From Acidimicrobiia bacterium (GTDB lineage Bacteria; Actinomycetota; Acidimicrobiia; Spongiisociales; ZC4RG35): 44,129 bases of DNA. This document shows, in pieces, positions 1 through 44,129 of the stretch (position 1 is its first letter; every line of letters starts with the position of its first letter). Location: positions 1-44,129 of the forward strand of contig JAWWBL010000003.1 of the NCBI GenBank assembly GCA_033720975.1, written 5' to 3'. The notes under the pieces are model-generated. The model saw nothing but the letters and a program-made list of their open reading frames with translations, ran no database searches and was not told the DNA's origin. The translations under genes and the position numbers were made by a program.

Positions 1-186
1 CCGGCCACGTACCTACCCGGAAGCGAGCCCGACGAGCCATTTGTCGCCGACATCCTCGCAATCGAAGGCGTTACGAGCGTCTTTCTGACCGCGGATTTTG
101 TGACCGTTTCCAAGGCTCCAACTACGTCATGGGACGCGATTGCGCCCCAGGCGAAGGCGATCCTAGAGAGCCAATTCCCCGCTTAG
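1..186 (+). CDS. NifU/Nfu N-terminal domain protein (5'-truncated by window edge)
   Basis: Frame 1 reads ...FVADILAIEGVTSVFLTADFVTVSKAPTTSWDAI...* (TAG 184-186). This resembles the Nfu_N pattern (L..I.GV..VF...DF.TV.K....W). Not in the ORF track because it has no start codon. Confidence 0.75.
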   Translation, partial: PATYLPGSEPDEPFVADILAIEGVTSVFLTADFVTVSKAPTTSWDAIAPQAKAILESQFPA

Positions 187-986
187 CCGGACAGGGCCAT
201 GTTGGTTGGACGGATGACCCCGTCCGGACCCGTGACCATCACGATCACTTCCCACAGCCCGTTGGGCAGAACTCGACCCCCGACGACTTCCCCGTATGCC
301 GAGACTTGAGAAGCGACATGGGGTGGCACCTGGACGAGGTCGATCACAGCTGACTCGGGCGGTGTGGCGAAAGCAACGACTGGCGCGCCCGCGATCCGGG
401 GCAGCCCGTCCTCACCGAACACGACGTCGATCGTTGCGACACGTGCTGGCAGCCGGGTGAATACCCCGTCGGGTCCCGACACCATTGATCTCACCACCAC
501 TTCGACGCGGTAGGTGAGGGGAGCCACTTCGGACACGTTCCTGGCCGAAACCCAGTCGACGAACACCTGCGTTCCCTCGGGAACAGTCGGCAGCGGGACC
601 GCCGCAGGCAGGAGCGCTCGCAGCGTCGACGTCGAGTCTTCCGAGCCATCGGCCGAGAAGTACTCGATCGTCAGCCACTCCGCATGAGCAGCGGCCTGAT
701 CGATCCGGCGCTCAGGGTCCACGGCGTAGAGGTCGGCCTCGGTAACGATGATTGGCGACGTGTTTGGAGGCGAGGCCGGTGGAATCGTGGGCGGAGCGAT
801 CGACGGCTGCGATACCAGCACTTCGGCTGGGCTCGCCGTTGGTTGGTTTCTCATGAACGAGTAGGCGAGCGCGCCAAGAGCCACCGCGACTGATACCGCG
901 ATGACCACCCACTGCCGGTCGTTCCGCGGCTTTTCCAGTGTCTCCCAGGGGATTCGCTCGTAGGTCTCCTGGCGCTCAGGGTCCAT
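183..986 (-). CDS. Hypothetical single-pass membrane protein (TM + Pro-rich linker + extracytoplasmic domain)
   Basis: 267-aa ORF with TM WVVIAVSVAVALGALAYSF and a Pro-rich linker. TACGTT lies 6 nt upstream of the ATG. Confidence 0.75.
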   Translation of the reverse strand: MDPERQETYERIPWETLEKPRNDRQWVVIAVSVAVALGALAYSFMRNQPTASPAEVLVSQPSIAPPTIPPASPPNTSPIIVTEADLYAVDPERRIDQAAAHAEWLTIEYFSADGSEDSTSTLRALLPAAVPLPTVPEGTQVFVDWVSARNVSEVAPLTYRVEVVVRSMVSGPDGVFTRLPARVATIDVVFGEDGLPRIAGAPVVAFATPPESAVIDLVQVPPHVASQVSAYGEVVGGRVLPNGLWEVIVMVTGPDGVIRPTNMALSG

Positions 987-1057
987 GGTCCGAACGTATG
1001 GGCTCTGCCGACGGCCTTCAAGGGGGTTGACTGAAGCTGTTCGACCGGCCCAACCAG

Positions 1058-1084
1058 GGAACCAACCGGCCCGGAGCTATCGTT
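1058..1084 (+). promoter_or_regulatory. Putative ECF (SigE/SigH-like) promoter GGAACC-N17-CGTT
   Basis: GGAACC at 1058-1063 and CGTT at 1081-1084, ending 9 nt before the ATG at 1094. Confidence 0.4.
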
Positions 1085-1093
1085 CGCTCGGTC

Positions 1094-1684
1094 ATGGCAG
1101 TCAACCTCGACCCGAAGCCGGGCCGCTGGATTCTCCCCCTTGTGATCTTGGGCATGATCGCGTTCACCTATTTCTTCGTGCGTGAGTTGCCAGCAGCGGC
1201 ACCCGACACCACCCGAGCCGCGTCGCCCACCACCACCACAACTGTCGGCTCGTCGACCACGACCACGCCTGTGGTGGTCGATCCGGCCGTGGTCGCCTAC
1301 CTCGACGAGATCGATGAGATAAACGACGAGTTGAAGATCCTCGAAACCGAGATGATCACCGTCAACGACGGGTTCGATGCCGATCCTCGAACGATCCAGT
1401 ACGGCGACGCGGAGACAAGGCTGGACGCCATCGTCACGGCGACCGGAGCACTATCCGACCGTTTCGATGCCCTGACTCCGCCGGACCTCCTCATCGTCAA
1501 CCACGACCTACTCAAGACTGCAATGGATCTCGCAGAAGCCGCGGCTCAGAACACCTTGGACGGATTGAGGTCAACGGACACGGGTGAGCAGCGGCGAGCC
1601 GGACGCGAAGGCTTTGTCCTCGCCGTCGCCGACTTCGCGCAGGAGGTGGCCAACGCCCACAATGTGGCGGAGGGCACCAGCTAG
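1094..1684 (+). CDS. Hypothetical membrane-anchored protein (TM, Thr-rich linker, helical domain)
   Basis: 196-aa ORF with TM WILPLVILGMIAFTYFFV, linker PTTTTTVGSSTTTTP and an acidic amphipathic C-terminus. Confidence 0.8.
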   Translation: MAVNLDPKPGRWILPLVILGMIAFTYFFVRELPAAAPDTTRAASPTTTTTVGSSTTTTPVVVDPAVVAYLDEIDEINDELKILETEMITVNDGFDADPRTIQYGDAETRLDAIVTATGALSDRFDALTPPDLLIVNHDLLKTAMDLAEAAAQNTLDGLRSTDTGEQRRAGREGFVLAVADFAQEVANAHNVAEGTS

Positions 1685-1695
1685 TCCCGCCTCGG

Positions 1696-1821
1696 GTTGC
1701 CACAGCAACAGTCAGCTGTATCCCGGGGAGTGGCGCACTTCCAACCCCTAGCGCAAAGCGGCTCCCGTTGCTATAGCAACAGTTATCGGTATCCGGGGAG
1801 TGGCGCACTTCCAACCCCTAG
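1696..1821. repeat. Two-copy ~55-bp direct repeat with internal palindromes (REP-like) between convergent genes
   Basis: Copies at 1696-1751 and 1767-1821. Each is GTTGC-N4-GCAAC...GTATCC(C)GGGGAGTGGCGCACTTCCAACCCCTAG. Confidence 0.85.
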
Positions 1822-1839
1822 GCGCCCCGCCCGGGGGAT

Positions 1840-3264
1840 TTAGATGTCGTAGTAGAGGTTGAACTCGTGCGGATGGGGACGCAGTCTGACCGGATCGACC
1901 TCGTGGGCGATCTTGTAGGCAACCCACGCGTCGATGAGCCCTTCGGTGAACACGCTCCCTTGGAGCAGGAACTTGTAGTCACCCTTCAAAGCCTCGAGCG
2001 CCTCACTGAGGCTGGAAGGGACCGAAGGCAAGCCCTCCAGTTCGGCGGGGCCCAGTTCGTAGATGTCCTTGTCCACCGGCTCGTGGGGCTCGATCCGGTT
2101 CTGGATCCCGTCCAGCCCGGCCATCAGCATCGCCGAGAAAGCCAGGTAGGGATTCGCAGACGGATCCGGACAGCGGAACTCGAGTCGCTTCGCCGCAGGG
2201 CTCTGGGAGTACTGCGGTATGCGCACCGCAGCCGAGCGGTTGCGGCTCGAATACACCAGATTCACCGGGGCCTCGTAACCCGGAACCAATCGGTGATAGG
2301 AGTTGGTGGTGGGAGCGGCGAAGGCCAGGATCGCCGGGGCATGCTCGAGGATCCCGCCGATGTACCACCTCGCCAAGTCTGAGAGGCCGGCATACCCTCC
2401 TTCGTCGTAGAAGAGCGGCTCACCGTTCTTCCAAAGTGACTGGTGGGTATGCATACCCGACCCGTTGTCCTCGAAGATCGGCTTGGGCATGAAGGTCACC
2501 GACTTCCCGGCCTCCCAGGCGGTGTTCTTGACGATGTACTTGTACAGCGTCACGTTGTCGGCCGTCCGGAGCAGCGTGTCGAATTTGATATCGATCTCTG
2601 CTTGGCCGGCGGTTCCGACCTCGTGATGCTGGACTTCGATCTCCATGCCGGCAGCTTCTAGCCGCGCCGTCATCTCAGAGCGCAGGTCTTGGAAATGGTC
2701 GGTGGGGGGAACCGGGAAGTAACCCTCCTTGTATCGAGGCTTGTACCCGAGGTTGCCGCCGGCCTCGACAGCACCTGAGTTCCAAGCTCCCTCTACCGAG
2801 TCGAGGAAGTAGAAACCAGAGTTCTGGTTCTGGCCGAAGCGAACGTCGTCGAAGATGTAGAACTCGGCCTCGGGCCCCCAATACGAGGTGTCGGCTATTC
2901 CCGTCCCAACCAGATACTCCTCCGCTTTCTTGGCAACGAATCGAGGGTCCTTCTCATATGGCAGCCCGGTGACCGGGTCGTGGACGAAGCAGTAGAGGAT
3001 CAGGGTCTTGCGCGCCCGGAACATGTCGTCGACCGCCGTGTTCGCATCCGGGATCAGAATCATGTCCGACTCCTGGATGTCTTGGAAGCCGCGGATGGAC
3101 GATCCGTCGAACCCAAAGCCCGCCTCGAAAGACTCCTCAGTGAGTTGGCGGCGGGGAACGGTGAAGTGCTGGACCTGGCCGGGCAGGTCGCAGAATCTGA
3201 GGTCGATGAACTCGTAGCCCTCGTCCTCGACCAAGGACAGGACGTCGGCGGCCGTCTGCGTCAC
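1840..3264 (-). CDS. glnA: Glutamine synthetase type I (GSI-beta)
   Basis: Motifs [22 protein letters not shown]...[15 protein letters not shown] and the adenylylation-site-like [12 protein letters not shown] start at 3264 has SD GAGGAG upstream and gives 474 aa. Confidence 0.97.
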
Positions 3265-3320
3265 GATGACTCCTCTCAGTCGCGTAGCGATCGTGATCCG
3301 TGACTTTGTAAGGCTCGTCG

Positions 3321-3358
3321 ATTGCCTTTCCGTTGCTGAACTGTGAACGCTGTGTTTC
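3321..3358 (-). promoter_or_regulatory. Putative GlnR binding site (four 11-bp-phased half-sites)
   Basis: Minus strand reads GAAAC-n6-TTCAC-n6-GCAAC-n6-GCAAT upstream of glnA. This matches the spacing of the actinobacterial GlnR box gTnAc-n6-GaAAc. Confidence 0.65.
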
Positions 3359-3418
3359 GCGTTCTCCACAGGACATATACCGGTCCGAGGAGCCTCACCG
3401 ACCGATAATCCGGCCAAC

Positions 3419-4486
3419 GTGATCGACGTCTATCAGTGGGACCCGGAAGGGGGGCGGCTGAAGGAGGCTTCTCTGGAGGTCTCGCCGTCTTCGACGCAAT
3501 GGCTTTGGATCGACATGAAAGACGAGAGCGAGGACAGTGTTCTCGAGATCGCAAGGAGGCTCGGGCTCGACGCCGCAATGGCCGAGGAGGCCGCAACCGT
3601 CTCCAAGTTGCCGCAGGTAGAGGAGTTCGACGACAGCACGTTCGTGGTGATGCACGGCTTCGTCACCGGATCCGGGGAGCGTCTCGTCACCGCGGAGGTC
3701 GACCTTTTCATCACAGACCGCTTCCTGCTGTCCATAACCCGGACTGAGGTGCCAACCGTAGAGACGCTCAAGACACGCCTCGAGGAAGCCGGCGGTCTTC
3801 CTGTTCCCACGCCTGCGGGGCTGGTGGCGGTCATGGCGGACCTGCTGTCGAAGCGGCTTGCCCCCCTCATACAAGAACTGGAACGGCAGGTCGACAGCCT
3901 CGAGGAGAAGGCCATTCGGGGTGATCCGGAGACGGCGGTCCAGGTCCATGCCCTACGGCGCGATGTGATCTTCCTACGGCGCGCCCTCGACCCCCAGTTC
4001 GACGTCTACGAAGACCTAGCTCACTCGAGGCACGATGCAGTCGACGAACCGGCGCGGCGAGCCTTCGCCCGTGTCTCCAACAAACACCGGAGGGCCCTCG
4101 AGTCCCTGGAAGCGGGCCGAGCTCTCCTCGGATCCGTGCTGGAGACCTACCGCGGGGCCGTGAACGACCAGACAAACGAGATCATGCGAGTGCTCACGGT
4201 GTTCTCGGCGATCATGCTCCCGCTCGGCCTCATCGCCGGAATGTGGGGCATGAACTTCGCCCGGATCCCCGGAACCGACCTCGAGTGGGGATTCTGGGCC
4301 CTCCTGGGATCGATGGTTGCACTCGCGGTGGGCGTCTGGATCTACTTCGCCCGCCGCGGTTTCATAGGCGCCCCCCGGCTCCGGGATCTGCCCCGCGCCG
4401 TGGGACTCGGCCTGGTGACGATCACAGTCGCTCCGGTCAAGGCAGTCGCCGAGGGGTTGAAGCAGCTGGGCCAATGGGAGGACTGA
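3419..4486 (+). CDS. corA: CorA family Mg2+/Co2+ transporter
   Basis: C-terminal [16 protein letters not shown]...GMWGMNF (GMN signature) and two TM helices. Confidence 0.92.
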
Positions 4487-4511
4487 AGACCCGCTAGCGT
4501 CGCGGCACGTA

Positions 4512-5786
4512 ATGCCAGCGACCATCGTCTTGGGCGCCCAGTGGGGCGATGAGGGCAAGGGCAGAGTCGTCGACTATTTCGCGCGATCGGCCGATTACGT
4601 CGTCCGCTACCAGGGCGGGAACAATGCGGGGCACACGATCGTCGTGGGCGATCAAAAGCTCGCTCTCTCGCTGATCCCATCGGGAATCCTCTATTCCAAA
4701 TGCATCCCCGTTATCGCATCGGGGACTGTCGTGGATCCCGCTGTCCTGCTCGCCGAGATGCATCTCACGGCGGCCAGAGATCTCGACCCCTCGCGGCTCC
4801 GCCTTTCGAGCAACGCCCATCTGATCATGCCCTATCACAAGAAGCTGGACGCGGCCATCGAGCGCTATCTGGGCAAGAACCAGATCGGAACGACGAAGAA
4901 GGGGATCGGTCCCGCCTATACGGACAAGTACTCCCGCTTTGGGATAAGGGTCCAGGATCTATTCGACCCGAAGATCTTCCGGGAAAAGGTGGAGGCGGCG
5001 CTTGAGGAGAAGAACAAGATCCTACCCAGGGTCTACAACACGCTCCCGATGGACGCGGACGAGATCGTCGAGGAGTACCTTGGCTACGCCGACGTGCTGA
5101 GACCGCACGTGACCGACACGTCTCTCCTGCTCTGGAACGCTCTTGAGGCAGATGAGGGCGTGCTATTCGAAGGAGCGCAAGGATCACTCCTCGACATCGA
5201 TCATGGCACCTATCCGTTCGTGACCTCGTCGAACCCGACTGCCGGGGGCGCCGTGATCGGATCAGGGATCGGGCCCAAGGCCATAGACGAAGTCGTCGGG
5301 GTGGCCAAGGCCTACATCTCTCGTGTGGGCACCGGTCCGTTCCCCACCGAACTGCATGACGAGACAGGCGAGCGAATGATTGAACTAGGTGGGGAATATG
5401 GGACGGTGACCGGGAGAAGGCGACGCTGTGGGTGGTTGGACATGCTTGCACTCAAATATGCGGTGAGGGTCAACAGCCTCACCAGGCTGTTCCTGACCAA
5501 GCTCGACATCCTCTCCGCATTCGAGACCATCAAAGTGGCAATCGGATACCGCGTCGACGGCACCACGTATCAGGAGTTTCCCGACCGCCAGTCGGTTCTA
5601 TATCACTGCGAGCCGGTGTATGAGGAGCTCGACGGGTGGACTGAGGACATAACCGGCGCCCGTGAGTACGGGGACCTGCCCAAGGCTGCCCGTGCCTATG
5701 TCGAATACGTCCAGGAGGCCGCAGGCGTGCCGGTTGGGTGGGTGTCGGTGGGCCCCGAGCGGTCCCAGCTCGTAGAGGTCGCGTGA
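4512..5786 (+). CDS. purA: Adenylosuccinate synthetase
   Basis: GAQWGDEGKG, GGNNAGHT, GIGPAY, EGAQG, GTYPFVTSS, TVTGRRRRCGW. Confidence 0.98.
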   Translation: MPATIVLGAQWGDEGKGRVVDYFARSADYVVRYQGGNNAGHTIVVGDQKLALSLIPSGILYSKCIPVIASGTVVDPAVLLAEMHLTAARDLDPSRLRLSSNAHLIMPYHKKLDAAIERYLGKNQIGTTKKGIGPAYTDKYSRFGIRVQDLFDPKIFREKVEAALEEKNKILPRVYNTLPMDADEIVEEYLGYADVLRPHVTDTSLLLWNALEADEGVLFEGAQGSLLDIDHGTYPFVTSSNPTAGGAVIGSGIGPKAIDEVVGVAKAYISRVGTGPFPTELHDETGERMIELGGEYGTVTGRRRRCGWLDMLALKYAVRVNSLTRLFLTKLDILSAFETIKVAIGYRVDGTTYQEFPDRQSVLYHCEPVYEELDGWTEDITGAREYGDLPKAARAYVEYVQEAAGVPVGWVSVGPERSQLVEVA

Positions 5787-7009
5787 AGATCCTTCTGGTC
5801 GGATCGGGTGGCCGTGAGCACAGCCTGGGATGGAAATTGGCCCGATCGGAGAGGGTGAGCGAGGTGATCTCCCTTCCAGGCAATCCAGGGCTTGCGCAAG
5901 TGGGTCCCATCGTTGAGGGAATCGACCCAAGCGACATTGGAGCCGTAGCGGCGATGGCCCGCATCCAGGGGGTCGACCTCGTCGTGGTGGGACCCGAGGC
6001 GCCGTTGGCGGCAGGCATCGTCGACGCCGTCTCAGCGTTGGGCATCCCCGTCTTCGGACCCACGAGGGCGGCGGCCAGGCTCGAGTCGTCCAAGGCTCAT
6101 GCGAAGGAGATCATGAGACGGGCTGGGGTTCCCGCCGGGGAATCCTGGGCATTCACCGAGCCTGGCCCGGCCAAGATGCATCTGGATCACTCGTCGGGGC
6201 CATACGTGGTGAAGGCGGACGGGTTGGCAGCGGGCAAAGGGGTTCTGGTCACCGAGGACCGTGAGGAAGCAATGGTTTGGGTGGATTACTGCTTCGAAGG
6301 CGCGTTCGGAGAGGCCGGGTCCTTGGTGTTGATCGAGGAGTACCTGGCCGGCCCCGAGATCAGCATCTTTGCCGTGTGCACAGATCGGGGGCCGTTGCCA
6401 CTCGAGCCGGCACGCGACTACAAGCGTCTTCTCGACGGCGATCTGGGGCCCAACACCGGGGGCATGGGCGCCTTCTCACCGGTGGCAGACCTGCTTCCCG
6501 GACTGATCGATGACGTAATGACCCGGGTCGTTACACCGACCCTCGCCCAGATGGAGGCCGAGGGCAGCCCATTCAGAGGATTCCTGTATGCGGGCATGGT
6601 CCTGACCGAGGAGGGGCCGAAGGTTCTCGAGTTCAACGTGCGGCTAGGGGATCCGGAGTGCCAGGCGATCCTGCCCCGCATGGAATCGGATCTCGTTGAC
6701 GTCCTCGAGGGCGCCAGCCCGGAGTGGGCGGACAACGCAACTGTGAATGTCGTGCTCGCCGCGGAGGGCTACCCGGCCAGTCCGGTCAAAGGCGCCGAGA
6801 TCACAGGGTTACACCAGGTGCCGGATGATGTGATCGTTTTTCATGCTGGAACCCGCCGCGTCGACGGGAAGCTATTGGTGGACGGAGGACGGGTGCTCAG
6901 TCTCGTGGGTATCGGGGACACCGTGGACAAAGCTCGTGACAGGGCGTACGAGACAGTTTCAGCCGTCGCCTGGCCCGGGGCCCAGTTCAGAACAGACATC
7001 GCAGTGTGA
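5783..7009 (+). CDS. purD: Phosphoribosylamine-glycine ligase
   Basis: GSGGREH, VVKADGLAAGKGV, GPNTGGMG, EFNVRLGDPE. GTG start overlaps the purA stop (GTGA). Confidence 0.97.
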   Translation: MKILLVGSGGREHSLGWKLARSERVSEVISLPGNPGLAQVGPIVEGIDPSDIGAVAAMARIQGVDLVVVGPEAPLAAGIVDAVSALGIPVFGPTRAAARLESSKAHAKEIMRRAGVPAGESWAFTEPGPAKMHLDHSSGPYVVKADGLAAGKGVLVTEDREEAMVWVDYCFEGAFGEAGSLVLIEEYLAGPEISIFAVCTDRGPLPLEPARDYKRLLDGDLGPNTGGMGAFSPVADLLPGLIDDVMTRVVTPTLAQMEAEGSPFRGFLYAGMVLTEEGPKVLEFNVRLGDPECQAILPRMESDLVDVLEGASPEWADNATVNVVLAAEGYPASPVKGAEITGLHQVPDDVIVFHAGTRRVDGKLLVDGGRVLSLVGIGDTVDKARDRAYETVSAVAWPGAQFRTDIAV

Positions 7010-7073
7010 TTACGGTCATTCTCGAGAGAGTTAGCGCCCCTATAGGGCGGGTACTACCTGAGGTTTGCGATAG

Positions 7074-7538
7074 ATGAGTCACAAGGTGGCGATCGTCATG
7101 GGATCCGGCTCGGACCGGCCCGTGATGGAGAAGGCAGGTGCGATGCTCGAGGAGTTCGGCATCGAGCACGAGACGCGGGTGCTCTCGGCACACAAGACCC
7201 CGGACCAGGCGATCGAGTTCGCAGAGCGGGCCGCCGAGAACGGGTTCGAGGTGATCATCGCGGGCGCGGGGAAGGCCGCCCACCTCGCGGGCGTGATGGC
7301 GGCGAAGTCGCTCCTTCCGGTGATCGGCGTGCCCATCAACGCCTCGCTCGACGGCATGGACGCCCTCCTGGCAACCGTCCAGATGCCGACCGGCATCCCC
7401 GTGGCAACCGTGGCAGTGGATGGTGCGGCCAATGCTGCTCTTCTCGCAGTGGCGATGCTGGCCATCACCGACCCGGACCTGGCCGGGAAGCTAGCGGAGT
7501 ACCGCAAGGACCTGGCCGCGAAGACCCTCGCCGGTTAG
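7074..7538 (+). CDS. purE: N5-CAIR mutase / AIR carboxylase family protein
   Basis: MGSGSD, SAHKTP, AGAGKAAHLAG, PVIGVP, VQMPTGIPVATV. Confidence 0.96.
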   Translation: MSHKVAIVMGSGSDRPVMEKAGAMLEEFGIEHETRVLSAHKTPDQAIEFAERAAENGFEVIIAGAGKAAHLAGVMAAKSLLPVIGVPINASLDGMDALLATVQMPTGIPVATVAVDGAANAALLAVAMLAITDPDLAGKLAEYRKDLAAKTLAG

Positions 7539-7559
7539 CCCGATACCATCCCAGAGACG

Positions 7560-8744
<1,185 letters not shown>

Positions 8745-8753
8745 CCCCCTCGA

Positions 8754-8837
8754 GCCTTTCTGTGCGGATTTACCGCCCGGTATGGCCCGAAAATCCGCAC
8801 AGAACGGGATGAGGCCCGAAAATCCTCACAGAAAGGC
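8754..8837. repeat. Composite inverted repeat (REP/BIME-like) between convergent genes
   Basis: Left arm GCCTTTCTGTGCGGATTT at 8754-8771. Inverted copies at 8791-8804 (14/14) and 8820-8837 (17/18). Confidence 0.85.
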
Positions 8838-9998
8838 ATGGAGGTCGCCGTTGGCGGCGATGTCGACCCGGCCCATGCCCAACCAAGAGGCAACGAGCTC
8901 CAACTCTTCTCCCAGCGCCCGGCCCACCGCGGTCCTATCCACACCCGGCTCGGCAAAAGCACCTTTCACCCGCAAGACGCCTGCCTGCCGATCTGTTTTG
9001 AGGTCGACCCTGGCCACCAGGTCTCCGTCGAGCAGGAAAGGCAGTACGTAGTACCCGTAGACCCGCTTCGCCTCCGGAACGTAGATCTCGATTCGATAGT
9101 GAAAGTCCCACAATCGCTCGACCCGATCCCGATACCAGATCAGGTTGTCGAACGGCGACAACAGAGCAGGGCCGGTCGATCGGCGCGCCAGCGTGGCCCT
9201 CGGGTGCAAATACGCAGGACGGTCCCAGCCCTCGACCTCCACTTCCACCAACTCGCCACGGTCAGCCAGGCGTTCGATCAAAGGGCGGGCCTCGGGCATT
9301 CGTATCCGGTAATAGTCGGCCAGGTCGTCTGCCGTCGCCACCCCCATCGCGTCAGCAGCCTCCAATAGGAGAGCGCTCTGGGCCTCCTCCCGCCCGGGCG
9401 ACGAAGCTTCGAGGTGCTCCATGGGAACTACGCGTTCGGTTATGTCGTACATGCGAACGAAACCGCGGCGGTCGGCCGTCGTGACATGCCCGTCCGCAAA
9501 CAGAGCTTCCAGGGCTATTTTGCCGTCGTTCCAATTCCACATGGTGCGGCCGAGTCGTTCCCCGGGATCGGCCAGATCTTTGGTCTGAATCGGCCCACGC
9601 TCGGCCACCTGGTCGAGGACAGACTCGACGAACCCGGGCTTTTTCTCGCGGAGATCGCGATAGGCCTGCCAACTCAGCGGGTCCTGCATCCGCCAGCGGA
9701 AAAGCGAATGGTGTTTGGCGGGCAGGAGCGAGGCCATGTGACCCCAATACTCGAACAACTCTCCAGACCGCCAAAGCCACCCATCGAGGGCCTCCCGATC
9801 GTATGACCCCAGCCTCGTGAAGAAGGGCATGTAATGAGTGCGACTGAACACATTCACCGAGTCGAGCTGGATCACCTTCAGCCGATCGAGGACCTTCCGA
9901 AAATGGCGCACATCGACCCGCCCGCTTGCCCTCGGCTCGGTCAAGCCTTGGGCTGCCAGTGCATATCGCCTGGCCTGGTCGATGTTGAGGCGACGCAT
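8826..9998 (-). CDS. ycaQ: YcaQ/AlkZ (HTH_42) family crosslink-repair DNA glycosylase
   Basis: IQLDSVNV (QxD motif), LFEYWGH, LLSPFDNLIW.R.R, FHYRIEIY.P..KR.YGYYVLP. Confidence 0.9.
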   Translation of the reverse strand: MRRLNIDQARRYALAAQGLTEPRASGRVDVRHFRKVLDRLKVIQLDSVNVFSRTHYMPFFTRLGSYDREALDGWLWRSGELFEYWGHMASLLPAKHHSLFRWRMQDPLSWQAYRDLREKKPGFVESVLDQVAERGPIQTKDLADPGERLGRTMWNWNDGKIALEALFADGHVTTADRRGFVRMYDITERVVPMEHLEASSPGREEAQSALLLEAADAMGVATADDLADYYRIRMPEARPLIERLADRGELVEVEVEGWDRPAYLHPRATLARRSTGPALLSPFDNLIWYRDRVERLWDFHYRIEIYVPEAKRVYGYYVLPFLLDGDLVARVDLKTDRQAGVLRVKGAFAEPGVDRTAVGRALGEELELVASWLGMGRVDIAANGDLHAFL

Positions 9999-10035
9999 TG
10001 GCCGGCGACGGTACTTGCTATGCCAATATCAGACC

Positions 10036-11349
10036 GTGATCGAGAGATACACGCTTCCGGAGATGGCCTCCGTGTGGTCGCCCCAGGCAAGGCTCGAGAC
10101 GCTCAAGCGGGTCGAGGTCCTTGCTCTCGAAGCCTGGGAGTCGTTGGGCAAGGTCCCCCAAGGTGTGGCCCAAGCAGTCGCCGATGCGCCATGCCCCACC
10201 CCGGCGGCGGTGGCCGAACGGGAAGCAGTCACCAACCATGACCTCGCCGCCTTCGTCGATCTACTTGGAGAAGCGGCAGGTGAAGCGGCCGCGGGATGGG
10301 TTCACTACGGGCTGACTTCGTCCGACGTTCTGGACACCGCCACCGGTGTACAACTCAGCCGGTCAGCGGAACTCCTGCTGGAGGCCCTACGAACCCTGGA
10401 AGAGGTTGTGAGACGGCGGGCCTTCGAGCATCGGGACAGCTACATGATCGGCCGCACCCATGGGATCTGGGCCGAGCCCACGACGTTCGGTATCAAGCTG
10501 GCCGGCTGGGCCTTTGAGTTGGCCCGGTCCCACGATCGGATGGAAAGTGCCCACTCGGAGATAGCCGTCGGCAAGATTTCTGGCGCGGTAGGAACCTACG
10601 CACATGTGCCGCCGGAGGTCGAACGTCACGTGTGTGCCGAGCTCGGCCTGTCGATCGAGCCTGCCTCCACACAGGTAACGGCCCGGGACAGACACGCTCG
10701 GTACCTGACGACCCTCGCCCTGGTCGGTGCCTCGATCGAGCGGATGGCCACCGAGATTCGTCATCTGCAAAGGTCTGAGGTGGGAGAGGCTCGCGAGGGG
10801 TTTGGCGGGGGGCAGAAAGGGTCATCGGCGATGCCCCACAAGCGGAATCCGATCCTCTCCGAGCGGATGACCGGGCTGGCCAGGCTGCTGCGGGGCTACG
10901 CCCAGGTGGGCTTGGAGAATGTGGCCCTCTGGCATGAGCGGGACATCTCCCACTCGTCTGCCGAGCGTGTGGCGCTGCCGGACGCCTCGACGGTCCTCCA
11001 CTACATGCTTGTGAAGTTCGCCTCCCTGGTGGATGGCCTGGTGGTCGACCTGGAGAGGATGGCCTCCAATCTGGAGGCGACCAACGGCCTCGTGTTCAGC
11101 CAGGCCGTCTTGTTGGCGCTCGTTGAGGAGGGCCTCACTCGGGACGAGGCCTACCGGCTGGTGCAGCGCAACGCCATGGAGGCGTGGGACGGCAAGGGCC
11201 ACCTCAGGGATCTGCTGGCCGATGACCGGGAGATATCCCTATCGGACGCCGCTCTCGAGTCGTGCTTCTCGCTCGAGCGCGTCTCGGAAGCCGCTTCGGT
11301 GGTGTTCGAAAGGCTGAGAGAGGCGGGCCTGCCTCAGCCGAGGGCGTAG
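10036..11349 (+). CDS. purB: Adenylosuccinate lyase
   Basis: Start VIERYTLPEM. Motifs HYGLTSSD, GRTHG, GSSAMPHKRNP, WHERDISHSSAER. Confidence 0.97.
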   Translation: MIERYTLPEMASVWSPQARLETLKRVEVLALEAWESLGKVPQGVAQAVADAPCPTPAAVAEREAVTNHDLAAFVDLLGEAAGEAAAGWVHYGLTSSDVLDTATGVQLSRSAELLLEALRTLEEVVRRRAFEHRDSYMIGRTHGIWAEPTTFGIKLAGWAFELARSHDRMESAHSEIAVGKISGAVGTYAHVPPEVERHVCAELGLSIEPASTQVTARDRHARYLTTLALVGASIERMATEIRHLQRSEVGEAREGFGGGQKGSSAMPHKRNPILSERMTGLARLLRGYAQVGLENVALWHERDISHSSAERVALPDASTVLHYMLVKFASLVDGLVVDLERMASNLEATNGLVFSQAVLLALVEEGLTRDEAYRLVQRNAMEAWDGKGHLRDLLADDREISLSDAALESCFSLERVSEAASVVFERLREAGLPQPRA

Positions 11350-12464
11350 ACAGACTCGAGCTGATCTCGGAAGTAACGCGTCGGCAGCAGGACGGCCGCG
11401 CCTGCCGGCGTCCGGTAGTTGCGCACGGAGATCACAAAACTGCTCACCGACGACTTGGAGATGCCCCGATACCGCCAGGCGGTCGAGAGCGCCTGGCCAA
11501 ACGTCCAGCCCGAGTCGAGCCGAACCGAGCGGGCCACCGCCTGCAACCGTTCGGTGAGAGCGCCAGGAGATGGAAAGGCGGCAGCCTTGCCCGCAAGCTG
11601 GAACAACACGTCTCGTTGGCGGGCCTGACGGGTGAAATCGGAACCGCCCACGAGCTTCCACTCCCCGTCGATCAGATGCTCTGCCTTCCTCGATCGGACC
11701 CAGGCGAGAGTCATCTCACCATCGGCGGCGTGGCAACCCGCTTCCTCGATGTTGAGTTCTGAGGCAACGTCTCTGGTCGGATAGCTGACACAGACCGTCG
11801 TTCCGCCGAGGGCGTCAACGACTGCCTCGAAACCTTTGAAGTCGACGATCGCCAGGTGATCCACCTTGATACCGGTGAAGTCCTGAACCAGGATCGCCAT
11901 CATCTCGGGGCCCGAGGCCACCCCCGAGCATCCTCCCAAACCCGCGTTCAGCCGCGTGAATGTCCCCTTACAGACGTTCCACACATAGAGATCCCGGGGA
12001 AGGCTGACCATTATCGGGTTACCGCCGGCGGTGGGCTGAAGGCCGAGGATTACTGCGTCCGCCCGGTACCCGGACAAATCGGTTCCGATCATCAAATACG
12101 CGTCGAACACGTCGTCGGGAACCGGAGAGGGAAACGAATACGGGCTGAATTCGACCGGATCGAAAGGCTCGTACAGGTCGAATATCTCTGCCAACGCCTC
12201 GGCTTCGGCGTCCAGGTCGGGGGCCTGGTACACCCCGGGCGGGAGTGGTTCGAAATTGTCGGGCTCGACGAAGGTGACCTCGGACGGCGTCTCTCCAGAA
12301 AGAGCACCACGGGCCCTTTCGATGTCGAACTCCTCCACCGCAACCTCGTTGAAGGTCTGACTCAGTTGGAACGCGTAGAAAGCCGAAAAGCCGAGAACGA
12401 TCCCGAGTACGGCGGCCACTCCTGCCTTTACTGGCTTGAGGACGATGAACTCGAGGATCGACAA
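11334..12464 (-). CDS. LytR-CpsA-Psr (LCP) family cell-envelope protein
   Basis: N-terminal TM followed by RADA, SLPRDL, RLNAG, WVRSR and DFTRQARQR. Start codon uncertain. Confidence 0.9.
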   Translation of the reverse strand: MSILEFIVLKPVKAGVAAVLGIVLGFSAFYAFQLSQTFNEVAVEEFDIERARGALSGETPSEVTFVEPDNFEPLPPGVYQAPDLDAEAEALAEIFDLYEPFDPVEFSPYSFPSPVPDDVFDAYLMIGTDLSGYRADAVILGLQPTAGGNPIMVSLPRDLYVWNVCKGTFTRLNAGLGGCSGVASGPEMMAILVQDFTGIKVDHLAIVDFKGFEAVVDALGGTTVCVSYPTRDVASELNIEEAGCHAADGEMTLAWVRSRKAEHLIDGEWKLVGGSDFTRQARQRDVLFQLAGKAAAFPSPGALTERLQAVARSVRLDSGWTFGQALSTAWRYRGISKSSVSSFVISVRNYRTPAGAAVLLPTRYFRDQLESVYALG

Positions 12465-12542
12465 AGCGGGTCGATGGTAGAGGGACGCCGAGTCGTACCC
12501 AGGTTCACAGATCCCGCCCGGGGCTAGCTACCCTCCCGCCGC

Positions 12543-13424
12543 GTGCTGGCACTACCTCATGTCGGATCGGGAAAGGTCAGGGAGATCTATGAGGTTGACG
12601 CAGACCGTCTTCTGTTCGTGGCCACCGATCGCATCTCTGCCTACGACGTCGTCCTCGACGATCCGATCCCGGGCAAGGGCAGAGTGCTCACGGGAGTGAG
12701 CCTCCACTTCTTCGATCTGCTCGACACCGCGAACCACCTCGTGTCCACGGATCTGACCGAGATCAGCGGCCTAACCGACACTGACTTCGAATACCTGGAA
12801 GGGAGGGCGATGGTGGTGCGAAGGGCGGAAGTGGTCCCCGTCGAGTGTGTCGTCCGCGGCTACCTCTACGGGTCCTCCTGGCGTGAGTACGAAGCCGGGG
12901 GTGGGCCTACCACCGAGCACTTGCCTCCCGGGTTGCGCAAGGCTGACAAGCTCCCGGATCCGATCTTCACACCGGCTACCAAGGCAGCGACCGGTCACGA
13001 TGAGAACATCACCGAGACCGAGACCAGGGAGCTGCTCGGTGACAGCCTGTTCAACGAGCTGAAGGCCCGCTCGCTCGACATCTACATGCGCGCATCCGAC
13101 TACGCCGCTGAGCGTGGCGTGATCCTCGCCGACACCAAGTTCGAGTTCGGGTTTGCGGACGGAGAGCTGCTTCTGGTCGACGAGGTTCTCACCCCGGACT
13201 CGTCGCGCTACTGGCCGGCTGACCAATGGGAGCCGGGTGCCGCCGTGCCGTCTTTCGACAAACAGTTCGTCAGAGACTGGCTGGAGACCCAACCGTGGGA
13301 CAAGACATCACCTGCCCCGCCGCTTCCGAAGGACATCATCGAAGGAACCCGAGCCCGTTACGTCGAAGCGTTCGAGAAGATCACCGGTCGCAGCTTCAGG
13401 GACTACCCCGGGAGCGGCAATTGA
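12543..13424 (+). CDS. purC: SAICAR synthetase
   Basis: SGKVREIY, TDRISAYD, ECVVRGY, ADTKFEFG, DEVLTPDSSR, SFDKQFVRDWL. Confidence 0.97.
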   Translation: MLALPHVGSGKVREIYEVDADRLLFVATDRISAYDVVLDDPIPGKGRVLTGVSLHFFDLLDTANHLVSTDLTEISGLTDTDFEYLEGRAMVVRRAEVVPVECVVRGYLYGSSWREYEAGGGPTTEHLPPGLRKADKLPDPIFTPATKAATGHDENITETETRELLGDSLFNELKARSLDIYMRASDYAAERGVILADTKFEFGFADGELLLVDEVLTPDSSRYWPADQWEPGAAVPSFDKQFVRDWLETQPWDKTSPAPPLPKDIIEGTRARYVEAFEKITGRSFRDYPGSGN

Positions 13425-13663
13425 AGGTGACGGTGACCATCAACCGTCGGCCCGAGATCGCCGACCCCGAGGGAACCACCGTCCGTCGCGCTCTGGAGGA
13501 GCTCGGCTTCGAGCAAGTGACCAGCGTCCGGATGGATCGCGTCATCCACATGGAGGTCGCCGGGGAGGACCGCGACGAGATCCAGGCCCAAGTCACCAAG
13601 ATGTGCGAGCAGCTGTTGGCAAACCCCGTGCTCGAGGATTTCGAGATCGAGGTGGGCGGATGA
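13421..13663 (+). CDS. purS: FGAM synthase subunit PurS
   Basis: DPEG..V..AL and LLANPVLED. TTG start overlaps the purC stop (TTGA). Confidence 0.93.
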   Translation: MKVTVTINRRPEIADPEGTTVRRALEELGFEQVTSVRMDRVIHMEVAGEDRDEIQAQVTKMCEQLLANPVLEDFEIEVGG

Positions 13664-14304
13664 GAACTGCCGTAGTGGTTTTCCCGGGGACCAACTGTGA
13701 GCACGACGTCGTCCATGCCCTCGAGTCGTTGGGCGGCGAGGCGGACCTCGTCTGGCACCGGGAGTCCAATCTCACCGATTTCGACGGTGCCGTCCTGCCG
13801 GGCGGCTTCGCCCACGGCGACTATCTCAGGACCGGCGCGATTGCCCGCTTCTCCCCGGTCATGACCGAGATCTCTCGGATGGCAGCAGAGGGCGCTCCAG
13901 TCCTTGGCATCTGCAACGGCTTTCAGATCCTCTGTGAGGCCGGCTTACTGGCCGGAGCATTCATCGCCAACCGCGACCTCTCATTCATCTGCAGCTACGT
14001 CGAACTCGAGGTGACCGACGCAGCCACCGTCCTCACTCGCGGTCTGGAGGTGGGTTCCAGGCTCAGGATCCCACTCAACTCATATGAAGGCAGCTGGGTG
14101 GACCCAACACGCTCGGGACGCATCGCTCTCAGATATGTCGATGACCCCAACGGCTCACAGGACCAGGCAGCGGCGGTCGCCAACATGGAAGGCAACGTCG
14201 CGGGGATCATGCCCCATCCCGAACGTGCAGTAGATGAGCTGCTCGGATCCACCGACGGGAATCTGGTTCTGGAAAGCTTCCTCGAGTCGCTAGTAGCTGC
14301 ATGA
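13660..14304 (+). CDS. purQ: FGAM synthase glutaminase subunit PurQ
   Basis: [37 protein letters not shown] overlap with purS. Confidence 0.96.
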
Positions 14305-16457
14305 CCATCGAGAGAGAGGCGGTCCATCGGCAACTCGGGATGACGGACACCGAGTACCAGTCGGTGATCGACATTCTTGGCCGAGAGCCGAGGGATGCCG
14401 AACTGGCGATGTACTCGGTCATGTGGTCCGAGCACTGCTCGTACAAGTCCTCCCGGGCACACCTCGGCCGGTTCCCCACGGAAGCGCCCTGGGTCGTGGT
14501 GGGACCTGGCGAGAACGCCGGAGTGGTCGACATCGGCGATGGCTGGCTGGCCGCAATTCGAATCGAAAGCCACAACCATCCGTCGTTCGTTGAGCCCTAT
14601 CAAGGAGCAGCAACCGGAGTCGGTGGGATTCTCCGCGACGTGTTCACCATGGGTGCCCGGCCAATCGGTCTCTGGAACCAGATCAGGTTTGGCCCCCTCG
14701 ACCAGCCAAGGAACAGATACCTGTTCAAGGGCGTGGTCGCCGGGATTGCCGGCTACGGGAACGCCGTGGGTGTTCCCACTGTGGGAGGGGAGGTGGAGTT
14801 CGACCCGACCTACGACGCCAATCCCCTGGTCAACGTCATGTGCTTGGGAATCCTGCACCGGGACCAACTCGTGCTGGGAACGGCAGGAGAACCGGGCTCG
14901 CTGGCGATACTCCTGGGCAGGGCAACCGGACGGGATGGGATCGGAGGAGCGTCCGTGCTGGCATCGGCTTCCTTCGAGGATGAGTCCCAGGACAAGCGCC
15001 CCAGCGTCCAGGTTGGCGACCCGTTCGAGGAGAAGAAGCTCATAGAGGCGTGCCTCGAGTTGTACGAACGCGGGCTGGTCGTCGGAGTCCAAGACCTCGG
15101 CGCGGCCGGGCTCTCGTGCGCCGTCTCGGAGCCGGCGGGACGAGCCGGAGTGGGAATGGATGTCGATCTCAATGCGGTCCACACACGAGAGGCCGAGATG
15201 ACCCCACCCGAGCTGCTCATGTCCGAGTCACAGGAGCGAATGATGGCGTTCGTCGCCCCGGACAAAGTCGAGGAAGTCATAGCCGTAGCCGACAGATGGG
15301 AGATCGACTCCGCCGTGGTTGGGAAAGTCAAACAAGGCTCCACTCTGACCGTCCAGCACAATGGCACCACGGTGGCGGAGATACCGGCCGCGTCACTCGC
15401 CGACGACGCACCCGTCTACGACCGCCCCGCCATCCGACCATCTTGGCTGGATGATGTGCGGCGACGCCCCGAGCCGGAGGTGGATGACCCATCCCGCGCT
15501 CTGCTCGATCTCCTAGGTGATCCCGGCATCGGCTCGTCTGCCTGGGTTCACACCCAGTACGACCACATGCTGTTCCTCAACACGGTGATCGGCCCCGGGT
15601 CGGATGCGTCGCTACTGCGTGTAAAGGGAACCAACAAGGGTCTCGCCGTGTCCACCGATGGCAACGGCCGGCTCTGTTACTTGGATCCCCGCATCGGAGG
15701 CGAAAGGCTCGTATATGAGGCCGCCCTCAACGTGGCGGTCACTGGCGCCCGACCCCTGGCAGTCGTCGACAACCTCAACTTCGGCAGTCCCGAGAGCCCG
15801 GAAGTGATGTGGCAGTTCAGGGAGACCATTGAAGGGATATCACGGGCGTGCGAGTCACTTGGTGTCCCGGTTGTAGGGGGAAATGTCTCCTTCTACAACG
15901 CTACCGACGAGGTGGATATCCATCCCACCCCCGTGGTGGGACTTCTAGGCCTCGCCGATCCCATGCCTGAGAGCCCACCGCGTCTCCGCCGCGCAGAACC
16001 GGGAATGGAGGTCTGGGAGGTAGGGCCGACCGCGTCTGGATCACTGGCCGGCTCGGCGCTTCAGCGGGTTCTCGGAATGGATCCCGGTGGGATCCCAGCC
16101 GCACCCCAACCAGAGATGGCGACCCGCGTAATCGAGTTGGCCGTCGCTCTGGCACACGACGTCCCGGTGCTCCACGACGTATCGGACGGCGGACTCGCGG
16201 TGGCACTGGCCGAGATCTGCATTGCGTCTTCTCTTGGCGCTCGGATCGATCAGGACGTAGATCTCTTCAGCGAGGACCCGCACAGATTCATCGCCGTTTT
16301 CGAAACGGGGGCTATCCCGCTTCCAGACGACCTGGCGCGCAGGGTCGGCATGATCGCTGGAGACGAGATCATCTTGGGGCCCGACGTGACACCCATCCCG
16401 GTGGCAGAAGCCGCAGACGTTTGGCACAACGCCATCCCTCGGGCCCTCGGTCTCTGA
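14301..16457 (+). CDS. purL: FGAM synthase subunit PurL (small type)
   Basis: [51 protein letters not shown]. Confidence 0.98.
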
Positions 16458-16477
16458 GTGACGGATACGATCGGGAC

Positions 16478-17599
16478 ATGGCCCGGAGAATCGGAATCCT
16501 CACTGCCGGAGGCGACAGCCCAGGGCTGAACGCCGCGATACGGGCCGTTGGCAAGTCGGCTCAGCGAGCCTACGGCATGGAGGTCATTGGCTTTCTCGAT
16601 GGCTTCGTGGGCTTGATGCAGAACCGTTACGTCAAGCTGGAGTCTGACGACCTCTCCGGAATCCTCATCCGCGGCGGAACGATTCTCGGGACCAGCCGGG
16701 CCAAGGTGCATCGGATGGACATGGGCGACGGGGCCGAGCGAGACATGCGCCAGCTGATGAGGGAAGTTGTCGAACAGCACGAGCTCGAAGCTCTCGTGTG
16801 CCTAGGCGGTGACGGCACCACACGCAATGCCCTCCGTCTCTCGCGGGTCGGCGTCCCGGTTCTCACCTTGCCCAAGACCATCGACAACGACGTTGCCGGA
16901 ACCGATGTCACGTTCGGCTTCGATACGGCGATGAGTATCGCCACCGAGGCTATCGACCGTCTCCATTCGACTGCCCACAGCCACCATCGGATCATGGTCG
17001 TGGAGATCATGGGACACACGGTCGGCTGGCTGGCTCTCGGGGCGGGTATAGCGGCCGGGGCCGACGTGATCCTCATCCCGGAGATCCCCTACGACGTCGA
17101 CGCAGTCGCCTCGTCGATATCGGCCAGGAAAGCCGCGGGAAGCTCTTTCTCGATCATGGCTGTGGCCGAGGGCGCGATCTCGGCTCCGGACGCGGCGCGA
17201 AGAGACGAGCTGATCGAAAGACGCGACCGGGCCAAAGGGGAGGAGAAGAGGGCTCTCAAGAAGCAGATCAAACAACTCGACTCGCATCGCGTGGGTGGAA
17301 CCGCTTCGCTGGCCAAACGCCTCTCGGAGATGACCGGGCTGGAGTCGCGGATCACGATCCTCGGTCACGTCCAAAGGGGAGGAACCCCGACGGCGACTGA
17401 CCGGCTGCTGGCCACACGGTTGGGCATAGCCTGCGTCGACTACATAAACGAGGGGATTCACGGTGTGATGGTAGCGGCGCGCGGAGACACCACAGCCCCG
17501 GTCCCACTCGAGGAAGCGGCAGGAAGGATCAAGGCTGTTCCCCTCGATCACCCGTGGATAACGGTCGCCCGGCACTTGGGCGTCTCGCTGGGCGAGTGA
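16478..17599 (+). CDS. pfkA: 6-phosphofructokinase
   Basis: [38 protein letters not shown] lies 6 nt after TACGAT. Confidence 0.93.
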
Positions 17600-19917
17600 G
17601 CACGCCACAGCGCATCACCTGCATTGGCGGAGGCCCGGCCGGTCTCTATCTGGCCATTCTCCTCAAAAAGGAGCGCCCGGACTTCGACGTCACGGTTTAC
17701 GAGAGGAACACGCCGGCCGACGCGTTCGGCTTCGGTGTCGTGTTCTCAGATGAGACTTTGGAGCACTTCGAAGAGGCCGATCCACCCTCCTACCGTTCGC
17801 TAGCCGAATCGTTCAAGTACTGGGGGGACATCGAGGTCCGCCACTTCTCGGGCCACTCCTTCCGTTCTGGCGGTCACGGGTTCGCCGCGGCAAGCCGTCG
17901 TCGCCTTCTCGAGATACTGGCGGACCGCGCCGCCGACCTGGGTGCCGTCCTCAAGTTCTCCTCCGAGGTCCCTGACCTCGACTCTGTCCCGGATTCGGAC
18001 CTGGTCGTGGGCGCCGACGGTGCCAATTCGATGGTTCGTTCGGCGCTGTTCGAACACCTGGGGCCAACGGTCGACTGGCGCACCAACAAGTACGCCTGGT
18101 TCGGCACCCCAAAGGTCTATGAGAGATTCCACTTCATCTTCGAAGACACCCCGGCCGGGATGGTCTGGGCCCACATATACCCTTACTCTGACGAAGGCAG
18201 CACGTTCATCGTCGAGATGGCTCCAGAGACCTGGCGCGGCCTCGGCTTCGATCTGACTGAAGCCAACACGTTCCCACCCGGCGTTAGCGACGAGCACGCG
18301 ATCGCTCGGTGCGAAGAGTTGTTCGCCTCCCACCTCGAGGGAGCCGGCCTGGTTGGGAACAACTCGAAGTGGCTCCAGTTCCCCACCATCACCTGTGAAA
18401 GCTGGCACCAGGACAACGTCGTCCTCATGGGGGACGCGGCCCACACGGCGCACTTCTCAGTCGGGTCCGGCACCAAGCTGGCGATGGAGGATGCCATCTC
18501 CCTGGCCAGATTGCTCTTGGAGGGTGGGGAGCTTCCAGAGGTGCTGAATAATTACGAACGGGAGCGGAGACCGGCCGTCGCAAGCCTCCAGCGGGCGGCG
18601 AAAGCAAGCCTCGAGTGGTTCGAGGGAGCGGATCGCTACCGGACCATGGAGCCGGAGCAGTTCGTGTTCAGCCTCCTGACCCGTAGCCAGAGAGTCACCT
18701 ACGACAACCTTCGACTTCGGGATCCGGAATACATGACGAGTGTGGACGCGTGGTACGCCTCCAGCGATCACGGCTCTCCCGCCGAGCCCGACTCTTCCAT
18801 CCCCCCGATGTTCCACCCGTTTCAGGTTCGTGACCTCGTCCTGGCGAACAGGGTCGTCGTGTCCCCAATGGACCAGTACTCGGCCATAGAGGGGATGCCA
18901 ACGGAGTGGCACCTGGTCCACCTGGGGAGCAGGGCAGTGGGCGGAGCCGGACTGGTCATGACAGAAATGACCTGTGTCTCGCCGGAAGGACGTATCAGCC
19001 CAGGATGCACGGGGATATGGACCGAGGATCAGGCGCGCCAGTGGGAAAGGACGGTCGAGTTCATCCACACGAACACAGAGGCAAAGATCGGCCTACAACT
19101 CGGCCATTCCGGGCGGAAGGGCTCGACCAAGCTGATGTGGGAAGGCGACAACGACCCTCTCGACGCAGGGAACTGGGAGATCATCTCGCCTTCTCCAATC
19201 CGCTATCAACCCGGAAATCAGGTCCCACGGGAGATGACCCGGGAGGACATGGGCCGCGTCCTGGACGAGTTCGTCCGTTCCGCCCGACTCGGGTCTGCGG
19301 CCGGCTTCGACATGCTCGAGCTTCACATGGCCCACGGGTATCTCCTTTCGAGCTTTCTCACGCCGCTCGCAAACCAGCGGTCCGACGAGTACGGCGGATC
19401 CCTGCAGAACCGGATGCGGTATCCCCTCGAAGTGTTCGAAGCAGTCAGGGAGGTCTGGCCCGAAGACAGCCCGATGTCGGTCCGAATCTCCGCGACGGAT
19501 TGGGTTCCCGGGGGGTTCGAGGGGGACGACGCGGTGGCGTTCGCATTCGAACTGAAGAAGCGGGGCTGCGACCTCATCGACGTCTCGACAGGGCAGACAA
19601 CGATTTATGCCGATCCCGAATATGGGAGGCTGTACCAGACCCCGTTCTCGGACCGGATCCGCAACGAGGTCGGCATCCCCACCATGACAGTGGGAGCGGT
19701 GTCTTCAATCGACGACGTGCACAACATCCTGGTGGCCGGTCGGGCCGACCTGTGCCTGCTCGCCCGGCCGCACCTGGTCGACCCTTATTGGACGATGAAC
19801 GCCGCTATCGACCTGGGATACGAGGGCCACGCCTTTCCCAACCAATACCTCTCCGGGCTGGGGGCTCGGAGGCGTGAGCAGGACCCGATACCGCCCGACG
19901 TCTTTCGAGGCAGATGA
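17596..19917 (+). CDS. Bifunctional anthraniloyl-/salicylyl-CoA monooxygenase-reductase (FAD monooxygenase + OYE-type domain)
   Basis: N-terminal [16 protein letters not shown] and [22 protein letters not shown]-terminal [32 protein letters not shown] and [10 protein letters not shown]. Confidence 0.9.
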
Positions 19918-19939
19918 CCGCAGGCCTACGCTGGCCGAC

Positions 19940-20509
19940 GTGACATCACTTGGGGCAATATTGAACGGGGGCAAGAGCTCCCGGATGGGCCAGGACAAGG
20001 CTGACGTTCTGGTTCGAGACTCGACGATGCTGCAGATGGTGGGGTCTGCCTTGAACGCTGCAACCGGCCGAGTCGTGATTCTTGGCCCCCACCGGGACGG
20101 CTGGGAGTGTTGGCCGGACTCGGTTCATGTCGATGGGCCTCTCGCCGGCATCGCCACCGCCCTTTCCCGAACCCCGCGAGACCTGGTGGCCGTGGTAGCA
20201 GTTGATCACCCGTTCGTTCGGGCAGCCACGGTGAGGAGGCTCTTGGACAGAGCAGACGACCTTCCTGTTGTCCCCGTAGACGACCACGGCGTGCGTCAGG
20301 TCACCTGTGCGGTTTATCCCCGGTCGATCGGCGACGCGGCAGTTGAGGAGGCACAGGCTGGCGGCTCCATCCAGAGTCTCATAGACAGGGTGGCTTTCGA
20401 TGCAGTCGTTCCCAGCGAATGGCACGCGTGGGGCGAGGATGGACGGAGTTGGTTCTCCGTGGACAGCGAGACGGCCCTGGCGGAGGGCCTCTCGCTCTTC
20501 TACCCGTGA
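19940..20509 (+). CDS. mobA: Molybdenum cofactor guanylyltransferase-like protein
   Basis: GAILNGGKSSRMGQDKA, GPLAGI, AVDHPF. GTG lies 7 nt after TACGCT. Confidence 0.8.
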   Translation: MTSLGAILNGGKSSRMGQDKADVLVRDSTMLQMVGSALNAATGRVVILGPHRDGWECWPDSVHVDGPLAGIATALSRTPRDLVAVVAVDHPFVRAATVRRLLDRADDLPVVPVDDHGVRQVTCAVYPRSIGDAAVEEAQAGGSIQSLIDRVAFDAVVPSEWHAWGEDGRSWFSVDSETALAEGLSLFYP

Positions 20510-20581
20510 GGCGACTCTGGCTCGGAATGTGTCACGGTCGGTGCTGTTGACGTTGATGAGCGTGTTAGGCGAGGACGAGTC

Positions 20582-21217
20582 ATGAGTGGCCCGCTACGGA
20601 GTCTGGTGTATGTGGGGGATCCGATGTGCTCGTGGTGCTGGGGATTTGCACCCGAGGTCGAAAGTCTCGCCTCCTCGTACCCGGTCGAGGTGATCGTGGG
20701 CGGTCTCCGTCCTGGCCCCATGTCTCAGGAGCTCGACGACCAGATGGCCGGCTTCTTGCGACACCACTGGGTGGAGATCGCCGAGCGGACCGGGCAGCCC
20801 TTCGACACTGCCTTTCTCGACAGGCGTGACGGATGGAGGTACGACACCGAGCCTGCCGCCATCGCCGTCATCGTGATGAGAGGCATGAACGAGGAGCAGA
20901 CGCTGAACTACTTCTCTGCGCTGCAGCGCGCCTTTTATGCCGAAGGTGTCGACGTCACCGACTTCGGTGAACTGGCCCGACTGGCAAAGGGATTCTCGGT
21001 CGACGTCACCGAGTTCGAGGAGAGGCTGCGGACCGAAGAGGCGAAGAAGACAGCCTGGAGCGACTTCTCACAGGCACGCAACTGGGGCATCTCGGGCTTC
21101 CCAACGCTGGTAGGCCGACTCGTCGACGACCGACTCGCCCTCCTGGCCCGTGGCTGGGCTCCACGGGACCTCATCGAAACCAGGATCGAATCTCTCGAAG
21201 ACGTCCTCACAGGTTGA
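20582..21217 (+). CDS. DsbA family thiol-disulfide oxidoreductase
   Basis: YVGDPMCSWCWGF (CxxC), cis-Pro loop GISGFPTL, SD GAGGA upstream. Confidence 0.9.
   Translation: MSGPLRSLVYVGDPMCSWCWGFAPEVESLASSYPVEVIVGGLRPGPMSQELDDQMAGFLRHHWVEIAERTGQPFDTAFLDRRDGWRYDTEPAAIAVIVMRGMNEEQTLNYFSALQRAFYAEGVDVTDFGELARLAKGFSVDVTEFEERLRTEEAKKTAWSDFSQARNWGISGFPTLVGRLVDDRLALLARGWAPRDLIETRIESLEDVLTG
21146..21217 (+). repeat. Left copy of imperfect direct repeat (intact 3' end of dsbA)
   Basis: GCCCGTGGCTGGGCTCC...GGACCTCATCGAAACCAGGATCGA...GGTTGA is repeated at 22784-22854. Confidence 0.85.
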
Positions 21218-21330
21218 GCCGCACTCGGGGCACGTAGCGGTCCCACCCGAGCTTGTCGAGCCTGACGGCTTGTTGGTGGACGATTCCGGGTTGGCCGGAC
21301 CCGGGCTCGTCCTTTCCGTCGCTCGATCCG

Positions 21331-21359
21331 TATAAGTCCGGTTTGCCCGTTCGCTGACA
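21331..21359 (-). promoter_or_regulatory. Leftward ECF-type promoter TGTCAG-N14-GGACTTATA
   Basis: Plus strand TATAAGTCC (21331-21339), a 14-nt spacer, then CTGACA (21354-21359). The boxes are identical to those of the rightward motif. Confidence 0.65.
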
Positions 21360-21368
21360 GCGAGATCA

Positions 21369-21397
21369 TGTCAGTGGGGTACGTTGCTGGACTTATA
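21369..21397 (+). promoter_or_regulatory. Rightward (autoregulatory) ECF-type promoter TGTCAG-N14-GGACTTATA
   Basis: TGTCAG at 21369-21374, a 14-nt spacer, then GGACTTATA at 21389-21397, directly upstream of the ECF sigma gene. Confidence 0.7.
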
Positions 21398-21435
21398 ACT
21401 GTCATGAGGTTCGGTGAGTTCGAGAGTTGATTGGC

Positions 21436-21984
21436 ATGTCTCCTGCTGACAAGAGGTTCGCTGAGATCTACTCCGCCCACTTCAAGGCAGTACATGCGTA
21501 TTGCCGACGTCGCACTTCGGCGGATCGCGTCGACGATGCGACGGCTGAGGTATTCCTCGCTGCTTGGCGAAGAATCGACGAGGTTCCGCCTGGAGCTGAG
21601 GCTCTCCCGTGGCTCTATTCGGTCGCGTACGGAGTGGTGTCGAATGCTTGGCGCGGGGCGTCGAGACGCAAGAAGCTCGACAGAAAGCTGAGATCGATAG
21701 GTGCCGAGTTCGCTCCACTCCCTGACGATGTCGTGGTCATGCGACAGGAAGCCAGACAGGTTCTCACCGCTTTGGAGCGCCTGAGTCGTTCGGATCGAGA
21801 GCTTCTCCGTCTGTCGATCTGGGAAGAGCTCGACAGCTCCAGTCTCTCCGTGGCTCTCGGCATCTCCAAAGATGCCGTCAATCAGCGACTCTCCAGAGCC
21901 CGCAGGAGGCTCGCCAGGGAGTACGACCGGCTAACGACAAAACAAACGACGTCATCCGTTGCTCAGGAAGGAGGTGCATGGTGA
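21436..21984 (+). CDS. ECF RNA polymerase sigma factor
   Basis: Region 2 (VHAYCRRR...DDATAEVFLAAWRR...PWLY) and region 4 HTH (LSRSDRELL...ALGISKDAVNQRLSRARRRL). Alternative TTG start at 21427. Confidence 0.92.
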   Translation: MSPADKRFAEIYSAHFKAVHAYCRRRTSADRVDDATAEVFLAAWRRIDEVPPGAEALPWLYSVAYGVVSNAWRGASRRKKLDRKLRSIGAEFAPLPDDVVVMRQEARQVLTALERLSRSDRELLRLSIWEELDSSSLSVALGISKDAVNQRLSRARRRLAREYDRLTTKQTTSSVAQEGGAW

Positions 21985-22724
21985 CAACGGAATCGCAGAT
22001 TGTCGCGCTCATGGACGAAGCAAACCCTGTCCCTGATCTCGACAAATACCAAGTGAACGAGGTTGATGTCGCTGCGTACCTCGCCACTCTCGAACGGAGG
22101 AGCCAGAAGATGACATCAACAGATACCAGGCCAACAACCGAGAAGCAGCCGAAACGATCCATGACCCTGCGGCTGGCCACTCTGTTGCTGGTGGTAGTGG
22201 CTGGTGTGATCGCGATCCTTTTGAGCCAAAGCGATGGCGATGCGCCTGTTGCCACCGACCCCACACCGTCGACGTCCGACGAATCTGCCCTCCTCGCTGC
22301 GTACGCCGCAGCTCAGAACGGCGGGGACGTTGACACGGTGATGGGACTGTTCGGATTCAACTATCCAGTGAAGCGACACCCCTTTGCCGTCAACGACTAC
22401 ATGGACAGCTCGACCGAGCTCAGAGCCACGGAAGCGCTAATTGCAGGGATCCGTGGATCAGGGGCAGGTCTCGAGTTCTTTGACATCGAGATAGGCGACC
22501 CCAACAGCGTCACCGCCCCCGACGTCACGTTCAGTTGGAGGTTCTACTACGCCGCCGACGGAACTACGCCAAGCGGCTGGTTCTGGGAGCGTGATGGTGC
22601 ACCCGAGGTTCCCCAAGGCGAGGCGGGTTGCATTGGAGGTCGAGACGGGAAAGCATGGGTTCAAGCAGGCAGGTTCCACGAGTTCAACTGGGGCTTTTAC
22701 GATCCCGCAATGTGCGGCGAATAG
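21978..22724 (+). CDS. Putative anti-sigma factor (cytoplasmic N-terminus, one TM, extracytoplasmic domain)
   Basis: Overlaps the sigma stop and has SD GGAGG. TM LATLLLVVVAGVIAILL. C-terminal domain starts YAAAQNGGDVDTVMGLF (SnoaL/NTF2-like opening) and has two Cys. Confidence 0.7.
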   Translation: MVTTESQIVALMDEANPVPDLDKYQVNEVDVAAYLATLERRSQKMTSTDTRPTTEKQPKRSMTLRLATLLLVVVAGVIAILLSQSDGDAPVATDPTPSTSDESALLAAYAAAQNGGDVDTVMGLFGFNYPVKRHPFAVNDYMDSSTELRATEALIAGIRGSGAGLEFFDIEIGDPNSVTAPDVTFSWRFYYAADGTTPSGWFWERDGAPEVPQGEAGCIGGRDGKAWVQAGRFHEFNWGFYDPAMCGE

Positions 22725-22783
22725 GCCTGGAAGCACACTCGGCTTGCTGATACTGGCTGGTCGACTAGTGAACAGCGGCCCCC

Positions 22784-22854
22784 GCCCGTGGCTGGGCTCC
22801 CCCAGGACCTGATCGAAACCAGGATCGACTCTTGATGAAGTGCTGGCGGGCTGA
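22784..22854 (+). pseudogene. Degenerate duplicate of the dsbA 3' end (right repeat copy)
   Basis: Encodes ARGWAP/QDLIETRIDS/DEVLAG* with a +1 and a -2 indel, versus intact ARGWAPRDLIETRIESLEDVLTG*. Weaker similarity extends left to about 22755. Confidence 0.8.
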
Positions 22855-22934
22855 AGCGCACCTGGCCGAGTGTTCACGCTCTTTGACCCCGCAGTGTCCA
22901 CTTCGGTGGTCAGCGGCCATCCCTGCGGAGCACA

Positions 22935-23393
22935 ATGGGAACCGTGAGAACGATCTATGAAGCGATGGGCGGGGCGGACGCGGTGCTCGCCCTCGCCGGG
23001 GCGTGGCACGAACGATGTCTCGCCGACCCGATCCTGTCTCATGCTTTTGAGCATGGAATCCACCCCCAGCACACAGAACGGTTGGCGGCCTACTGGGCCG
23101 AACAGCTAGGAGGACCAGCCGATTACACCGAATCCATTGGTGATTACTCGTCGGTGGTCCGAATCCACAGCGGAAATGGTCCTCACGAGGAGATGGATGG
23201 CCTAGGCATTGCATCCTTCGTTCTTGCTCTTGATGACGCCGGGATTCCGAACGACCCAGACCTGCGCTTCAGCCTCATCTCGTGGTTCGGGTGGGCGACT
23301 GCGATGCTCAATCACCACTGGGCAACGCCTCAGGACGTGCCGTCGGAACTCTCGTTGCCCTTTTGGGATTGGAAGGGGCCCACGGGCCACTAG
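22935..23393 (+). CDS. Truncated hemoglobin (group II-like globin)
   Basis: TIYEAMGG...WHERCLADPILSHAF...HTERLAAYWAEQLGGP..Y...H pattern of 2/2 globins. Confidence 0.85.
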   Translation: MGTVRTIYEAMGGADAVLALAGAWHERCLADPILSHAFEHGIHPQHTERLAAYWAEQLGGPADYTESIGDYSSVVRIHSGNGPHEEMDGLGIASFVLALDDAGIPNDPDLRFSLISWFGWATAMLNHHWATPQDVPSELSLPFWDWKGPTGH

Positions 23394-23416
23394 CTGCGGA
23401 GCCCGTTTTGACCGCT

Positions 23417-24277
23417 TCAGCCTGACGCGGGGCCGCGGCGGATCACGTCGAGGTCGAGTGTCCAGGAACCGTCATGCTTGGCCGTGTAGAGCCATGTAGC
23501 GCCCAGACCCTCGGCCAAATCGGCCCATTCGGATGACGCGCCTTCAGGGTTGGCCGGCAGAAAGATCTCTCCGGGTTGGTCGGTCAGCGACGTGTAATAG
23601 TCGACCATCTCGGTGGAGTGTCTCTCAGGCGGATCCCCATCTGAGGGGAAGACCCCGTCCGCAGGGAAGTGGGTCATGATGCCGTCCCATTTCGCGCCCC
23701 TCCTCAACGCTGGCTTCCTCGGCCAGATGCCGCCGACGACAACCGGTATACGAGGCCGTTGAAGCGGAGTCGGCAGCAAGGAGACGTCCTGCAACTGATA
23801 GTGCTCGCCGACATGGGTCACCCGATCACCACTCCAGAGGCGCGCAATCAGGTCCAGTGCCTCGTCCGTCATCGATGCGATGTCTTTCAGGTCCCATTGC
23901 TGTCCGAACTGCTCGTAGTCGGGTCTTCGCCCTAGGCCCACGCCGAGGATCACACGACCGCCCGACATGCGATCCAATGTTGCGAGGTCCCGAGCCATCT
24001 GCCAGGGCTGACGACGGGCCACAGGGGTGATCCAAGTCCCGAGCTTGATCCGAGATGTTCGGGTGGCAATTCCCGACAGGGTCACCCAAGGATCGGGCAT
24101 TGGCCAGTGTTCGTCCGCGGTCGATCTCGCACCGATCTCAGGGGGCGGAGGAAAGATGAGATGGTCTGCGAGAAACACGCCGTCCCACCCGGATTCCTCC
24201 GCCGCCACCCCAGCCTCAACAAGGCGGGACACTTCGGAGCCTGCCTCCCAGTTTGGGAGGACCAGGCCGTGCCTCAT
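23417..24277 (-). CDS. LLM class flavin-dependent oxidoreductase
   Basis: AEESGWDGVFLADH, DPWVTL..IA..T.RIKLG, ATLDRMSGGRVILGVGLG. Confidence 0.9.
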   Translation of the reverse strand: MRHGLVLPNWEAGSEVSRLVEAGVAAEESGWDGVFLADHLIFPPPPEIGARSTADEHWPMPDPWVTLSGIATRTSRIKLGTWITPVARRQPWQMARDLATLDRMSGGRVILGVGLGRRPDYEQFGQQWDLKDIASMTDEALDLIARLWSGDRVTHVGEHYQLQDVSLLPTPLQRPRIPVVVGGIWPRKPALRRGAKWDGIMTHFPADGVFPSDGDPPERHSTEMVDYYTSLTDQPGEIFLPANPEGASSEWADLAEGLGATWLYTAKHDGSWTLDLDVIRRGPASG

Positions 24278-24302
24278 AGGTCCGCCTCATCCATGGGAAA
24301 CG

Positions 24303-24815
24303 TCAGTGACCGCCTCGCTTGACACCGCCGTATTTCATTCTGGTGTCTGACATCGCCGCTGCGCGTTGCTCGTCGTCGTTGATACCAGCGTCAACGATCT
24401 CACCGACAAAGAGGGTGTGTGTCCCTAGATCGATCGTCTGTCGCACCTCACAGTCCATCCAGGCAAGAGCCTCCTCAAAGATCGGGGCTCCGGTCGCCCC
24501 GGTTCGCACGGCACGGCCATTCAGGGTGTTGCCGTCCCTCGTGGCGGGCTTGGAGAACTTGACGAAGACCCGAGTGTCCTCGGAAGACCACAGGTTCACC
24601 GAGAATGACCCGCCCTCTGTTATGAGACGATGCGTCACCGCGCTGTTGTCGATGCCAACCCCAATCAGGACAGGCTCCATGCTCAGCTGGGTAATCCAGC
24701 TCGCGGTCATCCCGTTCCATTCGTCCGAAGACGCCGACCCGATCAGAGCCAAGGCGTTGGGGATCTTCCAGGTGACCTTGTTGATCAGTTCTGGGTCGAT
24801 GCTTTCACCTGCCAC
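24303..24815 (-). CDS. Flavin reductase family protein
   Basis: NGMTASWITQLSMEP, GAPIFEEALAWMDCEV, GTHTLFVGEI. Confidence 0.9.
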   Translation of the reverse strand: MAGESIDPELINKVTWKIPNALALIGSASSDEWNGMTASWITQLSMEPVLIGVGIDNSAVTHRLITEGGSFSVNLWSSEDTRVFVKFSKPATRDGNTLNGRAVRTGATGAPIFEEALAWMDCEVRQTIDLGTHTLFVGEIVDAGINDDEQRAAAMSDTRMKYGGVKRGGH

Positions 24816-24852
24816 AGCGTGATAGAGACCCTAACTGTGATGAGGGACTGCT

Positions 24853-25242
24853 TCAGCTGGGGTCGTCGTAGGTGAGGATCTCCAAGAGATGACCGCTCGG
24901 GTCGTGGAAATAGACGGAGTAGGTCTTACCGTGGACTCCGGTCGACCTGCCAGGGCCACGCATGTTGGCAGGGGTCGATGGCCCGTCACCGTAAGTCGTA
25001 CCACTCGAGCGAATCCGGTCGAACGTCGCGTCGAAGCTGGCGCGATCCATGCCGAAGGCGAGGTGACGCGATGCAGGCTCGGGCATCTCCCTGAGGTCCA
25101 AAGCCATATCGGGCGTTATGAGCATCACCTCGAACGATCCGCTGCGGCCACGCGACTCCAAACCAACGACATCGCGGTAGAAGGCTACGGATTCCCCTAG
25201 GTCAGTTACCTCGAGGATGGTGTGGTCGAGGAATACCGACAT
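24853..25242 (-). CDS. VOC (glyoxalase/bleomycin resistance) family protein
   Basis: LDHTILEV.DL..S.AFY..V.G, RHLAF, SVYFHDPSGHLLE. ATG lies 6 nt after TACGGT. Confidence 0.88.
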   Translation of the reverse strand: MSVFLDHTILEVTDLGESVAFYRDVVGLESRGRSGSFEVMLITPDMALDLREMPEPASRHLAFGMDRASFDATFDRIRSSGTTYGDGPSTPANMRGPGRSTGVHGKTYSVYFHDPSGHLLEILTYDDPS

Positions 25243-25286
25243 GTCGCCACCGTACTCTCGACCAGCTGCTGAGTACTGTCGCAAGG

Positions 25287-25814
25287 ATGTCGGAGAGGTC
25301 CTTGATGTGGTGGGCGGGGGCAGCCGCTGTGGTAACGGCAGCCGGCTACTTCTTTGGGTTATTCGGGCCGGCCTACTACGACCCGGTCACTGCCTTCGAC
25401 TACCTGGGCTCGTTCATCAATGACGCCACCTTGGCCGTATCCGGTCTGGCACTGATCGTGTGGTCACGTGTGACCCCGGTGCGCAACACCGGGGCACTGA
25501 TCCTTGTGGCTGGCGTTGGCCTGATTGTTTGGACCGTGGGCAATGTGCTCGAGGAGATCTACGGCCTGGAACTCGGAACGGACCTCTTCTTTGCGGGCAG
25601 CATCACGACACTCGCGTCCACGGCCGTCGCCGGCATCCTCACATTGTTTGATCGGACCCGGTGGCGCCGGTCCGGCCTTCTCCTCCTGGGATTGACGGTT
25701 GGCATCGGCGTCGACGTCATCCCGATGTTCCCGATCGTTTGGACAGCCTTGGCCGTGCTTCTGGCCCGTGGCTGGTTTGAAGAAGCCTCAACACCGGAGC
25801 CTGCGAGGGCTTAA
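25287..25814 (+). CDS. Hypothetical multi-pass membrane protein
   Basis: 175 aa with several hydrophobic segments. TACTGT lies 7 nt upstream of the ATG. Confidence 0.75.
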   Translation: MSERSLMWWAGAAAVVTAAGYFFGLFGPAYYDPVTAFDYLGSFINDATLAVSGLALIVWSRVTPVRNTGALILVAGVGLIVWTVGNVLEEIYGLELGTDLFFAGSITTLASTAVAGILTLFDRTRWRRSGLLLLGLTVGIGVDVIPMFPIVWTALAVLLARGWFEEASTPEPARA

Positions 25815-25832
25815 AGGCGTATGAACCCTGGC

Positions 25833-27065
25833 CTACCGGGGACTGGCAATACCGCTCTTCCTGTCCAGAAGAATGAAGGTGCTCATGTCTCCCTTCCCCT
25901 TGACGGAGACGACGCCACGGGGTTCACAAACGAAGTCGTTCCGGATCAACTCGTAGGTCGCCGCTGTGATCTGAATCGATCCCGGGACTCCTCCGGATTC
26001 CATGCGACTGGCCACATTCACGACATCTCCCCACACGTCGTAGGAGAACTTGTGGGTTCCTACCACCCCTGCAACTAGGGGCCCCGAATTGATACCGATA
26101 CGGAAGGTGATCTTGTGGCCGTCGAACACGGCCTGTTCGGTGTGATCGCGAATGCGGAGGGCGAGCTCGGCTATGGCGTGGGCATGGTCGGGGCGCGCCA
26201 GGGGAACCCCTGCGGCGACCATGTACTCGTCGCCAACCGTCCTGATCTTCTCGAGGCCAAGTTCCTCGACGAAGCCGTCGAATGTGGCGAAAACATCGTT
26301 GAGCAGGTCGATCAGTTCCGGAGGCGTCATCGCGGCTGACATCGGCGTGAACCCGACCATGTCGGCAAACAGAACCGACGCCGACTCGTAGTCGTCCGCT
26401 ATCAGAGTGCTTCCCGCTTTGAGTTGCGCCGCGATCTCCCTGGGCAGGATGTTGTGCAGCAGATCATCCGATTGTGCTTGGAAGCGGTTGCGTTGCCTCA
26501 CGAAGTAGGCCATACCGGCGTACACGAATGCCGTTGCCACGATCACGTTGATCGCTGTGACCACATCCTCTCCTGTGTCCAGGTGGGACGGTTCGATGAA
26601 GTTTGGCAAGACCACCGCAAGTGCAACTGTGAACAGGTAAGCCAGGAACCACCAGAAGGCAGCCCTGACACTGAGGGTGATCAGCGCACCGACGACCGCC
26701 ACCGTCCCGTGGAGAATCACCATCCCGGACGGGACCAGCCCACCTTGCGCAACGGTTTCGACAAGGGGGTGCAGGAGGAGGACTATCAGAGTTGCTGAGA
26801 CGACTCCAACGAACCATGACGGTCTGACTCGAAGCAGAACCAAGGCAGCAATGCTGGTAAGCGAAACTGCGAAAAGGACCAGCCCGGTTACAGAGTCGCC
26901 CTCCGAGAAAGTTATGAATCCGAACCACAGCCGAACCACCGCACTGAAGAAGAGGTAGCCCACGAAAATGCGCCTGGCACCGCGTTGTATTTCCGACTCA
27001 CCCGAGTGGGCGCCGATGGAGAGCACAGATTCCCACCGCTTTCTCGTACGGGGGAACGCTGGCAT
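25833..27065 (-). CDS. Membrane-bound class III adenylate/guanylate cyclase
   Basis: About six TMs, then LLHNILP, LFADMVGFT, EKIRTVGDEYM, RIGINSGP, YDVWGDVVNVASRMES. Confidence 0.93.
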   Translation of the reverse strand: MPAFPRTRKRWESVLSIGAHSGESEIQRGARRIFVGYLFFSAVVRLWFGFITFSEGDSVTGLVLFAVSLTSIAALVLLRVRPSWFVGVVSATLIVLLLHPLVETVAQGGLVPSGMVILHGTVAVVGALITLSVRAAFWWFLAYLFTVALAVVLPNFIEPSHLDTGEDVVTAINVIVATAFVYAGMAYFVRQRNRFQAQSDDLLHNILPREIAAQLKAGSTLIADDYESASVLFADMVGFTPMSAAMTPPELIDLLNDVFATFDGFVEELGLEKIRTVGDEYMVAAGVPLARPDHAHAIAELALRIRDHTEQAVFDGHKITFRIGINSGPLVAGVVGTHKFSYDVWGDVVNVASRMESGGVPGSIQITAATYELIRNDFVCEPRGVVSVKGKGDMSTFILLDRKSGIASPR

Positions 27066-27123
27066 CGGGCGACACTACTGGATGTCGGCGACCGCACTTG
27101 GAGGGCACCGCTCCTCAGATTTC

Positions 27124-27600
27124 TCAGTCCGGCGTCTCCACGATCCGGCCGCCCCTGACGGTTGCTCCGATGACGAAGCCGGCAGAGATCAACACCGCGT
27201 TCTTCACTATGTATTGACCCTCGAGCGTCAGGACAAATGGGAATGCCGTCCAGATCTGGTCAGGGAACAGCATCAGCGGAGTCACCGTGCCGGCCATCTG
27301 GACAAACAGCATCAAGAGGACGATACGAAGGAGCTTTCCAGTCACCAGCCCGATCCCGATCAACAGCTCCAGGATTGCCAAGCCAAGGCGGGCAGCGTCT
27401 TCAGAGAGGAGCCCGAATGTGAGCTTCATCGTGGTCTCGGTTGCGATCTGGTCAGCTGGCGAGAGCCCCGGCACCAGCTTCAAGGCGCCAAACCAAATGA
27501 AAACCAATCCGATGCTCCACCGGAGCAGTTTGACACCATGGGTCGCCATCCAACGGGTGATGGTCCGGTCTATCCGATCGAACCGTTCAACGGTTGTCAT
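27124..27600 (-). CDS. DoxX family membrane protein
   Basis: LLRWSIGLVFIWFGALK, E..IG.GL, GQYIVKN. ATG lies 7 nt after TACCCT. Confidence 0.85.
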   Translation of the reverse strand: MTTVERFDRIDRTITRWMATHGVKLLRWSIGLVFIWFGALKLVPGLSPADQIATETTMKLTFGLLSEDAARLGLAILELLIGIGLVTGKLLRIVLLMLFVQMAGTVTPLMLFPDQIWTAFPFVLTLEGQYIVKNAVLISAGFVIGATVRGGRIVETPD

Positions 27601-27746
27601 GCCGCTCAGGGTACGGGCAAATCCATCAGCTCTTCCGACTGCTCCCAGGTTCAGCCTTCCACACCACCCGGCGAATCTTCTCATCCGTCTGCGAAACTTC
27701 TGCGAGATCGAGTTGTCGCGATCGTGTGCGCACCTACGATGGGCTC

Positions 27747-29177
27747 GTGCTCGAGGACGCCGCACTCATCGAAGAGGACAGCCCTCGAGAGGCCTGCGGC
27801 CTATTCGCCGCTTACTCCACCACCGAGCGTGTCTCCAACCTCATTTACTTCGGGCTCTTTGCCCTTCAACACAGGGGCCAGGAGTCCGCGGGAATCGCCA
27901 CCTCCAACGGTGAGACCGTCACCGTCTACAAGGACCTCGGGTTGGTGGCGCAGGTATTCGATGAGGCGGCCCTGGCACCCCTTGACGGGCACATCGGCAT
28001 CGGTCACGTGCGCTACTCGACGACTGGCTCCAACAACTGGGCCAACGCCCAACCTGCCCATCGCCAGATCGGAAATACCAGCGTTGCCTTGGGTCACAAC
28101 GGCAACTTGACCAACACCGCCGAGCTCGCAGCACACCTCGGCATCGCCGGAGCCACTACCGATTCCGACCTCATGGCCGAAAGTATCGCCCGGGCGGTCG
28201 ACGACGAGCGATCTGACGCGCGCGGGCTCGAGGTGGCGTTGATGAAGGTGGCACCAACCTGGAAGGGCGCTTTCTCCGTCGTGATCATGGACCAGGGGCG
28301 CATCGTCGGCATCCGCGATCCCAACGGCTTCCGACCCCTCTGCCTCGGGTCGCTCTCCGATGGAGGCTGGGTCATTGCGTCCGAGACCGCTGCACTGGAC
28401 CTGGTCGGCGCCAGATTCGTCCGAGAGGTGGCTCCCGGCGAGATGGTGGTGATCGACGCCAACGGGGTGAAGAGCTACGACCCGTTCCCGGACACAAAGC
28501 CCGGACTTTGCCTGTTCGAGTTCGTCTATTTCGCCCGGCCCGATAGCCAGATGTACGGGCGCAGCATCCACAACGCTCGCAGGCAGATGGGCAGGACCCT
28601 CTCCGAGGAGCATCCCGTGGACGCCGACGTGGTGGTGCCAGTGCCAGAGTCCGGCATCCCCGCCGCCCAGGGCTTCGCTGTCTCCAGCGGGATCCCCTAC
28701 GCGGACGGTCTGGTCAAGAACCGCTACGTCGGCAGAACTTTCATCGAACCCACTCAGACACTGCGTGACCAGGGGATACGCCTCAAGCTCAATCCGATAC
28801 CGGAAAACCTCGACGGGAAGCGGGTGGTCCTGGTGGACGACTCGATCGTCAGGGGCTCGACCACCCGCCAGCTGGTCTCGATGGTCAGGGAAGCTGGAGC
28901 GAGAGAGGTGCACCTTCGCATCTCCTCCCCGCCATACAAATGGCCCTGTTTCTACGGCATGGACACCGGGGACAGATCGACGCTGATCGCATCCAGGATG
29001 GGTGTCGATGAGATCCGCGACCATCTCGGCGCAGACACCCTCGGATACCTGTCCCTCGACGGGCTTCTCGACGCGACCGATGTCGAGGATGCGGGCTTCT
29101 GCACTGCCTGCCTTTCCGGCGACTACCCCACCGAGCTGCCCCAGTCGACGGACAAGTTCCAGCTCGAACGTTCATGA
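27747..29177 (+). CDS. purF: Amidophosphoribosyltransferase
   Basis: Short propeptide then EACG (Ntn Cys). Motifs LQHRGQESAG, GHVRYST, FEFVYFARPDS, VDDSIVRG, CFYGMD, CTAC. Confidence 0.97.
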   Translation: MLEDAALIEEDSPREACGLFAAYSTTERVSNLIYFGLFALQHRGQESAGIATSNGETVTVYKDLGLVAQVFDEAALAPLDGHIGIGHVRYSTTGSNNWANAQPAHRQIGNTSVALGHNGNLTNTAELAAHLGIAGATTDSDLMAESIARAVDDERSDARGLEVALMKVAPTWKGAFSVVIMDQGRIVGIRDPNGFRPLCLGSLSDGGWVIASETAALDLVGARFVREVAPGEMVVIDANGVKSYDPFPDTKPGLCLFEFVYFARPDSQMYGRSIHNARRQMGRTLSEEHPVDADVVVPVPESGIPAAQGFAVSSGIPYADGLVKNRYVGRTFIEPTQTLRDQGIRLKLNPIPENLDGKRVVLVDDSIVRGSTTRQLVSMVREAGAREVHLRISSPPYKWPCFYGMDTGDRSTLIASRMGVDEIRDHLGADTLGYLSLDGLLDATDVEDAGFCTACLSGDYPTELPQSTDKFQLERS

Positions 29178-30148
29178 CCTCGTACCGGGACGCCGGTATC
29201 GACATCGAGGCTGCCGACGGCCTGGTTCGATCTATCGCCTCCGATGTCGTGGCCACCTGGACCGAGAGGGTCGTCGGGCCATTTGGGGGGTTCGCTGCAG
29301 GTGTGGAGCTGCCCGATCGCTACAAGAGCCCCGTGATCATGATGTCCACCGACGGGGTCGGAACCAAGCTCGAATTGGCCCGGCGCTCCGGTCTCTGGTC
29401 CGGCGTCGGCCAGGACCTGGTGGCGATGTGCGTCGATGATCTCGCCGCGGCCGGCGCCACGCCCATCGGTTTCGTCGATTACCTGGCGGTGGGTGCCCTC
29501 CATCCCCCGAGAGATAGGGCGATCGTGGCCTCGGTGGCGGCCGCCTGCACACAGGCGCGCTGCCCGCTGCTCGGCGGTGAGACCGCCGAGCACCCGGGCG
29601 TCATGGCACCGGACGCCATCGACCTGGCAGGAACGGCGATGGGCGTTGTCGAGAAAGGGGAAGAGATCGGACCACATCTGGTCGGCGAGGGCGACCTGCT
29701 GGTAGGGCTCCGGTCCCCAAACCTGCGATCCAACGGGTTTTCCCTGGTCAGGGCGGTGTTCGGAGACGAAATCGACCAGCACATCGAGACACTCCTCGCC
29801 CCCTCCGTGATCTACTCGCCGACAGTCATTGAGGCCATTGGCCGAGGAGGCGTCCACTCCGCAGCACACATCACGGGTGGTGGGCTCGCTGCGAACGTTG
29901 GCCGCGCTCTCCCGGAAGGGCTTGGCGCAGTGATCGACTCGTCGGCGTGGAAGCGGCCCGAGATCTTCGACCTCGTAGCCGAGCGGGGCATCGAGGAGCC
30001 CGAGATGTTTCGCACGTTCAACATGGGCATCGGCTTCTGCATCGTGGCCGACCCGGACCGTGTAGACGACCTCGCGGCCGTGTTGGATCAGCACGACCCC
30101 GCTGTGTTGGGAAAGGTCGAGACCCGGAAGGGCGTCGAGGTTCGGTGA
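29174..30148 (+). CDS. purM: AIR synthetase (FGAM cyclo-ligase)
   Basis: Y.DAGIDI, STDGVGTK, DLVAMCVDD, GGETAEHPG, HITGGG, RTFNMGIG. Confidence 0.96.
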   Translation: MTSYRDAGIDIEAADGLVRSIASDVVATWTERVVGPFGGFAAGVELPDRYKSPVIMMSTDGVGTKLELARRSGLWSGVGQDLVAMCVDDLAAAGATPIGFVDYLAVGALHPPRDRAIVASVAAACTQARCPLLGGETAEHPGVMAPDAIDLAGTAMGVVEKGEEIGPHLVGEGDLLVGLRSPNLRSNGFSLVRAVFGDEIDQHIETLLAPSVIYSPTVIEAIGRGGVHSAAHITGGGLAANVGRALPEGLGAVIDSSAWKRPEIFDLVAERGIEEPEMFRTFNMGIGFCIVADPDRVDDLAAVLDQHDPAVLGKVETRKGVEVR

Positions 30149-30942
30149 GCTTCTCCGCGGCAACTTCGGTGAGGCCCGTGGGTAACGGGACATGGGAAGC
30201 CGAGATCGAGCCCGGATGGGACATATTCGGGATTGCCAACGGTGGGTATCTGCTGGCCATGGCAGCCCGGGCCATGGACAACGAGGCGCCGGACCGCCAC
30301 CTGGTGAGCATCTCAGCGCACTTCCTCAACCCAGGCAGACCCGGGCCGGTCACGATAGACGTCGAGCGGTTGAAGGAAGGCAGAGGCTTCACGACTCTGC
30401 GCGCCGACATGAGATCAGCCGAGCGGCCGCTCCTCACCGCCTTGGCGAGCTTCGCCAATCCGGACCGTGAGTTATCAGAGGCCACGTTGATGCATGGCGC
30501 GGCACCGGATTTGCCTCCACGCTCGGATTGCATCCGGGCAGTTCACTCTCCCCCGGATCTGTTCCCTCCTCCGTTCGTAGACAAAGTCGAGCTGCTGTTC
30601 CACCCCAAGGACGCGGCCAACCTGCGTTTGCATCAGGCGAGCTCCGCCCGTGTGCGGGGCTGGATGCGCCTACTCGACGGCGAACAGGCAGATGCCATGG
30701 CTCTCGTCATGGCCGCGGATGGATTCCCCCCGGCGATTTTCACGACGAGCCTTCCGATGAATTGGACCCCAACCCTCGACTTGACCGTTCACATCCGTAA
30801 CTCGGAGCCCGCCGAATGGCTCAAGATGGAGAGCAAAACCAGATTCGTCACAGGTGGGCTCCTCGAGGAGGACGTCGAGATCTGGAGCGAGAGCGGGGAT
30901 TTGCTTGCGCACTCGCGGCAACTAGCCCTGGTGCCCTCCTAG
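30145..30942 (+). CDS. Acyl-CoA thioesterase (double hotdog) family protein
   Basis: W...G.ANGGY, HFL.P...GP, AADGFPP, PTLDLTVH, HSRQLA. GTGA overlap with purM. Confidence 0.85.
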   Translation: MSFSAATSVRPVGNGTWEAEIEPGWDIFGIANGGYLLAMAARAMDNEAPDRHLVSISAHFLNPGRPGPVTIDVERLKEGRGFTTLRADMRSAERPLLTALASFANPDRELSEATLMHGAAPDLPPRSDCIRAVHSPPDLFPPPFVDKVELLFHPKDAANLRLHQASSARVRGWMRLLDGEQADAMALVMAADGFPPAIFTTSLPMNWTPTLDLTVHIRNSEPAEWLKMESKTRFVTGGLLEEDVEIWSESGDLLAHSRQLALVPS

Positions 30943-31941
30943 CACCTCTTCCAGTTCCGAGATCAGGTCTGCTTTTCGCTCCTCTTCGAGGAACGATGAA
31001 ACGATCGAGTTCCGGGCAATCTGGCCCAACTGCGCAGCGCCAAAGCCGAGGGACTCGACCAGCCCCACGTAGTTGTCCCCGACATACCCGCCGAAGTAGG
31101 CAGGGTCGTCCGAGTTGGCGCTGACCACGAGACCCTGGTTGAGCATCGTCGGCAGGGGGTGATCCTCGAGCCGATCCACAACCCGCAAGGCGACATTGGA
31201 GAGCGGACACACCGTCAGCGGGACCTGGTCGCGTTTCAGTCGCTCGACCAGTTGCGGATCCTCGAGGCTGCGCACTCCGTGGTCGACTCGCTCCACTCCC
31301 AAGATGTCCAGCGAGCCCCACACATAACCCGGCGGGCCCTCCTCCCCGGCGTGGGCCACTGCCCTGAGCCCGAGGTCCCTTGCCATGTCGTAGGCGCCGG
31401 AGAACAGCTCGGGGGGATGGTTCAGCTCAGTCGAATCGAGGCCGACTGCGATCACGCCTTCAAGATGGGGCTCGGCCACGGCGATGGTGGTTTCCGCCTC
31501 GTCACCGCCGAGATGCCTGAGGAAGCAGAGAATCATGTCGGTGCTGATCCCTAACGAAGACCGAGCATCAGCGATGGCCGCCCTGAATCCTGGCATGAAC
31601 ACCTCGAAACCGATCCCACGAGCGGTATGTGTCTGGGGATCGAAGAACACTTCGGCGTGGCGGACGCCATCGGTCGATGCGCGGCTGAGATATTGGAACA
31701 TGAGGTCGTAGAAGTCCCTCTCAGTCTGCAGGACCGCTGCCCCCTGGTAATAGATGTCCAGAAAGGACTGCAGGTCGGTGAAGCTATACGCCTCCCTGGT
31801 GGCATCGACGCTCTCGAAGGGAAGGTCGAACCCGTTGCGCTCGCCGAGTCCGAACATCATCTCAGGTTCGAGGGTCCCCTCGATGTGAACATGAAGCTCG
31901 GTCTTGGGAAGGGATCGGATGAAATCGAGGTCTGGTGTCAC
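30922..31941 (-). CDS. Adenine/adenosine deaminase (amidohydrolase; adenine deaminase-like)
   Basis: LPKTELHVHIEGTLEPE, FTDLQSFLDIYY, AHAGEE, RVDHG, CPLSN, NSDDPAYF. GTGA overlap with the xdh large subunit. Confidence 0.92.
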   Translation of the reverse strand: MTPDLDFIRSLPKTELHVHIEGTLEPEMMFGLGERNGFDLPFESVDATREAYSFTDLQSFLDIYYQGAAVLQTERDFYDLMFQYLSRASTDGVRHAEVFFDPQTHTARGIGFEVFMPGFRAAIADARSSLGISTDMILCFLRHLGGDEAETTIAVAEPHLEGVIAVGLDSTELNHPPELFSGAYDMARDLGLRAVAHAGEEGPPGYVWGSLDILGVERVDHGVRSLEDPQLVERLKRDQVPLTVCPLSNVALRVVDRLEDHPLPTMLNQGLVVSANSDDPAYFGGYVGDNYVGLVESLGFGAAQLGQIARNSIVSSFLEEERKADLISELEEVLGGHQG

Positions 31942-34148
31942 AGTGCGATGTCCTGGGGCCGAACCGGGATCCTGGTGATTGGCTTTCGAGAGGCGTCCCT
32001 GATCGCGGCAGCCACCGCCGCCGTGGACGAGATCGTAGGCGGCTCTCCCACACCCTTTGCCCCGAAGGGGCCCCACGAGCCCTCGTTCTCGATGAGAAGC
32101 GCCTCAACGTCGGGAGCGTCGAGGATGGTGGGAAGCAAATAGTCGGTGAAGTTGGGGTTCAGGATGATGCCGTCCTCGATCACCAGCTCCTCCATGATCG
32201 CCAGGCCGACGCCCTGAAGGATCCCACCCTCGATCTGGCCGCGGACCGACTCGGGATTCAGCGCGAGGCCGACGTCCTGGGCAGTGTCGACCCTCACCAC
32301 GCGGACCAAGCCGAGTTCGACGTCCACGTCGACAACTGCTCTATGACCGGCCACGGCGAGGTCGGCGTGGGCCCTGCCCTGACCTTCTTCGTCAGGCACA
32401 TCCGTCGGCGGGTGACGGAAGGTAAATGTCTCTTCCCAGCCTTCGTTCAAGAGGATGGCCAGCGGGACGATCACCTCACCGTTCCGGAGCACGCCGCGGT
32501 CATCGATGTCATCCCCATCATGGCGATCGAGAATGCGTTCCCGCAGCCTGGTCGCTGCGCCATGCACTGCCCCACCGGTCATCATCGTCTGACGGGAAGC
32601 CGAGGTAGATCCCGCTTCATCGATAAGCGACGTGTCGACGAGGCGCACGCTGAACTCGCTCAGACCCAAGACCGACCGGGCGATCTGAGCCATCACCGTC
32701 ACCAACCCTTGACCGATCTCGGCGGCGGCAGTTTCGACGACGCCGCCTTCCGAAGCGAGAGTCACCCGGGCCTCTGCGTAGTCGTCAAATCCTTCTGAGA
32801 AGCCGAGGTTCTTGATCCCGAATCCGTAGCCAACGCCACGCACCACGTGTCGCTCTTCCGACGTGAGCCCGGATCCCCCAGGAAGGTCTGCCCGCTCGTC
32901 GTCGGGCATGGGCATCGCGGCGAGTGAATCGATGATCTCGATCAGTGGGATTGGAGTGTCGAGCAGTTGGCCGTTGGTGGAGAATCGGTCTCCGGTCTCG
33001 AGTGCATTGATCCTACGGATCTCCAGCGGATGCATTCCTAGGGCGTTGGCCAGCCTGTCCATCTGGGCCTCGTGCCCGAAACATGCCTGGACGGCGCCAA
33101 AGCCACGCATCGCTCCGCACGGCGGATTGTTGGTTCTCGTTCCGACTCCGTCGATCGCCACCGACTGAACCCGGTAGGGGCCTGCGGCGAACGAGCAAGC
33201 ATTTCCGAGGACCGCCGAGGTAGTGGACAGATAAGCACCGCCGTCCATGACCAGCTTCGCCTCGACCCTCACCAGTTTGCCGTCCTCGTCAGCCTCGTGC
33301 CTCATCCACATCCGGGCCGGGTGACGGTGAACGTGACCGGTGAACGACTCCGATCGGTGGTAGACCATCTTCACGGGTCTGCCGGTGTGAAGGGCCAGCA
33401 TGCAGAGATGGATGTGCAGATTGACGTCCTCGCGGGCGCCGAAGGCACCGCCTACGCCGGCGGGGTGCGATCGGACCTGGTCGGATCTCAGTCCAAGGCT
33501 CGAGACAACCTGGTTCCGGTCGACATGGAGGAACTGGCTCGTGGCATAGAGATCCACCCCACCCGATCCGTCAGGAACGGCCAACCCCGCTTCGGTGCCG
33601 AGTGGTGCCTGGTCCTGCATTCCGACCTCGTAGTAACCCTCGACCACGACCGAGCCCCTCGCGCTCTGGTCTCCACGCCTGATTCGGACCCTCCGAAAGA
33701 CTTCGTCCTTGGCGTCAGCCTCCTCTGGATCCGAGAGAGGCTCAAGGATCTCATACTCCACGGCGACAGCATCTGCGGCCATCCTGGCGGTTAGATGATC
33801 CTCGGCTGCAACGATCGCCACCGGCTCGCCGAAGTAGTTGACCATGTCCTGTGCGAGGACCGGCTGGTCGGCATGCTCGAGGCCGAACAGACCCGGTCCG
33901 GATACGTCATCGGCGGTGAGCACTGCATGTACTCCCCCTATTGCCAGCGCCGGGCCGATATCGATCGAAACAATGCGAGCACGAGGGTGCGGGCTCCTGG
34001 TCGTAGCGCCCCAGAGCATCCCATCGGCCTCCAGATCCTGGGCGTATTCGTACTCACCTCGGAGCTTCGGCGCGCTGTCTGCTCTGATGGGCGACTCGCC
34101 GATGCCCTTAGCGACGACGGGGACGGTTCGACGCGCAGTGGTCGTCAT
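31938..34148 (-). CDS. pucD: Xanthine dehydrogenase molybdopterin-binding subunit
   Basis: GGAFGARE, GAMRGFG, TSASRQT, GQIEGG, AKGVGEPP. The catalytic Glu/Arg/Glu equivalents appear retained. Confidence 0.88.
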   Translation of the reverse strand: MTTTARRTVPVVAKGIGESPIRADSAPKLRGEYEYAQDLEADGMLWGATTRSPHPRARIVSIDIGPALAIGGVHAVLTADDVSGPGLFGLEHADQPVLAQDMVNYFGEPVAIVAAEDHLTARMAADAVAVEYEILEPLSDPEEADAKDEVFRRVRIRRGDQSARGSVVVEGYYEVGMQDQAPLGTEAGLAVPDGSGGVDLYATSQFLHVDRNQVVSSLGLRSDQVRSHPAGVGGAFGAREDVNLHIHLCMLALHTGRPVKMVYHRSESFTGHVHRHPARMWMRHEADEDGKLVRVEAKLVMDGGAYLSTTSAVLGNACSFAAGPYRVQSVAIDGVGTRTNNPPCGAMRGFGAVQACFGHEAQMDRLANALGMHPLEIRRINALETGDRFSTNGQLLDTPIPLIEIIDSLAAMPMPDDERADLPGGSGLTSEERHVVRGVGYGFGIKNLGFSEGFDDYAEARVTLASEGGVVETAAAEIGQGLVTVMAQIARSVLGLSEFSVRLVDTSLIDEAGSTSASRQTMMTGGAVHGAATRLRERILDRHDGDDIDDRGVLRNGEVIVPLAILLNEGWEETFTFRHPPTDVPDEEGQGRAHADLAVAGHRAVVDVDVELGLVRVVRVDTAQDVGLALNPESVRGQIEGGILQGVGLAIMEELVIEDGIILNPNFTDYLLPTILDAPDVEALLIENEGSWGPFGAKGVGEPPTISSTAAVAAAIRDASRKPITRIPVRPQDIAL

Positions 34149-34606
34149 GATCGGGCCTTCGCGAGGCTTTCGAGACCGCGGATGATCGCACCATATCCGG
34201 TGCATCGGCAGATGTTTCCTGCCAAGGCTTCCTTGATCTCTGCGGTGCTTGGGCTCGGGTTGGAGCGGAACAGCTCCGAAGCGGCCACCACTATGCCCGG
34301 AGTACAGAACCCGCACTGCACGGCGCCGGCCTCGTGGAGCGCTTCCTGCAGATCGGAGAGCTCGCCATCGGGGGACAGCCCCTCAACGGTGGTCAGCTCA
34401 GAACCTTCCACGTCGGCCGCCATCACCAGGCAGGAACAGACAACCTCGCCGTCGAGGATCACCGAACAGGAGCCGCATTCACCTTGTTCACAGGCGTCCT
34501 TGGAACCGGGATGGTCGAGATCGTTGCGCAGAACGTCGAGCAGGCTTCTGGGTTTGAGCACGCGCGCCGTCGTCTCCTCGCCGTTCAACCGGAATGTGAT
34601 GATCAT
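34145..34606 (-). CDS. pucE: Xanthine dehydrogenase 2x[2Fe-2S] subunit
   Basis: CEQGECGSC...SCL, QCGFCTPG, GNICRCTGY. Confidence 0.9.
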   Translation of the reverse strand: MIITFRLNGEETTARVLKPRSLLDVLRNDLDHPGSKDACEQGECGSCSVILDGEVVCSCLVMAADVEGSELTTVEGLSPDGELSDLQEALHEAGAVQCGFCTPGIVVAASELFRSNPSPSTAEIKEALAGNICRCTGYGAIIRGLESLAKARS

Positions 34607-35397
34607 GACAGACACCTCTCGAGGAGTCGGCGTGCCAGCACCCCGGCGGCGTGGCGCCGGTACTCGGCCGTCGACCGGTGGTCGGTTATGGGGCGGACCT
34701 CCTCGGACACCAACCTCTGGAACTCGTCGAGGTCGGACTCGGTCGGCGAGCTGACGGCCGAGATCATCTGCTCAGCAAGGGATGCCCTCATCGGCGTGGG
34801 CGCCACCGAGCCCAGCGCCACTCGTGTGGACCCATCATCGTCACGAGTGACGACACAGCACACGGTGGCGATCACCATGGCGTTGCGAACACCCACCTTG
34901 GCGAAGGCGTGGCGCTCCGGCAGCCGTTCCGGGAGGTGGACAGCCGTGATCAGCTCGTCCTCGCCGAGCGACGTGGTTTTCACTCCCGTGAAGAACTCCC
35001 TCCAGGGAATCAACCTGGACCCCGAAGCCGAGGCCGCCTCGATCGTCGCGTCGACCGCGGCGAGGAAGGGATGGCCGTCACCAGCCGGACTTGCCGTGGC
35101 CAGGTTGCCCCCGATCGTGCCGGCATTTCTTATTTGCGGCGACCCCACCGTTCTTGCCGCCTCAGCTAGAGCTCTTGGCCCATCTCGTTCGATCCGCCGC
35201 CAGGTCACACCCGATCCGATTCGGTTGCCTTCCCATTGCCTTAGTTCCTCGACCCGCCTGAGCCCGACAACATGCTCAGGACTCCGGTGACCAAAGTTCA
35301 CCTCCACCATCAGGTCAGTACCACCAGCTAGAGGGGTGGCGCCGTTGGCGACGGCTGCGAGAGCGTCGTCGAGATCTACCGGGTGGTGAACCTGCAC
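34603..35397 (-). CDS. pucC: Xanthine dehydrogenase FAD-binding subunit
   Basis: LAGGTDL, QIRNAGTIGGNL..ASPAGD, PITDHRSTAEYRR. GTG lies 7 nt after TAGCGT. Confidence 0.88.
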   Translation of the reverse strand: MQVHHPVDLDDALAAVANGATPLAGGTDLMVEVNFGHRSPEHVVGLRRVEELRQWEGNRIGSGVTWRRIERDGPRALAEAARTVGSPQIRNAGTIGGNLATASPAGDGHPFLAAVDATIEAASASGSRLIPWREFFTGVKTTSLGEDELITAVHLPERLPERHAFAKVGVRNAMVIATVCCVVTRDDDGSTRVALGSVAPTPMRASLAEQMISAVSSPTESDLDEFQRLVSEEVRPITDHRSTAEYRRHAAGVLARRLLERCLS

Positions 35398-35407
35398 AAT
35401 CGGGACG

Positions 35408-36766
35408 CTACTCAAGCAAACTCGCCGCAAGAGAGTTCTGACGGGCGACCAACTCGTCGACGCCCACTCCGACCACCTGGCGTTCCCGGACCAGGGGTTG
35501 ACCACCGACCCATGAGTGGTCGATGGAAACGGGGCCACAGAGAAGTGACGCAGCCACTGGATCGTGCAGTGCTCCGGCGAACTCGATTCGATTGAGATCG
35601 ATGGCGATCAGGTCCGCGGCATACCCAGGTGCCAGGATTCCGACGTCATCTCTGCCGAGCACCTCCGCACCCCCAACCGTGGCCAGCCGCAGAGCCTGGC
35701 GGGCTGTCATCTGTTCGCCCTCACCAATACCGTAAGAAACGGCCAGCCGATTCAAGAGCAGCGCCTGGCGCGCCTCGCCGATCATATGGGAAGCGTCGTT
35801 CGACGCAGAGCCGTCCACCCCCAAGCCGACTCGCACGCCCGCGTCGAGATAGCGAGCGACCGGAGCCAGCCCCGAGGCCAGACGCATATTGGATGTAGGG
35901 CAATGGGCAACCCCCGTGCCCGACTCTCCCATTCGCTCGACCTCGTCAGCCGCCACGTGCACGGCATGGGCATACCACACGTCCCGCCCGGTCCAGCCCA
36001 GCCGCTCCATGTAGGCAACCGGCCGGCAGCCGAAGTTCTCGATGCAGAACTCTTCCTCGTCACCGGTCTCGGCGAGATGGGTGTGGAGCGTGACGCCCAG
36101 TTCCCGGGCCAGCCGCGCCGACTCCGTCATCAACTCCGAGGTCACCGAGAAAGGCGAGCAAGGGGCCAGAACCACCCTTCTGAGCGATCCTCTGTCCGGG
36201 TCGTGGAACAGCTCGACTGCTCGAGCCGACTCCTCCAGGATCGTGTCTTCGTCCGAGACGACCGAGTCCGGGGGGAGACCTCCGTCCGACTCGCCCAGGC
36301 TCATCGAGCCATAGGACGCATGAAACCGGATGTTCAACGAATCGGCGCCTTCGAACTGGTCGTCGATGCGGCTCCCGTTGGGCCACAGATATTGGTGGTC
36401 GAAGACCGTGGTGGCGCCGCTGAGGGCCAGTTCGACGAGTCCGAGCCTGGTAGCCGAACGAACGTGTTCAGGAGTCAACCGGGCCCAAATCGGATAGAGG
36501 GTGCGCAACCAGTCGAAGAGCCCCGAGTCCTGGGCACCGGGCAGGGACCTGGTGAGAGTTTGGTAGAGGTGGTGGTGGGTGTTGACCAGTCCGGGCAGGA
36601 CCAGGTAGCCCGTGAGGTCGACGACTTCGTCAGCCTCATCCGGAAGCTCCGATGTGCGCCCCACCTGGCTGATCCAGCCGTCCTCGGCGTAGAGCCCCCC
36701 GCCTTCGAGCTCATCGCCATCCATGGTCGCCAGGATGGCTGCGTTTTTGACGAGGAGGCTTGTCAT
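35408..36766 (-). CDS. 8-oxoguanine deaminase family amidohydrolase
   Basis: PGLVNTHHHLYQ, APCSPFSV, HTHLAET, HCPTSNMRL, GVDGSASND. Confidence 0.88.
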   Translation of the reverse strand: MTSLLVKNAAILATMDGDELEGGGLYAEDGWISQVGRTSELPDEADEVVDLTGYLVLPGLVNTHHHLYQTLTRSLPGAQDSGLFDWLRTLYPIWARLTPEHVRSATRLGLVELALSGATTVFDHQYLWPNGSRIDDQFEGADSLNIRFHASYGSMSLGESDGGLPPDSVVSDEDTILEESARAVELFHDPDRGSLRRVVLAPCSPFSVTSELMTESARLARELGVTLHTHLAETGDEEEFCIENFGCRPVAYMERLGWTGRDVWYAHAVHVAADEVERMGESGTGVAHCPTSNMRLASGLAPVARYLDAGVRVGLGVDGSASNDASHMIGEARQALLLNRLAVSYGIGEGEQMTARQALRLATVGGAEVLGRDDVGILAPGYAADLIAIDLNRIEFAGALHDPVAASLLCGPVSIDHSWVGGQPLVRERQVVGVGVDELVARQNSLAASLLE

Positions 36767-36803
36767 CGGCAAGAAGCTAATGCTCGCCATAGAGTCCCGC
36801 CCG

Positions 36804-38129
36804 ATGACGTTCACCGAAAAATCCCTGGAAGGTTGGTCCGCTCGGCTCCACGGAGCGGCGGAGCGGGTGGCGTCGGCGTACCCGGGGGAGGGCCCGGAGC
36901 GACAGCCGGTGCACACGGTTTACGGCGGTGCGCAGCTGTTCAAATCCTCGACGCCGCGCAAGCTGGGCGAGCTTGCCCTTCGCTCGGTTTCCGAATGGCT
37001 GAAGGACGAGCAAATGCTGGCAGAGGTGACGGGGATGTCTTCCGACCTTGCGAGCGTCGTGTATCCGAAGATCCTGGAAAAGCTGGAGCGGGAGCCTGTG
37101 GAGGACTTTCGGATCGACTTCGAGGACGGTTACGGGCACCGGCCCGATGACGAGGAGGACGGACATGCCCGTTCCACGGCCGCGGAGGTCGCTGGTGGAA
37201 TGGAAGAGGGCACCCTGTCGCCCTTCATCGGGATACGGGTGAAGTCACTGTCTGGTGAGCTGCACAGGAGAGCGTTGAGGACCCTCGACCTTTTCGTGAC
37301 ATCACTGGTCGAGGAGTCCGGATCGCTTCCCGATGGATTCGTTGTCACCCTTCCCAAGATCCAGGACGTCGACCAGGTGAAGGTGTTTTCAGAGGCTCTG
37401 GCCGAACTCGAGTCTGCCCTCGGTTGCGGGACGATCCCATTGGAGCTGATGGTCGAGACGCCCCAGACCGTGATCGATCGTGAAGGCGCAAGCGGAGTCC
37501 GCCACTACACCGACGCGGCCGAGGGAAGGGTGCGCGGCGCCCATTTCGGCACCTACGACTACACCGCGTCGATGAACATCACCGCGGCGTACCAGACGAT
37601 GGATCACGCCGCGTGTGACTTTGCCCGGCACATGCTTCAGGTCAGTCTTGCCGGGACCGAGGTCTGGCTGTCGGACGGGGCTACAAACGTGATGCCGGTG
37701 CCGGTCCACCGGGGGGAGGATCTGACGGCGGGCCAGGTCGAGGAGAACCGGGCCACGGTCCATGGCGCGATGAGGTTGCACTACGAGCATGTGCGTCACT
37801 CGCTATCCCATGCCTATTACCAAGGCTGGGATCTTCATCCCGCGCAGCTTGCGACCCGGTACGCCGCGGTGTACGGGTTCTTCCTGGAAGGGTTGGATCG
37901 AGCTGGGGAGAGGTTGTACAACTTCGTCGAGTCGGCGGCAAAAGCCACGCTGGTAGGCGAGGTCTTCGACGACGCGGCCACCGGTCAGGGCCTGTTGAAC
38001 TACTTCCTGCGCGCTATCAACTGCGGGGCGATCACCGAGGAGGAGGCCACGGCCAGATCCGGGCTCACCGTGGACGAGCTCCGCACCCGCTCCTTCCTCC
38101 GCATCCTGGAGGGCCGCAAGGCGGATTGA
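36804..38129 (+). CDS. Uncharacterised HpcH/HpaI aldolase-citrate lyase-fold enzyme (DUF6986-like)
   Basis: RQPVHTVYGGA, EDFRIDFEDGYG, VTLPK, ELMVETPQ, HFGTYDYTA, LSDGATN, YYQGWDLHPAQ. Confidence 0.8.
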   Translation: MTFTEKSLEGWSARLHGAAERVASAYPGEGPERQPVHTVYGGAQLFKSSTPRKLGELALRSVSEWLKDEQMLAEVTGMSSDLASVVYPKILEKLEREPVEDFRIDFEDGYGHRPDDEEDGHARSTAAEVAGGMEEGTLSPFIGIRVKSLSGELHRRALRTLDLFVTSLVEESGSLPDGFVVTLPKIQDVDQVKVFSEALAELESALGCGTIPLELMVETPQTVIDREGASGVRHYTDAAEGRVRGAHFGTYDYTASMNITAAYQTMDHAACDFARHMLQVSLAGTEVWLSDGATNVMPVPVHRGEDLTAGQVEENRATVHGAMRLHYEHVRHSLSHAYYQGWDLHPAQLATRYAAVYGFFLEGLDRAGERLYNFVESAAKATLVGEVFDDAATGQGLLNYFLRAINCGAITEEEATARSGLTVDELRTRSFLRILEGRKAD

Positions 38130-38145
38130 CCCCTCTCTCAACCCT

Positions 38146-38460
38146 TTAGGAGCCGCGGTAGGTCGTGTAGCCGTGCCCGGAGAGCAGGAGAGGGACGTGG
38201 TAGTGGTCGCGGGAGCCGTCCACCACGAACACCACATGGACAAATGGATAGAACTCGTTGCCGGCCGCACCCGTCTCGAACCCCAGCCGGTAGGTCCCGG
38301 GACCGAGATCCCCAAAGCCTCCTGCGCGGCCGTCGGAATCGGTGACAGCCTCGCTCAACCGGGACCACCCGGAGCCGTCACGCACGGACACGTGAACTGA
38401 CATCCCGCTGACCGGGACTCCCCTTTCGGTGTCTAGGACATGGGTGGTGAGAGTGCTCAC
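38146..38460 (-). CDS. uraH: 5-hydroxyisourate hydrolase
   Basis: TTHVLD, TDSDGR, HYHVPLL and C-terminal YRGS. Confidence 0.95.
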   Translation of the reverse strand: MSTLTTHVLDTERGVPVSGMSVHVSVRDGSGWSRLSEAVTDSDGRAGGFGDLGPGTYRLGFETGAAGNEFYPFVHVVFVVDGSRDHYHVPLLLSGHGYTTYRGS

Positions 38461-39875
38461 TCCACCTCCTGACAAAGCATCATGCGCAGTCTCGTCGAAG
38501 TGATCTTTCTCTGCTCGGCCGCCCCGTTGGCGATCTCCATCTCACGGCTGTTACCCAGCCGCTCCCGAGCGATGGACAGCATCTCCTCGCCGGTCCTTCC
38601 CGTCGCATACACGATGTAGGTGAAGCCGAACTTCTCCTCATAGGCCCGGTTCACTTCGGACAGCTCCTCGACCGAGTCCGCTGTCACCCCAGACTGTTCC
38701 CGGGATGAGACCGCGTCCCCGCGCTCGCCGATTCGGGGATGACCGGCAAAGGCTTCGAGCCAGTCCTCATCGGTGAGACGATCAAAGACCTCAAGGGCCT
38801 CTGCCATGACCGAGTCCACGCCAGCAAATGGCCGCTGTGACTTCATGGCCGCCACCCATGCCGTGCTGGCACAGGCAGTGTGAAAGAAGCTGTACGCCTG
38901 CTGGTCGTCGAGCGCGTTGAGATACTCGATCCTCTTCTCGCCTGCAGCCTGCGGGTTGGCTCGGCCCCAGACCCGCATGCGGGCCATCCCTCCGTCAGGG
39001 TGTATCGAGAGCCGGACAAAGCCGCAGGCCGTGGGGCTCTCCATTGGAAGGTGGTTCACGCTGTCCGGCTCCACCGCTTGATGGTCGATCACCGTCGACC
39101 AGTCTTCGCCGTCGTCGGAAACCTCCACCGAGACCCACCCCGGAGAGTTGCCTTTGAAGAAAGAGGTGTCGGCGTCGACGCTCTCGACCACACCGGCGAG
39201 CCCCAATCGGAAGCTTGCCCAGTCGTGACCCGGACCTCTTCTCCGCGCCGTCTCCCAGCCGTCCCACATCCCGGCAGGCTCGGTCGGCTGCAGCATTTTT
39301 GACGGCGGGTTGTAGTGATAGTTGGAGGCGTCGATGAACTCGCCTCCCACCATCAGGGAGGCCAGATCGATCAGCTGATCGGGGCACACCTCCTGCATGG
39401 CGGGGAGTGCCCTCCCATAGACGCGCAGCCGCGCCACCCCGCCGTCGGGGAAGATGTTCAGGCGGAGGTGTGTAACCCGAGGGCTTTCCTCGACCTGAAA
39501 GGTCGCCTTGGAGTCACCTTCGAGATCGGTCGCCGCCAGCAGCTCGAACCACTCGGCGTCGCCGAGACGGTCATCGGAGCCAACCCCGCAGCCCTCCAGA
39601 GAGAACTGCTCGGGGTAGTTGCCGGTGAAGAAAGCCGTGTCGATGTCCACGGTCTCCACTCGGCCGGGAATTCCCAGGGCCAGGATGCACCAGTCGTAGC
39701 CCGGCTCGCGCCTGCGGCGCGTTTCCCAGCCGTCCATCCACTTCCCGTGGTCGTCGTATACCCCCTCCTTCCACACCGGATCGGAGACCTTGATGAGATT
39801 GTCGGCGGGGGCGAAGAACTCGTCGTTGCACTCGACGATCCGCCCGCCGACGGCCTCGGAAAGGAGATCAGTCAT
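38457..39875 (-). CDS. alc: Allantoicase fused to C-terminal OHCU decarboxylase (Alc-UraD)
   Basis: Two allantoicase repeats (DGWETRRRR...PDGGVARLR; DGWETARRR...PDGGMARMR), followed in frame by EAFAGHPRIGE, SSREQ, NRAYEEKFGF and EQRKI..RL. Confidence 0.93.
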   Translation of the reverse strand: MTDLLSEAVGGRIVECNDEFFAPADNLIKVSDPVWKEGVYDDHGKWMDGWETRRRREPGYDWCILALGIPGRVETVDIDTAFFTGNYPEQFSLEGCGVGSDDRLGDAEWFELLAATDLEGDSKATFQVEESPRVTHLRLNIFPDGGVARLRVYGRALPAMQEVCPDQLIDLASLMVGGEFIDASNYHYNPPSKMLQPTEPAGMWDGWETARRRGPGHDWASFRLGLAGVVESVDADTSFFKGNSPGWVSVEVSDDGEDWSTVIDHQAVEPDSVNHLPMESPTACGFVRLSIHPDGGMARMRVWGRANPQAAGEKRIEYLNALDDQQAYSFFHTACASTAWVAAMKSQRPFAGVDSVMAEALEVFDRLTDEDWLEAFAGHPRIGERGDAVSSREQSGVTADSVEELSEVNRAYEEKFGFTYIVYATGRTGEEMLSIARERLGNSREMEIANGAAEQRKITSTRLRMMLCQEVE

Positions 39876-41157
39876 CACGCGCGAGCATCCTGCCATAGCC
39901 AGAGCGCGGTTTGCCGTCGAAGACCACTTCCCCTCGCAGGATCGTCTCGACCACCCGACCTCGCAGCGTCATGCCCTCATAGGGTGTGATCGGATGACGG
40001 TGGTAAAGGTCGGAGCCACGCACTTCGACCCTGGCGTCGGGGTCGAATACGACCAGGTCGGCATCGGAACCCTGTTCGATGGACCCCTTTTGGGACAATC
40101 CGGAGAGACGCGCCGGCTCGGTGCTCAACCATCTGGCTAGGGCAACCGGTCCGTAGCCACGCGCGGAAGCCCCGGTCCAGGTCGCGGGGAGTCGCAGCTG
40201 TAGGGAAGATATCCCGCCCCACGCCGCCAAGAAGTCACCCGTGGCCTGAGCCTTCAATTCGGGTGGGGCAGGAGAGTGATCGGAGACGATCATCGATATC
40301 GCGCCTGATCCAAGTGCCTCCCAGAGGCCCTCACGGTGTGCCGCCTCCCGGATCGGGGGCGCACACTTGAACAAGGTCGATCCGTCAGCGATCTGCTCGG
40401 CAGCAAAGGTCAGGTAGTGAGGACAGGTTTCCCCGCCGAGTGGGCCGCCTCCAATGATCCCGGCCGCGTCAGCCGAAGAGACGTGGAGCACATGGACCGC
40501 TGCGCCGGTCTCGCCGGCCAACCCTGACAACTCCGTCACTGCAGCAACTTCCGACTCAACTGGTCGTGAGCTCAGATAGGACTGATAAGAGGAGGTTTGG
40601 TCGATCTCGCCCAGGTGGTCTGCCGACTCGGCGTGGACGAGCGCCGGCACTCCTTCACCTGCCAGGGTCTCGAGAATCCCTCTCATCGAAGGGAGGCCAA
40701 GCGGTGGGAACTCCGCTACTCCCGAGTCCACCATGAACATCTTGAACCCGGATACGCCCTGTTGCACCATCGTGGGGATGTGGCCCTCGGAGCCCGGGAT
40801 CACGCCACCCCAGAACGCGACATCCACTGAGATCGCTCCGTGGGCTGACCGGCGCTTTGCCTCGAGAGCATCGTGATCAACGGTGGGGGGGACGCTGTTC
40901 AGCGGCATGTCGACGATCGTCGTGGTGCCCCCAGCTGCAGCCGCGAGGGTCGCCGTCCGGAATCCTTCCCACTGGGTACGGCCGGGCTCGTTGACATGCA
41001 CGTGAGAGTCGACCAGACCAGGCATGATGATCAGATCGCCCATGTCCTTGTCAGCGGGACCGTCAAAGACGTCCACGATCTGGCCCGACTCGTAACGAAT
41101 GGTGGCTGGCCTCAGCTCTTCACCGACAACGACCCTGGAAGACCTGATGGTTGGCAC
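39868..41157 (-). CDS. allB: Allantoinase
   Basis: DSHVHVNEPGRTQWEGF, DMPLNSVP, ETCPHYL, KCAPPIR, SDHSP, WGGISSLQ. Confidence 0.95.
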   Translation of the reverse strand: MPTIRSSRVVVGEELRPATIRYESGQIVDVFDGPADKDMGDLIIMPGLVDSHVHVNEPGRTQWEGFRTATLAAAAGGTTTIVDMPLNSVPPTVDHDALEAKRRSAHGAISVDVAFWGGVIPGSEGHIPTMVQQGVSGFKMFMVDSGVAEFPPLGLPSMRGILETLAGEGVPALVHAESADHLGEIDQTSSYQSYLSSRPVESEVAAVTELSGLAGETGAAVHVLHVSSADAAGIIGGGPLGGETCPHYLTFAAEQIADGSTLFKCAPPIREAAHREGLWEALGSGAISMIVSDHSPAPPELKAQATGDFLAAWGGISSLQLRLPATWTGASARGYGPVALARWLSTEPARLSGLSQKGSIEQGSDADLVVFDPDARVEVRGSDLYHRHPITPYEGMTLRGRVVETILRGEVVFDGKPRSGYGRMLARDD

Positions 41158-41214
41158 GCTCCAACCGTACCGGGCAGCCAGATCGGAGCGTCAGGCTTCA
41201 GTTAGTCTCGCCAC

Positions 41215-42492
41215 ATGTCCGATCTCCTCTCCCGGCACCAGGATGTGATCGCGCCGGTCATCGCGTACGACACCGACATACCGGCCGAGTCGGCCAACGG
41301 GTTATGGATCACAGCTACCGACGGTCGCAGGTGGGCAGACTTCGCCTGTGGAACGGCCGTGGTCAATCTCGGGCACAACCATCCCGCTGTCGTAAGAGCG
41401 GCGCATGATCAACTCGACCGTTTCGTTCATTCCGGATGCGTCTTCCGGTACGACACGATCGTCGAGGCTGCAGAGCGGCTGCGCGCCATTACCCCGCCCT
41501 CGATTGAGAAGTTCGCCTTCGCCAACTCAGGTGCGGAGGCAGTCGAGGCAGCAGTGAAACTCGCCAAGTACTCGACGGGTCGCCAGGGCGTGATCGCCTT
41601 CAGGGGCGGATTCCACGGGCGGACCATGGGATCGGTCACCTACACAACCTCGAACGCCAAGTATCGGGACGGGTATCACCCGGTTCTCGGCTCCGTGTTC
41701 GTAGCCCCCTTTCCTCACCCTTACCGCTGGGGAATGACCGACGACGAGGCGACCGCTGCGTGCCTCCGAGACCTACGACTGATGTTCAAGCACGTGGTGA
41801 CGCCGAAGAACATTGCTTGCTTCCTCATCGAGCCGGTCCAGGGTGAGGGTGGCTACTACCCGGCGCCGCCTGTGTTCCTCGACGAGCTGCGAGCGATCGC
41901 CGATGAGCACGGGATCCTGGTCGTCTACGACGAGGTCCAGACCGGCTTCGGGCGCACTGCCGAGTGGTTCGCCACCGACCACTTCGACGCAAAGCCTGAC
42001 ATCGTCGCCCTGGGCAAGGGAATCGCCAACGGCTTCCCCCTCTCTGCTTATGGGGCGCCGAGGGAGATGATCGACTCGTGGCCGGTGGGAGCCCACGGCA
42101 CCACGTATGGAGGCAACCCGATATCCACGGCGGCAGCCGTTGCGGTGATCGACACCATGGGCGGCCTCCTCCCACATGCTCGTGAGCTGTCGACGCACGC
42201 CTTCAACCGCTTCAACGAAATGGCAGAGCGTCACGAGACGATTGGCGATGTTCGTGGGCTGGGTTTGATGATCGGTGTGGAATTCATCGAGGACCGGGCC
42301 AGCCGCACACCGGACGCCAAGGCGTTCAAGCACGTTCAAGCCCATGCCTTTGACAACGAGTTGATCATCATCGAATGCGGGCCCGACGGGAACGTGCTCA
42401 GGTTCATCCCGCCGCTGATCACCACCATCGAGGAGCTCGACTGGGCCATCGACCTGGTCGACGCGGGGCTCGACTCCTGGGAGTCTCCCTAG
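41215..42492 (+). CDS. Class III PLP aminotransferase (GabT-like)
   Basis: NSGAEAVE, GGFHGRT, EPVQGEGG, DEVQTGFGRT, GKGIANG, HGTTYGGNP. Confidence 0.92.
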   Translation: MSDLLSRHQDVIAPVIAYDTDIPAESANGLWITATDGRRWADFACGTAVVNLGHNHPAVVRAAHDQLDRFVHSGCVFRYDTIVEAAERLRAITPPSIEKFAFANSGAEAVEAAVKLAKYSTGRQGVIAFRGGFHGRTMGSVTYTTSNAKYRDGYHPVLGSVFVAPFPHPYRWGMTDDEATAACLRDLRLMFKHVVTPKNIACFLIEPVQGEGGYYPAPPVFLDELRAIADEHGILVVYDEVQTGFGRTAEWFATDHFDAKPDIVALGKGIANGFPLSAYGAPREMIDSWPVGAHGTTYGGNPISTAAAVAVIDTMGGLLPHARELSTHAFNRFNEMAERHETIGDVRGLGLMIGVEFIEDRASRTPDAKAFKHVQAHAFDNELIIIECGPDGNVLRFIPPLITTIEELDWAIDLVDAGLDSWESP

Positions 42493-42499
42493 GAGAGCG

Positions 42500-42527
42500 G
42501 GAACCGTCACGGCGCACCCGGCATCCA
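42500..42527 (+). promoter_or_regulatory. Possible ECF promoter GGAACC-N16-CATCCA
   Basis: GGAACC at 42500-42505 and CATCCA at 42522-42527, 7 nt before the lipoprotein ATG. Confidence 0.3.
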
Positions 42528-42534
42528 AGTGTCC

Positions 42535-43338
42535 ATGAAACAACTCAGAACCGGGCTGCTTCTCGTCGCCGTGACCATCTCGGCCTGCGCCATCGATGCC
42601 GGCGGGATCGACCTCCCCGGCAAGGACGACTCGCCAGTCCTCCAGGTCCAGTCCGAGGGCGGGTTCGCTCCGGTCGAGTTCGTACTCGGCCGTGGCCCCC
42701 GGTACACCCTCCTCGCCGATGGCCGCCTGATATCGGAAGGTCCGGTAATCGCGATATTCCCCGGTCCACTTGTGCCGAATTACCAGGTGGTTTCAATCTC
42801 AGACGATCAGATGCGGTCGGTCCTGGAGGCGGTCGACAGGATGGGACTGCCGGAGATGACCAACGAAATGGACGACTCAGCTGCGTCAAGGGTGGCCGAC
42901 GCCACTACCGAGGTCGTCACCTATTGGGATGACGCCGGCGTGCACCGGTACTCCGTCTACGCGTTGGGCATCGACATCGACGTTCCGAGACGTGCGGAAA
43001 CTCAGGCCTTCGGTGACCTGCTGAATCTCCTCGACCAGCTTGTTGCCTCGGGAAATGATCCCGGCCCGTATGTTGCCGACCAGGTGCAGTACGTGGCGGG
43101 ACCGGGCTTCGCCGACCTGTCGTCCGATTTGAGGGAATGGCCTCTTGCAAACTCGGATTTCAGTGGTTGGAAGACCCTCCCAAACGGGTGGATGTGCCAG
43201 GTGCAGCCTGGAACGGTGCCTGCAGTCTTCGATGACGCCACTGTGGAGACGCAGTGGGCCCATCCCGAGACCGGTGAGCCGATGAAGCTGCTGGTCCGCC
43301 CGCTCCTGCCGGGTGAGGAGATCTGCTTCGGCAACTGA
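42535..43338 (+). CDS. Putative lipoprotein
   Basis: Signal peptide MKQLRTGLLLVAVT with lipobox ISA-C. Confidence 0.8.
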   Translation: MKQLRTGLLLVAVTISACAIDAGGIDLPGKDDSPVLQVQSEGGFAPVEFVLGRGPRYTLLADGRLISEGPVIAIFPGPLVPNYQVVSISDDQMRSVLEAVDRMGLPEMTNEMDDSAASRVADATTEVVTYWDDAGVHRYSVYALGIDIDVPRRAETQAFGDLLNLLDQLVASGNDPGPYVADQVQYVAGPGFADLSSDLREWPLANSDFSGWKTLPNGWMCQVQPGTVPAVFDDATVETQWAHPETGEPMKLLVRPLLPGEEICFGN

Positions 43339-43339
43339 T

Positions 43340-43375
43340 ACCCACCCATTCTGTGCGGAATGGGGGGGTTTGCTT
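43340..43375 (+). terminator. Putative intrinsic terminator between convergent genes
   Basis: Hairpin ACCCACCCATTC-TGTGCG-GAATGGGGGGGT followed by TTGCTT. Confidence 0.55.
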
Positions 43376-43377
43376 GG

Positions 43378-44129
43378 TTAGTGGGGGCCGGAGTACACCG
43401 GAACCCGCGCCATAGCCTCCTCGATGCGCTCCTGGGGATGCTCGTGGTCGACCATCTGTCCCGAGAGGAAGTCGTCGTAGGCGGCCATGTCGAAATGGCC
43501 GTGCCCACTCAGGTTGAACAGGATCACCTTCTCCTCACCGGCTTCCTTGGCCCGCTCGGCCTCGAGCATCGCCTCGGCTACGGCGTGGGTCGGCTCAGGA
43601 CCGGGGAGGATGCCCTCGACCCTGGCGAACTCGACCGCCTTGGAGAAGGTGGTGTTCTGGTTCAACGCCACCGACTCGATAAGCCCAAGCTCCTGGAGGT
43701 GTGAGACCAACGGCGCCATCCCGTGATAGCGCAGTCCCCCGGCATGAATCGGGTCCGGAACGAAAGGATGGCCCAGGGTGTGCATCTTCAGAAGAGGGGT
43801 CATCTGTCCGGTGTCACCGAAGTCGAATTGATAGGACCCTTTGGTCAGTGACGGTGACGCAGCCGGTTCCACCGCCCTGATGACAGGATCGATCGACCCG
43901 GCGATCTTCTCCCTGATGAACGGAAGAACCATTCCCGCAAAGTTCGAGCCGCCCCCTGTGCAGCCGATTATGACGTCGGGTGTCTCTTCGACCAGGGCCA
44001 TTTGCTTGAGGGCTTCCTCTCCGATGACGGTCTGATGCATCAGCACGTGGTTGAGCACCGAACCCAGTGAGTACTTGACGTCCTCGTTGGTGGCTGCCAC
44101 CTCGATCGCCTCTGAGATGGCTATACCCA
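43378..44129 (-). CDS. trpB2: TrpB2 (TrpB-like PLP enzyme), 5' end beyond window
   Basis: [26 protein letters not shown]...[25 protein letters not shown]. Confidence 0.9.

Follow-up and report, generated by a model that had tools for sequence, protein, structure and literature searches.

Mirrored twin motifs upstream of an ECF sigma factor gene from Acidimicrobiia are probably back-to-back promoters of that sigma factor

ECF sigma factors, counted as the third main way in which bacteria transduce signals, are a popular source of orthogonal parts in synthetic biology. That ECF promoters can be autoregulated, and that ECF promoters can serve divergent genes, is textbook knowledge. Bidirectional promoters that result from symmetry of the −10 element were reportedly described by Warman et al. 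in 2021; these are said to share a near-palindromic −10 hexamer and to use the housekeeping sigma factor. The element reported here resembles them in that divergent starts are predicted from a symmetric promoter region, but differs in that it would consist of two complete, separate −35/−10 units of an ECF sigma factor.

The recognition of ECF promoters was dissected by Todor et al. (2020, PMC7776599), whose saturation mutagenesis identified the Asn84 position of RpoE as setting the −13/−12 specificity. They required a −35 box of 7 bp and a −10 box of 5 bp, 16–18 bp apart, and their motif search ran "only on the forward strand" (PMC7776599). The accessible part of the supplement of Casas-Pastor et al. 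(2021, PMC7826278) gives TGTCA-type −35 boxes for ECF41, ECF103, ECF131, ECF250 and ECF288, and contains none of GGACA, CGGAC, GGGCA, GTGACA or TGACA, nor the extended −10 box GG(A/G)C(A/G/T)T. Compared with the autoregulatory ECF promoters catalogued in the available portions of these two sources, the promoter predicted at our locus is alike in its two blocks, its position within 150 bp upstream of the gene, its 16-bp spacer and the tracking of the −13/−12 base by the residue equivalent to Asn84, but it is doubled as exact mirror copies. The terms "bidirectional" and "palindrom" are absent from the main texts of PMC7826278 and PMC7776599. Among the matches listed for the literature on divergent or autoregulated ECF sigma factors we found no description of a mirrored or bidirectional ECF promoter design, and among those listed for the −10 box text CGGACAT with sigma factor there was, judging by titles, no promoter-motif paper.

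By analogy, the nearest functional precedent is the hrpL-hrpJ region of Pseudomonas syringae, where the holoenzyme of the ECF sigma factor HrpL represses hrpL by occlusion from the adjacent divergent hrpJ promoter (PMC5263251). As at our locus, an ECF-type promoter points away from the sigma gene and adjoins the sigma gene's own promoter, and in that system the bound holoenzyme feeds back on sigma expression. The two arrangements differ in that the hrpL promoter is sigma-54-dependent, the divergent promoter drives the hrpJ operon and the two promoters are not mirror copies, whereas our locus appears to carry one ECF-type promoter twice, with no gene for the divergent copy to drive.

We analyzed a stretch of 44,129 nucleotides from an Acidimicrobiia assembly (GCA_033720975.1, contig JAWWBL010000003.1, positions 1 to 44,129), referred to below as the window. 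The features relevant here are listed from left to right, with L071 denoting an ortholog whose sigma factor is 76% identical.

20582 to 21217, plus strand: left neighbour, gene for a DsbA-like thioredoxin-fold protein, co-directional with the sigma gene
21278 to 21312: conserved hairpin GGACGA-TT-CCGGGT-loop-ACCCGG-GC-TCGTCC (inverted repeat I2), 12–46 nt downstream of the predicted leftward start
21324 (±1 nt), minus strand: predicted leftward start, a G preceded by C; the RNA would open GAGCGAC...
21331 to 21339, minus strand: putative extended −10 box for leftward transcription, GGACTTATA when read on this strand, identical in L071
21354 to 21359, minus strand: putative −35 box for leftward transcription, TGTCAG when read on this strand; in 32 related loci the inner boxes are likewise mirrored
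21360 to 21368: gap of 9 nt between the inner boxes
21369 to 21374, plus strand: putative −35 box of the rightward unit, TGTCAG, equal to −35 to −30 if A21391 is −13
21389 to 21397, plus strand: putative extended −10 box of the rightward unit, GGACTTATA, identical in L071
21404 (±1 nt), plus strand: predicted rightward start in the RpoE register, a C-then-A pyrimidine-purine step 13 nt past A21391
21404 to 21430, plus strand: 8-codon mini-ORF MRFGEFES, which begins at the predicted +1 and whose TGA overlaps the TTG at 21427
21436 to 21984, plus strand: ECF sigma factor gene, 182 aa from the ATG at 21436, with an in-frame TTG at 21427
21978 to 22724, plus strand: downstream membrane-protein gene, 248 aa, single-pass, overlapping the sigma gene

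As written on the plus strand, the 67-bp array (21331–21397) reads TATAAGTCC-N14-CTGACA-N9-TGTCAG-N14-GGACTTATA. TGTCAG-N14-GGACTTATA is therefore present twice in mirror orientation, with all 15 box positions mirrored and both arm spacers 14 nt long; the outer boxes form inverted repeat I7 (9 nt, 100% complementary). The two spacers, read in the same promoter sense, are alike at 2 of 14 positions. This architecture bears out the initial annotation, made from the bare sequence, which had described a bipartite motif occurring twice in divergent orientation, 9 bp apart, with identical boxes and spacer length.

When one mismatch was allowed, TGTCAG-N14-GGACTT had two matches in the window, both exact and both in the element, against an expectation of 0.27, and two matches were also obtained in 2 of 100 shuffles of the window. 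The initial annotation had further suggested a genome scan for this pattern. In the assembly (1,996,241 bases in 209 contigs, 62.6% G+C, 81.7% complete), the full pattern, its 12-position core, a version with a 13–15 nt spacer and GGACTTATA alone were each found exactly twice, only at the element.

The gene at 21436–21984 encodes an ECF (group 4) sigma-70 family sigma factor. The protein (182–185 aa) matched Pfam Sigma70_r2 (1.9e-8) and Sigma70_r4_2 (8.1e-10) and scored 71.7 bits against NCBIfam TIGR02937 (sigma70-ECF; cut-off 42.9), and the nearest solved structures are the ECF sigma factors CnrH (1.2e-9) and SigL (3.8e-7). No specific NCBIfam ECF subfamily reached its cut-off, the best being TIGR02989 with 59.4 bits versus 124.55. 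The overlapping downstream gene encodes a protein with an N-terminal part of about 60 residues, one hydrophobic helix and a C-terminal part of about 165 residues. Single-pass anti-sigma factors usually have this layout, and we consider the protein a candidate anti-sigma factor on the basis of its position and topology only; it matched no Pfam family, and its NCBIfam match to CU044_5270 was weak (23.4 bits, cut-off 100). The peptide sequence of the mini-ORF is not kept in relatives.

None of the groups listed above with TGTCA-type −35 boxes fits this sigma factor; for two of them the reasons are as follows. ECF41 sigma factors, according to what Wecke et al. reportedly described in 2012, carry a fused C-terminal regulatory domain; the focal protein, with 182 aa, has no domain other than sigma-2 and sigma-4 and was not assigned to ECF41. 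The accessible part of the Casas-Pastor supplement lists TGTCACA at −35 and CGTC at −10 for ECF41 (PMC7826278). A TGTCAC-type −35 box and, in some paralogs of the family, a CGTA core in the −10 box (GGACGTA, loci L052 and L032) resemble this promoter, whereas the corresponding letters of the focal −10 box are CTTA. For ECF131, the same part of the source gives TGTCA at −35, CGCAC at −10 and a putative anti-sigma factor with an N-terminal transmembrane helix at gene position −1 (PMC7826278). ECF131 was rejected as well, as far as that description goes: position −1 is occupied here by the DsbA-like protein, and the membrane protein lies at +1.

We placed the rightward unit in the register of E. 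coli RpoE by setting A21391, the third base of its extended −10 box and the base that covaries with sigma residue 70 (see below), to −13; the register is thus inferred from the covarying base. It then comprises TGTCAGT (21369–21375, −35 to −29), 16 bp and CTTAT (21392–21396, −12 to −8). As read from the sequence, the 16-bp spacing of this TGTCAGT/CTTAT unit is standard ECF geometry. The right unit (21369–21397) also lies on the gene's strand and within about 150 bp upstream of the ATG at 21436, as the criterion for autoregulatory promoters has it. A promoter scan of 21150–21480 found no sigma-70-like promoter.

Both predicted start sites, about 80 bp apart, coincide with conserved letters in the closest relatives. 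At the rightward +1 a conserved (A/G)TGAG starts, and the leftward +1 is precisely the first letter of a conserved GAGCA(A/G)C, which often precedes a small hairpin (GCAAC-GGGGG-GUUGC); the focal leftward transcript would open with GAGCGACGGAAA.

The explanation that we favour, and that we consider likely, is a pair of back-to-back twin promoters of the downstream ECF sigma factor. The 67-bp element would be read in both directions by RNA polymerase carrying that sigma factor. Transcription from the rightward unit would start at about 21404 and drive the sigma gene together with the overlapping membrane-protein gene, giving positive autoregulation. The leftward unit, an exact mirror copy, would initiate minus-strand transcription near 21324, and the transcript would pass straight into the strong conserved hairpin at 21312–21278.

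We compared upstream regions of sigma homologues collected from 61 related genomes, from paralogs in the same genome and from named records. The subfamily is expanded in the order: a match at E ≤1e-20 is present in 41 of the 61 relatives, with up to 10 copies per genome. At E ≤1e-28, 5 of 121 genomes in a phylum-wide sample matched, just one of them outside the order. Among the 85 regions obtained, one (L026) comes from a genome flagged as unpublished and lies outside the 32 loci discussed below.

A blind search was run for a mirrored pair of 6-nt and 8-nt boxes with arm spacers of 11–17 nt, scored out of 14. At least 13 of 14 mirrored positions were found in 33/85 real upstream regions, in 3/85 segments of 330 nt taken from inside the same sigma genes and in 0/85 shuffled upstream regions. 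With the threshold at 12.5, 36 of the 85 regions scored, and in 32 of these 36 the right box lies 0–75 nt before the estimated start. Against the favoured explanation, the twin is seen in only 33–36 of the 85 homologous loci. The motif design is accordingly present upstream of homologous sigma genes, where the initial annotation had advised looking for it, and its outer boxes are exact in L071.

The 32 twin loci, counted from the locus lists, represent 21 genomes, with four family codes and two named MAGs. Their right box lies in most cases 28–52 nt upstream of the estimated start. Normalised on the commonest box types, the geometry is TGTCA(C/G)-N14/15-GG(A/G)C(A/G/T)T. The loci were picked by mirror score, which makes box-identity statistics partly circular. 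Many homologous loci carry TGTCA(C/G) at the equivalent position. Arm spacer lengths are equal in 29 of the 32, the inner-box gap ranges from 0 to 37 nt, and the identity between the two arm spacers is 0.315, about chance at the given composition. Equal arm spacers, a variable inner gap and unrelated spacer sequences together argue for two independent units and not for one dimer site.

The closest ortholog found, L071, belongs to an Acidimicrobiia MAG. It retains TATAAGTCC and GGACTTATA letter for letter, has GTGACA and GGTCAG as inner boxes, and its spacers differ from those of the element, the left one being 1 nt longer. Symmetry alone would also be expected of a chance inverted repeat or of the ends of a small mobile element. 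The motif is, however, unique in the assembly, kept at the orthologous site in L071 and recurrent in homologs (33/85 loci versus 0/85 shuffles), by which this explanation, whose probability we regard as negligible, is effectively refuted.

Homologs outside the order, a further point against the twin reading, show single rightward units, GGAAAC-N14-GGACATGA in L110 and TGTGACA-N13-CCGGACA in the Actinokineospora homologs L073 and L075. A GGAC-type −10 box is therefore family-wide. As far as sampled, the mirrored twin appears to be a feature of Acidimicrobiales.

Within the host genome the boxes differ among paralogs: C3 has TGTCAG/GGACTTAT, C20 has TGTCAC/CGGGAGT and C146 has GGACATGT. Whatever protein reads them must hence be paralog-specific, and each module has a single DNA-binding protein of that kind, the sigma factor.

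We aligned 31 sigma proteins beside their own boxes. At residue 70, the Asn in VVSN-AW of the focal sigma factor, the family has Asn or His, and this choice tracks the outer box's third base: His occurs with GGG in 9/9 cases and Asn with G(G/A)A in 17/18, so that 26 of 27 scored loci agree, scored loci being twin loci with Asn or His at residue 70 and a recognisable GGRC-type core. The exception, L042, combines Asn with GGGAGA and is a weak locus, its box ending 7 nt short of the start. Four loci were left unscored, namely L031, with Arg and GGGCGT, and L056, L024 and L062, which have no scorable core.

On the best maximum-likelihood tree, built from 29 rows with the focal columns removed and with L042 and L024 dropped beforehand, residue 70 and the box base each change seven times, always together. 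Resolution of this tree is poor, with 4 of its 26 inner branches starred, and because only two independent pairs lie on well-supported branches, a sign test cannot reach significance. In a phmmer alignment with the sigma-E region-2 construct (2mao_A/4lup), residue 70 stands opposite Asn84 of E. coli RpoE, within TWLYRIAVNTAKN. Given this position, the outer box behaves as a −10 element read by sigma region 2. For the sigma-4 domain and the −35 box, no comparable rule was evident by eye in the alignment.

We therefore regard it as well supported, at the level of sequence comparison, that the motif is the adjacent ECF sigma factor's own promoter, and a probably autoregulatory one. The initial annotation had proposed just such a cognate promoter, and homolog conservation, fixed spacing, paralog-specific boxes and the covariation of residue and base all speak for it.

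Boxes that vary by locus while remaining complementary would equally be expected of covarying stems. The boxes could accordingly pair as the stems of a hairpin, formed by RNA or by single-stranded DNA, in a read-through transcript (outer stem 9 bp, inner stem 6 bp, 14 × 14 internal loop), and the covariation of the arms would then reflect base pairing and not protein recognition. The plus-strand RNA of 21328–21400 does fold stably, at −32.2 kcal/mol (z = −4.65; 0 of 200 shuffles as stable), the main argument for this reading, but the minus-strand fold reaches only z = −1.8, and the spacers are non-complementary family-wide, as their identity of 0.315 indicates. Wobble pairs are not favoured either: the 20 mismatches among 448 arm positions, tallied from loci chosen for high arm identity, comprise 11 of transversion type, 5 that would pair as G-U on the minus strand and 4 that would do so on the plus strand. 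Rfam gave no match in 20900–21700 at E up to 10. Base pairing would moreover leave unexplained why a sigma-2 residue tracks one box base, and why the boxes keep a fixed, promoter-like distance with the right box about 40 nt before the start codon. We judge this explanation quite improbable; selection on protein recognition rather than on a hairpin, as the initial annotation had argued, holds family-wide.

Palindromic operators upstream of regulator genes are common, and the perfect mirror symmetry would also suit an operator at which a dimeric or tetrameric transcription factor, in place of a promoter pair, regulates the sigma gene. A single oligomer fits poorly with halves of fixed internal spacing that lie anywhere from 0 to 37 nt apart. 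Paralog-specific boxes in one genome would call for a separate factor for every module, yet the sigma factor is the only candidate protein there and its own residue takes part in the covariation. The likelihood of such an operator is in our view slight.

On the reading as twin promoters, the target of the leftward unit is the less obvious part. This mirror copy had been thought to drive a divergent target, which our results do not support. At the focal locus there is no divergent gene; the left neighbour (20582–21217) is encoded on the plus strand, co-directional with the sigma gene, and the leftward copy faces the conserved hairpin. Strand calling by GC3 to the left of the element was ambiguous (about 62% GC) and was replaced by a Pfam scan, in which 9 of 46 candidate ORFs had matches. 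The left genes vary among loci: divergent ones encode a SnoaL-cyclase (L093, L097) or a subtilase (L011), each beginning just beyond the hairpin, and co-directional ones encode the DsbA-like protein (focal locus), a rhodanese (L013) or another sigma factor (L004). The leftward unit thus has no constant protein-coding target.

The hairpin occurs twice in the assembly, in both cases immediately to the left of the twin boxes that belong to C3 and C20, the two closest paralogs. In all 15 loci with the hairpin, its distance to the twin boxes is about 15–45 nt, and the sigma coding sequence begins about 130–160 nt past it. Compensatory changes support its outer stem: in 2 of 12 sequences a C-G pair is replaced by U-A, and the L093–L097 group has GGGCGA/TCGCCC. 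A pattern search for the hairpin core with one mismatch in 301 genomes of the order was noisy in GC-rich DNA, where a control pattern also matched; from it we retained 5 of 30 fetched loci, which have a confirmed extended hairpin, four with a full sigma match and L093 with a match that ends at about 44 residues. More generally, 23 of 30 predicted leftward RNAs have z < −2 and a long GC-rich hairpin 15–60 nt from +1. In several loci the hairpin evidently also serves as terminator of the co-directional upstream gene; at the focal locus, a search of 21150–21480 on either strand found no intrinsic terminator, and the hairpin at 21278–21312 has no U-tract.

Because the locus has no divergent gene, the output of the leftward unit, if it is active, would be either a short non-coding hairpin RNA or divergent initiation as such. 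The latter could act through competition or occlusion between polymerases, with the −35 boxes 9 bp apart, or through supercoiling coupling.

These considerations also allow for a different role of the left copy. The rightward unit alone might be the productive promoter, the left copy being an abortive or non-productive docking site of the same holoenzyme that dampens feedback; docking 9 bp from the real −35 box would occlude or compete with it, amounting to negative autogenous control. Polymerase footprints should overlap when −35 boxes lie 9 bp apart. The focal locus has no divergent gene, and in 23 of 30 loci a strong hairpin directly follows the predicted leftward start; both are compatible with such a site, and occlusion of hrpL from the adjacent divergent hrpJ promoter offers a precedent (PMC5263251). 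Overlap is not conserved, however, with an inner gap of 0–37 nt; GAGCA(A/G)C at the leftward +1, with a pyrimidine-purine step in many loci, resembles a real start; and in L093, L097 and L011 a divergent gene lies just past the hairpin. We consider a mere docking site unlikely, though worth bearing in mind.

More broadly, and tentatively, since we give it somewhat less than an even chance, the ECF paralog family of Acidimicrobiales might be built on one twin-promoter plan, in which the mirror copy fires into a hairpin 15–60 nt away and works as a governor or insulator of the feedback. Under such a plan the copy may give rise to a very short RNA that depends on the sigma factor and, in the closest subfamily, contains a conserved hairpin; alternatively, the firing itself may be what matters. 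An autoregulated ECF promoter is in itself already known; what appears to be new is the recurrent mirror-twin design with its outward unit facing a hairpin. If the plan is true, ECF circuits would follow a design principle that has gone unrecognised, and nature would offer a set of bidirectional promoters orthogonal to one another.

Should the reading as twin promoters hold, it would supply natural sigma/promoter pairs from the almost unstudied class Acidimicrobiia and a testable rule, visible by eye, that pairs Asn with A and His with G, the residue being the one equivalent to RpoE Asn84 and the base lying in the −10 box. The outward copy could moderate or insulate positive autoregulation, comparable to the experimentally studied but differently arranged HrpL case. 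The design recurs in many related genes and may show how ECF switches are tuned.

Finally, we scanned the assembly for further sites (TGTCA plus GGACTTATA, up to two mismatches, spacer ±1) and obtained five weak matches, the same number as for a control with reversed boxes. With no other site found in the assembly, which covers 82% of the genome, the sigma factor is probably a local regulator of its own small operon, to which its regulon would then be limited, and does not govern a large regulon. A new ECF regulon, as initially proposed, was thus an overstatement, and the geometry of the motif is ordinary for ECF promoters. Of that first interpretation, the cognate promoter and the selection on protein recognition stand, whereas the divergent target and the new regulon do not.

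As an observation on the occurrence of this DNA, 10 sequencing runs were matched, none of them an RNA run, and the one strong match, a tidal-flat metagenome DNA run, contains 0.98 of the sequence words.

To the left of the twin promoters, the two mirror-image predicted -35/-10 units beside the ECF sigma gene, we found a conserved hairpin, which has a second copy in the same genome (G000).

21278-21312: conserved hairpin, 35 nt
Contig C20, near 7484, minus strand: second copy of this hairpin

The same hairpin is present in the loci of homologous sigma genes L002, L003, L004, L006, L008, L011, L013, L034, L071, L093 and L095-L097, and it was found only to the left of those twin promoters that belong to the closest sigma subfamily. 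The inner stem is invariant (CCGGGT/ACCCGG), the loop is conserved as T-GGCC-NN, and the outer stem shows compensatory changes between loci. The hairpin is not followed by a U-tract, a terminator scan of 21150-21480 giving no site on either strand, and an Rfam search of 20900-21700 found no match for it. Additionally, a further conserved stretch, ATGCCGGTTATGGGCGG, was observed about 10-30 nt left of the hairpin in L002, L006 and L071, and in a diverged form in L008. With this stretch, some relatives have a conserved non-coding region that reaches over 100 nt leftward from the twin boxes.

On the leftward strand, the predicted RNA carries at its 5' end, 5-25 nt past the predicted +1, a small hairpin whose loop is rich in G. 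It was found in loci L008, L003, L013, L031, L010, L011, L034, L050 and L065, in the form GCAAC-GGGGG-GUUGC or GGGCA-ACGGGGAGGGAC-UGCCC. The loop resembles a Shine-Dalgarno sequence, and no start codon follows it.

At the predicted rightward start, a mini-ORF and a direct repeat were identified.

21404-21430: mini-ORF MRFGEFES, 8 codons, beginning at the predicted +1
21399-21421 and 21446-21468: direct repeat D1

Beginning at the predicted +1, the mini-ORF would be translated without a leader, and its stop codon TGA overlaps the TTG at 21427 that is in frame with the sigma gene. A stretch of 23 nt around the mini-ORF shares 83% identity with the stretch 47 nt downstream that encodes part of the sigma N-terminus (..KRFAEI..). 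Among the closest relatives, (A/G)TGAG recurs at the predicted rightward +1, and the mini-ORF peptides are not conserved.

Five paralogs of the sigma, 38-51% identical to it, are encoded in the same genome.

C20:6815-7309: sigma paralog
C9:24830-25309: sigma paralog
C140:1536-2054: sigma paralog
C146:339-878: sigma paralog
C34:16635-17099: sigma paralog

In the mirror search, C20 and C146 both qualified, each with its own box sequences, and by eye those on C9 and C140 have mirrored outer boxes too. Together with their boxes, the paralogs appear to form a naturally occurring set of sigma/promoter pairs that are candidates for orthogonality.

Two other coding regions of the window were also noted.

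25833-27065, minus strand: adenylate/guanylate cyclase gene, about 4 kb downstream
17554-19917, plus strand: 787-aa ORF

In L093 and L097, the gene to the left of the twin promoter is divergent and encodes a SnoaL-cyclase. Cyclase genes near sigma loci may link this sigma family to cyclic-nucleotide signalling, or may be coincidental. In the 787-aa ORF, an FAD-dependent monooxygenase domain (FAD_binding_3) at the N-terminus is followed by an Old-Yellow-Enzyme-type domain (Oxidored_FMN) at the C-terminus; the ORF may be either a fusion or two genes merged by the ORF finder.
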